Shown piece by piece: positions 1 to 64,000 of a stretch of 64,000 nt of DNA (the first letter of the stretch is position 1; each line of letters begins with the position of its first letter). The stretch covers positions 1,268,321 to 1,332,320 of the forward strand of contig JAKMXF010000321.1 of assembly GCA_024704765.1 (NCBI GenBank), given 5' to 3'. The stretch is from Oopsacas minuta (lineage: Eukaryota > Animalia > Porifera). Made by a program: the position numbers and the translations under genes. A model generated the notes under the pieces. The model was not told the origin of the DNA and ran no database searches. It saw only the letters and a program-made list of their open reading frames with translations.

Positions 1-568
1 TGTGCAAAGTTTCAAACCAATCGAAGATGGCTGGTTAATCATTGGATTGTTTGACAAATAAAATAATTACACAAAGAAAAATCAATCTAAACAATCCAAA
101 TTACTTGAAAGACGCAGATTGACGATAGTTCTAATCAAATCTAAACAAAATCTAACTCAACAATTTCAAAATAATTTGAAATATGGTGAGCATCAAGTAG
201 CTAATCTCAAGAAAAACAACATCAACAATTTCAGGAGTAACTTTAAATCTGCTGACCAACAAGTAGGGGACAGTTTACAGCAAATTCTAAGGAAAATCAG
301 CCTCAACAACTCAAAATTAACCTGAAAGACGCTATGGAAACAAGTAGGGTCTATATTATTCTTTTCTGATCAAATTCTACTTTTTTGATTAAATTCTATT
401 TTTCTGATCAACATATACAGTCCCGTTCTTATAACCGATGTAGGAATATCAGTCATCTACTAAATTCACAGCTGTCGATGTTGATCCAATATATTTTAAC
501 TAGTTCATTCAGTTGTCTAGACATAGTTTTAATAGCTACTGTGAAAGCCCCTTATGTGTTGTGAGTGA

Positions 569-1195
569 CAGTGGCGTCGGGAGGGGGTCCTGGGGGTCTT
601 AGGACCCTCCCAATCTGTCAGACTGATTATTTGTTCATTGCAATAAAAAACAGAGGACTACACTTGTAGGACTGTCCAAATCTGCCCTTGCTACACTTGC
701 TAGCTCCGCATCATTTCCTAACATTTCTGCATTGCTGCAGATTTTGACAACTCTGTCAGTGACGACTGCCGAGGCTGAGCCCATGTTCTCCAAAATGGAG
801 AAAACTCTAACGGCAATAAGAAGCACAATGGAAGAGCAGAGACTTGAGGCCTCCTTCTACTTCAGATTCATCCTTCTGATACACCATCAATTGATGATGT
901 TATCAAACGATTTGCCACAACATCTTCACGCCCATCAATTTTATTTTATAAATTAAATTATACTGTTGAATCAAGTTAAATAGGCCAAGATAGCCTACTA
1001 GGTTTATGGAAATGTTACTTAGTGCGTTTTGTTTGTTAATGGGTAGAGTTTACGGCAATAGAGTTCCCATACCGCAAATCGATCTTTTGTTAAAGTAATT
1101 TTTTAAAAATCGCTGTGGTAATGCCCCCAGACCCCTTTATTGATTCGCTCCTCTCGTTCAGGACTCCCCAATTCAAAAGCCTGGCTACGCCTATG
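569..1195 (+). mobile_element. hAT deletion derivative retaining a dimerisation-domain remnant
   Basis: Ends CAGTGGCGTCGG / GGCTACGCCTATG form an imperfect TIR; flanks GTGAGTGA / GTGAGGAC are an imperfect 8-bp TSD. ORF 732-956 reads LQILTTLSVTTAEAEPMFSKMEKTLTAIRSTM, matching the hAT C-terminal (T-A-x-x-E-R-x-F-S) motif. Confidence 0.7.
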
Positions 1196-2104
1196 GTGAG
1201 GACTGTGTCTCATTAGCTTTTACACATTTTTGGAATGTTTGACATAATTATTTTATGATTTCGCATGAGAATTAGGATTTAATAGCTCTTTGTAAATTCA
1301 AACTTTAACATTTCCCGTGCAGGATATAAACTTACACACAATAGGCATATTCTAAAATGAGTTTCAGAGTGGGAAAACATGGCTGATTAGGGTAAAAATT
1401 TTCATATTCAAAACTCTAAGAAAGTCATATTTCTGAATTCATCATAGTTGAAAACATATAATTGTGTATTTAGATACAGAATTTTAGCTTGCTCATTACT
1501 GTGCTAAGAGCAGATAGTGAAGTGAATTTTCTCATGATATTGAAGAATGTTAGTCATAATAATAACATCTGCTTTCAAAGTCATTTTCCAAGAGTTAGTT
1601 GGAATGGAACATACACGTTTTGTTTATAATGTAATCAATATAGCTTTTCTATAACCATAGAAAATTTGCTCTCCCCCAGATTTCAAAGCCATACGACACC
1701 ACTGTCGGCTGGATGGTTATGTCCAACTAGAATTTTATAGATCCCCCACTTGGCATGCCTCCTGCTAAACGCATGAAACACCTTTCCCATTGTCCTGCCA
1801 CCCTGGTAATTTCTTTGTCCCTCCTAAGTAAATAACCATGGCGACATCCCTGCAATATACCCCCCTCACCAATAATTTACAATGGCAAGATTCCTGAACG
1901 GTTGGCAGGTGTGCGGTTGTTGTGCAGGCAAATCAAGTCTAACGACATGGTAAATGAAGCGCCCAAGTTTATTGTAAATACTTTGTTATATTTTAAGGTG
2001 CTGCCATTTTTTTTAATAACTTAATAAACTTATTCAAAGTATAAATGCAATAATGCGTAATTGCAAAGACATTGTAAGTTTTTAAACAAATTAATGAGGC
2101 TGTA

Positions 2105-3028
2105 TTAATCTGTTGTATTTTCTTGTCCAGACGTTGAAATGTAAGGAAAACGGAATGGTGTTGTTTCTTGTTCAGCTGCCACATATTTATTAGAGCTATG
2201 TTTCCTCCCTTCACTTTGTCGGCTTAATGTGCGGCGTGCTTCCGCGCACCTCCTATTTGTATCTTCTACTAGTGTGGTCATTGTACAATTTGGGAATTGA
2301 TTGAGCGTATGTTGCCATACAGCTTTAGTTATGTTACTATCAAGTGATTTAGTAGCACCTTTGCCCCTAGCACTGGACTTCGAAAATGTCTCCTGGTCAA
2401 AATAGTAGGCCAAAATACGGCGCATATAATATGTTGGAGATTCGTTTGCCATTTCACGTATTTGAATTAAAAACTGTCTTGGAATGCAAACATCACATGC
2501 TGGAATTAACTCAACCAGTTCATTTGGTTCATGTTCTTTAGAAAAGCTAGATGAAGGATTATTATTAGAGTCTATGCCTGTATTTTGTTTATTTTCTTGA
2601 ATACATTCAGTAGTATCCTCACTGTCCTGGGTGAATTCGACGTTTTTCCATAGATCAATCATTGCTTCAAATTGCCCAATCATTACATCACGAATATCTA
2701 CTTTAGGAATGAGTTTAGGTAAGAGCTGCTCGTAATATGTCACCTTTTGCTTAAGATGATATATTTCTTCCTTAAGCTTTTCATTTTCTTCAATTAACTG
2801 TGTATTTAAAGAAAAATTAATGGAAGAAGTAAGGCCTTCTTGTGCATTTATATCATTATCAAAGATATTCCATTCTGAACCCTGCGTTGCATGACTTATA
2901 TCTGATGGTCGAACTACTAATGGTAACAGTAGAGCAACTTTATTATTTTGGCTCATTTCATTATGTTCATAAGATTGGGGGTTTGAGCGATGGGGTGTCA
3001 ATGCAATTGTAGAATTGATGAAATTCAT
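2105..3028 (-). CDS. BEN-domain protein (coiled coil plus C-terminal BEN domain), 307 aa, single exon
   Basis: Intact ATG-to-stop ORF. Coiled coil LIEENEKLKEEIYHLKQKV; C-terminal YYMRRILAYYFDQETFSKSSARGKGATKSLDSNITKAVWQHTLNQFP...TNRRCAEARR fits the BEN pattern (F..E.L..SS..G....LD....AI......FP.........C...RR). Confidence 0.7.
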   Translation of the reverse strand: MNFINSTIALTPHRSNPQSYEHNEMSQNNKVALLLPLVVRPSDISHATQGSEWNIFDNDINAQEGLTSSINFSLNTQLIEENEKLKEEIYHLKQKVTYYEQLLPKLIPKVDIRDVMIGQFEAMIDLWKNVEFTQDSEDTTECIQENKQNTGIDSNNNPSSSFSKEHEPNELVELIPACDVCIPRQFLIQIREMANESPTYYMRRILAYYFDQETFSKSSARGKGATKSLDSNITKAVWQHTLNQFPNCTMTTLVEDTNRRCAEARRTLSRQSEGRKHSSNKYVAAEQETTPFRFPYISTSGQENTTD

Positions 3029-4131
3029 TGGAGTATATTATTTAAACATTTACGTATGTAATGTAAATTTCCAGATGGTTTCACGAAAATATTAGATTGT
3101 AGTTCATTTAAATACTTTCTTACTCTATGTAATGTGATACTAGCCTCTATACTAGTTAATTCAAAATATATTCATTATTATAAAATATATTTACCATTAT
3201 CAATCGTCATTAAAGTATCCTGCTTAGGACAAACATTGAGCATGGGAAATACTCCACTTCTTACATTTGATCTTTGACTATTTCGTTCTTATTCCAGTAG
3301 ACCCTCGATTATCCGAATTGCTTTTTACCCCACTGAAAATTTTTCTGATTGAATGTGTATACGAGTTCATTCACAATTACCTGCGCTCCACGACCACCCC
3401 AAACCCTTTCTGCCGAAAGCCCTAGTGTAGGAGGTTCAATTGGCTGTAGTGTTCCACACACATCCTTTACCAACACCACTTTGGGAGGTTCCACTGTAAT
3501 AGCATACAAGTATTAAGGATAATATATCTTATGCAGAGTTTCTCAACCGGTATGCCGCGGTTTACATACTCTAGGGCTAGAGGTCCGAATAAACACCACC
3601 CCCGCTTATTTATTTCAAAATTTCAAAATCTTTAATCAACCATATCATTTTACTGGTTGTTTTTATGAACTATCTGGAGTCTCCGTACCCCTATTTTAGA
3701 TAATGCTATCGTAGTAAGTTCTTACTTAGGTAAAATTCTCAATTAATGCTATACTTGGGATATTCCAAGCCCCTATATATTCTACCTCCCCTCGTTATTA
3801 AATTTTCATATTTTCAGCTCCCGTCTATTCCAACCCGGTATATTCGGACGCTTAGACTATGTGTCTCAGAATATGTATGACATGCCACGCCACCAAAATC
3901 TCACTACCATTGAAGAAATTGGCTTAAATGCTTTCTGAGGTTCTGAGTATGAAAGCTTAATGCAGAGAAGAACTCATATACACCAGTATTTACATATTTA
4001 TAAATAATATTACTATTCTAGGAATCTCGGCACAGCGATTATCATTTAGTTCAATTCCTCATTGTAATGCTAACCTGCAGCTCTTGAGCATGTAGCTTTC
4101 GGCTCCAGGCTCCCGGTGTTATCTTGCAATA

Positions 4132-4197
4132 CAGTAGAACGTCAGTTATCCAAACAGGATGCCACCGAGAGGGTTTCGGATAACTAATGTTCTACTG
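4132..4197. mobile_element. pogo/Tigger-like mini MITE
   Basis: TA-flanked CAGTAGAAC...GTTCTACTG inverted termini. Confidence 0.6.
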
Positions 4198-6125
4198 TAC
4201 ACAAAACTGTTACCTGTCACTACCAGAAAAGTTTAATAATGTAAAAAGGTGATAAAATATTTACAATAATATAGTGCGATATTTAGTATAGCATACTATA
4301 TCCTAAATTATTAGTGCGGCTGGCTAATAGAAAATACACTTGAATTCGGCTATCACAAGGAAAAGGTGTTGGTCTAGGCGTATGGAAAAGAAAGATGCAC
4401 TTTAAGCGTATGTGAGAACGTGGATGAAAGATATGGGTATTACTGGTGTGAGCGCGTTTTGTGAACCCACTCGTTTAAGAGTTCCTGAACACCCCAAATT
4501 CCAGGAGAGCAAAGTCACTAGTGTTTAGGGACGCCAGGTTTTCGGGTTCCTCAGTCTTTGTCCATATTTCTAGAGATTTAGTGACCCTCGTTTGATAGCC
4601 ATCTGCTATGTTTTCTAAATAAAAATAGCCTTTCTGATTCTCTGGGGCTGACATCTAGGCAAAGCTAGACATTAAGATAACATTAATCGCGTACGAGATA
4701 TCCCAAGAATTAAACTGAATTTTTCGGAGCGCCTAAGTCAATATTTGTAAATTTTAAGGGTCCTATTTCACTTGGTTGGTCCCCCAAACGCTAGCGTTTT
4801 GGCTCGGGGCTCCAAATGAGTGTTCCTAAAATGCGCCCACAGACCGGTGTGACCGCGTTTTTAAGAGTAAAGATTGGGGATCTTTCCCTATACTGTAACA
4901 CTAATTTACTGATTTAGGCGTATGAAAAGTGGAGAAGGAGAGCTAGTACTGTACTCCGAATAACCTGTATATCTCTGTGATAATATACCTTCCCTCCATT
5001 GTAAGTTTTAAGATAAATTTAGTGTACCAAGCAATTTGTCAATATGTATATTAGAACTAGGTAATAAACGTGTGAAATGTGATTATGATTGCAACTTTTC
5101 ATAAAATATTCTTGTAGAAAAGAAATAATATTACATATACCCAGTGTCATAGTGCCAGTTGTCCCCTCGGACTCGTGGCACTAGGGTGAGATGTCCTACC
5201 CGGACAATCCCTTTAGAGAAATTCCAGGCCCTGGTGCTACAATAGGTCCCGGGACCCAATCTGTTCTTGCGGATGAAATTTTAGAGACACACATTTCTAA
5301 ACGTTTCAAATAAGAAATCTATGATATATTTACGTATTATTGAATATGGCATGGTAAATATTTCCAAATAATCAGGTCTCTAGAGTAGATATCCAATTAA
5401 TATTATTCCGGTTAATACGAACTCCGGATAAAGCGAACAAAATTTGACCGTGTTCGTTGGTGTTCTTATTTATAAGGTTTATATATCTATATGTATATAT
5501 GTTCTGCCTTGATGAGCAACCTGTCCGGTTACACAACTGGACGCGAAGACGTCTAGTTGGGTAACGGGACGTCAGGTTAAGCATTGGGATGGAAGTTGGG
5601 CGCCCGGACGGAAGATATTCTTTACTATGACAATGTCGCAGAATGCGGCCTAAAAGGCCAAAAAAATAACTGCTTCACGAGACAAAAATATTCAAAATTA
5701 CTCTACTATACTGATTACTGCCGAAGTGTTACGTTCGTAACAAAAAGGTACGCTAATTTACAACTTCGTTTTAACCAATTCCCGCACCCAAATCGAGAAT
5801 TTAGCATCTTTTTGGCCTCATAAAATGACACATTTTCCCGGCCGTATTCGATTAATAGAGAAAGCGGAGACAGTCTCTGCAACATTTGGACTGCTAATAC
5901 AAATTGTAGGGGTTAACCGGACCAACTTTTGGTGGCTCCATATTTTTTGTATATACTAAGTATATCAACCTGATCGATTGAATACTGTTGCTATGGACCT
6001 AAGCTTGGTGACTTCCTCTTTATTAATTCTATTGTCCTGCTTTATCACGGCAAAAGGTCAAATATTCCGATAAATTACATGAGTCTGTTCCGTGATGGTA
6101 TACATTATTAAGTTTGGCATGTATG

Positions 6126-7235
6126 CAGTGGCGTATCAAGCACCTTTGGTACCCGGGGCGGAATCTGAAGTTGGCATCCCCTTTTTCTGTATTTTATACA
6201 ATATATAGCTAAGTATATTGTACATATACCGGGTGGGCCAAAAAACGGGCCCCGTGCACATTTCAGGCCAACTTGAAACTATTAGTCAAACAAAGCAATA
6301 ATCTATTTATTCTACGTAAAGATATGTTAGATAAACCAAAGACGAAGTAATTGAGTATTCAGTGAAGTCTTAGCGAGTTCAGAGAATTTTTGAAACCCCG
6401 TGCTTCAAGGAAATTACAGAAAACTTTTGCATATATTCGATGTCAAAAATGCGCCCAGGAAATCGAGAATTCAGGGTTGGATTAAGAAATTTCAGACTGA
6501 GAAAACTGTTAAAAACTTAAATAGTAGGTCCGAAGACCGTGCAAGTCATTCCGGGATAAATAGTTCTCAAAAATGAAATGGGAATTTTGCTCCAAAAATC
6601 CAAAAATGGAAAGATTTTTATGGTGTTCATCTAGAACATAAGCTCTAATCCTCGTAGACTTTCAACCTACGACAATAATAGCTTGTGTTCATTTTGTAAG
6701 CCATTTTAGCTCTAGAACTATAAGGTTTTGTTGATCTTTCCTCAATATTATGCACATTCGAAGCTAATTGTTCGGGCCCGTTTTTTTGGCCCACCCTGTA
6801 TGTGAGATGTTTATTTTCCAACATATTCTAACAGGCTATTTATAGCACATCTATTATTAGTGAATAGTCGACGTACCGACCGCATAGCGACTACGATACT
6901 TAGATTATGTATTAGATTCTATAGGCTAGTTAATTACATTCACTTGTTGTTCACTCTAAATTCTATAATTCTACCATTTCTAACTGTTAGCTATCCTTGC
7001 TTTCGGGTAATCACTTATTTAAGCGTGACAATATGTTTTGAATGTTCTATAATGTAGGTATGATGAATGTATTTTGCTAGATAAACTTATTATAGTGTAG
7101 CGGATATGTATAGGAACGCAGTAACTACATCTTGGATCTCAAAAATATATAATATAATGTATCTCTCTCAGTCAAGGTTGGCACCCCCTTTTAGCGGCAC
7201 CCGGGCAGGCCGGGCTCCCCCTTGGTACGCCACTG
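6126..7235. mobile_element. hAT-type MITE with nested Tc1/mariner derivative
   Basis: TIR CAGTGGCGTA / TACGCCACTG; perfect 8-bp TSD CATGTATG (6118-6125, 7236-7243). Confidence 0.85.
6229..6798 (+). mobile_element. Internally deleted Tc1/mariner element (HTH remnant)
   Basis: TA-flanked TIR C(C/A)GGGTGGGCCAAAAAA..CGGGCCC; internal remnant translates KNAPRKSRIQGWIKKFQTEKTV, typical of the N-terminal HTH. Confidence 0.7.
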
Positions 7236-8036
7236 CATGTATGTTTGCGGTTAAAGAATACAGAAATTAAATTCCTGACCACTTTATAACCTAAACTTAA
7301 ATCATTTACTTATTAATGCACACTTCTCAATTCCTTCTCTTGTATTGTATACAGTATATCCGTAATTATCACCAAATTTGCGTAAGCACTCACATCATCA
7401 TGGACCTCTGTTACTTACCCTAGGCTTCCCTAAAACAACACACACCCCTTTCCGTATATTTCTGTCGACAACTTTTGTAAATCTATAATTTAAGGACTTA
7501 CTAAAATATCCTAAGTATATAAGTACTTGTATATTCAATTTATAAGACACTATTATGATCACATGTTATTCAATACGCAATTAACGTAATTGATGTTTAT
7601 TAGTGTCTTTAATTGATTTCGAATTAGAGTAAAATTTATCAACCATATGTTAATCTAATCTAACTACTTTTATATTCAAAATAGTATAAAGCTTTTTTGT
7701 ATTGCAATATTCACATACTTGGTAACTTAGTATATTCGATAGAAGACATTATTAACTCCAGATTTGTTTGAGTTGTGTCTAGAAACTATCTCATGGTAAT
7801 ATTCCTAATTATTTCTTCTCGATCTAATTAAAGTTTAATTAACTGTACGCGTAATCAGTAGGGCGATGTTTCAAAGATAATGTACCACAAATATAAATTC
7901 AATTAGAACGGTTATTCTTTTAGTAAAATCAAATTATTTTCGTCATTAATTGATCTACTTAACATGATAAATCAGTCAGTGTTTAGCATTCTTCACAACT
8001 CCATACGTGAAATTCTTTAAATTTCGGAGGCTACTA

Positions 8037-8135
8037 CAGTAGAGAGTCTCGTTAACACGAACACGGTTAAGAAGAACTCTACAACTTTGTACACTTTGTC
8101 AGTCCCCTGATGTACGTATTAACGAGAGTCTACTG
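8037..8135. mobile_element. pogo-like MITE
   Basis: TA-flanked CAGTAGAGAGTCTCGTTAA / TTAACGAGAGTCTACTG; related copies at 16290-16393, about 41380-41558 and 52213-52383. Confidence 0.65.
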
Positions 8136-8677
8136 TATTATACAAAGCCTGTTATAATATTTATCATTTCTCACTATGTGATTGTTGTTATACTGCTCGC
8201 TTATATTTATTCATCCATACTGCACACTGAACAAATATCACTGGACCAAGGATAAAAGGAGGGGATATATGTTGTTGGGAAAATTATATATTAGCCGATT
8301 ATAAGAAACTGATACATTGATACCAGATGAAATGTATTGTTGATTTGTAACAATTTACAAAAACCACTTTTGTGAAATTTTTCAGATCTAAACGTTACAT
8401 ATATTAGTGTTATTGGCAAATATGTACAAAAGATGTCCACCCGACTTCATGTTAATCGGACAGCTAGATTCGCACGGACTAACTTACGGACGTCGCACAT
8501 TATCCATGCCATTAGGGCATCTCCCTATGGAAACTGTACTCAAAATGATCCATCTTTGAGCGCTTGTAGAAAGCGAATTATTGATATGATCAATACTATT
8601 TCTGAGTTACAGTAGAGACCATGGACGGTACATGTTTTGTCAATATCCAAATGTTATCGTGACAAATTTTTGATATA

Positions 8678-10012
8678 TCAGGGCGTTCAATAAGTCTTGC
8701 GGGTCATGATATATCTTAGGAATTAGTCAAGTAATATATCTAACTTTCATATATTATAAGCCCATATAGTTAAACTCCATATACTGAAAATTTCAAGCTT
8801 ATTCAATACAAATTATGAATTTTTGAGATAATTACGTGTAGTCAATTTATGCCCACTGTTGAATTTATGGCTTCAAAGGATGATAATTTCAACCTCAAAT
8901 GGCGAGCTTACATAGAGTTTCGCACAATACTCAAGATCCAGCCCGTACAGATCTTCAGCGAGTTACAGGAGATATTGTGCGTGGATTGCCCTTCCAGATC
9001 TACTGTAGAGCGATGGGCTGCCCGTTTTAGATCTGGTGATGCTGATGTCACAGATTTTCCTCGATCTGGAAGACTGGCATCCGCCACCACTTCAGAGAAT
9101 ATCGCACTCATTGAAAGTACGGTCATGGAAGACAAGTGCATTACTGTCAATCAGTTAGAACAAAGTATGGAGATTTCATCGGGAGCTATTCATACAATTC
9201 TGACTACTGAGCTTGGCTACCGATCGATTTGTGGGAAATGGGTCCCGTATAAGCTCAGTGAGAATCAAAGGTTGGCACGACTGAATATTACCAAGAAACT
9301 CTTGGAAACTTATGAGAACTGCGATTCTAGACGCCTAACAGAGATTATTACTGGTGACGAGACGTGGGTGTACTATTCAACACCATATAGCAAGTATAAG
9401 AAGCGATCATGGGTGAGGGGTGACGAACAACCGGCGAAAATTCCTAGGCCCGACTTCAGAAAACCTAAGATTATGTATACTATCTTCTTCAGTAGTCATG
9501 GAATTGTCTTGCAATTACCTTGTGAGAGTGGCAAGGTTGTTACTGCTACTTTCTTTACAGAGCAAGTGCTTCCAAATTTGATAAAAAATATAGAAAAGTA
9601 CCGCCCGAAAACCGGAACTGAAGGAATGAAGATTTTAATTGATAACGCCAGTTCCTATACAGCTAAGCTTACCAAAAATTTCTTGGGTGTAGAAGGGTTA
9701 GAATTACTTCCCCATCCACCATACTCACCAGACCTAGCTCCGTGTAATTTTTGGCTATTCCCCAAGCTTAAAATCTACCTTCAAGGCAAAGATTTTAACA
9801 CATTACAAGCACTCGGGACGGGCCTGTACCAGTACTTCAAATCCATCCCCGAAGAAGAGTACAAAAATGTGTTTTACAAGTGGGTGGAAAGGTTAAAACT
9901 TTGTGTATCTGCAGGAGGGGATTACTTTGAATAAATAATATAGTGAATTAGTGTGTATAGTGTTTGTATCATATTCTATGATATCACCCGCAAGACTTAC
10001 TGAACGCCCTAG
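8678..10012 (+). mobile_element. Full-length mariner transposon
   Basis: TIRs TCAGGGCGTTCAATAAGTCTTGCGGGT (8678) and ACCCGCAAGACTTACTGAACGCCCTAG (ends 10012); TA on both sides; about 1.33 kb. Confidence 0.92.
8849..9934 (+). CDS. Mariner transposase, 361 aa; third catalytic residue is Asn (DD34N)
   Basis: HTH N-terminus, WVPYKL (WVPHEL-like), TGDETW, IDNASSY, HPPYSPDLAPCNFWLF; 34 residues between second D and the N. Confidence 0.92.
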   Translation: MPTVEFMASKDDNFNLKWRAYIEFRTILKIQPVQIFSELQEILCVDCPSRSTVERWAARFRSGDADVTDFPRSGRLASATTSENIALIESTVMEDKCITVNQLEQSMEISSGAIHTILTTELGYRSICGKWVPYKLSENQRLARLNITKKLLETYENCDSRRLTEIITGDETWVYYSTPYSKYKKRSWVRGDEQPAKIPRPDFRKPKIMYTIFFSSHGIVLQLPCESGKVVTATFFTEQVLPNLIKNIEKYRPKTGTEGMKILIDNASSYTAKLTKNFLGVEGLELLPHPPYSPDLAPCNFWLFPKLKIYLQGKDFNTLQALGTGLYQYFKSIPEEEYKNVFYKWVERLKLCVSAGGDYFE

Positions 10013-12775
10013 TATATCTATATATATTATTAAAACGCAATTAATCTGTCTATATAGGTTATAGTCAATCAGCCTAATCAGTCATTTTAGGTTATGCCTG
10101 AAAATTTTAGGCATTTCGCGTAATAGCTGAGACCCTTGGTTATTTCGTAAAATGACTAAATTCTCCAGCTGTTTCATATATTTGTAGAAATACCCCAAAG
10201 TACAGTATTATGATATTACATGGTTTAGCTTGATCCTTTGAAATAGCTATATGCGGTAAGAATCAATATTTAAATTGTATGTGTATGTTGAGACTGCCGG
10301 GAAAGAAGATTTGAAAGTTAGAAGGGGTTTAATTGGTCATTTACTTTTAGATTTTGGTAATTTCATTCAAAACTGACGTATCATGTATTGTTACGATTGT
10401 AACATATCGATTGAGTTGTTCATTGAATGGATTGGCAATCGATATCAAATCTGGGTCGATTGGATTGGCACCTTTGATTGTGGTTATCTAAATATGGCCT
10501 CCAATTGTCTTCGTTAATCGGCTAAATAAAAATCTTCTAGCCCATACTTGCCAACAGGAGCGGTGTCAAAGCAAAATTGGGGGGTGGAGCTTGAGCACCC
10601 CCCCTCCTCGAGCCCCTCCGTAATTTTCGCATTTTTCCTGGTGGAATTGACTTCCCGTGATTTCTATTCAAATTTAGTGGCGATTTGATCGTTTCTAGTG
10701 CCGTATTTAACTATATAGACTGCAAATGTTGTAAATATGGCCCTGATTAAAGAGATTTTCATCACTACAAATCACAGGATAGGATATACTGTCATTAGTT
10801 ACTATTATTCTCGTCGTCGTACAGGTTCTGGCTTTCATTCTCACTTTATACTGAGCCCAAGGCATTTGCCTGCTACTAATTTCTTCCTCTTTCCTTCATT
10901 CAGGCCTTACTTCAGTCAGACAGATGCATACAAGAAATTCAGACAAATGCATGCGTCCCAATGAGATATATAAATAATGTATTTTCCACAACAATTCCAA
11001 AATTTTCATAATGCAGTCGGCTAGTCCTAGAGTTACTGCGCACATAATTATGAATATCTAATTACAGTCGACAGCGTAAATTTCGATTCTTAGACCCTTG
11101 AGAGCACAACGTAATCATCGAATTTCTTTCAATCAATTCTCCTTAAACTAATTTTCATCTCGTATGATCTATAATTATTCCAGATTCCTGATGTATAACT
11201 GAGCTATAGTATAATACAATTTTTTGTAAAACAACATCCATACCCTGATTTGAAAAGGTTACTTTAATTAATCCGAAAAAATGACCTTCTCTGCAAGATA
11301 GAAAAGCGAAGTAATATATCCTTCCCACCAAGAGTCATTTATATGATATAAAATCGTAGTGGAATTGGAAATTCATGCCTAATACAGTGATTATGGCAGT
11401 ATCATGTTTGCTACGACTAAGATTACTAGTTTATTAGGCTCGAGTGGTAGTCAAACGAAAACTTTCTATGCCAAATTTCTATTACGCAGTTAAGAGAAAT
11501 AATTTCGAGATTCGAAGTTACCTGACAGTAGAATGGCAGCGAATATTGTGGCAAATAAGGCTTGTCGTCCACGCTTACAGCGCCCCCCCAGAACCCCAAC
11601 TGAATAATTATCCCCCACCAGCAATTCCTGGATCCGCCACTGCTGGCGGAAATTTTTATTGGTTGGGCAATAGAAATTGGTCTGGCAACGGCCGCACCTA
11701 CCGGCCATGATCTGGTCATTGGTACAGGACTGTCCGGATTAGCGAGGGTGTATTGTACCTCTATTAAACCACAATTTACATTCCATTGATTTTGATCGGA
11801 TAATACTCACTAATTTTGGTTCCAGGATGGGTATGCCGTATCCCGAGTTATACTATACTTGTTTTCGACACGTCTTTCGACGATTGGCCTTTTAATTGTA
11901 ACAAATTAAGAGAAAATTATTATTACATTATTAAGAAATAAATAATTTGCTTAAGAGGAGCTCCAACCTGATTTGGCGAGGGGGCCCACAAAATGTAGTT
12001 ACTGTACTGGATAACATCCGCCCTAACTTCCTTACTTAAGTGGTTCGAATGTACAAACTTGGGTATATACATTTCATCTATACACTGACATCTAAATGTT
12101 ACAATCCTTGAAAATAACGACAAGCCCTATATACCCTCACATTAGTTACCTATCGACTGGATAGGCAACTTCGAATCTCGAAATAATTTCTCTTAATTGC
12201 GTAATACTCATTTAGCCCGGAAAGTTTTGCATTGACTATGTACATACAATACCTAATTTTGGTATATGTATTTGTCGTATATATTAGCACATTGTAACGT
12301 CCAAATAAATTACAAAGCAGATGCTTTGTTTTAACTTGGACAAACGTAACATAAGCTAATTATTTGTTGTCTTGCTCATAATTAATGTTTGTACACACCC
12401 ACCGACAGCTCACAACCTCCGTTCGTAGATCAATACAAAGTATATACCTGAGAATAGGCTAATATAATATGATATTTAGGTTAATATGCGAGCGAAGCGG
12501 CTCAAGCGAGCCGAATTTACAGTTTACCATTTGAGCTAATATTTCAGTGTATTGGCAAAAATTTAAATACAATTAAAATTCCATATCATGAATAATTTTC
12601 CTGGTGGGATGATGTATCCTCACCCCCCCCTGGATCTGCCACTGCAATTCACTATTAGGGCCAAAAACTAGGGGGGCTGAGCCCTCTCCTTGTAAAAAGT
12701 AAGAGGCTATAGCCCCCTAACCCGGGATATCGCCGCCCTTGATCATTAAGTTATATTATTTATTTTTGCGAGCAT

Positions 12776-13617
12776 CAGGGCCGTAGCCAGAACGTAATGT
12801 TAGGGGGGTCTTGGAGATATTACTCCTATAATATTTATTTTTGGTATAGCTGCTAGTACTTAGAAGGTAATGTTTGAGTGAGTAAACTTTTGTATTTTTT
12901 TCTTAGTTTTTATGAATATTAGGTAACAAATGAAGTGGACAATATAAAATCAATCTAAGGTTATACTTCCTGTAGATAATAGTAAATTAGCAATTCTTAT
13001 CGTGTACTGTATCCATGAATTAATTATTAACTAACCTGAAACTGCACAGCGAGCAAAAAATTTATATTAGAATCTGTTCCACCAGCAATGCATAGTATAT
13101 TGATTGAATGGTTTGAAATTTGCACTATTGATTGGAGGCAAAATGTGTATTAGGGGAAAATTAATATTTTAAGGTACCTTTAATATATAGTGCTATTTTA
13201 AATAAATTCAATTAAAATACTATGGTGTCGGTACAGATTATGACTTTGATTTTTAGCTCTAAAGAATATAGTAAAGTGCAAAGGCGCCGAATTGCTAGGT
13301 TAAGGGAGTTTTGACATTCCCTGTTTTTTTCAGGGGGCCTCACCCCCCTAATTGGGAGGGTATACAAATGCTAGTCAATCAGGTACACCCTCCCTTACAA
13401 AAGGGAGTTTCAGCACCCATGGCGAAGTGCATCAATCAAACTCACACTTACACAACAAATATCCATGAGGAATTAAGTAAAGAATTCAAACATCCAAGAT
13501 AATATGATATAGATATTGCACAGCAAAAGTACTTTAGGTGGTGCCAAAATTTTATAGGGAGGCTCAAATTTCTCCAGGGTCAGCTGAGCCCTCCTGGCCC
13601 CCCTGGCTACGGGCCTG
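12776..13617. mobile_element. hAT-type MITE
   Basis: TIR CAGGGCCGTAGCCAG / CTGGCTACGGGCCTG; TSD GCGAGCAT / GCGGGCAT (1 mismatch). Confidence 0.8.
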
Positions 13618-13659
13618 GCGGGCATGATAATGATAAGAATGCTAACTAACCTTCACCTT

Positions 13660-15540
13660 TTATGGTGGCTGACGAACTCCATGTCGACGACCATGTTTGT
13701 ATGCAAGGTGATCATACGCCCTTTTATTGCTGCTTGTCCTTTTGAAGTTTTGTCCCATCTTGTCAGTAATTTTTGTTTTTGTCCTTATTGTCCTATATTC
13801 AGGCTTCAAACCGAGACTATGACTCAATAAATAGTCTATTGTTCTCGCATTTGACACTAGAATCTTTGTAGTTACGAATCCGATCTCCAGCCCACACCGT
13901 TTATGAACTAAGAGCCGAAAACGATCACAAGCGGAACCGGGAGCGCGCGGACTATTTGAAGAAATACTTGCTTGCATCCAGCAAGGAAGTATTTCTTCGA
14001 TGCTCCGAATTGCCCTCTCGACTGATCCTTGTGATTTGGAGTGTTGAGATCTCCATGGACCATTCGGCACTCAGGCCAGCATAGGAGGCATCGCCCCCCA
14101 ATATTTACATTAAACATTCACATTTATTTATAAAACTACCAGTTATTATAGAATTGTGCTTCAATTGATTCTATGGAATTATAATAGGCTAGCATTTAGT
14201 GTTAAAATGTATATGCGTTCAATGAATTCATCAGAGTCGAAATCAGTGGGGAAATGAAATAACTCACAATAATAACATGCTCGAGGTCTTAAATAGGCTA
14301 GTGAACATAGGGTGAATGAACATCCTTTCACTAGAGTTTAAGGACAGTGCTCATTGTACTGAGTATACTCACTGTATTGGGCATGGCATTATTGAGCCTG
14401 ATCAATAAGTCGAGTGAAAAATAATAATATATATGTACATCAATAAAATATCACATGCACACAAGTCCTTGGAGCATTTCTGACACAAATCAAATAGAAA
14501 ATTCTGACTTACAAGTAGAAAATGCATAAAATGCAATTATCCTCCACTTATAACTAATATTCTCATTACTTCCAGAAGCATTTCATCAAACACCCCTTCT
14601 CTTGCCACAATACGCCCAAAACTACAACAAACAAGAATTTGGGCAACTGCTAGAAGCATTACCGACTAATCCAATGTAAAAATTCTAACTACTGACTACT
14701 TCAGCAATAAAATGCAACCAAACTACTGCACTCACAATTAATATTCTTGGTAATCTAGAGATAATACTACCAAGCAAGATTACATAATCGCTCTGTTGAC
14801 ATGTCCGGTTCTTTACACAACTAACATACTTGATTCGCAAACTCACCGCGGGCCATTACCGGACTGTAGAATATGAAGTACTCATTCATCACAAAATAAT
14901 CAAGCAGATTATATGCTACCTCTTCTGTATGTTACGATTCTAACGCTTTCAAGATTACAAACATAGTAGGATGTTCTTGAAATGTCATAATATGTTTGTA
15001 CTGCCCGTCTGGTTGGCTTTGCATGTCAATAAGGTCAACCTTTATATAAAGTTTAATAATATAAATTGGGACTAGCATGAAAATAAGTATATTTTGGACT
15101 CCTTGGAGTTAAATACCTTTACTGCTATTCGCATGCCAAGTTCATTTATATTTCTAAAATCAATAAATCACAATCTGAAATAACACGATATTGCAGCTGC
15201 AATGCGAGAATCAATAAACCTCACCTGGCATCCCGAGTTGAGCTGATTGCCAATAGTTGGCTTGACAACAAGACATTTTTCTGACTTTTCTTTTCTTGAG
15301 CTGCCATTTCTCACGAAGTGTGAATAGGTACAATATGTTCTTTTGTAATGTTGCATAATCATCGGACAATGTAGGTTTCATGAGTATTTTACTGCTATGT
15401 CCAGTTAATAGGTGAGCACCATGTATAATATCAAATTATTCCTCAAAGAAACCAATTGTTCCTGGGATCCTTGTTTCTTAAGCATTTAGATTACGACGTC
15501 ATCAACTCGAATTTCGAAAATTTTGTATCATTTTATGTTT
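13660..15540 (-). pseudogene. Degraded Ginger/GIN-like (KRBA2/SCAND3-type) integrase relic
   Basis: Minus-strand fragments IHGAHLLTGH (zinc-binding H..H), VVKPTIGNQLNSGCQ|VDLIDMQSQPDGQYKHIMTFQEH...EEVAYNLLD and HSKSQGSVERAIRSIEEILPCWM; a GT-AG phase-0 intron at 15040-15224; many stops and frameshifts. Confidence 0.75.
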
Positions 15541-15942
15541 CTATAAATATTCCTTTGGAGTCTTTGAAATTCTTTTATCTTCATGCTTTGACAAAAGGGG
15601 GGAACGGGATAGTATTTTTCGGTGTTTCTGGCATCCCGTTTGTGAAGGTTTCACTGAAGTAACTTTTGAACAGCCAAATAGGCCTTGTAAATGTAAAATC
15701 TGTCCTAGCATAGCAGCATTTCCCAACCTGGGTTCCATATATGACCCCTTGGAGGTCAACGGAGGAACAAGGTTGGGAACCGCTGTATATTTTTGAAATT
15801 GCAATTGAAATCTTCTATATTTGTACAATTTAGTGATCCTACGCATTTTCCTATTGTCAACCAGTGTTAAATTTTTCATATTATTAAACAAGTGTTGCAG
15901 ATTCAATTATGAATAATTACACAAAATGTTGAATTTTAACTT

Positions 15943-16061
15943 AGCTACGGCCATACCATGTTGGCAACACCAGTTCTCGTCCGATCACTGAAGTTAAGCA
16001 ACATTGGGCCAGGATAGTACCACGATCGGAGACGGCGCGGGAACACCTGGTGCTGTAGCTT
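15943..16061 (+). rRNA. 5S ribosomal RNA gene (single copy in window)
   Basis: About 119 nt starting AGCTACGGCCATACC, containing TCTCGTCCGATCACTGAAGTTAAGC and ending GGTGCTGTAGCT; helix I AGCTAC/GTAGCT pairs; followed by a T5 Pol III terminator. Confidence 0.96.
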
Positions 16062-16064
16062 TTT
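16060..16064 (+). terminator. RNA polymerase III T-run terminator of the 5S gene
   Basis: TTTTT immediately at the 3' end of the 5S coding region. Confidence 0.8.
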
Positions 16065-16827
16065 GTGGAAAATTTGTAAATTCTTTTACATTAAAATACA
16101 TTTTTTGTAGAATTGCTTATCATTACAAACTTTTTGTAGTATATTTTTATCAAGCAATAATTGGATAACCTTATCTCAGTTCCCTAAGGACATTAAGTTT
16201 TTGTCCTCTACTAATACTTAACCACTGATACATTCACTCACTGCTTTATGATTATCATTTTGATCTCAAATTCCTTATTTGATTAATTACAGTAAACTCC
16301 CGTTATAACGAAATGATTCTTTACCCCCCTATAGCTTGAAAGTAATTGCTTTTACTACGCTTCCGAACACTTCATTATAACGAGAGTTTACTGTATTGGA
16401 ATCATCCGTAATTTCCATTACATTTCCTTGCCGATACTTTATCTTTCCATCGATTATGTAGATTATCTTTTGTGAATGTTTAAATTATTCAATCTCTTTT
16501 TATATGTACTTTTCATTATTCATTAGCTTGATTTGTTTTATGATCCTTACTTTCTCGCGTGGCCAAGGTTAAATTATTTCTTCCAATGAAAGTCTAAGTT
16601 AGTTATGTTCGTCATTTTCGATGTATTGTGAATCATCAACCACGTTGTCATATTCCATCAGCTGACTCGATTCAGTCGATTGGAACTAAGCAATTTCAAA
16701 TTTATTGTTAAATTCAAGCCTTTCATCAGCCCATACCATTCTTGCAGTTTCACCTTGCATTATGTTATCAATTTATTTGTCAAAGCTGTCAGAGGGAAAA
16801 AGATTATGCAGATATGAGTACAACTGT

Positions 16828-17087
16828 TTCCATTTCTTTGAAACGGACATCTATGGGAAGCAGATTACGGAGACCCAGACAAAGAAGATGAGTTTGATTA
16901 CATCTACAAATATTCTAAGTTGCATAATATCCTGATATTATTGAGAAAATGGATCATGGACGTACTATGCCTCTTCAGTAGCCTTCTATGCTATTGACTA
17001 CTGGGGATCATGATGATAGAGTATCTGCGCTTTATTCGTTGAAATTCTATGCTGAATTGAATCATAAATTGAGAAGGTTGCGTATAG
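16828..17087 (+). pseudogene. PREP: Prolyl oligopeptidase (S9A) C-terminal pseudogene fragment
   Basis: With two 1-bp frameshifts it reads FHFFET-GHLWEADYGDPDKEDEFDYIYKYSKLHNI...Q*PSMLLTTGDHDDRVSALYSLKFYAEL, matching PREP HAWTTDYG...KYSPLHN...[24 protein letters not shown]; nonsense TAG at 16979-16981. Confidence 0.8.
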
Positions 17088-20000
17088 TTAAATTATATAG
17101 AAAATTTGAAGGGCTAAAGTGAGAAATTGAACCGTGTTTTCGCTCTAAATGAAACCTATATGTATAAGTGTCATGTCAATTAATATACAGTGGAACCTCA
17201 ACAAACGGGAAACTCCTGGAAACGATAGAAACTGAGTGAAGAATACATGAATTCATAATCCCATACAAATTCACGCCTCAAACAGGGAATCGAGGTTCTT
17301 CGGCGTCCCTGGTATGAAGTCCTGTTTGCCTGACCTCTATAACAATGCTCGATGCTACTTCTTTGTTTGTGAATGTTCATAAAATAATAACTAAAATACA
17401 TGAATTATTGTACAAACGGGAGAAATGATAAATATGTAGCGAAACTTCCACAAACAGTGTCCTAGGGACGCCCCAAAATGCTTCCCCGTTTGTGAAGGTG
17501 CATTTGTATGAGACTAAGCATTCGCTCAATACAGTATAACCTCGTTAACAGGAACACCAACGTACGGTCACAATTTGTTCTCCTTATCCGGAAATCGAAA
17601 CCGTTTCCAGAAGTTCTCCGCTTCCACAGGCTCCAGTTTGTGGAGGTTACACAGAATACTAATAATACGTTTTCCCTCTAGTCCCCCTTAACAGAAAAAA
17701 TCCTATCCTAATCCGCATAGAAACTAAAGGTGGTCATGAATTCGGTAAACCTACAGAGAAGATAATACAATAGTATACAGAATTATTTTCATTCATCGGA
17801 GAACAATTGGTTGTTGTTTGGAGCAATAATTAATAATTTCGTAGTATTTATGTATTGTAGGAAATAATTAGAGGTAATTATAGAGGGTCGATTGTTTATA
17901 CATTACCCAGAGCATTAAGCGCTCCTCATTTTCTCGCTCCGCGCGCTCCAGCCCTGAAAAAAATCGGTGCTCCCACCTCCGCGCCTTACTCAGAAAAGGA
18001 GTGTGCTCCGGCTCCCGCTCCAGGAAAAATGGCGCGCGCTCCAAACGCGCTCCTTTTCATTCTTTCAGATTTACATTAGATTTGTATTTAACCATTGTAC
18101 ATTCGGGAAATTACTCCCACGATTTTCATCGTGTGACATGATTTAGTATTAGTTCTCTGTGAAAATACCAGGGATCTTGTTGCATATACAGACGCAAAAT
18201 TGTGTGACACACGCGTACACGACGAGATCGTGGGAGTTGAGAGCCCTGCGTTTATGCAGGTTCATTTGTATGTGACTATGAATTCGCTCTATTCGTTTTC
18301 ACTCTGTTCCCAGAAGTTCCCCCGTTTGTAAAGGTTACACCGTATGGTTCCTAGCGTAATTCCCTGAATAAGCGCGTATATTTCATGCAGATTCAACTAC
18401 AGCGTTTATTCAGGAAAACAAACTTCCTACATACCCGGATGAAGCGGAATCAACTAATACACCAATTAACACACATAACTTCACACGTTAAATTGCAACA
18501 AAACTGTTTTTACGATGGAAATCTATATTTATAAATATCTCTAATCAAAATGTAATTTGACAATTGCAATCTAAGATAGATTTTATAGACAGTTTGTCAG
18601 TTTATATACATATTATTTTTTATGATAAATATGATGTGCTTAGGTCGGTTAATTATATGAATATCCTGCTCGTCAGATGTTCATCTGAACATTGGCGTTC
18701 AGGCAATTGTCACCTCGTGACACCTTATCAACACGACATAAGGGCATTCAATTGTTGTTCACATGCAAAAATTCCTGAAATTTAGATTTTTGCCGTTATA
18801 TTGAGTTTTTAATTTCATGGAGACGTACCATAGGACAGTGTAACTTTCACAAACGAGGTGTCAGGGACGCCAAAAAAATGCTCCCTGTTTCCCCGTTCCA
18901 ATTCTCCGTTTATAGGGCGTGGAGGTTCATTTGTATGGGACATTGGGACTAGCTCTATTGTTTATCACTTAATTTTCCAAAGTTCCCCGTTCCACAGTCC
19001 CGTTTGTGGATGTTACACTGTAGCGTTTTAGCACATTTCAGTGAAAAATGACTCTCGTCATGTGTGCGAAAAAGCGGTACATACTGATGAAATCTTGACA
19101 GTTGCAATCTGCCGGAAACTACGCCGTATTTATTCGAAAGTGGCGATTATTGCGGGGGATCTACTATTCTAGGAATCCACTATATTCCCACATTTCCCAT
19201 CCTTTCTATATCCATAATTACATAGAATGATTAATAACAAATCCCCCACGTAATTTGATATTTAGATACCTTAATACTAGAATATGTGATCGTTATAAGG
19301 TCAAATTATTGTATAATAACACAATTATGGATACAATTCTCTTTAAGGATATATTGGGTTTTCAGAAATTCATAATTCTTACATAGAACTAGTAAGATTT
19401 TACTTGCATGACAATACATATTGACAATTGGAATGTATTACTTGTTTGAATCATGGAGTAGGTTCTGACTGGTAAATCTGACAATTGACAGATGATGAGG
19501 TCAAAAGGATCGTTGATAATCTAAGTTGTATAAAACGTCTTTCAATGAAGACGTATTACATATAATACGTATTATACTTTAAATCTACTATTTTGGTGAC
19601 GTAACTTCTATTAGGCTAATTTCTGCTATTAATAATTGGCATTAAAATAGTAGTTCTCGAAGTGTTAATGAGAAATCTCAGCATAGTGACCTAGTTACGT
19701 AATACTTCTAATATTGTAACTTATGCAAGTCTAACAATGTCAAAACCTTATGTTTCGAGGTTAACCTAGACGTATAATACGTTCAAATAGATCACATAAA
19801 ACGTACTAGATGATTAATAAGTATTATACGTTATACGCGTATTATACAGCTTAGTTGATAATAACCAAGGGTCTATCGAATTTGTATTTGAAAAATGTTG
19901 GAAATTTCACAGACAATTGTATAGAAAAATCGGTGTAATGTTCTTAAACAAACAAGTTTCCTGCTGTATTCTTCATACCTTCTGCAATTTTAATAGTAAA

Positions 20001-20615
20001 ACTTCCTGAGTATTCATTTTATAATTGTGCTGTTTCTGGAAAGTATGGTTATTCAGTGTTCAAAGTATACAATACATAGTTTTAGCTATGCACATGCCAA
20101 AAATATAAATGATCCAAGGGAGTACACGTACATAGAGACCAAGTCTAACTTTGAACTCTTAGTCTAGCATAGATTTGGCTGATGCTCAGCGAACAAATCA
20201 ATACTGGTCACAATACAATAGCATAGTCGTCACAGTAATAATTATAATTATATAATAATAAAAAAGTTTGATAACAGAAATTAGTCAGGTTTAGCTGCCT
20301 AGTGGTAGAGAATTCTAGCCAAACAACAACCGAAACCAAAGGGGTCGGTAATTTAGAGGTGGCAAACACGACAAGATTCAGAGGCCGGGCTTCGAGCCTA
20401 TACTTTTAGGTTAGGAATAAACCTGTCATCAAATTTTGAAACAATTTCCTTTCATTCCTTATATTTAACCCAAATCATCAGATTGAAATTTGTACTCAAT
20501 CACAGTTTCTGCACTGGTTCGATGGTTCATGAATTTTGCATTCAATTTTAGAAAATTTTCTAAGCCGATTATAGGTATGCATCGGGCAGAAAACTCGGTC
20601 CGTTGCGACCTCTAC

Positions 20616-21265
20616 CAGAGATGGAACCGGTCAGCTTTTTCATAACCCGACCCGACCGGTCGACTGGTAACTTTGACTATACACTGCCTGGCCAAAAGTA
20701 TTGGAACACCCTGCCACTTGTGATACAAGTGGCACACGGCGAGAATATGTTGAATATTCTGTGGATATAGCAGAAAGTAGAAAATCTCTTTTGCTCAAGG
20801 TTGATGAATTAATATTTATTAAAAAATGTATGAAATAATTTTCAATAATTTGTTTATAACTAATGTGGCATTTATATTGGTGCCATGTGCTAATTGTGGC
20901 CCTGGCCTTCGAATACTTTTGGCCGGGCAGTATATAATGGATGATTATATACATAAATCTTATTTAATACAGAAATGTAGAAAAGATAGAAATATTGAAA
21001 TGTAGACTAATAAAGAAATTTTGAATATATAGAATATGTACAGAATTTTACGGTCAGAGTCTGTTTAACGCTGCCTCCTTTAGCACAACTAGACTTTCAA
21101 CGGTAGATCCGGCCAAATTACTCCTCTTAGAGTCCAGAGTAGCATCACCAATACTGAAATAGCGTTCGCTTATTTTGGTCAATATGATTACAGTATCAAA
21201 TTCAGATTTACCATATTCAGAAATTATGACCGGCCGGTCGAGATCTTCGACTGGTTCCATCTCTG
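20616..21265 (-). mobile_element. hAT deletion derivative with nested Tc1-type MITE (20682-20932)
   Basis: TIR CAGAGATGGAACC / GGTTCCATCTCTG; perfect 8-bp TSD ACCTCTAC; remnant SERYFSIGDATLDSKRSNLAGSTVESLVVLKEA (hAT C-terminus). Nested TA-flanked CACTGCCTGGCCAAAAGTATT TIR element. Confidence 0.85.
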
Positions 21266-21312
21266 ACCTCTACTAGTTATTTATATTGCATAGATTCAAA
21301 TCTAGCGTCTCG

Positions 21313-21528
21313 CTAAGCCGTGAGGTTTCTTCTCAAAATGCTTGATAAATTGCATTTCAGCATCAAAATGTACAGCAAAGAATCATAAGTCACTTTTACG
21401 TACCACTGAAAAATCGTGAGACTCATGGCTATGGCGTGAGAGTTGACATGTCTGATATTGCTCTGGATATTATGTATATTGTCCAATGAAAGCAGTTTTT
21501 TGCATATTGTGCAAAATACTGCTTTCAT
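21313..21528 (-). pseudogene. BED zinc-finger remnant of a hAT transposase
   Basis: KAVFCTICKKLLSL...SNIRH resembles BED C-x2-C...H. Confidence 0.4.
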
Positions 21529-22304
21529 TGGACATTATACAACTTGAATTCAAGTTTGAAGGTCAATTCTAGAAAAATATTAGAAGGAAACGCGGGGAAA
21601 TATACTGTGCATAAGTGAAAAGTATGAACAAACTCTTTACATACAGTTGTGTTTACATGTATTTCCATTTAGTACAGAACAGGTACATACAGTGTTGTAA
21701 AAGGGGTGACAAAGCGAGCTGCTTAGGTTAGTTTTAGCTGGCTTTGCCCCAAAAAAATTGACTTATTGATCGATACTGAGCTATCCCTTCCTTAGACTAT
21801 GCGTACATCTACTTGTACAATACAACTAACCTTAAGACGTCTAAGAATTACTAAGATGCTTGGCTGTACTTAGGGATCGAACGGGAATTGGGGTTAGCCG
21901 GATTTGGCTATTTTTCGGGGTCGTCATATTCCCCAAGATCGAGTCGTGAAATTATAGCACATTTATATAATGAAACTCGGAATGGATTAATTTTTAACTC
22001 ACATTATTGTTAAAAACTCTACCCCTCACCGTTAATTTAAGTTATTTTTTGCACTAGCTTGAATTCTAGCCACATTGTTGGAATGAATCCCTATTTCTAA
22101 CCTCAGAATTGCGGTCTATTTTCCCTAACAATAGTTTACCAAGTATTGAATGAATATTTGTTTATTACGTACGTATGTTTATGCATTTTAAAATAACGAC
22201 ACATAGATTGAGAATCCTGGCTGGATCCCATTCGGGCAGAAATCTTATTCTGGTCCATCGCTAGTTGTACTGATCTTTTCATGTACTAATTTACGGCTAA
22301 TATA

Positions 22305-23651
22305 CAGTCTGTAACATAAATTTTGAGAATTGCTCCTATTTCTGTTGCTTCAATAATATTCGCTTAATCAAGTTATCAATAGCACAGTGCACTAATAATA
22401 CAATACTAATCAATATTTAATTGGGAATCCATTCGATTCTATGACCATTTTACAACGTCGCGGTAGTGAATCACAGTAGGGCTGAAGAAAATCAGGACTT
22501 ATGTCTGCCCACAATAATTCTAGCTCTCTCTTGAGTTCAAAAATTGCCCTGGGGCCTCGTTTCAAAAATTCTTGTTTTACCCAAGCAAACAGATTTTCAA
22601 TAGGGTTTAAATCTGGACTTTGGGATGGCCATGGTAGTTGTTTAGGGATATTTTTTATCAGAAATGCCTTAGTAACTTTAGAAGTGTGTTTGGGATCGTT
22701 ATCCATTGCCAGGCGCCATTGGTCCTGATGAAATATTTCAGCCTGGGTTAGCAAATGGCCTTCTAAAATGCGTATGAACATCTTAGCATCTATATTGTCA
22801 GTGAAGATACAGAGTGGGAATGTTCCCATTGAGCTAAATGCAGCCCATACATTAATTTTTGGGACATGTTTCGTTGTTGAAACCACACGTGTTTTCCAAG
22901 ATTTTGTCCACATTTTTATCTTTCCTCTACCGAGCCATATAGACATCTTATCGGCAAAAACTGTTTGCGCCCATGATTTTTAGGATACATGTGCTTTCTG
23001 GCCCATTTTACTCGAAAGATTCTGTTTTTTTCACTTACTAAGGGTGGATTAGATGGATATTTCTTAGTGTAATCGACCGTTTTTAAGGCACGCCAAACGG
23101 TTTCATGAGATGGCCTGCCAGGAATGAGATGGGCTAAAGACTTTGTAGACAAATATTGCCTACATCTAATTTGCTGGCCCAGACTTCTTAGAATGGAGAG
23201 TCTCATAGTAGGTGGCCTTCCAGACCCTCTCTTGCGCCCCAAACCAACAATATTTGAATCTCTAGATTTTACTCTATAGACTGTCGCCAAACTTACACCC
23301 AAAGATTTGGAAATATCCTTCATAGAAAGCTCACCACGTTTTATTAGAACATCAATTGCCTCTCTTTTCTGTTTTTCATTCATAGTTAGATCTAACAGTT
23401 TACATTATTATCAGCAAATATTAAAACAAATTATCCGGACGAAAAGTTGAAAATATTACGTCACACAAAAATTTCCGACTCCTACCCTAGTGAAAAAATG
23501 CCCAAAGAATCTAACAAAGGTCATTAATAAGTAAAAACATATCAAGTCAAGTGATTTGGAGTAGGTGGAATCCAGCTTATTACTAAACACTGAGAGTTAA
23601 TGTGGTAGGATAGTAATATATCAATTTTCTCAATTTTTATGTTACAGACTG
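22305..23651 (-). mobile_element. Full-length Tc1 (DD34E) transposon with frameshifted transposase
   Basis: TA-flanked TIR CAGTCTGTAACATAAA..TTGAGAA; ORFs 22916-23383 (HTH, GSGRP) and 22410-22946 (MDNDPKH...SPDLNPIENL, 34-residue D-E spacing) overlap out of frame. Confidence 0.9.
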
Positions 23652-23774
23652 TATAATGCAATAGTAAATATCTGGGGATAGGTAATTGAGTTGGGGGTGA
23701 TGGACAATAGAGGATATATACATTAAAATAAGAAATTTGGAGAAATTCGAATATTTTCCCCTATACCATGAGTT

Positions 23775-24345
23775 GGCCTTATCTAGTGAATCTTCAATGA
23801 GGTTAACCACCCGCCTTATAAATCTTAATTGAGTTTAAGTAACATCTAGGAATCTTCCATGAGGTTAAGTTCCATCGAGTAAATCTTCGTTGGGGGTAGG
23901 TACCATCTAGTAAATCTTCAATGATGTTATGTGCCCATCTAGTAAATTTTAAAAAGAAAGATCTAGTAAATATTCATTAAGGTTAAGTACCCATCTAGTA
24001 TACTCATATAGGAAATCGTAAATGTATTTAAAGAATGATCTAGTAAATTTTCAAATATGGTTCATTACTCATCTAGTAAATCTTCGTGAAAGTTAAATAC
24101 CCAACTAGTAAATCTTGAATGAGGTCAATTATCCATTTAATTGAATTCAACGAGGGTAAGTACTCATCAAGTAAGTCTTCATTGAGGTTAACTACCCATC
24201 TAGTAAATCTTCAATGTGGTAAAAGAAACATCTAGTAAATATTCAATAAGGTTCATTAAGCAATCTAGTAAATCTTCATTGAAGTTAAATACCCATCTTA
24301 AATCTTCAATGAAGTTTAGTAGACATCTACTGAATCTTCACAATG
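23775..24345. repeat. Degenerate minisatellite, unit about 31-34 bp (consensus CCCATCTAGTAAATCTTCAATGAGGTTAAGTAC), roughly 15-17 copies
   Basis: CATCTAGTAAATCTTC core recurs throughout the interval. Confidence 0.8.
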
Positions 24346-24352
24346 AGGTCCA

Positions 24353-24463
24353 CTAAGGTCCCCACTCAGTCCAAGTAGTACAAGGTTGGAGTATACTTGG
24401 ATCCCACTCTGTCCAGGTAGTACAACATTGGGGTTCACTTGGAACCCATTCAGTCCATTCCGC
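24353..24463 (-). repeat. 42-bp tandem repeat (about 2.5 copies) encoding C-T-T-W-T-E-W on the minus strand
   Basis: Translates AEWTEWVPSEPQCCTTWTEWDPSILQPCTTWTEWGP*. Confidence 0.65.
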
Positions 24464-24695
24464 CTATAAACTTTCCCTCTCAAATTTTAGCCTCGTTTTC
24501 TTGGCTTGAGGAGGGTAGTTATCCAACCGAGATGTGTTCCTTAAATTATTCCCTAATAGATGATGAGAAGTCATTTATGAGGTATTACTTGATATTTTAT
24601 TGATTTCGCTACATAACTAAGACAATCGATTACCACTACCACCCACGTGAAAATCCTTATCAAATGCTTGACAACTGTTTTTTTTTACATTAGTC

Positions 24696-25104
24696 TACGG
24701 GTGTGAAGTTAGCAGAGCGCTGTTTAGCAGCGAGTAATGAGCACAGCTTAAAACTTAATAACTCAGTCAATTTCCAATCAATTCTTCTGAAATTTGTTGA
24801 GTACCTTAATTTTGGTTGGGCTCTACCTTAATCGAATAATTAATCTATATCACACCTAATCATGCCATAATGACAATGCAAATTTTTGTGATGCGAAATC
24901 TCCATAGGGCAATACAAAATTTGCAAATGTCATTGTAACATGATTAGGTTTGATGGAGATTAATTATTAAATTTTAGAAATAGCCCCTTCGAGATTAAGG
25001 TACTCAACAAATTTCAGGTGAATAAGTGATAAATTGACCAGTTATTAAGTGTTAAGTTATGCTCATTACTCGCTTTTTAGCGCGCTGCTAACCTCACATT
25101 CGTA
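24696..25104. mobile_element. Foldback-type palindromic MITE (about 190-bp arms)
   Basis: Left TACGGGTGTGAAGTTAGC...AATTTGTTGAGTACCTTAAT mirrors right ATTAAGGTACTCAACAAATT...GCTAACCTCACATTCGTA. Confidence 0.75.
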
Positions 25105-25723
25105 ATCATTCTGTGATTTATAAGACTAAATGTGCAACGAATTTTAAATTTCGTCAAGAAAACTTGTCACTAAGCATGTGCGGATCAAAAGCTGCGCACA
25201 TGCCCTAATACACCTACCAGTCTTAGCCATTATATTATGCCATTAATCGACGGAGAGTCCCCACTTAAATAAAGCCAAGAGTTCCTCAAAATGATCAAGA
25301 ACAACATCCGAGCAGGTATACCCACTAATCCAGGGTAAATTCCTACTCAAACCATGACAGGAGTGCCTGAACTACAGTAGGAATAGTATTTCATTTTCCG
25401 CGCGCATTGCTGACTTGCTGTTACTCTGCCGTTAAAGAACCCTGCAATCAGGTGTGCTCTTAGGATCTGATAGGGCTAAGGACGGGCTGGGCTAATATTT
25501 CAAACCCGGGGGGCAAATTTTATCTGATTCTAACTATGGTGTAAAATTACGAGTAAGGTATTTGAAAATATTATCGGATAATTTCAACAATAATAATGCA
25601 ACTAAAGTTATACTTCAGAATGTTCAATAGGGAATACTACTTTGCTGTCGGATTTTTGTAGTTATATTAGCAATGTTTATTGATGATTCGCATCATAATA
25701 AAAAGTTTCCACAAATAAATATC

Positions 25724-26770
25724 TATATTATTAAATCTCAATTGTTGTGTGTTTGTTGTGTGTTTGTTGTTTGTTTGTTTGTTTATTTGTTTGTCTGTTG
25801 TCAAGGAAAGGATTTACGGTATGCAATTTTGAAATTGTAACTATGTATTTATCGTGTTTATCAAGGAAGTAAATAGAATTCAATAAAACTTCCTAAATAT
25901 ATCGAACATGCTGAATCCGATTTTCATAATTTTGGATTAATCATATGTAAATGTATTGTTGTATTTATGCATATAAAGTAAACAAATTAGCCAAATTTCA
26001 AAATATACTTACAGGCTTGCTCACAACAGCTATAAAGGGGGTTAATCTTACAAAATAATTCAATAACATATATGCCATATGCGTATATTTGTCCATTACA
26101 TTGTTCTAAAATATATATATATTATAATACTCAAAGGGACCGTCAATTTGGAGACTAATGGATACCTCGAGGAGCAATTCGCTGAGTTCATCGTGAAACG
26201 ACGAGTCAAAGGCTCGTGTATATATGTATTATAAAGAGATTTCACATTCTATTTTCTACGAGAAAGTTACAAATCCATGGCTCTTTCACTTATGTAGCAA
26301 CCTAACTATATTTAACCTAACAAGCCTTTGACTCGTCGCTTCGCGATGAACTCGGCGTATTACGCCTCGAGGTATCCATTAGTCTCTAAATTGACGGCCC
26401 CTTTGAGTATTATAATATATATTTTAGAACAATGTAATTGACAAATATACGCATATGGCATATATGTTATTGAATTATTTTGTAAGATCAACCCCCTTTG
26501 TAGCCGTTGAGGGCTTGTATCTAAGTAAAGTTTGAGATTTTGCAATTTGTACCCTTTATATTCATAAAAACACCAATAAATTTACACATGATTAATCCAA
26601 AGTGTGATAATCGGATTCAGCTTGTTCAATATATTTAGTGAAGTTGTATTGAATTCTATTTACTTCCTTGATAAACACGATAAATACATAGTTATGCGAC
26701 AATTTCAAAATTGCATACCGTAAATCCTTTCCTTAAGAACGGGCAAACAAAATTGAGATTTAGTAATATA
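25724..26770. mobile_element. Large foldback element (about 480-bp inverted arms, about 100-bp loop)
   Basis: Arms are reverse complements over their whole length (e.g. GGAAAGGATTTACGGTATGCAATTTTGAAATTG vs CAATTTCAAAATTGCATACCGTAAATCCTTTCC); (TGTT)n tract in the left arm; a right-end fragment recurs at about 46057-46185. Confidence 0.85.
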
Positions 26771-26884
26771 AATTGTCGTTATGTTATTATACTCGAGGGA
26801 TACATGCATTAGTTCGAATTCTGGAGCTTGTTTATCTTATGTTTCATTATTAATTATCATATGTTGGGATTAAAAAATTCAATA

Positions 26885-28308
26885 CAGTGGAAGCCGCTTA
26901 ATCGGGACAGCTCGGGAGCAGGGATGTCCTGCTCTAATTATAAGTATGGGAGCGGTATTTCAAATTTCAAATTCAATTGAATATATCCTAATTTCTAATA
27001 CAAAATTCAAACAATATACCGGTAATTGAATTAATAAGATAAGTATGAATAATATCAAAGGTTTAGTAGTAAATCTGAAAATAGAGTGCTAACAAGTGAT
27101 TTAGTACCCAAGATTATTTAACCAATAATAGTTCCAAATTTCTTCTTGTTTATGGGGCTCAGAATATTATATTTCATCATTTTATATATCCTACATTCCA
27201 GAACACGTTGCTTATAATATAATTATTACTCAATTAAAAGAATCATTTGAAATAGATATTTTGTTTACGATTAACGCTAGATTCGGATAGAATAATACAT
27301 AGTTGATGTAAACTTCCCATTGTTCTTTAAAACAAGTACAATATATTCACGGCACTATAAACTAAACATTTGCTCTCTCAACTCGACTTAATTATATTTG
27401 GAACAAACTTCAATTTATTTCAAATATTGATTGTATGCTACTGTAGATATCAGGTATACAAATTCTCTAACTTGTGAAGTAATTGTGACTTCCCAATTTG
27501 ATTTGATAAAAAAAGTATGGGAGCGGCGCTCCCACTACCTAATAAACTATATGTGCGGCGCTCCCACCCGCTCCCACAGCAGGCACCACTGCTCTGGAGT
27601 CAATGTTTTGTCCCGATTAACCATTTATGATTATTTAAGTATTCAAAACTAGTTTTTCATGGTCACATTACTAGATATATCTTACTTCTATACTACTTAT
27701 CCTGATTTATCTCGGGTCTAGTAGAGATTTGGTTGTAGTAAGAGTATAGTTCCGCTTCCAGAGGTCATAAAATGCGTTACGATATTTACTTAGAAAGTAA
27801 GTAAATAAAATTTATATAATAATATACGTGCTTATTACTGTAACCAATGCAAAACGTTGGATATCCAACAATCTGGTCATTATTGAGGGAATTATACATG
27901 GTGGAATAGCCAATGGAACCTAAGGCGAGTGAGCAACGTTAATAATCTTAGTTTAGTAAATGGTAATCGGATCGGTGTTGTATTGTTATGGTTGTAGATA
28001 ATATTCAAATTCCTAGTTTTAAACAAGCCATTTTACAATGATTCTGAATAAATATACAATCGGTTAATTGGGGTAGAAATCCCAATTAAGCGAATATAAT
28101 TCATATTCTGTTAATCGGGATAAGAAATCCTGAATAACCGATTATGAACCTCCAAATATTCAGTTAATCAGGATAAAAAATCCCGATTAACCGATTCAAT
28201 GTCCCAATTATCCGACGATTTTTCTATGTAAAAATTCTGTCCCCAAACCATTGTCCCGTTTAAGCGGATATCCCGATTATCCGAGTCCTGATTAAGCGGC
28301 TTCCACTG
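26885..28308. mobile_element. Non-autonomous pogo-like element
   Basis: TA-flanked TIR CAGTGGAAGCCGCTTAATC / GATTAAGCGGCTTCCACTG; repeated AATCGGGA subterminal motifs. Confidence 0.75.
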
Positions 28309-28555
28309 TAGTATTAATAATATCCACTCAATTTGAGTGCATAGCTCATCGTTAATTCTGACAAGTGACAACTATTAATATTCTGACATTTGACTACATA
28401 AATTTCTGACAAAAGCAGCTTCCCCTAATTAAATCTACGGAATTTGACAACCCTGCTATAAAAAATTAGATAAGGAAACAATTACACAATATGTATTTGA
28501 ATTCTTCAGTAAATACAAAATAATAAACGTAAGCGAAAGTAATCAACGAGATATA

Positions 28556-31500
28556 TCATATAAATTCATGGTTCTCCATGTATGATATTCGATTTTTCTT
28601 GGTTGAGTAGGTTATTTCTCTCTGAATTCTTGCAATTTGTGGATCCCAGACAAGTAAGTAACTGTACTCGGCATTAATATTAACAAAATCGCTCGTTGAA
28701 AATTTAGAATAGAATCCTTTACCAGTAGTTAATATATATCTATTGTCGCCTAAACTATATCTCCCAAATGGCAAAGTCATTATATTAGAAATGTTCGAGG
28801 CATATCGTTGCGTGCAGAGAATAGGCTTTTGAGAAGATTGGTCTATTATGTAAAGATATCCGATATTTGTTCCTATCCATACAGAATCTTGTTTATTGTA
28901 AAACATTGAGGTTATCATGAGAAGGAATGTTGTATCAGCACGAATCCCAATCATAAATGAAGATATGTCGATGGTTCCTCTCTTCACTGGTTTTCGGATA
29001 TCCCATATTTCAATTTTGGACGATTTTAGTTCAAATGTCCATAAAGAATTATTAACAATTATGAACCCTCCAATTCTATATTGTGTAGAAATGTCCCATG
29101 TTCTCTCAAGAGATAAATCGGAAGGTTTCATCACATAAATTGTTTTGTTACTGCAAATCCATAGCCTTTGTTTTGAGATTTGAATTTGTTGTATTGGGTC
29201 AGTTGATATTTTAACGATATTTATAAGGTAGTTATCTTTGTTACTGTTAATTGCATGACCATTAATTTGTGCAATTTCCCCTCCAGTAGTACCCGCAAAC
29301 AACCTTTTCGTATCAGATGTAGAAGAAGCAAAGCAAAGCACAGCGTGGTGCAAAAAACGTAAGACATGTTTGAAACATTGTGTTGATCCATCATATACAC
29401 GAATTCCATCACAACTCCCCATAAGGATAGAATGACTGCCAACGCTAGTTATAGATAATATGGTAACGTCACATCCTAAATATTTTCCTTGTAATTTAGA
29501 GGTCATGTTTGATACATTGAGGACAGCTAATTGTGATTCATTCTCAACTTGGCTTACAATCCACAATTCGTTTGCATCTTCTCCGATATCATTTATGAAA
29601 TATCTTGTAGTCAAAACTTCCTGTTTACTAAACTGACAAATCGCTACACTTCTCTTAAGACTAAGAAAATCAGCTTCATGGAACTTTTCATATAATTGTT
29701 TGGCTGTTGGCCTCACAGTTGGATAGTATTGCAAGCAATTATCAATTAAATCCTGTAAATCAGGCCAAGAATCGTATCCATAGTGAAGCAGATCTTCGAT
29801 TGGTTTACCTTCTTCAATGGCACGATCAATTTCATTAACATATAACAGATCTTCGAAAGGTTGATGACCATTAGTAAATAAACCATAGACAAGCATACCG
29901 AAAGAATAAATATCTGTACTCTCGGTATAAGATTCTTTAGAGTAACGAACTCTCAACATCTCTGGAGACTTATACCCAGAAGTGCCAATATCTGCATAGA
30001 GTCCAGCTTTAGTAACTACGCAAGCGATTCCAAAATCTATCAGTTTTACATGAATAGAATTTTGAGAAAGTGAAAAAACCATTACATTATCGGGCTTTAG
30101 ATCTCTATAAATAATATTTTTGGAATGAATATATGACAAAGCGCTAAGAATTTGCATAGAAATTGAATGTTTCACAAGCGGAGTTATACTAGGTTCTTGT
30201 TGAAACCTTGAGAGAGATCCATATTTAGCATATTCAATTAACAGTTTAACATCAATATCAACAGAAATACCAATAATTCCTATAACGTTAGGATGTTTCA
30301 GTTTCTTAAGAATATTGAATTCTCTTCGCAACATATGATGTGGTGTTATTTCATCAATTGTCGCTGAGAATAATTTAAGTGCAATTGTTCTAGACCTATA
30401 CACTGCTTTGTATACTTCTCCAAACCCTCCTCTGCCCAACAGGGCTGCAGGATTTTGAAAATCTATCTCAAGATCTGAGCTCTTAATTTGAAGTTCGTGA
30501 TCAAGGTCAAGAAATTGTAGATCAGGGATTAAATAGTCTAATAATATTGATTTGTCTGTTTTAGGGCAAATGATAAAATTGTTTAGTTTCCAAGCTTCGA
30601 GGCACTCATGTATAGAGTATTCATTATTATCAGCGACACATAATGGACAAGGAACTGAAAACTGAATTTTTTGTGATCCATTTCGGACATTGATATCTTT
30701 GAGCTCAGGAAATCTTTCATCTATTAGTACATCCAAATGGTCTACTATTTCTCCCAATAATATATACCCTTGTTTATTTCTACAAACGATAATATCAAAA
30801 CAGTTTTCTTGTGAAACGAGGGTCTCGACAATGAGGAATGTATCTTGATTCCATAAAAAATATATTCCTTTTTGCCAAACTTCGACTTGTGGTCGTAAAT
30901 CGAGAATATTTGTGTGGACTATGATTTGGGAGAGGAAATGACCCCAAAATGTTATGGGCGTGTAAGCCATTCGAATCCTCCTGGTAATCAATGTGCTTAG
31001 ACATAGGAAAGGGAGTTTCTTTACTGGTTTTAAGATTGTTAAACCCAATGGTATGAATACTTCATTTTGTGTGGTTGGAATAACAAAATTTACGATCTCA
31101 AGTAACTTCATGTATACATGAATATACATGACTGGAAAGGCAGGTGGTCGAAAGAGATATTCAATGCACATTTCATGTAAAATTGCGTTTTTATTCAGGT
31201 AAGGATTGGGACATGGCAAATCAAATATTTTATCGGTTAAGCTTAGAATCCAGTTTGGGTTAAACACATACAATTTTTCAGGGATAGTGAAAGCACTGGA
31301 ATATATATAGACTGTGTTATTTTGATTCAAGAAGATCATCACTTGTTCTACTTCATCTTTAGTGAATTTATTGTTCAATCTAGAAGCAGAGATAATAGTT
31401 AAAATCTGGTTATGTGTCAAAACAGGAAAATCATTCTCCATTAATCTAATTCGTTCTTTAAATAATATATTCTCTAATGCTGCGTAATTTTCAGGGATCA

Positions 31501-34500
31501 TATTTCCTAGTAGTTTGTCTCCACGAATACTCGTGGTTTCCAATAGCTCTAATACATTCGCTTTGAAAGTAGATGTGTCCAAATGATACTCATGTAAACA
31601 CATATTCATTGTCTTAACACTTTCTGGGTATCCTGGTAATTCGAGCATCTCTCTAATGGTTGAGTAAACTGAGGCTGCTTGGTGAATACAACATTTATTT
31701 AGGCCGGTACATATTCCAACAAGAAGACAAAGAGCTCTAGGAGCTGCAGAATGAATTGCTAATATCCATGGCTGTATTTTCAAAGCAAACTCTGAGCCAT
31801 CAATTATGTCGTATGGTATTAAATATAATGTTCTCTCTGTGAAGAATGTTTGGTAGGTTGACAAATAGCGCAAGTTATTAGTAAAATTCCATATTTGAAT
31901 AACCATCGCTTCATTCAAATTATGTGAGTATCTCCACTCTCTTATTACAATATTTGAACTTACAACTTTATCAGGAGAATTTTTAGGGGAACAAAAGTTT
32001 AGGAAAATCTTTTGTTTAACCTTACTACTTGGCCCGAGAAAGAATATTTGGGCTCTGTTTCTTGAAACAGAGTTGTGAATTCTCGCCTGAAAATATTTCA
32101 AAATTGCTCTTGTCTTCCTACCACGAAGTGTTACTTCGAGGTTATTCAACCCAGATAGATTGAGAGCAAAGAGATTGTATAATTTTCCCACTTCTAATGG
32201 TACTTTAGCAACACTTGCATTATGACTGATATCCAAAAGTTTAAGACTAGTAAGCAGTCCTATTTCTTTTGGTATGTTCTTTAATTTGTTGTGACTAAGA
32301 TTAATTCTCTCAATTAGAGGCCAGAATTGGCAACAATCTTCGTGAAGGTGGAAAAATGTTATTTGATTGTTAGACAATATTAAATCCTTAAGTTTCCTTG
32401 AATCCCATTGTCTGGGCGATGGGCAATTCAACAATCCACATGAGCTCATATCCAGATTTCTTAATTTGGGTAGACTTGTGATAAATTTGGGAATTCTCCC
32501 ATGTTCAGTACCAACAGAGAAATCATTTCTTGACATTTTTACTACTTCAAGCATATGCATGTGTACACTAATATCATCTGGAAGTGATTCGAGTTGATTA
32601 TTTGATGCAATAATAGATTCCAGGTTTGAGCAATTAAAGAGAAAATTAGGAGGAATAGTTACCAGTTTGTTATCAGATACGTCTAGATATTTTAAGAATA
32701 TGAACCTACAATGTAACTCTGGTAACTGTAGAATTTGGTTTTTACTAATAATGAGAGTTTCTAAATAAGGAAAATTTTTTCCCAAATATTCAGGAATCAA
32801 TTCCAATCTGTTATTTGACACGTTTAGAATTTTAAGATACGAAAATCCGTCCAATGTTGGAATTGAAGTGAGATTGTTATTCATGATATTCAGATGTTGG
32901 AGGGATTGTGGTAACAAAGATTCAATAGGGAATTGTACAAAATTATTACTACTCAGATTTAGATCAATGAGTGAAGTAAATTTTTCAAACACTTCTGATT
33001 CTAGAGATGAAAGCTCATTCCCATGTAAATCAAGTAATCTTAAACCTGATAAATTATTGTAAAATTGAACTTTATTGTGATATAGATCTGCAAAGATAAA
33101 TTTTGGCAGTCTATTGTTCGACAATATTAACTTAATTAATGTATAATCTAATACTTTTCTGTGTCTGTTGGAATCCTTAAATTTCTTAAATGGGGGTTTA
33201 TTCTTACTTGAAGATTGAATATTCTTACCAAAGGTTTCTCTGGATTCATCCAAATTTTCCATCACCTGGACAAATCGTGAATGTCTCAAATCAGTTGGTT
33301 GTTGTGGCCTTAGACCCCATAATTCTTCAGAAGAGGTATTGTAACATTCATTCATAGAATCATCTGAATCACTCGCATAATATGGATTTTCAATTGCAGA
33401 ATCATTTACACTGGAACCGTTAGGTTGGGGATCAAAACAATTTTTGCTTAGCTTATTGGATATTGACAAGGAAGTAGGGCTAATTGGCTGGAAAAGAGTA
33501 TTCCCTTTTTGTTCTCGTGTATATTTTTGTGAGTTCCCATAAAGATCGCTATATTCTTTGATATTTTTCATTATAAGCTTAGGTTCTTGTTGTTTCTGTA
33601 TTGAGTATTTGAGAAACTGTTTGTTAGATTTGTTTATCATGTCATCTAGACAATTCGCACTAATTGAGTTTTCTAATCCACACTTTGAATATCTTCGATT
33701 GTGTTCAAAAGGGCCTAGTGATGAAATACATAATCCTCCAATATCAATATTAGAATTATCTTTGGGTAGAAGTGAATTAAACATGACATCCTTAATTGGG
33801 GTAATGCTACCTCTTTTATCTTCGTTTGATCTTTTGATTAAGTCTGGATGATGATGATGTAAATTTCCCATGAATGCAGAATCTTCTGATTTATTTTGAG
33901 ACATCCTACATGAATTATCATTGAGAGTGAAGTGGGAATTACTGGTTCTCTGTTCAGAAATATCAAGTGACTTCTCACATTCGCTGCTACACAAAAGAAG
34001 ATCCCCATATTTCTTTCGCAATTGAAAATGAGTGCTCACATAAGAAAATGATCCTTTGGTATTCGAGTGAATGAGATGCCTGGGGAATTCAATCGATCGT
34101 ATATTAAATAATGTTTCGAACCATTGAGCTCGAATTGATTCTAAATTCATCCCATTCATGTGTATCTCACCGAAGGTTTCTCTATTTTGAGACATATGGG
34201 CAACCAAAGTACTGACAATTTCGTGCCTATTTAGGTCGCATGCATACTTAAATGCACTTTGTATATCTGAAGCCCCTTTGGCTAAGAGATAATTTGTAAT
34301 TTCGTTACTATTATTAAATACTGCAATGCAGAGAGGAGTATCATTTCCGATTCCATAATTTACATCAGCCCCTAAGTCAATCAATAAAAATACTCCTTCA
34401 TTGATTTTATCTTTTATTGCTTTTAAAAGTAGTTGATTTTTGAAGTCCCTAACGCAACTGACTGTATACAATATTTCTGAAGTTAGTTCTAAGATGCTAA

Positions 34501-36319
34501 GAACCAATTTACTAGAAGATTGGTCTGAAGTCATTAAAATATTGAATATTATAGAATGTAGTCCTTGATTGATAAACTCTTGTGCAATTTGTGATGATAA
34601 TTCACAAAGTTTTTGAATGCATGCCAGTATTTCTGTGAGTAATTCTTCATTCTCATTACTTAATTCACAGTATATAAAGATTATTTCACAAAATTTTGCA
34701 GTTTGATTTGGTGTAAAAATTATCTCTTGAGATAACAATGTAATCAGAAAGAAAGTTTTTTTCACAAGATCTACTTGAATACAGGACTTAAGATAATCCA
34801 ATATTGTTATAATATATTCAATACAATTAGCTTTAACTAACTTAGAGAAAAATCCATGATCTGCAATGTGAATTAAAATATCTAAACCATAGTTGAAGAC
34901 TTTCTGATATCTTGTAAATTCAGAAACATTATTCATGATAATAGATATGATTGAAATTTGTAAATTGGAGTTTATCGCATCTTGGCAAAGCAATCTACTT
35001 TCCATCATCAATGAGACAAAACGAAATATCTCCTCTAGCACATCTACAATTTTATCATGTTTCTGTATTATTGTTGATAAATGTTGTAAAACGAGACAAT
35101 CATGCATGTGAGGGATCATGTCTTTGTACTTTTCGCAAAGATGTTTGAAGCGTTTTAAACAAGCTTTAAGTAATTCTGAGTATCCATCAGTATTCAAAGT
35201 ATCTAATTTATCACAATGGTCTTTAATAGCGGACATTATAGCTAAAAATACTCCACTATCTTTCAATAGATCTTTAATTTTTTCTGAATAGATTGCCAAA
35301 CAGTATACCGCAGTTGTAGCCATTTGTAATGTTTCAAGATATGCGCTATAGAGCATAACTGCAAAAACAACAGCCTTATGAATAGGCACTTCATTATCAA
35401 TTGTGTGGATGCCGATATAATTGACAGCTTCAGGGCGAGCAGTGAGAATGTGGGCAATTGCTTCGCATCCCAGAATTTGAATGCTATTAAAATTGTTGAA
35501 TTCCGACATAATAGAATCGATAAGAGATATCCACTTTAAAACATTCCTATCCAGCTTGTTCATCAGTGTAGCTTCACAATTGTGGTTGAATATTTTCATA
35601 ATAATAGAAATTAGATCAAAATTTTGTTTGAAATCTTGAGCAGTTTTGAAAGTTAAATCCATTATTTCAGTATTAGGAGTCATAGAGCATTCTTTAGAGA
35701 ATCTCAGTAAAGCCGCACATGATGCTAATTGCACCATCTCAACGTTTGAGAAAAGATGCATGGCACCGAGTACTTCGGGTATCATAAGAGAAATCGATTT
35801 GTTCCTCTGCCTAAAATCACTGAGAGCAAGTACTGATATAATGTTACAATTTATTACAGTTAAATTCTTGCAAGGAAGGACTCTTTTCGAGTGCTTAACA
35901 TTCTTCAATAAGGTAGATATTAAGTTTTCTTGTTTTTCTGTAAAAGATCCCTTCTCACAATATTCATCAGATATCAAAGCTGCTATAGATTGGTAGCCAT
36001 ATATTTGTAATTTAAGATTCAATCCACTCCCATTTAAGATTTTGATAATTTGGAATATTGACTCACAGTCAACCACGTGTTTGTTGGTTACTTCAAGTTC
36101 TGCGAGGGCAGATAAAAATTTCATTATTAAGACGTTGACGGACTTGTTTTCTTCATGAATCTCAACTACACAAATGAAGTTTGTATAAGTTGCGCAAGTG
36201 AATATAACATTTTGGAAAATAGAAAGAGAATCAATCGAATTGCATGTATACCAACAGACGCCAAAGTTTGTGCGACATTTATTACGTGTAAATCTTTCAA
36301 AAAACAAAAACATATTCAA
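28556..36319 (-). CDS. LRRK2: Leucine-rich repeat kinase 2 (Roco family): ARM-ANK-LRR-ROC-COR-kinase-WD40; 5' end probably incomplete
   Basis: 2587-aa ORF. ARM segment SIQILGCEAI...PIHKAVVFAVMLYS aligns to human HVQEAACWAL...PAHREVMLSMLMHS; ANK LLIDLGADVN; LRRs (LILSNNRL, LDLHGNEL); COR MAYTPITFW vs MPYFPMGFW; kinase GRGGFG, IALK, YRDLKPDN, DFG, SPE; C-terminal WD40-like repeats. The ARM region favours LRRK2 over LRRK1. Confidence 0.93.
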   Translation of the reverse strand: MNMFLFFERFTRNKCRTNFGVCWYTCNSIDSLSIFQNVIFTCATYTNFICVVEIHEENKSVNVLIMKFLSALAELEVTNKHVVDCESIFQIIKILNGSGLNLKLQIYGYQSIAALISDEYCEKGSFTEKQENLISTLLKNVKHSKRVLPCKNLTVINCNIISVLALSDFRQRNKSISLMIPEVLGAMHLFSNVEMVQLASCAALLRFSKECSMTPNTEIMDLTFKTAQDFKQNFDLISIIMKIFNHNCEATLMNKLDRNVLKWISLIDSIMSEFNNFNSIQILGCEAIAHILTARPEAVNYIGIHTIDNEVPIHKAVVFAVMLYSAYLETLQMATTAVYCLAIYSEKIKDLLKDSGVFLAIMSAIKDHCDKLDTLNTDGYSELLKACLKRFKHLCEKYKDMIPHMHDCLVLQHLSTIIQKHDKIVDVLEEIFRFVSLMMESRLLCQDAINSNLQISIISIIMNNVSEFTRYQKVFNYGLDILIHIADHGFFSKLVKANCIEYIITILDYLKSCIQVDLVKKTFFLITLLSQEIIFTPNQTAKFCEIIFIYCELSNENEELLTEILACIQKLCELSSQIAQEFINQGLHSIIFNILMTSDQSSSKLVLSILELTSEILYTVSCVRDFKNQLLLKAIKDKINEGVFLLIDLGADVNYGIGNDTPLCIAVFNNSNEITNYLLAKGASDIQSAFKYACDLNRHEIVSTLVAHMSQNRETFGEIHMNGMNLESIRAQWFETLFNIRSIEFPRHLIHSNTKGSFSYVSTHFQLRKKYGDLLLCSSECEKSLDISEQRTSNSHFTLNDNSCRMSQNKSEDSAFMGNLHHHHPDLIKRSNEDKRGSITPIKDVMFNSLLPKDNSNIDIGGLCISSLGPFEHNRRYSKCGLENSISANCLDDMINKSNKQFLKYSIQKQQEPKLIMKNIKEYSDLYGNSQKYTREQKGNTLFQPISPTSLSISNKLSKNCFDPQPNGSSVNDSAIENPYYASDSDDSMNECYNTSSEELWGLRPQQPTDLRHSRFVQVMENLDESRETFGKNIQSSSKNKPPFKKFKDSNRHRKVLDYTLIKLILSNNRLPKFIFADLYHNKVQFYNNLSGLRLLDLHGNELSSLESEVFEKFTSLIDLNLSSNNFVQFPIESLLPQSLQHLNIMNNNLTSIPTLDGFSYLKILNVSNNRLELIPEYLGKNFPYLETLIISKNQILQLPELHCRFIFLKYLDVSDNKLVTIPPNFLFNCSNLESIIASNNQLESLPDDISVHMHMLEVVKMSRNDFSVGTEHGRIPKFITSLPKLRNLDMSSCGLLNCPSPRQWDSRKLKDLILSNNQITFFHLHEDCCQFWPLIERINLSHNKLKNIPKEIGLLTSLKLLDISHNASVAKVPLEVGKLYNLFALNLSGLNNLEVTLRGRKTRAILKYFQARIHNSVSRNRAQIFFLGPSSKVKQKIFLNFCSPKNSPDKVVSSNIVIREWRYSHNLNEAMVIQIWNFTNNLRYLSTYQTFFTERTLYLIPYDIIDGSEFALKIQPWILAIHSAAPRALCLLVGICTGLNKCCIHQAASVYSTIREMLELPGYPESVKTMNMCLHEYHLDTSTFKANVLELLETTSIRGDKLLGNMIPENYAALENILFKERIRLMENDFPVLTHNQILTIISASRLNNKFTKDEVEQVMIFLNQNNTVYIYSSAFTIPEKLYVFNPNWILSLTDKIFDLPCPNPYLNKNAILHEMCIEYLFRPPAFPVMYIHVYMKLLEIVNFVIPTTQNEVFIPLGLTILKPVKKLPFLCLSTLITRRIRMAYTPITFWGHFLSQIIVHTNILDLRPQVEVWQKGIYFLWNQDTFLIVETLVSQENCFDIIVCRNKQGYILLGEIVDHLDVLIDERFPELKDINVRNGSQKIQFSVPCPLCVADNNEYSIHECLEAWKLNNFIICPKTDKSILLDYLIPDLQFLDLDHELQIKSSDLEIDFQNPAALLGRGGFGEVYKAVYRSRTIALKLFSATIDEITPHHMLRREFNILKKLKHPNVIGIIGISVDIDVKLLIEYAKYGSLSRFQQEPSITPLVKHSISMQILSALSYIHSKNIIYRDLKPDNVMVFSLSQNSIHVKLIDFGIACVVTKAGLYADIGTSGYKSPEMLRVRYSKESYTESTDIYSFGMLVYGLFTNGHQPFEDLLYVNEIDRAIEEGKPIEDLLHYGYDSWPDLQDLIDNCLQYYPTVRPTAKQLYEKFHEADFLSLKRSVAICQFSKQEVLTTRYFINDIGEDANELWIVSQVENESQLAVLNVSNMTSKLQGKYLGCDVTILSITSVGSHSILMGSCDGIRVYDGSTQCFKHVLRFLHHAVLCFASSTSDTKRLFAGTTGGEIAQINGHAINSNKDNYLINIVKISTDPIQQIQISKQRLWICSNKTIYVMKPSDLSLERTWDISTQYRIGGFIIVNNSLWTFELKSSKIEIWDIRKPVKRGTIDISSFMIGIRADTTFLLMITSMFYNKQDSVWIGTNIGYLYIIDQSSQKPILCTQRYASNISNIMTLPFGRYSLGDNRYILTTGKGFYSKFSTSDFVNINAEYSYLLVWDPQIARIQREITYSTKKNRISYMENHEFI

Positions 36320-36503
36320 ATACCTTAGTTACACAATAATTTATAGATTCTCTTGCACTTTAACTGACAATTGTTAGTAGAATCCACTTGAATGTGCACA
36401 TTTGAAATGATTCCAATAAGGATAATGTACAGATGGCTTGGGTAAAGATGCAAAGAAATTAAGTAGAAAGATGATTGGCATTGATAAGATAGTTTATACC
36501 TAT

Positions 36504-37155
36504 TTAGAAACCTTTAAACTTTCTACGTACAGTTGAAATCGGAGTATTTTCTCCATTTGATTGCACTGCCAAAACAATACTTTTAATCTTCGCTCTGAAC
36601 TTAAATTGTGCCAATTGAGGAATTTTGGGTAATGAGTGATAGACTTTATATCCATAAAAGTTGTCAGCCAATCTATCGTACAGGTTTGATCTCAATTTGA
36701 ACATCATGGAATAAACTTCGGGATTGAATCTTATTATTCTCATGTTTTTTGAGAGATTGCTGAAATACATTCATATAGTATGTATGAAATTGATAAAACA
36801 TTCCCTAAAATATTATTCGCCATCACCATCTAATTGATGTTCTTGGTCTTTGATAATTTCCCATACATTTCGGACACTCTTCCTGGAAAGTTTCAAGAAG
36901 TAGACATCCACAGGAGGCAGCTTTCTCTGGTAGATATGTAATTACTTCATTAATATCACAACCAAAAATAGTGTCACAAAGTTCAACAAATGCTTGGCAA
37001 GAATGACTTTTCAGACTAAGCTTGTGAGGAATATATTCTTCAGCAATTTGCTTACAGATTTGAATCTTCTGAGCATAATAATGCAAACTCTGCACGAAAC
37101 CAAAAGATGAGAGTAACCAAACCCAATTTGTTGAGAAAAAATATATAAAGCACAA
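36504..37155 (-). CDS. Candidate upstream exon(s) of LRRK2 (ORFs 36823-37155 and 36504-36770)
   Basis: GCLLLETFQEECPKCM resembles human LRRK2 N-terminal GWSLLCKLIEVCPGTM; same strand and adjacent to the main ORF, which lacks about 100-160 N-terminal ARM residues. Splice sites not resolved. Confidence 0.4.
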
Positions 37156-38849
37156 TTAAAGTCAGCTATAGTTGTAGAAATTGAAGAGCTACATTCCGAG
37201 ATAAATTCAAAAAAATTCCAATAGTATGATAGATTTACATCATTAATTAGGAATTTTCTCTAAAACTGGTGTAGGAAAATGACCTAAATAGAAATAGGAA
37301 TTTCACCTAAAATTAATTTCGTTTGGGATTGACAGATATGTGATTTTTAGACCAGTTACATTTGGATATGTTGTACGATATTGACTGTTTGTTTGTATAA
37401 AAGGTGTAAAGAATATGAAATGTATAAAGTAGGTCGAATTTGTGATCTTATGTTAAAAGGGTGCTATAAAATGGCGTTAGAAAATAATATATTTAGAGAA
37501 ATAAAGAGATCATTATAGAAATAAGGGAATTAAAGAAAATAGGACGTGACGGGACTTATTATTGTATTATTATAAACGGGCAGCATTGGAAAGGGATCAG
37601 GGATTTATAGGTACTTGGGTATGTTGCGAGGATTTACCACTTTAGAAACTTTGAGCTGGGATTGTAGCAACCTGGGCCCTTGAGAGTACTGAAATGTTGA
37701 TGGATTTGTTACAATAGTGGTATACCCACAAGATAATTTGAATTTAGGTCATTTTCCTATTTTCTAAAATTATTTAGGTCAAATTCCTTCGTCCCTAATT
37801 AAAATATATAGTTATTAATTCATTTTTGCAATTTTAAACTTTGCTAAATTTTAGGAACGAAGTGCCGAGTCTCATACGAACAGTGTTCGCAAGCCGCGAA
37901 GCGCGCCCCAGCAAGGGAAGCGGCTCGTCCTTATAAAATTGTTCTACGATAGACAAATTTTCTCCAATTTTTTATCGACAATTCATTAATTTTACACAAT
38001 TTCCACGATTCAGTATTACCTAAATATTTTCAATTAATTGTTCTTATTACGCAATCTCCATTTTCAATTTATACATTTAAAATATTTATAATAGGAATTC
38101 AATTGAGTGTGTTAGTTTATTGACTTCACGATAACGGAACTAAATATCAAAGGGCCCACATTGTCACCATGGGCCCGCGCGCTCTTAACGATCCTGATTG
38201 GATGCATGTGTTCGGGTTGTAATCTTCATTTCATAGTGCTGTTGTATGACAGATTTACTACCATGACAGAGTTCCTACCTTACATGGCAGAATAATTACC
38301 CTTTGATCATATCTCTGATGATTATGAAACAATCTTGAAAATGACTATGTATGGTATTATTGATGACTGCGCATTATTCTTTGGAGATGTCATACCAAAA
38401 TGTATTATTAGGGTATGGGAAGTTGGGTATATACTATATATGTGTAGGTTTGTCTGGCCGTAACATTGAAGGATGTTGAGTTATGGATGAATATTGGCTC
38501 AAATATGCCACCCACGGTCACTACTATAACTCTGGAACGCGCGAACTTTATGATGACAAAATTTTGATATTTTGTACAGCAACATCCTTAGATTCTATGC
38601 TATAAATTTTGAAACCATAAATGTATTAATTTCGTCTCTACCTAGTTTCAAAACAGGGGCATTTTTCTGACATATTTGCTAACTAAGCAAACAGATGACG
38701 TCATTTTGGCCTAATAATAGTTTGTAGATGTAGACTGTGAGTAATGTCAAATATCAATAATATATATATTCGGGTCAAAATGTACCGTTTAAATTTATCG
38801 CAACTAATATATCTCCATTATTTCCTTAGAACTGACTTGCCCAATCCCT

Positions 38850-38899
38850 GGTCCAAGTCCATTAATCAGCACCATTGCCTTAGTGTATAGAATGCTATG
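38850..38899 (-). repeat. Solo terminal inverted repeat of the P-element-like family
   Basis: Reverse complement CATAGCATTCTATACACTAAGGCAATGG matches the TIR at 41746 and 56918. Confidence 0.65.
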
Positions 38900-39050
38900 G
38901 CCAGCCTTATTCAGACTATTGTTTGGTTTATGTAGCGATGGAGATCATGGGTTAATGTTATGGTATCTCGATCACTAAATTAATGATCACCTGCACGATT
39001 ACGATTGTTCATTAAATAATGATCAGAGATCGTGATCCCGATCCTTGCCC

Positions 39051-39432
39051 CATGGCTGGGGTTGGTTAATCGAATTAAGGAGGCGGTTAAAACCGTTTCG
39101 ATATTAGCGGTTAACTACTGCATTATTCTTATTACAATCAATGATGTTTTGTGACTAGAATTGAAAATATCAATACAAAGCTATCATATATACAATCGTG
39201 ATGCGATGTTATATTTCTAAACTATTGAAATTTGAGAATACGGACCAAAAATGTAACATCTCATAAATACCAAACTAACAAAATTCGTGTATATTATATT
39301 TCGTATCTCTCAAACGCTTAGGAACACTAAACATTATGTTTGAAATGACACTTTTCGGTTAACCGAATATATTTATCCTAGCAGTTAACTGGTATATAGC
39401 GGCGGTTAACCGGCTAACCGAATCCAGCCCTA
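39051..39432. mobile_element. hAT-type MITE with CGGTTAACCG subterminal repeats
   Basis: Ends CATGGCTGG / CCAGCCCTA; CTTGCCC on both flanks. Confidence 0.55.
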
Positions 39433-40747
39433 CTTGCCCTAAAAAGAATCGCGATTGCGTTCACGATCATTTTCCAATCACTTTTTTCGAATTTTATAAG
39501 CACTTCATATAGGGAGATGCTCTATTACGTGATTCCTTCCGCGCGGCCATGTGAAATATACCAGTCCAATTTCCATGAAAATTACTACATACATTTTGTG
39601 GTCTGGACAACAAGCTATTATTGCTACTACATAATTACCATTCTACTGGTATGTTGAATCTTGAAACAATTTCTCATTACTCCGTAAGGCACACTTGGTT
39701 GAAATATTTTCCGACTTACTATAATCTTTGCGTATAGAAAAGATGGATACATTAGCTCAGGGTATACTCGAAAATAATACTTAGAAGATCATATTCTTGT
39801 AATTTTGAGATTATATAATATTAAGGCTAAGATGCGAGCGAAGCTATCCGAAATTTTACAGTTTGCAATTTGCGCCAACGTGTACGAGTATACCACGGGG
39901 GATTGCCCCTCTATGCCCCCCGGTAGCGACGTCCCTGCCTCTGACCCCCCCCTGGACTAATTCGCAATAAGTTGACAATACCAAAATTTGATGCATGTAC
40001 TTAGTTACCGTTACCCCATTGTACCCGTTAAGAGCAATTCATTCCAATTTTTTCAGGGGTGTAGATCCTAAAATGTATGTAACTGTGAAACAACTAATAA
40101 ACAATTAATTCTTTCTCGTAGTTCAGACCTGAATTTCAATGAATGTATAAGACTCATTATATACTAGACTTACTGTGTATGGTTATTAATTTCGACATGA
40201 TAAACCCCGAAACATCCTCCGCCTGGCCCTGTTAGCTTTTTTCGAAATCTGAAAAGTTGATGCCCATGCCACCACACGACTCAACCTGGCACGAAATTAG
40301 ACTTTACTAAATAGAATGCCAACAATACATACAGTTGAAATTAGTTTATTTGACACTGGGTTTTTTTGTCGTCAATTCAGTGTAAAAATTGTTTATTCCA
40401 AATTCCCATATAAATAATCTGATTTTTGTTTGAATTCGGGTTAATCGAGTTTTTGCTGTGCCGACTATACTATAGTATAGCGGTCCAGTATTGAAATCAA
40501 TGCCTATATAATTAATTATTATTCTTTCTTTCTTTAATCTTAGACAGTGCACTACCAAAACTATAATAGACACCTTGAAACTTCAGGGCACATGGACAAT
40601 ACTGTGCGGTGTGCACTTAGGGTCAGGATTTTGTATTTGAACATTGTCAATTTTGTGCTACTTGATATGTTTCCCATATGAATTGTATTAGGTTTTTGGC
40701 TAAATAATAGTAGTAGCATATCTTAGTAGCCGGTGATATACAATATA

Positions 40748-41188
40748 CAGGGTGTAACAAAAGTATTATCCCCTTTCTAATAATCCATTGTTTGAATATA
40801 TAATACTCAACGTTAATTATTTATCTGATTAGCTGATTTTTGTTGTAAAACTAACACTTCTCAACTATTTCTAATACATTTAAATTAAAAATATTTCTTT
40901 CTCTTATTTTTTATCCGGAATTCTTAAAATCATTATCTTTGTAAAGGATGGAGGTTAGAGATTCGTTCCGAAGCAATAGGGATGCTAAAATGTAGTATTA
41001 CACAGCGAAAGGTAGCTCTGGATCTGGAGGTTTCGGTAAGATCTGTCAAGGGGTGGTAGAGTGCCTATAAAAAGCATGCCATCAATCGTACTGCGAATAC
41101 CGGACATGTTTCAGAGCGAGCAATGTTGTAAAACATGACTGATTTTATTTTTAAGCAAGATGGTGCACCAGCTCACACGGCAAAATTG
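40748..41188 (+). pseudogene. 5' half of a DD37E Tc1 relic split by the KDZ element
   Basis: TA-CAGGGTGT terminus; HTH remnant GMLKCSITQRKVALDLEVSVRSVKGW (homologous to ORF 58169-58396); ends KQDGAPAHTAKL at the TSD. Confidence 0.75.
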
Positions 41189-41745
41189 CATATATTAAAA
41201 TGTACTGTGCGCATGTCCATTAGGTACTGTGTGCATGTCCGTTAAGTACTGTGCGCATGCATGTAAAATATTTATTCAATTTGTTGTATGCATATATAAT
41301 GTTACTACGGTTGTATACATATATATTGTGAATGTAGGTCAGAAAAAGTAATATCACGAATTGTACGTATTCCGATATCGATAGAGTCTCGTTAATACGA
41401 ACAGGGTTAAGGCGTAACTCCGGATAAGGACTACAATTTTGTCCCCTTTATCAGTTCCCTTCGATGCCTTTAATGTAATTAGTTCGGATAATAAGTACTC
41501 CGGATAAGGAGTACGTATTTTGGCAGTCCCCTGTGTACGTATTAACGAGAGTCTACTATAGTATTAGTACTCTGGTATAAGTCTCTGACTGTCTCATACA
41601 ATAAGAAATAATCAGTTTCATCCTTCTCACCCGTTTAAACATTGCCGAAAATATCTCTACCTCAGCTTTTGAAATTAAACACCCACATCCAAGGAAACGA
41701 AGAAAAGTTGAGGAGAAATTTGACATTACTGCAACAACCCTCAAC

Positions 41746-44700
41746 CATAGCATTCTATAGACTAAGGCAATGACACTCTATCGAAATTTTGGACCATGGA
41801 TTGTCATTACCATCGGACTACTTTACATCATAACTTTTGTATTTCTTAATATATCAAAGTGATTTCAACATTTATGTGTATCCAACAACTGCTTACTCCT
41901 TAGAACATATTTTGATATAATTTTGCCAGATTAATAAGACTTCAGTTTTGCACATGTTTGAATATCCAATTCAGTCGTATTGTTCGCGCGAATTAATCGC
42001 CTATAGTGCTCTAAGAATATGTATAATTCATTATGAGGATAGTGATCTCATGTAGCAACATGCAAACTATGTATTAGCGTCAATATTTGTGATTACTTCT
42101 GAAATTTTGTGTCTTAAACGTCTTAATATGAAAAATATTTTACCCACCCATAGATTTTGTATTCAATGTTGATAATATATAATAATTATTGTAAGTATTT
42201 TCGTTTCTTCAAATTACTGCAAGATTTGTACCGCATCATCACATATTCAACATGACATGCCTAGTACCTGGTTGTAAGTCGAATTATCACAGTCAAGGTG
42301 ATTCATATGTGCCTACTTTTTCCTTTCCTACTGATATTGAAACTCGTGAAAAGTGGTTTCGAGCGATTCCTCGACCGAAAGGAGACTATGAGGAGAATAA
42401 ACGATTTTGGTAAGTTGTTATAGAAATTTGTCTGTGATATAGTATAATTATTTCCATCTTTATAGGTCTGTATACATCATTTCGTGAAGAAGATATCGAG
42501 AGGAATATTGAATACTATAACGGAGTTGAGATGATCAAGATGCCCAGGAAAAAATTTGTTCTTAAGAAATTTGCAGTTCCTAGTATCTTTCCAAATTGTC
42601 CAACTTATTTCACAGATACAGTTGCTAAAACCCAAACGCTATCTCTTGACGATAAAGAGGAGAAGAGGATGCAGGATGTATACAAGAAAAGCCGAGCAGA
42701 ATTTCAAGAGACCGAAGCTAAGTTCATGATTTCGAGTCTTAGTTGTATTATATCTAAGTTGCACATGATCGAACTCCCAAACAGTTGGCTTTTCCATCGC
42801 CCTGATTCTTCTACATGCTATTTCTTAAGATTCAATTTTGTAACGAAGTTTCCACTATCGGACGATATATAATTGTCGATGAAAGTTTATTTTGTAAGTC
42901 TTTTTATAAAGAAAAAAACAAATTCAGCTCTCGTCTTCCTCAATAAATGATATCAGGTTATTAGAAAACATTACACATGAAGTAGATTTATTTGAAATAT
43001 CTCAAAGTACTAATACAAATACCTCTGCGACATCTCTGATACAACATGTTAGGAACTCTATTCATAGTCTTGGTCAAGCTATTGATACATTAGAGCACAC
43101 TGATTCCAAATTATATTTCGAAATCGCTGAGGCTTCTTTACAAATGCGTCTTACCTTTTTGCTCGATCAGTTGAAATATCTAATCATTGATAAACATGCT
43201 CGACGTTATAACATTATCACCCAGGTTTTTGTTTAAAAATTCACGGCATTTCCCCAGCTTATTACCGTCTCATTCAGGGCTCTAATTGCTTAACTTTTCC
43301 TCATGAGCGTAATTTGTTGAAAGTAAAAAAATAGTATTGGCTTAGAGAGTGATTATACAAAAATTCTCAAGGAAGTGGCCACTACATTCAATACTTTAGA
43401 ACGCCATGTTATTCTTCAAATGGATGAGGAACATATCCGTGGTGATGCATCACATAAGGGAGGGAGAGTAATTGGGTCGATTGACAATCCTAATGATCCA
43501 TATATCACAGTTTTCTCCATGATGGTTTCTAGTCTATCGGCCAAGTTTTCTACCATTGTTCGGTTGATTCCTTTGGGTTCTTCTTCTGCTGAATCATTGT
43601 ATCCTATTGTCAGGTCTACTATCTGTGATATCGAAGCTTGCGGTCTATTTGTAGAAGCTGTTTGTACTGACAACTATCCACTGAACGTTCGTTTATACAA
43701 ATTGTTTTCAACTAGTTCGAAACTGGAGCCAAAAGTACAACACCCCTGCAACCCACATAGAAATTTAATTATGCTTGTTGATAGTGTCCATATCATTAGG
43801 TGCATCCGAAATAATTGGTTGAATCTCAAAAATATTGACGGCACTTTCATTTTCCCGAAGTTCGACGAATGTCTAGTAAGTATTCAAAGTATCATTGACA
43901 CTAACAAAAATTTTTACCTCTCCATCCCTAGAGCCAGCATTCTACTGCCAATGTGACCTCTAAATCTGTATATCCAGATATTTGTTACGCTCGATTTCAA
44001 GATATACGAGATTTGTTTAGATCGGATAGATGTAATTTATTGAAACGAGCACCAAAATTAACAGCGAAAGCTTTTTGGCCCTCAAGCTTAGAACGGCAAA
44101 ATGTCAGTTTTGCATTGAAAATTTTTCATGAGACAACATCTGCCGGCCTATTAGCGTGGAAAATCGAAAGTGACACCAAACACATCAATCAAATAGTATA
44201 TTTTCTTGATCTTATTAATCGGGTATGGAAAATATTCAATGTGAACTGGGTTGGGAACAATATACGTTTTAATGACCAATTTTCAGCCCCAATATACCCA
44301 GACGATTTTCGGTTGCTCTTTTTGAACCCCGTGGTCTCCTGGTTGGATAGTTGGGTTAATCTACCTTTTTGTCCGGAAATTAACACCACAAACCTTGACC
44401 AGCTTTAGACATGCATGTGAGGAATTACCACTACTAGTCAAACAACTAACTGAAATTGTGGGTACCAATATCTTCTTACTGCGAGAACACAAAATGAAGC
44501 TTTAGAACACCATTTTGGATTATACAGACAAATGTCAGGGTCTCACTATCAAATATCTTTTAACCAAGTTTTAGAAAGCGAACGAAGACTCCAACTTTCC
44601 AACCTTTTACAAGTTTTTGATATAAAATATAGTTTGGGAGATAACGTTTCACTAAAAGAATACTTTAGGTAATTCGCAGACGATTGTGAGTTTATAAGTG

Positions 44701-45679
44701 ACGAAAAGCAACTCGATATAGAACCTTATATGACTATATTGAATGATATCTCGCTCATTGAATTAGAATTTTCTCAGATTGATTGCCTCATCTATATAGC
44801 AGGATATGCAGTCTTCTCTTACATAAAAAGTCAAATACTTGTCAATCTTGTTACGATCTTTTAACAACAGATAGACTCCTAGAAGTTAATAATGACGTTG
44901 GTTCTCAATATACTTTGATTAATTTAGTAGATCGAGGTTCTCTTAAATATCCTTCTTCTTGTGTAGTAAAGTCTGTTACTATCTTGTATAAAGCCTTTCT
45001 GATGATAGATAACTGTGATTCCCTCAGCAAGAAATTCTATTCTGCACAGTCCCGTAGTTTGTTGGTACTCATTTCTATGACAATCATTTCAGAGAAATAT
45101 ACTGATGTTTGGAATGATTGTTGCTTCTGTGGCGTTTGAAATCGGGACATATTGAAGAATTGTGTGTTACATGGTCAAATATCATCTTGTCGAAGAGAGT
45201 CCGCAATTACAATTTTATGGTTTTAAATAGGGATAATACTAAGCTTAAAAATACAAATAATTTTTCTTTGTTCATTTTTAGATCATTTTACTGTTAGAAT
45301 TTTGTGTAGAAGACTGAAGCTATTGTATTGTTATTCGATTTGTTATGTTCAGCTGGACGTTTAGGATAGTATAGTATATTACTGTTACTACTACTAAGAG
45401 AATGTATTATGTTATTTGTTTGTATGCTACATATACGTATTGTACTGTTAAATATATGGTTTGACTTATTAAAATCTATTATGTTGATTTTGAATCTTCC
45501 AATATTGAATTAATCAGGCCGGGTGTGGTAAATCATTTAATCTGATGATTAATAATTAACTAGAAACAGTTGAATCACAACTATAGATAATACATTATAC
45601 TTTGAAAGTCGATGGTAATGACAATCCATGGTCCAAAATTTCAATAGTGTGCCATTGCCTTAGTATATGGAATGCTATG
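41746..45679 (+). mobile_element. P-element/THAP9-like transposon, copy 1 (defective)
   Basis: About 70-bp TIR starting CATAGCATTC; 7-bp TSD CCTCAAC (41739-41745, 45680-45686); THAP domain MTCLVPGC...KWFRAIP...VC..H...AVPSIFP with intron 42410-42465; RNase H motifs QMDE, TDNYP, DSVHIIRCIRNN, QNEALEHHFGLYRQ; several frameshifts and stops. Confidence 0.9.
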
Positions 45680-46238
45680 CCTCAACATTGGAGGAATTGA
45701 AATTTCGAGGACAAATGTTTCGCCAGTAGATATCACAATATCAGAAGAGCAGTTTGAAATTGTACCAAGTAAGTTACGTATTGAAAAGGCCCATTTCCAT
45801 GGAATGCTCTACTAATTAACACGACATTACTCAATATACTTTTTTAGGCCATCCCAAGAAAGAAGTATACACTGAAATCTTTTCACAAGAAGAGCTAACT
45901 ATTCCAATACTAGATCAATATGTAGATCTGCTTGCTGATAAACGGAAGGCTTGGCGTTTGCAAAATTGCTCTGTAATATTCATGTCAGATTTTGAAGTAA
46001 TCAATGGTATGACACCTATATGTATCTACAGTGACCCTCGCTAATCCGAACCTCGTCAATCAGAACAGAGCCTAAATGTTATACAAGTATACGAACCTTT
46101 GGCTCGTCGCTTCGCGATGAAATCGCCGCATTGCGCCTCGGGATATTCAACGGACAAACAACAAATTGAGATTAAATAATATAGATTTAATTCAACTGCG
46201 AACAAATCCACCAAAGAATTTAGCCTAGTTAGGCGAGG

Positions 46239-47025
46239 CAGTGGCGGATCTAGGGGGGGGTATGGGGGGTATGCATACCCCCCCACCAGCTTTGTGAAAT
46301 TATTTATTTCGTCTACTCAGTAGAGTGAATAAAGTATATATCTTGTTATAACACAACCCTAATGAATTTATTTTCTCGACTATATACTTGTAATTCGGTA
46401 AATGTTCCTTCAATATTATTTCATTATTGCCTACTGTAGTTATTTAGGAGCCATAGGAATATAATTCTGATATAATTTTAGAATATAAATTTCACCATAT
46501 TTCTAACTATTTGTTTACCCTTTTTATAATTAGTATTTCTTTATGCTACGTAAGAAAGTTTGTTTGACCAAAGATGAATTTCGTAATTTAGTGTTATTAT
46601 TAGTACTAGTAGGGTATATTATGTATTTAGGATTCAACCAATAGTTACTAATAATATTTAGCTATTACATTCAGAAACTCTCATTATATATTAAACTATG
46701 AACACACATACATAATGTTTGTATTAAGAACACAATTATTTTGGAGTACCTTAGAATACTTGTCAAAATGGTTAAATTGGTCATGGAGATTAAGCCTAAC
46801 ATAAAAATCGCATAAAATCCATACATCACTATGAAATATTTGTTGATGCTGGGTTAAAACACTACATATTGAGAAATACTGGCTGTTATAGTATAATTAC
46901 AATTTGTTAAAATAAGGGAAAAAACAAATAATGATAAAGTAAAAGAGCAAAATCCAATAATTGAATATTATGACGTTTGGGTAGGCGGCATACCCCCCCA
47001 CCAGATTTTTCTAGATCCGCCCCTG
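46239..47025. mobile_element. hAT-type MITE nested in the KDZ element
   Basis: TIR CAG(T/G)GGCGGATCTAG; perfect 8-bp TSD AGGCGAGG (46231-46238, 47026-47033). Confidence 0.88.
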
Positions 47026-47099
47026 AGGCGAGGTGGTGGCTAAGTTAGCTACCATGTATTCAATTTTATCAAACGCTACTTGGCAGCCTTGTAATCATT

Positions 47100-49680
47100 T
47101 GCACACAACATTCGAAAAATGTACTCCCAGATCCTATAGTGTTTCAATTCATGTTTTCATTTTCTAGGTGAAGTAATATTGATCAAGAAAAAAGCTTTAA
47201 TCGAAACTTGTCTGATGAAATGCTTATCTTGTCATACGAATTCTTGCACACATTATCAAGCATATGAATTGTGTTTGGAATTCCAAACCTTAAACAATTC
47301 CGAATCCAAATCCCATGTTGGCAGTACTTACTTCACATTAGGTGCAAATACAATTTTTTGCTGAAGAATGGCTATCATTGCCTATATAGGAAAGAAATGA
47401 AGTGGTATTGCGACAATTGTAGTAGTATGTGTAAAGAAAAGTTAATTCTACAGGCAATCATGGTAGAATACAATGATCAGATACCCATTCGCAGAAACCT
47501 CTTGATTATTCTACCATATCTAAACAATATCTTCCTTTTAAACTTAGTAAGAACCAGGCCATTATATATAATGGACAGTTAAGACGAGGATTATTTCTAC
47601 CCCAAAATCTTGAACCAGATATTTCGCATTGTGAACAAGGACATGAATATGTAGCCAAAAGTCTAGTCCTAGCAAAAAAAGGAATCATTATATACACAGA
47701 ATATGATGTCCTCGATTTAAAAGAACATACGTATAAGTATGTTATATACTAGATAGTATATATATATTCTTTATTTGTCCTTTAATATTCAAGCTAGCTT
47801 ATTCACTGAATTTTAGTGTATACATCCACTTGCGAAGGCAGTTGTAAATACACCTGTGTTTGAAGGAAATAAGTATTCACTTCTGAATGTCAACAATCTC
47901 TATTTCATCCACTATGGAGTATTATTCGAATACAGCGAGTTTATGACGATGTCTCGGAATACACTACATGGATACATGAGGTATGTATTTTAGAATACTT
48001 TTATTTGGTCCGTTGGTTATGTACTCCATCGAATACCAAAATAACAAAAGAAATACATAGATCAATTGTAAGTGATCTATTACGGTCGGTAGTCATAATT
48101 ATATAATCAATTAAATCAAATTCATTTTAGAAAGTTGAGGTGGTTACTCTTTATTGTATTTTAGAGCAAAGAATAATAAATTTGAGAGGATGGAATGGGT
48201 ACTTACTTATGTTAGGCATTAACTATAAGACAAGCTATATTTGCCTATTATACCAAGAAGCTCCAGAATTCTTAATTATGTATGGTATACAATGAGGGCA
48301 ATTAAGGAACTCCCGAATACAGTTGAAGATACCTGGAAGATCAGAGGATATCGTTTGTCCCATTATCAAAGAGGGTATTGGTATCTGATCTAAAAACCAG
48401 AAAATTGATCAAAACTTACTATTGATTTGGATTGGGTGAAAGCGAGTTTCACACTATGGTAAATTCTTTAGAGTTTGAAGAAATTACAGAGTACAACATT
48501 TACGCTAACAATTTAATTGATGAGGTCAATGTGATTAATCCGACTTATCCTAACGCTAAAGCTATTTTGGAACTATTCTCCAGATCAGAACCAATTTCTG
48601 GCATTTTTCCTGTATCTATCCTTAGCGAGTGCGAGAAGAAAGCTATTGCTAGTCTCTCTTGTGGTAACCAACTTGATACATGTCTGCTTTATGAGATTTT
48701 TGAAAAAATGCATACTCTAAAGCTATTCCTTAGCTCGTTTGGTGAAGTTCAAGAACAATGTGCTACTAGTACAGGATTCACCCTTCATCCTATTCTTGCT
48801 GGTGTTCTAAGGGCTATTCTATCCAAAATTGAATTACTCAATAACTATAGAGAAGGACGGAAGACAGTAGAGGCTTCCCCATCAAATGACACTCTAGATA
48901 AATACTTTCCAGCGATAACAAAACGTTACAGGTATTATATAATTGTATTCAACTATTCATTCAATATAATGCATCTGTTGAGAACATAATATAAATCCTA
49001 TAGTGCAAACTTTCAAATATATTGAACCCTTAGATTACCGATGTATGAAGATGATAACGAAGAGAAATATAAAGGATGTACAAAAATATTTCCGAAACAT
49101 CAAAGGTTATCACCACGACTGTTAGTTGTTGTCTGTAGACATAAAGTGTGCTATGGATTTCAAATACTTCGTAGTAAAGAATCTACAAATACAGTATTTA
49201 ACCTACTCCTGACGTTGTTCAAAAGCCCCCTCGTATTATAATATACGACAACGCTTGCAATCTACACAATACATGTATCATCAGGTTAGAATTAATATGC
49301 AAAATACGTACAGCCGTATACCATCTCTAAGATTTTTAATTTAATCTATGTAATGCTCTTAAAGTGCTAAGCATACGTACTTACTAGCATTATATAATAA
49401 TAACTTCTATATTATCATTAGGGAACCCAAACTTTTCAAAGATACTACATTCTTGGTTGATCGCTTTCACTGGAAGAATCATTGCTGCAATCCAGCTTAT
49501 TCTTTGAAGTCAGTGAAGAGTCATGGTTTCATGAGAATAAACTCTCAAGTTTGCGAGCAGCTGTTCTCTACATTAAGGAGAATAACCACCCAAGTATCTT
49601 TCATGCGGATCGAAAACATATTCTACAATGATTTCTTATACTGTTTGAATGAACAAGAATTACGAAAACTAAAGTGCTAG
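47100..49680 (+). pseudogene. KDZ (Kyakuja-Dileera-Zisupton / HMGXB3-like) transposase, multi-exon, disrupted; further 5' exons at about 41640-41745 and 45687-46005
   Basis: Cys clusters (CLSCHTNSCTH; CEGSC), VVCRHKVCYGF..ES, IYDNAC (49244-49258), GT-AG intron 49285-49421, REP...VDRFHWKNH (49459-), INSQVCEQ (49539-49560). Frameshifts and stops present. Confidence 0.8.
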
Positions 49681-49744
49681 TAGCTAATACACTATTCATG
49701 ATTCATGAATAATGAATAAATTGTATTAAATTAACAAGTAAACT

Positions 49745-51667
49745 TTATATTCTCTTTACTAAACTCTTTTTGCTGTTACAACTTTTACAAATGAACGAGG
49801 AAACCTTTTGTGTAATATCCTGTAGGCCAACACATGGTTTGTGAAACCATTGGGTACACACTTGACAATTCACCATATTCTTGAAAGCGAACTCGGGTAG
49901 ACGACAAATACACCAAAGTTCAATTGTATATTCCAACTTCTTATTAACCTTTATCCGTGAACAGGGTCTTTCAGAAATTGTGGCAGGGGTGATAATTTTT
50001 CAGAAATAATGAAATTACGCAGGTGACGTCTCATGTTGCCCTGGTTCCATCTCAATATACTTGGCTCTAAACCATTCGCCAACGCGATACTAACTACAAT
50101 AGCAAAGACACCACAATCTGAAATCCCTCTTTGTTGTTGTAGCTCTTGAACTGTAACTTTTAAATCTTCAGTCTCGCTTCGATAAAGCAGTGCAAGTTAG
50201 ATGTCCAGCTCTTCACTTAGACCCCAGATTAATAACGAATCATATACTGATACATTTCCTTCATCATCAATCCTAGACACTTTCCAGTGTAGTTTACCAT
50301 CGTGGTGTATTTGAAAACTATTTAGTGCTGCTCTAACAAATTGGCGATTCTAATAAGATAAAAGACATGCAATTTGAAATGCCATTATTTTCAGGATTAT
50401 AAAATAAGCCAAATAATAGATTTACCTTAGATAAAATAGTATTCTGGAATCCTTCAATGTCTGGATAATTATTCTTTATCAAAACCTAAACATAATTTAT
50501 TAAGTAACCTAGTAAAAGTTGTTTAGTTGTTTGTCGAAGCGAAGTGCGAACGTAGGTTATAAATGGTATTGAAATATAATATAATTAAATCATAGAGAGA
50601 GCTTACCCCAAAGGCGTTGATAGTAACATCATTAAGAAAGGTTTTGTCATTCCATACTCTTTAAGACAATCATCTCTTACTTTTTCGTCTAAAATTCTCA
50701 CAAATGTTACATTTAATGGAATTTAAGCCTTTGCTGCTGATAATCCTGCCATTGAAACTACAGATGTATCCAAAAGAGACTGAGGGGAAGTAAAGGGTGA
50801 GTGATCGGATTGCTGTTCTGATATGGTATCTGGTGTTGAATGGATCGATTCACCAAGATATAGTGGAGACGATGGGGATTTCTCTGGAGAAGTATTTAGA
50901 GATATTTCCACATTGGAATTCGGAGAGGAAGGTGAATGATAAGTTGGATTATATATATTCTCGTCATCCAAGTCTGAATCTAAACAATCTTCTTTTGATA
51001 AATGTATAGGTGACCTGTCTCTAAAACTATCAGATAGATCTGGAGAAAAGTATTCGCGCATCGATTTGATAACAGATAGCAAAGTAGTTCTGCCCATATT
51101 CTTTGATTGCTTGAGAAATGGAATTTCCTTGGGCCAAAATATTGGCCGGAGTTCACTTTTCCCCCCAAAATTACGCGATTTTCCTACAATTAAAATATGA
51201 TATACGTATTACCAAATTATTACTTACTTAAGTATTACACACCAATTTGTTTCAACAGCAGTACATACCCTGTACCCACGAAATAACAACAAGGGTGGCT
51301 TCCAAAACTAAGGGTAAGAAAAACAAGAAACTTACTGTTCATCTTTTGAGTTCCCCATGATAAAATCTTTCTTAACGCCTGTACATTATGTGTGTGTGGA
51401 TCTTGTTTCATCAGGTCCATCATTTCATCTTCTTTATAATCATCTCGAACAACTGATGAGTCTCCGATCACAGAGCGTTCAAATGTTAAGCTTCGCCAAA
51501 TTTGTTCTTTCGTTCAGCAACATGCTGCCGGTAAGTATCGCTTCCCAGAACTGATAATTGTCCCCTCCAGGAGTAGACAACCCCTACAGATTCTCCTGTA
51601 CCTTTGTAAACGTTGCAATCGCTTTAGCTAAATGCTCCCTAGCGTTGCCCTTGGTAATACGAGGCAT
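49745..51667 (-). pseudogene. Accessory gene: Ulp1/SENP-like (C48) cysteine protease plus C-terminal PHD finger, with N-terminal NRF1-like motif and Ser/Pro/acidic linker
   Basis: FLNDVTIN|intron|LIKNNYPDIEGFQNT|intron|...HW (50284-50289), YDS (50236-50244), QQQRGISDCGVFAI (50110-50118), NQGNMRRHL; PHD WCICR...NCQVCTQWFHKPCV...FICKSC; premature TAA at 50197-50199 and a frameshift before the PHD. Confidence 0.78.
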
Positions 51668-51846
51668 TTCAGCTAATTTGTACAAATTATAGTAAGAAAG
51701 TATTCAACTAGACTGGTAGACTAATTACTAGAGTGGAATAACTGGGATCTGAAAAGCAGTCTAATATAACTTAATCTGTATAATATACGCCTACTATGGT
51801 ACATGAATCCCTATGCGCACAGTACTTTTTAATACCTCCAAAATTG

Positions 51847-52106
51847 ACTCAGGAGTAGTGCCGGAATAATCTAAACGGTTTTGGGAGAAAACTTAAGGGC
51901 CTGGGAATTCTCCGGATCTAAACCTAATTGAAAATCTTTGGGCTATGTTGAAAGAGAAGATAAACGTAAATGACCAGAAGATCAATCGGGACCAGTTAAT
52001 TGGAAAACTGATATTAGCATGGCAAGACATAACTCCAGAGATTTTGGAAATCTTAGTGGCAAGCATGCCTATTAGAATTAAAATTGGTTCTAGCACGGAC
52101 TACTAA
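51847..52106 (+). pseudogene. 3' half of the DD37E Tc1 relic split by the KDZ element
   Basis: Continues in frame after the TSD: TQE*CRNNLNG(F)WEK..PGNSPDLNLIENLWAMLKEKI...LVASMPIRI. Confidence 0.8.
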
Positions 52107-52999
52107 ATTACCCTGACGTGAGAAAGTCAAACCACAGTCAAAAATGCTTAGGCTGTACATTGTATTACTGAAAATATGGTCAAAATTCTGTTTTTATTCA
52201 CTAAATTTGATACAGTAGAACTCGGATAAGATGTACACTCGGTTAAGACGTACTATTTTCTTACATCCCAAAATATAAGTCATCATTATTTGTAATGCAA
52301 GCATGGTCGAATAAGACGTACACTCGGTTAAGACGTATTAAATTCTGTTTACTGAGGGGGTACGTCTTATCCGAGTTCTACTGTATCTAACCCACCTTTT
52401 GCCGCTGAATTCAAAAATGACAATTTCAAGGTTCAAAAACGCAATCCTCGCCCAAATTTTGGCAAAAAAGCCTTGTCACACCCAAATATGGTCAATTCCA
52501 TATTTTTTGTATACGTCATCATATCACAAAATTCGCAATATCCTCTCAATTAGGAACGATATTGATGAACATATGATTAGTAAATTATTCAGCTAAATAT
52601 ATATTACTATAATATGCACATTTCACCCCAATTTGGTGATGACGAATTAGCAAAAAATAAAATCTGCAGTTTGATTGTAGGAGATTGGAATTTTTATCGC
52701 ACGAGAGGCACGGGCTACTAAAGTTACAGGACGTGACAATGCCATATCCCAGTAAGAAATGCATACACTGAACCATAGCCTTCTCTATATAAGGCCTACT
52801 TATCAACCTCGAATTGTTGGACTAGGGATGTAGTAGTGTACGGTAAATATTAGATGAATATACAGAATTGTTACATATCGCACAAACAGTACATTTATAG
52901 CTAAGTAAATTTATTACAGATATATGGAGTATCATGTCACCAAACCAACAAAGGAAAAAGAATTATCAAAGTGTGGCAATTTCTTTGCTTAGTAAGCAC

Positions 53000-55900
53000 A
53001 CTAAAGCAATGGCACTCAATTGAAATTTTGGACCATGGATAGTCATTACCGTCGACTTTCAAAGTATAATGTATTATCTATAGGTGTGATTCTACTGCGC
53101 TCCTAGTTAATTATTAGTCATCAGTTTAAATGATTCACCACACCCGGCCTGATTAATTCAATATTGGAAGATTCAAAATCAACATAATAGATTTTAATAA
53201 GTCAAACCATATATTTAACAGTACAATACGTATATGTAGCATACAAACAAATAACATAATACATTCTCTTAGTAGTAGTAACAGTAATATACTATACTAT
53301 CCTAAACGTCCAGCTGAACATAACAAATCGAATAACAATACAATAGCTTCAGTCTTCTACACAAAATTCTAACAGTAAAATGATCTAAAAATGAACAAAG
53401 AAAAATTATTTGTATTTTTAAGCTTAGTATTATCCCTATTTAAAACCATAAAATTGTAATTGCGGACTCTCTTCGACAAGATGATATTTGACCATGTAAC
53501 ACACAATTCTTCAATATGTCCCGATTTCAAACGCCACAGAAGCAACAATCATTCCAAACATCAGTATATTTCTCTGAAATGATTGTCATAGAAATGAGTA
53601 CCAACAAACTACGGGACTGTGCAGAATAGAATTTCTTGCTGAGGGAATCACAGTTATCTATCATCAGAAAGGCTTTATACAAGATAGTAACAGACTTTAC
53701 TACACAAGAAGAAGGATATTTAAGAGAACCTCGATCTACTAAATTAATCAAAGTATATTGAGAACCAACGTCATTATTAACTTCTAGGAGTCTATCTGTT
53801 GTTAAAAGATCGTAACAAGATTGACAAGTATTTGACTTTTTTATGTAAGAGAAGACTGCATATCCTGCTATATAGATGAGGCAATCAATCTGAGAAAATT
53901 CTAATTCAATGAGCGAGATATCATTCAATATAGTCATATAAGGTTCTATATCGAGTTGCTTTTCGTCACTTATAAACTCACAATCGTCTGCGAATTACCT
54001 AAAGTATTCTTTTAGTGAAACGTTATCTCCCAAACTATATTTTATATCAAAAACTTGTAAAAGGTTGGAAAGTTGGAGTCTTCGTTCGCTTTCTAAAACT
54101 TGGTTAAAAGATATTTGATAGTGAGACCCTGACATTTGTCTGTATAATCCAAAATGGTGTTCTAAAGCTTCATTTTGTGTTCTCGCAGTAAGAAGATATT
54201 GGTACCCACAATTTCAGTTAGTTGTTTGACTAGTAGTGGTAATTCCTCACATGCATGTCTAAAGCTGGTCAAGGTTTGTGGTGTTAATTTCCGGACAAAA
54301 AGGTAGATTAACCCAACTATCCAACCAGGAGACCACGGGGTTCAAAAAGAGCAACCGAAAATCGTCTGGGTATATTGGGGCTGAAAATTGGTCATTAAAA
54401 CGTATATTGTTCCCAACCCAGTTCACATTGAATATTTTCCATACCCGATTAATAAGATCAAGAAAATATACTATTTGATTGATGTGTTTGGTGTCACTTT
54501 CGATTTTCCACGCTAATAGGCCGGCAGATGTTGTCTCATGAAAAATTTTCAATGCAAAACTGACATTTTGCCGTTCTAAGCTTGAGGGCCAAAAAGCTTT
54601 CGCTGTTAATTTTGGTGCTCGTTTCAATAAATTACATCTATCCGATCTAAACAAATCTCGTATATCTTGAAATCGAGCGTAACAAATATCTGGATATACA
54701 GATTTAGAGGTCACATTGGCAGTAGAATGCTGGCTCTAGGGATGGAGAGGTAAAAATTTTTGTTAGTGTCAATGATACTTTGAATACTTACTAGACATTC
54801 GTCGAACTTCGGGAAAATGAAAGTGCCGTCAATATTTTTGAGATTCAACCAATTATTTCGGATGCACCTAATGATATGGACACTATCAACAAGCATAATT
54901 AAATTTCTATGTGGGTTGCAGGGGTGTTGTACTTTTGGCTCCAGTTTCGAACTAGTTGAAAACAATTTGTATAAACGAACGTTCAGTGGATAGTTGTCAG
55001 TACAAACAGCTTCTACAAATAGACCGCAAGCTTCGATATCACAGATAGTAGACCTGACAATAGGATACAATGATTCAGCAGAAGAAGAACCCAAAGGAAT
55101 CAACCGAACAATGGTAGAAAACTTGGCCGATAGACTAGAAACCATCATGGAGAAAACTGTGATATATGGATCATTAGGATTGTCAATCGACCCAATTACT
55201 CTCCCTCCCTTATGTGATGCATCACCACGGATATGTTCCTCATCCATTTGAAGAATAACATGGCGTTCTAAATTATTGAATGTAGTGGCCACTTCCTTGA
55301 GAATTTTTGTATAATCACTCTCTAAGCCAATACTATTTTTTACTTTCAACAAATTACGCTCATGAGGAAAAGTTAAGCAATTAGAGCCCTGAATGAGACG
55401 GTAATAAGCTGGGGAAATGCCGTGAATTTTTAAACAAAAACCTGGGTGATAATGTTATAACGTCGAGCATGTTTATCAATGATTAGATATTTCAACTGAT
55501 CGAGCAAAAAGGTAAGACGCATTTGTAAAGAAGCCTCAGCGATTTCGAAATATAATTTGGAATCAGTGTGCTCTAATGTATCAATAGCTTGACCAAGACT
55601 ATGAATAGAGTTCCTAACATGTTGTATCAGAGATGTCGCAGAGGTATTTGTATTAGTACTTTGAGATATTTCAAATAAATCAACTTCATGTGTAATGTTT
55701 TCTAATAACCTGATATCATTTATTGAGGAAGACGAGAGCTGAATTTGTTTTTTTCTTTATAAAAAGACTTACAAAATAAACTTTCATCGACAATTATATA
55801 TCGTCCGATAGTGGAAACTTCGTTACAAAATTGAATCTTAAGAAATAGCATGTAGAAGAATCAGGGCGATAGAAAAGCCAACCGTTTGGGAGTTCGATCA

Positions 55901-56918
55901 TGTGCAACTTAGATATAATACAACTAAGACTCGAAATCATGAACTTAGCTTCGGTCTCTTGAAATTCTGCTCGGCTTTTCTTGTATACATCCTGCATCCT
56001 CTTCTCCTCTTTATCGTCAAGAGATAGCGTTTGGGTTTTAGCAACTGTATCTGTGAAATAAGTTGGACAATTTGGAAAGATACTAGGAACTGCAAATTTC
56101 TTAAGAACAAATTTTTTCCTGGGCATCTTGATCATCTCAACTCCGTTATAGTATTCAATATTCCTCTCGATATCTTCTTCACGAAATGATGTATACAGAC
56201 CTATAAAGATGGAAATAATTATACTATATCACAGACAAATTTCTATAACAACTTACCAAAATCGTTTATTCTCCTCATAGTCTCCTTTCGGTCGAGGAAT
56301 CGCTCGAAACCACTTTTCACGAGTTTCAATATCAGTAGGAAAGGAAAAAGTAGGCACATATGAATCACCTTGACTGTGATAATTCGACTTACAACCAGGT
56401 ACTAGGCATGTCATGTTGAATATGTGATGATGCGGTACAAATCTTGCAGTAATTTGAAGAAACGAAAATACTTACAATAATTATTATATATTATCAACAT
56501 TGAATACAAAATCTATGGGTGGGTAAAATATTTTTCATATTAAGACGTTTAAGACACAAAATTTCAGAAGTAATCACAAATATTGACGCTAATACATAGT
56601 TTGCATGTTGCTACATAAGATCACTATCCTCATAATGAATTATACATATTCTTAGAGCACTATAGGCGATTAATTCGCGCGAACAATACGACTGAATTGG
56701 ATATTCAAACATGTGCAAAACTGAAGTCTTATTAATCTGGCAAAATTATACCAAAATATGTTCTAAGGAGTAAGCAGTTGTTGGATACACATAAATGTTG
56801 AAATCACTTTGATATATAAGAAATACAAAAGTTATGATGTAAAGTAGTCCGATGGTAATGACAATCCATGGTCCAAATTTCGATAGAGTGTCATTGCCTT
56901 CGTATACAGAATGCTATG
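53000..56918 (-). mobile_element. P-element/THAP9-like transposon, copy 2 (inverted relative to copy 1; 3' terminus truncated by about 16 bp)
   Basis: ORFs 55794-56135, 54711-55352, 54259-54714 and 53527-53937 are nearly identical to copy 1 ORFs; 5' TIR ends at 56918; no TSD recoverable. Confidence 0.9.
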
Positions 56919-57149
56919 GTGATAGCTTCAAATTACATTCGATTCCTCTCTGTGTACATCTGATGTTTTGATTATGTGATCATAATCGATCCTTGGTTTT
57001 GTATATCTGGTGTGTGGGTTGAACACAAGTTATTATATATATTTATCCCAGCCCAACGGATCTCTCTATTAAGTGCGACAGTGTGTAAATATCAGTATGT
57101 TTTGGAATATTTCTAACTATGATACTATAATTGAATAAATCACCAATCA

Positions 57150-59762
57150 AACTCCACTGATCCTCTTAGTTCTCGATAACACGTTACTAGTGTTGATGCT
57201 TTGTCTAAGCCTAAACCTACAGGGTGTTGAAGAAATTGTTTTCCTCTCATATAATCGTTAATTTCTAAGTAACAGTTTTAAACAGACACTCTATTCATTT
57301 TCCAATGTACCCTCCCTTTAACTGAATACATTTGTTAATACGATTTGGCATGCCAGCAATGAGTTTGTCTATAGTTTCAGGAGTTATCTCTCTCCAAGCT
57401 TGAATCAGCTGTTTCTGAAGCATTATTAGATTTGTTGGGCGTTCCATTGTTTCTAGCCTTGTTTGTAAAATTCCCCAGAGATTTTCGATTGGTCTTAAAT
57501 CAGGCGAATTGGCAGGCCAGATGCTTTTCTCCCAGAATTTGCATACATTATTTTTGTGCCATTCTTGACATTTTTTTGAGGTGTGGGCTGATGCTCCATC
57601 TTGCTGGAAAATCGCCTTAGACATGTCGGGCAACATCTTTTTCTCTAATACACTCCCTGTAACACTCTTCCGATGCATTACAGAGGTTAGTGTCTTTTTC
57701 AGAATCTCCTCTATGTAATATTCAGTTGTAACAGTTTGACCTGGGGGTATGATATTGAGTTCTGATAAAGCTCGATAGGACATAACCCCCCACACTTGTA
57801 ATTTTCCTGGAAATTTTACACTCTCATAATGCGGGACTTTATCATGCAATCTGACCAAATTAGAACTTTCTGGCGGTAGGGAGATGAAATAATTCGAAGG
57901 GTGATTCATCTGAGAATAATACTTGCTGCCAATCATCAACTGACCAATTTCTCCACCCCTGGCAGAATTTCAATCGAGCGATTCTATGATTTTCGGCCAA
58001 TCGTGATTGAACCTGAGGTTTATAAGGTTTGAGTCTGAGATTTTTCCATAGATAGCTATGAACGGCAACATGTGAAGCCGGAAAACCTTTAGATTTCAAG
58101 ATATGGGATAATTTCAGTGTGGATCATTGCATTTTTCCAATGTTTTTCTTCAAGACAACTTTTGAGATTCATCCTATCACCGTTTTCTTCCCTCGGCCAC
58201 TTCTGTTTGTAAGAGAATCCCCCTTCTTAAAACGTAACCACCATCCACGAACGGTTCGCACACTGACACCAATATTATTCGACGCCTGTCTTTGAGTCAT
58301 TCCACCCTTTAACATGCCCATGCCTGATGACGCAAAGTGATACTGGCTTCCTTGGCCATCTATTTTAACAGTTTTGTTAGAAACAAAATACAACATTCGT
58401 CAATCTAAAGAGTAAACACAACATTCCAAAAATATATTTATGTACTGTCCACACATACAGTTACATTGTATTTTCTCAAGCAAATAGTACAAAGTACATT
58501 AGAACATAGGATATGGTTATATTGTATGTTCAAAATAGAGGAAAACAATTTCTTAACACCCTGTATTTCTAAGTGTGGTCTGGACGAAAATTAAATTCGA
58601 GAAAATTCGCTCAATAGATGCAAAACTTGCTGGCAGGTGGAGTAGAAGAAGGGCTAATTCACATAACTCAGGATTCACATCTTTGTAGGTCTTTGTTATG
58701 CATGACCACCATATGTGTGGCTCTACCTTCTCGAGAAAAGTTTCTTTGAACATATGCTGTGGAAATGGATCTACTTCTGCCTGGAATGCAAACAAATCAC
58801 TTACTACTCCATGCCACTTGCTAGTAACCAAATCGTTAATAGATTTCAATTGTTCTTTATTTTAGACCTCTTCTTCGGTATTTTAGGGTGTAAGCAGAAT
58901 GCAAAAAAATGGAATTGAGTCATTGCTTGGTTGATGCGAAGATTGCCCTTTTCTTGCTAAGGGTTTATTAATTCGCCATTAAGTAGTGTTAACCAGATGT
59001 GACAGGCATCAGCGATATTAGAATTTTCTGATTGAAGAGTATTTAGGCCATTAGAAATTGGTTGTAGTTGATCAGAATTGCTTATAATACTCTATATTCG
59101 AGCTTCTAGAAAATCTTCATGTTGAGCATTGATCATTAAATAAAATGGTCTCTTCTTGTTAAAAATAGTAATACACTCGAACTGACTATTCCATAGTGGC
59201 CCAGTATTGAAATGGTTGCCTATAATTTTTCTTTTGTTTTATTTTCTCCGTAAAAGCCCTGCAGCCAAAACTGGATAGAAGTAAAGTGATATAGTGTATG
59301 AGAAATATTGAAGATATTCGTCGGGTGTGCTTCTCCCCTTTGCTAATCAATCGGACGCCAAGTGCCACTATTTCACACTGGTCAAACTTTTGTCTGGCCT
59401 CTAGCAAAATTATGAATGAAAGGTGCCAAAATTTTTACACATTTCGAAAGAGAATAAATTCTATACCTTCGTACTCTTCTATCATTGTCACACTTTGATT
59501 AAGTTAGCATACACACCATCTAAATTAATAATTTATCCATTTATACCAGCACATTGCATATTGTAGGGCAGTAGCCATGAAAGTACAAGTGGTCCGGTTT
59601 GTTACAGCAATAAATACCAGGTCAGGTAAGGCTATATTAGCCGACCGAGTAGCCAGGTTGAACTGTACAATGGTAACCTGACCGATTGGTGACATATTGG
59701 AAAATTGCAGGCAAAAGTAGTCAGGTTGAAACCTGACCAACCGGACCGGTGACTATGGCCCT
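57150..59762 (-). pseudogene. Decayed hAT transposase relic, interrupted by a Tc1 insertion
   Basis: ORF 58553-58849 WWSC...PELCELALLLLHLPASFASIERIFS...TLRN continues across the insertion as (R)LGLDKASTLVTCYRELRG with a 1-bp shift; TIR-like end AGGGCCATAGTCACCGGTCC near 59762. Confidence 0.7.
57220..58563 (-). mobile_element. Full-length Tc1-like DD37E (TRT-type) transposon, frameshifted
   Basis: TA-flanked TIR CAGGGTGTT(G)AAGAAATTGTTTTCCTCT; FSDES and QQDGASAH...SPDLRPIE with 37 residues between D and E; three ORF pieces. Confidence 0.9.
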
Positions 59763-60440
59763 TTATTGGCATTAGTCCCTCTGATTAAAAGGCTCGACAC
59801 ATTTATCTTTTAGGCATTTAGGTACAGGAATCACAGGGTCATATATATGAACGTTAGAAAAGACAGCTACTATGAATGAGCCGGTGGTATATGTAGCAAC
59901 CTAAATGTGCGAAAATGTGCTTTTGTTTAATTAATATTATTGAGTCTGACTGAATGGTAGAAAATAGAAAAATGGTGGAAAACTTGGAAAATTACTCATT
60001 ATATAAATAGTGGCACTCGATGAAATTTTGATAAGGAGTACCAAAAATGCACAAATTTATAACAACATCAATGTTTCACGCTGATCATTATCTGATAAGG
60101 ATCAGTCGGATTATAGTTCATTTGCCCCTCTTCTAGTACAGTCAGGGGCCGGGCCCAGCAATGGGTTCAATCCATGAATGGAATTTGGATTTGTGTTTCA
60201 AGCTTCATTCCCATTCAGAATGGGAATGGGAATTAAGTCCTTGATTCCTGGAAATAAATGGCTGAGAATGAGGATTAAGTCCGAAAAATTGACTTCGGAT
60301 TGGGAATTGAAGGAATTAATTCTGAATTGAATCCGTCTTTGTCAGCAACGTAAGCATTGTGATATTCACACCTTTTCATATATGGTAATATTATCAATAC
60401 ATCGACATCAGTTAGCTTTAGACATATATAATTTACTATG

Positions 60441-61154
60441 TTCACTCGAGCCGAATAAATATCCTACATAATTGTAAAAATACATGTTATTAGTCCAGAC
60501 AAGCATTTTTTCGAAATGTGCCAATGTAATAACTTAGTAAGCACTAATTTAGCGAAATAATTACTCTAAGTTGATCTATCTTAGATGCTATGTAATGTGA
60601 TAAATATCGATCTTTAATCAAATTGTAGAAATACCAAACCAACTAAAACCTTCTCTGCAAAATTAGAAAAAATTGAAATGACAAAGATAGCATGTTTCTG
60701 AGTTAGAGTAGAGACCATGGATGACCTATGTTTATTACAAGTATATGGGAAGTTGGAAAATGTACTAAAAGGACAGGGAATTTGGATATGCTCTATATAT
60801 TGGCTATCCTAATTGGACCATAATTTCAAACGATTATCGAATTATAAGTGGATAATGACAAAACATGTGTCATCCATGGTCTCTACTGTAACTCAGAAAC
60901 GTGCTAACCTTGTCATAACAAATTTTGTATATTTTCTGCAGAAAAGGTTTTAGTTGATTTGGCATGACAACAATTTGATCAAAGATCAATATTTTTGCCA
61001 CATAGCATCTAAGATAGATCAATTTAGAGTGATAAATTTCGCTAAATTGGTGCTTACCAAGCTATTAAATTGTCACATTTCGAAAAATATGCTTTCCTGG
61101 ACTATTGACATGTATTTCTCCATTATGTAGGATATCCATTTAGCTCGAAGTGAA
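60441..61154. mobile_element. Foldback element (about 310-bp inverted arms)
   Basis: e.g. TTGATCTATCTTAGATGCTATGT vs ACATAGCATCTAAGATAGATCAA; inner arm ends GTAGAGACCATGGATGAC / GTCATCCATGGTCTCTAC; a related motif occurs at about 8605-8650. Confidence 0.8.
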
Positions 61155-61192
61155 ATTAGTTCATTTTGTATGTATAATGCTATCTGATGTCG

Positions 61193-61805
61193 CAGGGCCG
61201 TAGCTAGGGGGGCTGAGCCCCTCTAGCAAATTTAACCACCCCGTAAATTTTTGCTAAGCTATAGTGATCTTTACTATCTTAGATCTTAAATATTAGTTAA
61301 ATCAAGGAAATATTTGTGAATATGTTAAATTGACTAACATTTTAGTTATCTAATTCCTCTTGCGATAGATATACTTAATTATATGGATGCTTTTGCAGCG
61401 ACCATTAAAATAATTTTTTGTTTTTATATGACCACAACATATATTCCTTCCAGTTTGATTACATTTTATGTGCGAATAGTGAAATCATTCCTCATATGGC
61501 TATAATCACTATTCCAGGAAGTAGGATAGAAGTCTCCGTTTATTTTAGATAATATTTAAATTTATGAGATTAAAATAGATTTGTAGTTCATTGGAAGTCA
61601 CAATGTACACGATTACTACTAAGCGAAAATATAGAATGCCAGAGTTGTCTGAATATTTATGAACTAAGTAATGTTACCTTTCCCCAAAGTAGCTAGGGAG
61701 TTTGGGTATGGGCCTACCCCAAAAATAGATATAAAATTCTTAAGTATCCAAGCCCCCTAAAGTTTACTTAGTCTCTTCTAACACTACGCTCTGGCTACGG
61801 CCCTG
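61193..61805. mobile_element. hAT-type MITE
   Basis: TIR CAGGGCCGTAGC / GCTACGGCCCTG; perfect 8-bp TSD TGATGTCG. Confidence 0.88.
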
Positions 61806-64000
61806 TGATGTCGATGTATTAATGATATTACCATATATGGAAATGTGTGAATATCGCATTTCTTAAATTCTACAGGTATTTCCTGTAAACCAACAGTTCT
61901 AAATGGTGACTTTCTTAGTCGGTAGGTATGTATATATATACACATATATGCGCTCGCGAAATTCAGACACAAGTACGCTGAGTCCGAATTTCGCACTTTC
62001 AAGTTTTTCATATGTAAATGTATTGGTGATTATGAATATAAAGTAAACAAAATATCAAATTTCAAAATATTGGTAGAGACTTTCTCTCACAGACATGTAG
62101 GGTATCAGATAACGCTGAATCCGGTTGCCTAGGGGAAAACTACGTTGGTACAGCCGGTAATTTGAGATTTTTAATTATGCACCAAGGTCAATTTTGAAAC
62201 CTCTACGATCTAGCTATTTTCCGAGTCAGTGATGTCTAATTTGGTTACAGTGACGATAAAGCTATTTTCGCTGCTATGTATTTATCCAACAAGTTCAATT
62301 TGGTTGTAAGGACGACCCTGAGGTTCAAGCTAATTAAATTCTTTCTCATTCCTTTTTGATCTGTCTTAATCTTATCGACCTCATTTCGACGTCCCTTAGC
62401 CAGACTCGCCCCCACACGACAAACTCTGGCTCCTATACACTCACCACTGACAGAAATTCATTTCACCCCCTAAAGGAACTAGTTCCCTACTACCACTGAG
62501 GAAAAAAAGTATTCTCCGATCCTCAAAAACTCGCCAAACAACTCCTACCATCTCAAGAAATTTTCTTCCACTCCGGCGAATTCGCGGAAAAGAAGGTGAT
62601 TCGATGAATTTTTATCAAATCGTTATTATAACTTTAACCTAAAAATACCAGCGGAATAGTGTGTTTATTGATTTTGGTACCGAATAAACTTGTCATCTCT
62701 CAGACCCTCAAGGAAATTAGTGTAGAGAGTGTGAGTTTGGTTGGAGAAAACTAATCACCTGTAAAAAACAGAAATATGGGCCCCCTTGGTTAGGATTGAA
62801 ATGAAGAGGATAGTTTATCGCAGTATACAATACATTTCTATTTTGTTGCATCCATTGATAGAGAATAGTTCTGTTATTATACATATATAAATCAACGATA
62901 CTCTTTTCTTTCTTATTTTCTTTAGACAAAAGTGATAGAAGTAAGTGTATCGTGACTATTTGCTTGTGAAGCTTCGGACACAGTGCTGTTATTAGGTGAG
63001 GCCGTTAGTCAGTAAAGGATCTAGTTTCAATTTATGTGTGGTAATTAATTATTGGTACTTATGTATGTATTCTTTTGACGGAGCCAGGATCTAAAATCGA
63101 GAGTTAGCTTTTAGGGATACAGTCAACATCCGTTAACTCGAACCTCAGGAGAAGTCAAAATGAGTTCGAGATAGAGAGTGTTCGAGTAAACGGATGGCCA
63201 ATTTAAGCTCCCAATTTCCCCTACTTCACTTTTTCAAATGATTAAGAGCCCGAAATATTTATTGCATATACGTAGCTCCCTGGAAACGAAAATTAGTGTG
63301 GGCGTACGTCTTAAGCCGAGTAAGTACTAACCTAGTTCTACTGTATTATTCAACATCATTTAACACGAGTTATGGAAAATCAAAGAATCGAAATCATGTA
63401 TAGGAAAGAGTTCACCCACATTAGCCTGCAAAACGAAAATAGAAACATATAGAATATAAAAATAATTAAATGATAGTTCATACAGAAAACTCGAAATAAA
63501 TAAGAAAAATGTTGAAAATATCTTTGCTAAGTACGTACATCGAAACTAGACAAATCGTAAGAGAAGAGTCCAAATAAATATTGAAAAAAAATAGATTATA
63601 CGAGTCGGATATTTTGATCCAATGCCTGGAGAGTTTGGGAATCAGTTTACTACAACCATCTGCTGAAACCAGGTTGTGACTTGGAAAGAGATTTAAAATA
63701 ATAATATAATTAAGCAGCACCTTCGATCATATACATAGCCGTAGACAAGGGGGGGCTTAAGCCCCCCCAAATTTTGCCTCATCAATTCCCGAAAATTCTT
63801 GAAAACATATGTGAAATTATGCTTTATTAATAATTCATGAAGTTATTTCGGATATCTTCCAAACAAACGCATCCTACTCTCATTACAAGTAACAAATTCA
63901 CTTACTAATTCTTTTAATGGTAAACCGTCCGTTCTTTGTTTGTGCACATGAAGTAACAAGCACCAATTCAATCGTGCTTGGCATGTAGTTGTACGCAGCC

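What the first reader, a model, noticed from the sequence alone, without database searches (positions are those of the whole stretch)
31545..32065. LRRK2 with an apparent pseudo-GTPase ROC domain but intact kinase
Seen: P-loop GPSSKVKQ (32012-32035) instead of human GNTGSGKT (G1346 to V, T1348 to Q), switch I Thr replaced (VSSNI vs ATVGI), G3 WNFTN (31877-31891) instead of WDFAG, and G4 GICTG instead of GTHLD. The kinase keeps GxGxxG, the beta-3 Lys, the alpha-C Glu, YRDLKPDN and DFG, and the ORF is uninterrupted over 2587 codons. Established: T1348N abolishes nucleotide binding in human LRRK2, and ROC nucleotide state is thought to regulate the kinase. Inference: a naturally GTP-independent LRRK2, a useful natural experiment on ROC-kinase coupling.
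Basis: partly seen in the sequence, partly recalled or inferred. Interest (0 to 1): 0.8.

Follow-up and report, generated by a model that had tools for sequence, protein, structure and literature searches.

The report
Glass-sponge LRRK2 with dead GTPase domain
The glass sponge Oopsacas minuta carries a single-exon version of the Parkinson's-disease kinase LRRK2 whose built-in GTPase switch has lost every nucleotide-binding motif while the kinase looks intact, so it is a natural test of whether the kinase needs that switch.

Summary
Window 28556-36124 (-) encodes a 2522-residue ARM-ANK-LRR-ROC-COR-kinase-WD40 protein of Oopsacas minuta (contig JAKMXF010000321.1).

**Orthology.** Trees place it inside the LRRK2 clade, sister to the demosponge LRRK2-likes, on a branch about four times longer. 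No second LRRK2-clade protein from this genome appeared in an exhaustive search.

**ROC domain.** It reads GPSSKVKQ / WNFTNN / VGICTG where 26 other LRRK2-clade proteins carry GxxxxGK[ST] / WDFxG / VGTHxD. The one exception, Styela, is described below. No alternative Walker A, DxxG or NKxD exists in residues 1300-1600. ROC identity to orthologues is about half the usual, whereas the kinase and LRR are near normal.

**Not an error or decay.**
- Four runs from two studies carry the gene.
- The only indel is in frame.
- dN/dS is about 0.3, also within ROC.
- AlphaFold still predicts an LRRK-type ROC-COR fold.

**Kinase.** All catalytic motifs are kept, but it has DFG instead of DYG, a change that hyperactivates human LRRK2.

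**Not unique.** The ascidian Styela clava LRRK2-like shows the same combination independently. First-stage notes of this scan flag degenerate ROCs in other Roco genes of this genome.

GTP independence and expression remain untested. I rate it a new variant of a known kind, of moderate to high interest.

The parts
28556..36124 (-). Single-exon CDS (2522 aa plus stop) of the Oopsacas minuta LRRK2 orthologue (P0001)
   Evidence: ORF list; translation; Pfam ARM_LRRK2/ANK/LRR/Roc/Pkinase/Beta-prop_LRRK2; best PDB match human LRRK2 at 3e-159; the gene call is identical in GCA_024704765.1
34505..36124 (-). ARM-repeat region (aa 1-540), weakly recognisable
   Evidence: PF23744 ARM_LRRK2 at 18.8 bits, below its cut-off; 14-17% identity to orthologues
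34190..34495 (-). Ankyrin repeats (aa 544-645)
   Evidence: PF12796 and PF23745
32105..33076 (-). Leucine-rich repeats (aa about 1017-1340)
   Evidence: LRR_8 and LRR_4; 35-37% identity to orthologues, the same as between canonical LRRK2s
31490..32104 (-). ROC domain (aa 1341-1545), predicted pseudo-GTPase
   Evidence: Pfam Roc at only 25.4 bits (cut-off 27) against 72.5 for Ephydatia; 21-24% identity against 41-54% among canonical LRRK2s; G-domain fold predicted
32012..32035 (-). Degenerate P-loop GPSSKVKQ (human G1346 to V, T1348 to Q; Lys kept)
31946..31963 (-). Switch I region VSSNIV (Thr to Ser, following Gly to Asn)
31874..31891 (-). Degenerate G3 WNFTNN (Asp to Asn, Gly to Asn)
   Evidence: the only change here in the second organism is synonymous
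31703..31720 (-). Degenerate G4 VGICTG (or IC insert plus TGLN); Asp lost
   Evidence: the Thr codon change in the second organism is synonymous
30485..31489 (-). COR domain (aa 1546-1880), divergent
   Evidence: No Pfam COR-A or COR-B hit, but it aligns collinearly with human LRRK2 COR and is modelled with high pLDDT
29675..30484 (-). Protein kinase domain with all catalytic motifs; DFG at 30029-30037 instead of the clade-typical DYG
   Evidence: Pkinase at 164 bits; motifs; DFG/DYG survey
28646..29662 (-). LRRK2-type WD40 beta-propeller (aa 2155-2493)
   Evidence: PF23748 at 96.5 bits
33389..33390 (.). Site of an in-frame 21-nt insertion polymorphism in the disordered linker; the only indel seen in 5.9 kb across four runs
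   Evidence: table 4

Best explanation
This is the LRRK2 orthologue of the hexactinellid sponge Oopsacas minuta. It is fast-evolving and intronless. Its ROC domain has become a pseudo-GTPase: it keeps the G-domain fold and its place between LRR and COR, but it has lost the residues that hold the phosphates, Mg2+ and the guanine base. The losses, with their Ras equivalents, are G15 to V, S17 to Q, D57 to N, G60 to N, and the NKxD Asp. It therefore most likely binds no guanine nucleotide and serves as a static scaffold. The kinase keeps every catalytic residue and is presumably active without a ROC nucleotide cycle. The DYG-to-DFG change, which hyperactivates human LRRK2, may be what lets the kinase work without nucleotide-loaded ROC. 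Shown here: orthology, motif loss, sequence correctness, purifying selection and the predicted fold. Inferred: no GTP binding, an active kinase and compensation by DFG.
For: Architecture and best matches point to LRRK2. LRRK2-clade placement has 100% support, sister to Ephydatia plus Amphimedon, with an end branch of 1.56-1.74 against 0.36-0.44. The motifs are degenerate, whereas 26 other LRRK2-clade proteins bar one (Styela) are canonical. No alternative motifs exist. Divergence is ROC-specific, and Pfam Roc falls below its cut-off. X1, X3 and X4 show no change at the motif codons, and the only indel is an in-frame 21 nt. Listed differences give 18 synonymous to 22 non-synonymous against a synonymous-site share of 0.207 (p = 5e-4). 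The ROC part gives 8:8, dN/dS about 0.26, p = 0.01. The AF2 ROC-COR model has pLDDT 88.7, and its best Foldseek matches are LRRK1 and LRRK2 at TM 0.78-0.81. Human T1348N and K1347A abolish GTP binding and greatly reduce kinase activity (PMC3155532). Human Y2018F (DYG to DFG) is hyperactive (PMC6660771). There is an independent parallel in Styela clava.
Against: There is no biochemical evidence. The P-loop Lys and a switch I Ser are kept, so weak or non-canonical nucleotide or phosphate binding is not excluded. AlphaFold driven by an alignment of canonical GTPases would return a G-fold anyway. No RNA run was found, so expression is not shown here. The selection estimate rests on 40 listed differences from low-depth contigs of one close relative plus within-sample variants. 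The protein's long branch and odd composition make fine placement within the clade uncertain (SH-aLRT 90 for the sponge grouping). The DFG link rests on two or three lineages.
Confidence: 0.7

Rival explanations
1. The ROC domain still binds a nucleotide, either GTP through the retained Lys and backbone or another ligand such as ATP or XTP, in a non-canonical way. On this reading it remains a regulatory switch and is not a pseudo-GTPase.
For: The P-loop Lys and a hydroxyl residue at switch I are kept. Under the alternative G4 alignment THLD becomes TGLN, and an Asp-to-Asn change at that position switches specificity to xanthine nucleotides in other GTPases (established knowledge). ROC is under purifying selection. 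A similar SK[VS]K[QA] P-loop arose independently in Corticium and a relative, which hints at a selected alternative pocket.
Against: Four separate contact classes are lost together: the P-loop Gly, the P-loop Ser/Thr, the G3 Asp and Gly, and the G4 Asp. Single changes at the P-loop positions already abolish binding in human LRRK2 (PMC3155532). No such non-canonical ROC has been described in the papers searched.
Confidence: 0.12
2. The gene is a relaxed or decaying copy, for example a processed retrocopy that replaced or survives the parent. On this reading the ROC changes are drift in a protein losing function as a whole.
For: It is a single 7.6-kb exon, whereas the Ephydatia orthologue has at least 41 coding blocks over 32 kb. 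It has a very long branch. ARM, COR and WD40 are also weakened. No RNA run was found.
Against: A 2587-codon open frame persists in 34% G+C DNA. Two organisms differ by about 2.5-3% with no frame-breaking change. dN/dS is about 0.3 overall and in ROC. All kinase catalytic residues are intact. There is no poly(A) remnant downstream. O. minuta genes average only 1.59 introns (PMC10280926), so lack of introns is not unusual there.
Confidence: 0.1
3. The degenerate motifs are assembly or sequencing errors, or an artefact of alignment.
For: None found. The P-loop codons of the second organism (X5) were among the differences not listed.
Against: A 8759-nt contig of X1 and contigs of X3 and X4 cover the region with no change at the motif codons. 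All 14 + 2 of their differences are listed and lie elsewhere or are synonymous. Three alignment methods agree, and no motif exists within 300 residues.
Confidence: 0.02

Closest known systems
Human LRRK2 (for example PDB 7LHT, 8FO9, 9OYA)
   Same: Same seven-domain order. It is the best sequence match in PDB (3e-159). The ROC-COR model superposes at TM up to 0.81. It shares the YRDLKPxN catalytic loop and the LRRK2-type propeller.
   Different: Human ROC has GNTGSGKT, T1368, DFAG and THLD, and needs GTP-binding capacity for kinase activity (PMC3155532). Here all are lost except the Lys. Human has DYG, here DFG. Identity is about 25-35%. The human gene has many exons; here there is one.
Demosponge LRRK2-like proteins: Ephydatia muelleri EMCRGX_G027636 (P0002) and Amphimedon queenslandica XP_019853727.1 (P0293)
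   Same: They are the nearest relatives in both trees, with the same architecture.
   Different: They have canonical ROC (GAEAKGKT / WDFAGQ / VGTHLD), DYG, Pfam Roc at 72.5 bits and COR-A/B detected. Their branches are about four times shorter, and the Ephydatia gene has at least 41 coding blocks.
Styela clava LRRK2-like (XP_039266821.2, P0283/P0166)
   Same: It is an LRRK2-clade member with a fully degenerate ROC (GYPSEWRT, LCDVNI, no Pfam Roc hit). Its kinase is intact and carries DFG.
   Different: This is an independent event in tunicates: its sister Clavelina is canonical with DYG. Even the P-loop Lys is lost, and no LRRK2 propeller hit is found.
Corticium candelabrum 'LRRK1-like' XP_062502621.1 (P0256) and P0181
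   Same: The degenerate P-loop and G3 are strikingly similar: GYQSKVKQ and WNFTGF against GPSSKVKQ and WNFTNN.
   Different: It belongs to a different, sponge-expanded Roco clade. The AU test rejects a common clade (p 1e-15), so the likeness is convergent. Its kinase is also degenerate (HRN, DFR), and it has no ARM domain.
PseudoGTPases in general (for example CENP-M and the p190RhoGAP pG domains; from my own knowledge)
   Same: A G-domain fold is retained as a structural module after loss of the nucleotide-binding motifs.
   Different: Those are stand-alone or GAP-embedded domains. No ROC domain of an LRRK2 orthologue was described as one in the papers I could search.

Membership tests
LRRK2 orthologue group (Roco kinases) | Domain order ARM-ANK-LRR-ROC-COR-kinase-WD40 with an LRRK2-type propeller | tested here: met
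   Pfam (ARM and Roc below their cut-offs, propeller 96.5 bits, kinase 164 bits); collinear HMMER alignment to human LRRK2 residues 1002-2466
LRRK2 orthologue group (Roco kinases) | Phylogenetic placement inside the LRRK2 clade, apart from LRRK1 and the other Roco clades | tested here: met
   FastTree 100* with 24 rows; IQ-TREE LG+C20 100* with 18 rows; the alternative clade with Corticium is rejected
LRRK2 orthologue group (Roco kinases) | Functional ROC G-motifs: GxxxxGK[ST], switch I Thr, DxxG and [NT]KxD-type THxD | tested here: not met
   Only the Lys and a Ser at switch I remain.
LRRK2 orthologue group (Roco kinases) | Catalytically competent kinase motifs: GxGxxG, beta-3 Lys, alpha-C Glu, YRDLKPxN, D[YF]G and APE-like | tested here: met
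   DFG replaces the clade-typical DYG.
LRRK2 orthologue group (Roco kinases) | GTP binding or hydrolysis and Rab phosphorylation | not testable with these tools
   Needs recombinant protein.
PseudoGTPase | G-domain fold retained | tested here: met
   AF2 pLDDT 88.7 with beta1/P-loop/alpha1 topology; Foldseek hits to LRRK1/2 ROC-COR and to Rab GTPases. This is a prediction only.
PseudoGTPase | Loss of consensus nucleotide-binding residues while the domain stays under selection | tested here: met
   Motifs; ROC codons 1389-1545 give 8 synonymous to 8 non-synonymous, dN/dS about 0.26, p 0.01
PseudoGTPase | Demonstrated absence of nucleotide binding or catalysis | not testable with these tools
   Biochemistry required.

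The most novel reading that the evidence does not exclude
LRRK2 lineages can dispense with the ROC nucleotide cycle provided the kinase's DYG brake is released. On this reading, loss of the ROC G-motifs and the DYG-to-DFG change are coupled, recurrent events (glass sponge and ascidian, with a partial case in Oscarella). That would imply the essential job of nucleotide-loaded ROC in canonical LRRK2 is to overcome that brake.
Probability: 0.2. Interest if true: 0.8.

Novelty: new variant of a known kind. Interest (0 to 1): 0.6.

Why it matters
In human LRRK2, the capacity to bind guanine nucleotide is required for kinase activity, and Parkinson's mutations in ROC-COR act through the kinase. How the two domains are coupled is still debated.

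A natural LRRK2 orthologue keeps its kinase under selection after losing every ROC nucleotide contact, and an ascidian shows an independent second case. Both carry the DFG variant that hyperactivates the human enzyme. Together they give a concrete and cheap hypothesis to test: P-loop-dead human LRRK2 with and without Y2018F. They also give two natural proteins for structural comparison of a nucleotide-free ROC-COR-kinase unit.

The finding also documents a complete loss of 40 or more introns in a very large gene of a glass sponge.

Tried and rejected
- **ROC fragment search.** A word-index search with the ROC fragment alone, meant to catch fragmentary hexactinellid orthologues, gave no hit at E <= 0.001.
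- **Metagenome scan.** It returned only two weak kinase matches at 36% over 60 aa, which were irrelevant.
- **RNA evidence.** No holder run is on record as RNA. The 8759-nt X1 contig spanning the gene looked transcript-like. I rejected that reading because the run has a 107-kb contig and the contig ends in a short-repeat cluster.
- **Common origin with Corticium.** The SKVKQ/WNFT likeness suggested a shared origin with the Corticium Roco, but the tree and the AU test reject it. ROC-only phmmer also ranks LRRK2-clade ROCs first, so a swapped-in ROC is unlikely.
- **Young retrocopy.** There is no poly(A) tract downstream.
- **Missing N-terminal ARM repeats.** Upstream ORFs gave no ARM hit.
- **Literature.** Searches for a pseudoGTPase ROC or LRRK2 found nothing relevant.
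- **DYR paralogue.** A DYR-type LRRK-like paralogue is noted elsewhere in this genome, but it was not among the roughly 300 proteins fetched.
- **Technical.** The first full-length MAFFT run timed out and was replaced by domain-wise alignments.

Full report
**What is in the window.** One open frame of 2587 codons lies on the minus strand at 28556-36319. From the first ATG at 36124 it encodes 2522 residues. Pfam finds ARM_LRRK2 (weak), ankyrin repeats, leucine-rich repeats, Roc (25.4 bits, just under the 27-bit cut-off), Pkinase (164 bits) and the LRRK2 beta-propeller (96.5 bits). COR-A and COR-B are not detected. The best solved-structure relative is human LRRK2 (E 3e-159, collinear over query 1017-2456), ahead of LRRK1 (E 9e-72).

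The same protein is called on NCBI assembly GCA_024704765.1, contig JAKMXF010000321.1. JAKMXF is the whole-genome project of the glass sponge Oopsacas minuta (PMC10280926). Earlier notes of this scan also call the genome a glass sponge.

**The observation.** HMMER against human LRRK2 and MAFFT with 13, 9 and about 90 Roco proteins agree on the following:

| Motif | Human LRRK2 | This protein | Window coordinates |
|---|---|---|---|
| P-loop | GNTGSGKT | GPSSKVKQ | 32012-32035 |
| Switch I | ATVGI | VSSNI (Thr becomes Ser) | within 31946-31963 |
| G3 | WDFAG | WNFTN | 31877-31891 |
| G4 | VGTHLD | VGICTG | 31703-31720 |

One alignment instead reads G4 as a two-residue insert followed by TGLN. 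The Asp is lost under either reading. No Walker A, DxxG or [NT]KxD string exists anywhere in residues 1300-1600. The kinase has GRGGFG, the beta-3 Lys, the alpha-C Glu, YRDLKPDN, DFG and SPE. The only nuance is that the switch I replacement is a conservative Ser.

**Is it really LRRK2?**
- An exhaustive HMMER search of 1.84 billion representatives with ROC-COR-kinase found nothing above 33% identity. The top hits are LRRK2-like proteins of a hemichordate, a sea star, amphioxus, molluscs and sponges.
- In a FastTree of 80 Roco kinases, the protein sits inside the LRRK2 clade with 100% support. An IQ-TREE (LG+C20) tree of 41 rows gives the same placement with 100% support.
- Within the clade it is sister to Ephydatia muelleri plus Amphimedon queenslandica LRRK2-likes (support 95 and 90).
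- Its end branch is 1.56-1.74, against 0.36-0.44 for the demosponges. It is a fast-evolving orthologue.
- None of the other LRRK2-clade rows comes from this genome, as far as their names or composition show.
- Other Roco genes do exist in O. minuta according to earlier notes, some with canonical Roc-COR. I did not check these.

**How degenerate is ROC?** Of 27 LRRK2-clade proteins examined, the sequences covering the motifs carry GxxxxGK[ST] and W[DE]xxG, except this one and Styela clava. Domain by domain, ROC identity to orthologues is 21-24%, where canonical LRRK2s share 41-54% with each other. The kinase is 38-47% against 46-62%. The LRR is 35-37%, unchanged. The loss of constraint is therefore concentrated in ROC and, less strongly, in COR.

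**Real sequence, still under selection.**
- Contigs of four runs from two studies cover the gene.
- All differences of the three same-sample runs are listed (2 for X1, 14 for each of X3 and X4). None changes a motif residue.
- The only indel in 5.9 kb is an in-frame 21-nt insertion behind 33389.
- A run of a second organism (X5) differs by about 2.5-3%. Of its 29 listed differences, 13 are synonymous.
- Pooling all listed variants gives 18 synonymous to 22 non-synonymous. Only 20.7% of sites are synonymous, so p = 5e-4 and dN/dS is about 0.3.
- Within ROC codons 1389-1545 the count is 8:8, giving dN/dS of about 0.26 and p = 0.01.
- The changes falling in the G3 and G4 motif codons are synonymous.

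These are small numbers from low-depth contigs, but they argue against neutral decay of ROC.

**Fold.** AlphaFold2 on residues 1336-1885 with a 46-row alignment gives mean pLDDT 88.7 and pTM 0.87. The model has a normal G-domain topology. Confidence is lower only around switch I, the G4 loop and the G5 loop. Foldseek's best matches are LRRK1 and LRRK2 ROC-COR at TM 0.78-0.81, then bacterial Roco proteins and Rab GTPases. Because the alignment is dominated by canonical GTPases, this shows compatibility with the fold and is not proof of it.

**Parallels found on the way.**
- *Styela clava.* Its LRRK2-like protein (XP_039266821.2) has an even more degenerate ROC: P-loop GYPSEWRT, G3 LCDVNI and no Pfam Roc hit. 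Its kinase is intact with GEGGFG, VAIK, YRDLKPDN, DFG and APE. Its sister Clavelina is canonical. This is an independent loss.
- *DFG and ROC divergence.* Only three LRRK2-clade proteins have DFG instead of DYG: Oopsacas, Styela and Oscarella. Those three also have the most divergent ROCs; Oscarella has ExxG at G3 and 26% ROC identity. In human LRRK2, Y2018F (DYG to DFG) creates a hyperactive kinase (PMC6660771). T1348N and K1347A abolish GTP binding and greatly reduce kinase activity (PMC3155532). The link is suggestive but rests on two or three events.
- *Corticium candelabrum.* A Roco of this sponge has GYQSKVKQ and WNFTGF, close to this protein's motifs. It belongs to another clade, and the AU test rejects joining them (p 1e-15). 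The likeness is convergent.

**Gene structure.** The Ephydatia orthologue spans 32 kb with at least 41 coding blocks. The Oopsacas gene is a single 7.6-kb exon. O. minuta averages 1.59 introns per gene. No poly(A) remnant follows the stop codon. I therefore cannot decide between retroposition with loss of the parent gene and cDNA-mediated intron loss.

**Most likely mechanism.** The ROC domain is a structural pseudo-GTPase that no longer binds guanine nucleotide. It holds LRR, COR and kinase in place. The kinase is active and is regulated by other means, with DFG possibly compensating. I put this at about 0.7. The rivals are:
- non-canonical nucleotide binding through the retained Lys (about 0.12);
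- a relaxed or decaying copy (about 0.1);
- sequence or alignment error (about 0.02).

**Limits.**
- There is no expression evidence, because no RNA run is on record.
- No other hexactinellid orthologue could be fetched.
- The P-loop codons of the second organism were among the unlisted differences.
- The O. minuta genome itself could not be scanned directly.

Noticed in passing
P0283 / P0166 (Styela clava XP_039266821.2), not in the window: An ascidian LRRK2-like protein has independently lost all ROC G-motifs and has no Pfam Roc hit. It keeps an intact kinase with DFG, while its sister Clavelina is canonical with DYG.
   Followed up: partly
P0256 / P0206 (Corticium candelabrum XP_062502621.1) and P0181: A homoscleromorph sponge Roco from a different clade has a near-identical degenerate P-loop and G3 (GYQSKVKQ, WNFTGF). 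This is convergent by AU test. Its kinase is also degenerate (HRN, DFR).
   Followed up: yes
window 28556-36124 against L002:1001-32989: The Oopsacas gene is a single exon, while the Ephydatia orthologue has at least 41 coding blocks over 32 kb. That is a complete intron loss in a 7.6-kb coding sequence, either by retroposition or by cDNA-mediated loss.
   Followed up: partly
window 33389: An in-frame 21-nt insertion is present in runs X3, X4 and X5 (with one base different in X5) but absent from the window and X1. It is a length polymorphism in the disordered linker between ANK and LRR.
   Followed up: no
window 28055-28300: A cluster of short direct and inverted repeat units (ATCCCGATTAACCGAT-like, spacing about 50 nt) lies 250-500 nt downstream of the stop codon. 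One run's contig ends there. Its nature is unknown, possibly MITE-like.
   Followed up: partly
window 36826-37155 (-): A 110-codon ORF upstream of the LRRK2 start has weak hits to a thioredoxin-like domain (E 0.0012) and to the PPPDE peptidase C-terminal part (E 0.035). It may be an exon of a neighbouring gene. It is not ARM-like.
   Followed up: partly
window 22410-22946 (-): A called gene with a DDE_3 transposase domain (PF13358) lies about 6 kb downstream of the LRRK2 gene.
   Followed up: no
P0117 (Oscarella pearsei LRRK2-like): This homoscleromorph LRRK2 has a canonical P-loop, but it has ExxG at G3, only 26% ROC identity and DFG. It may be an intermediate state.
   Followed up: partly
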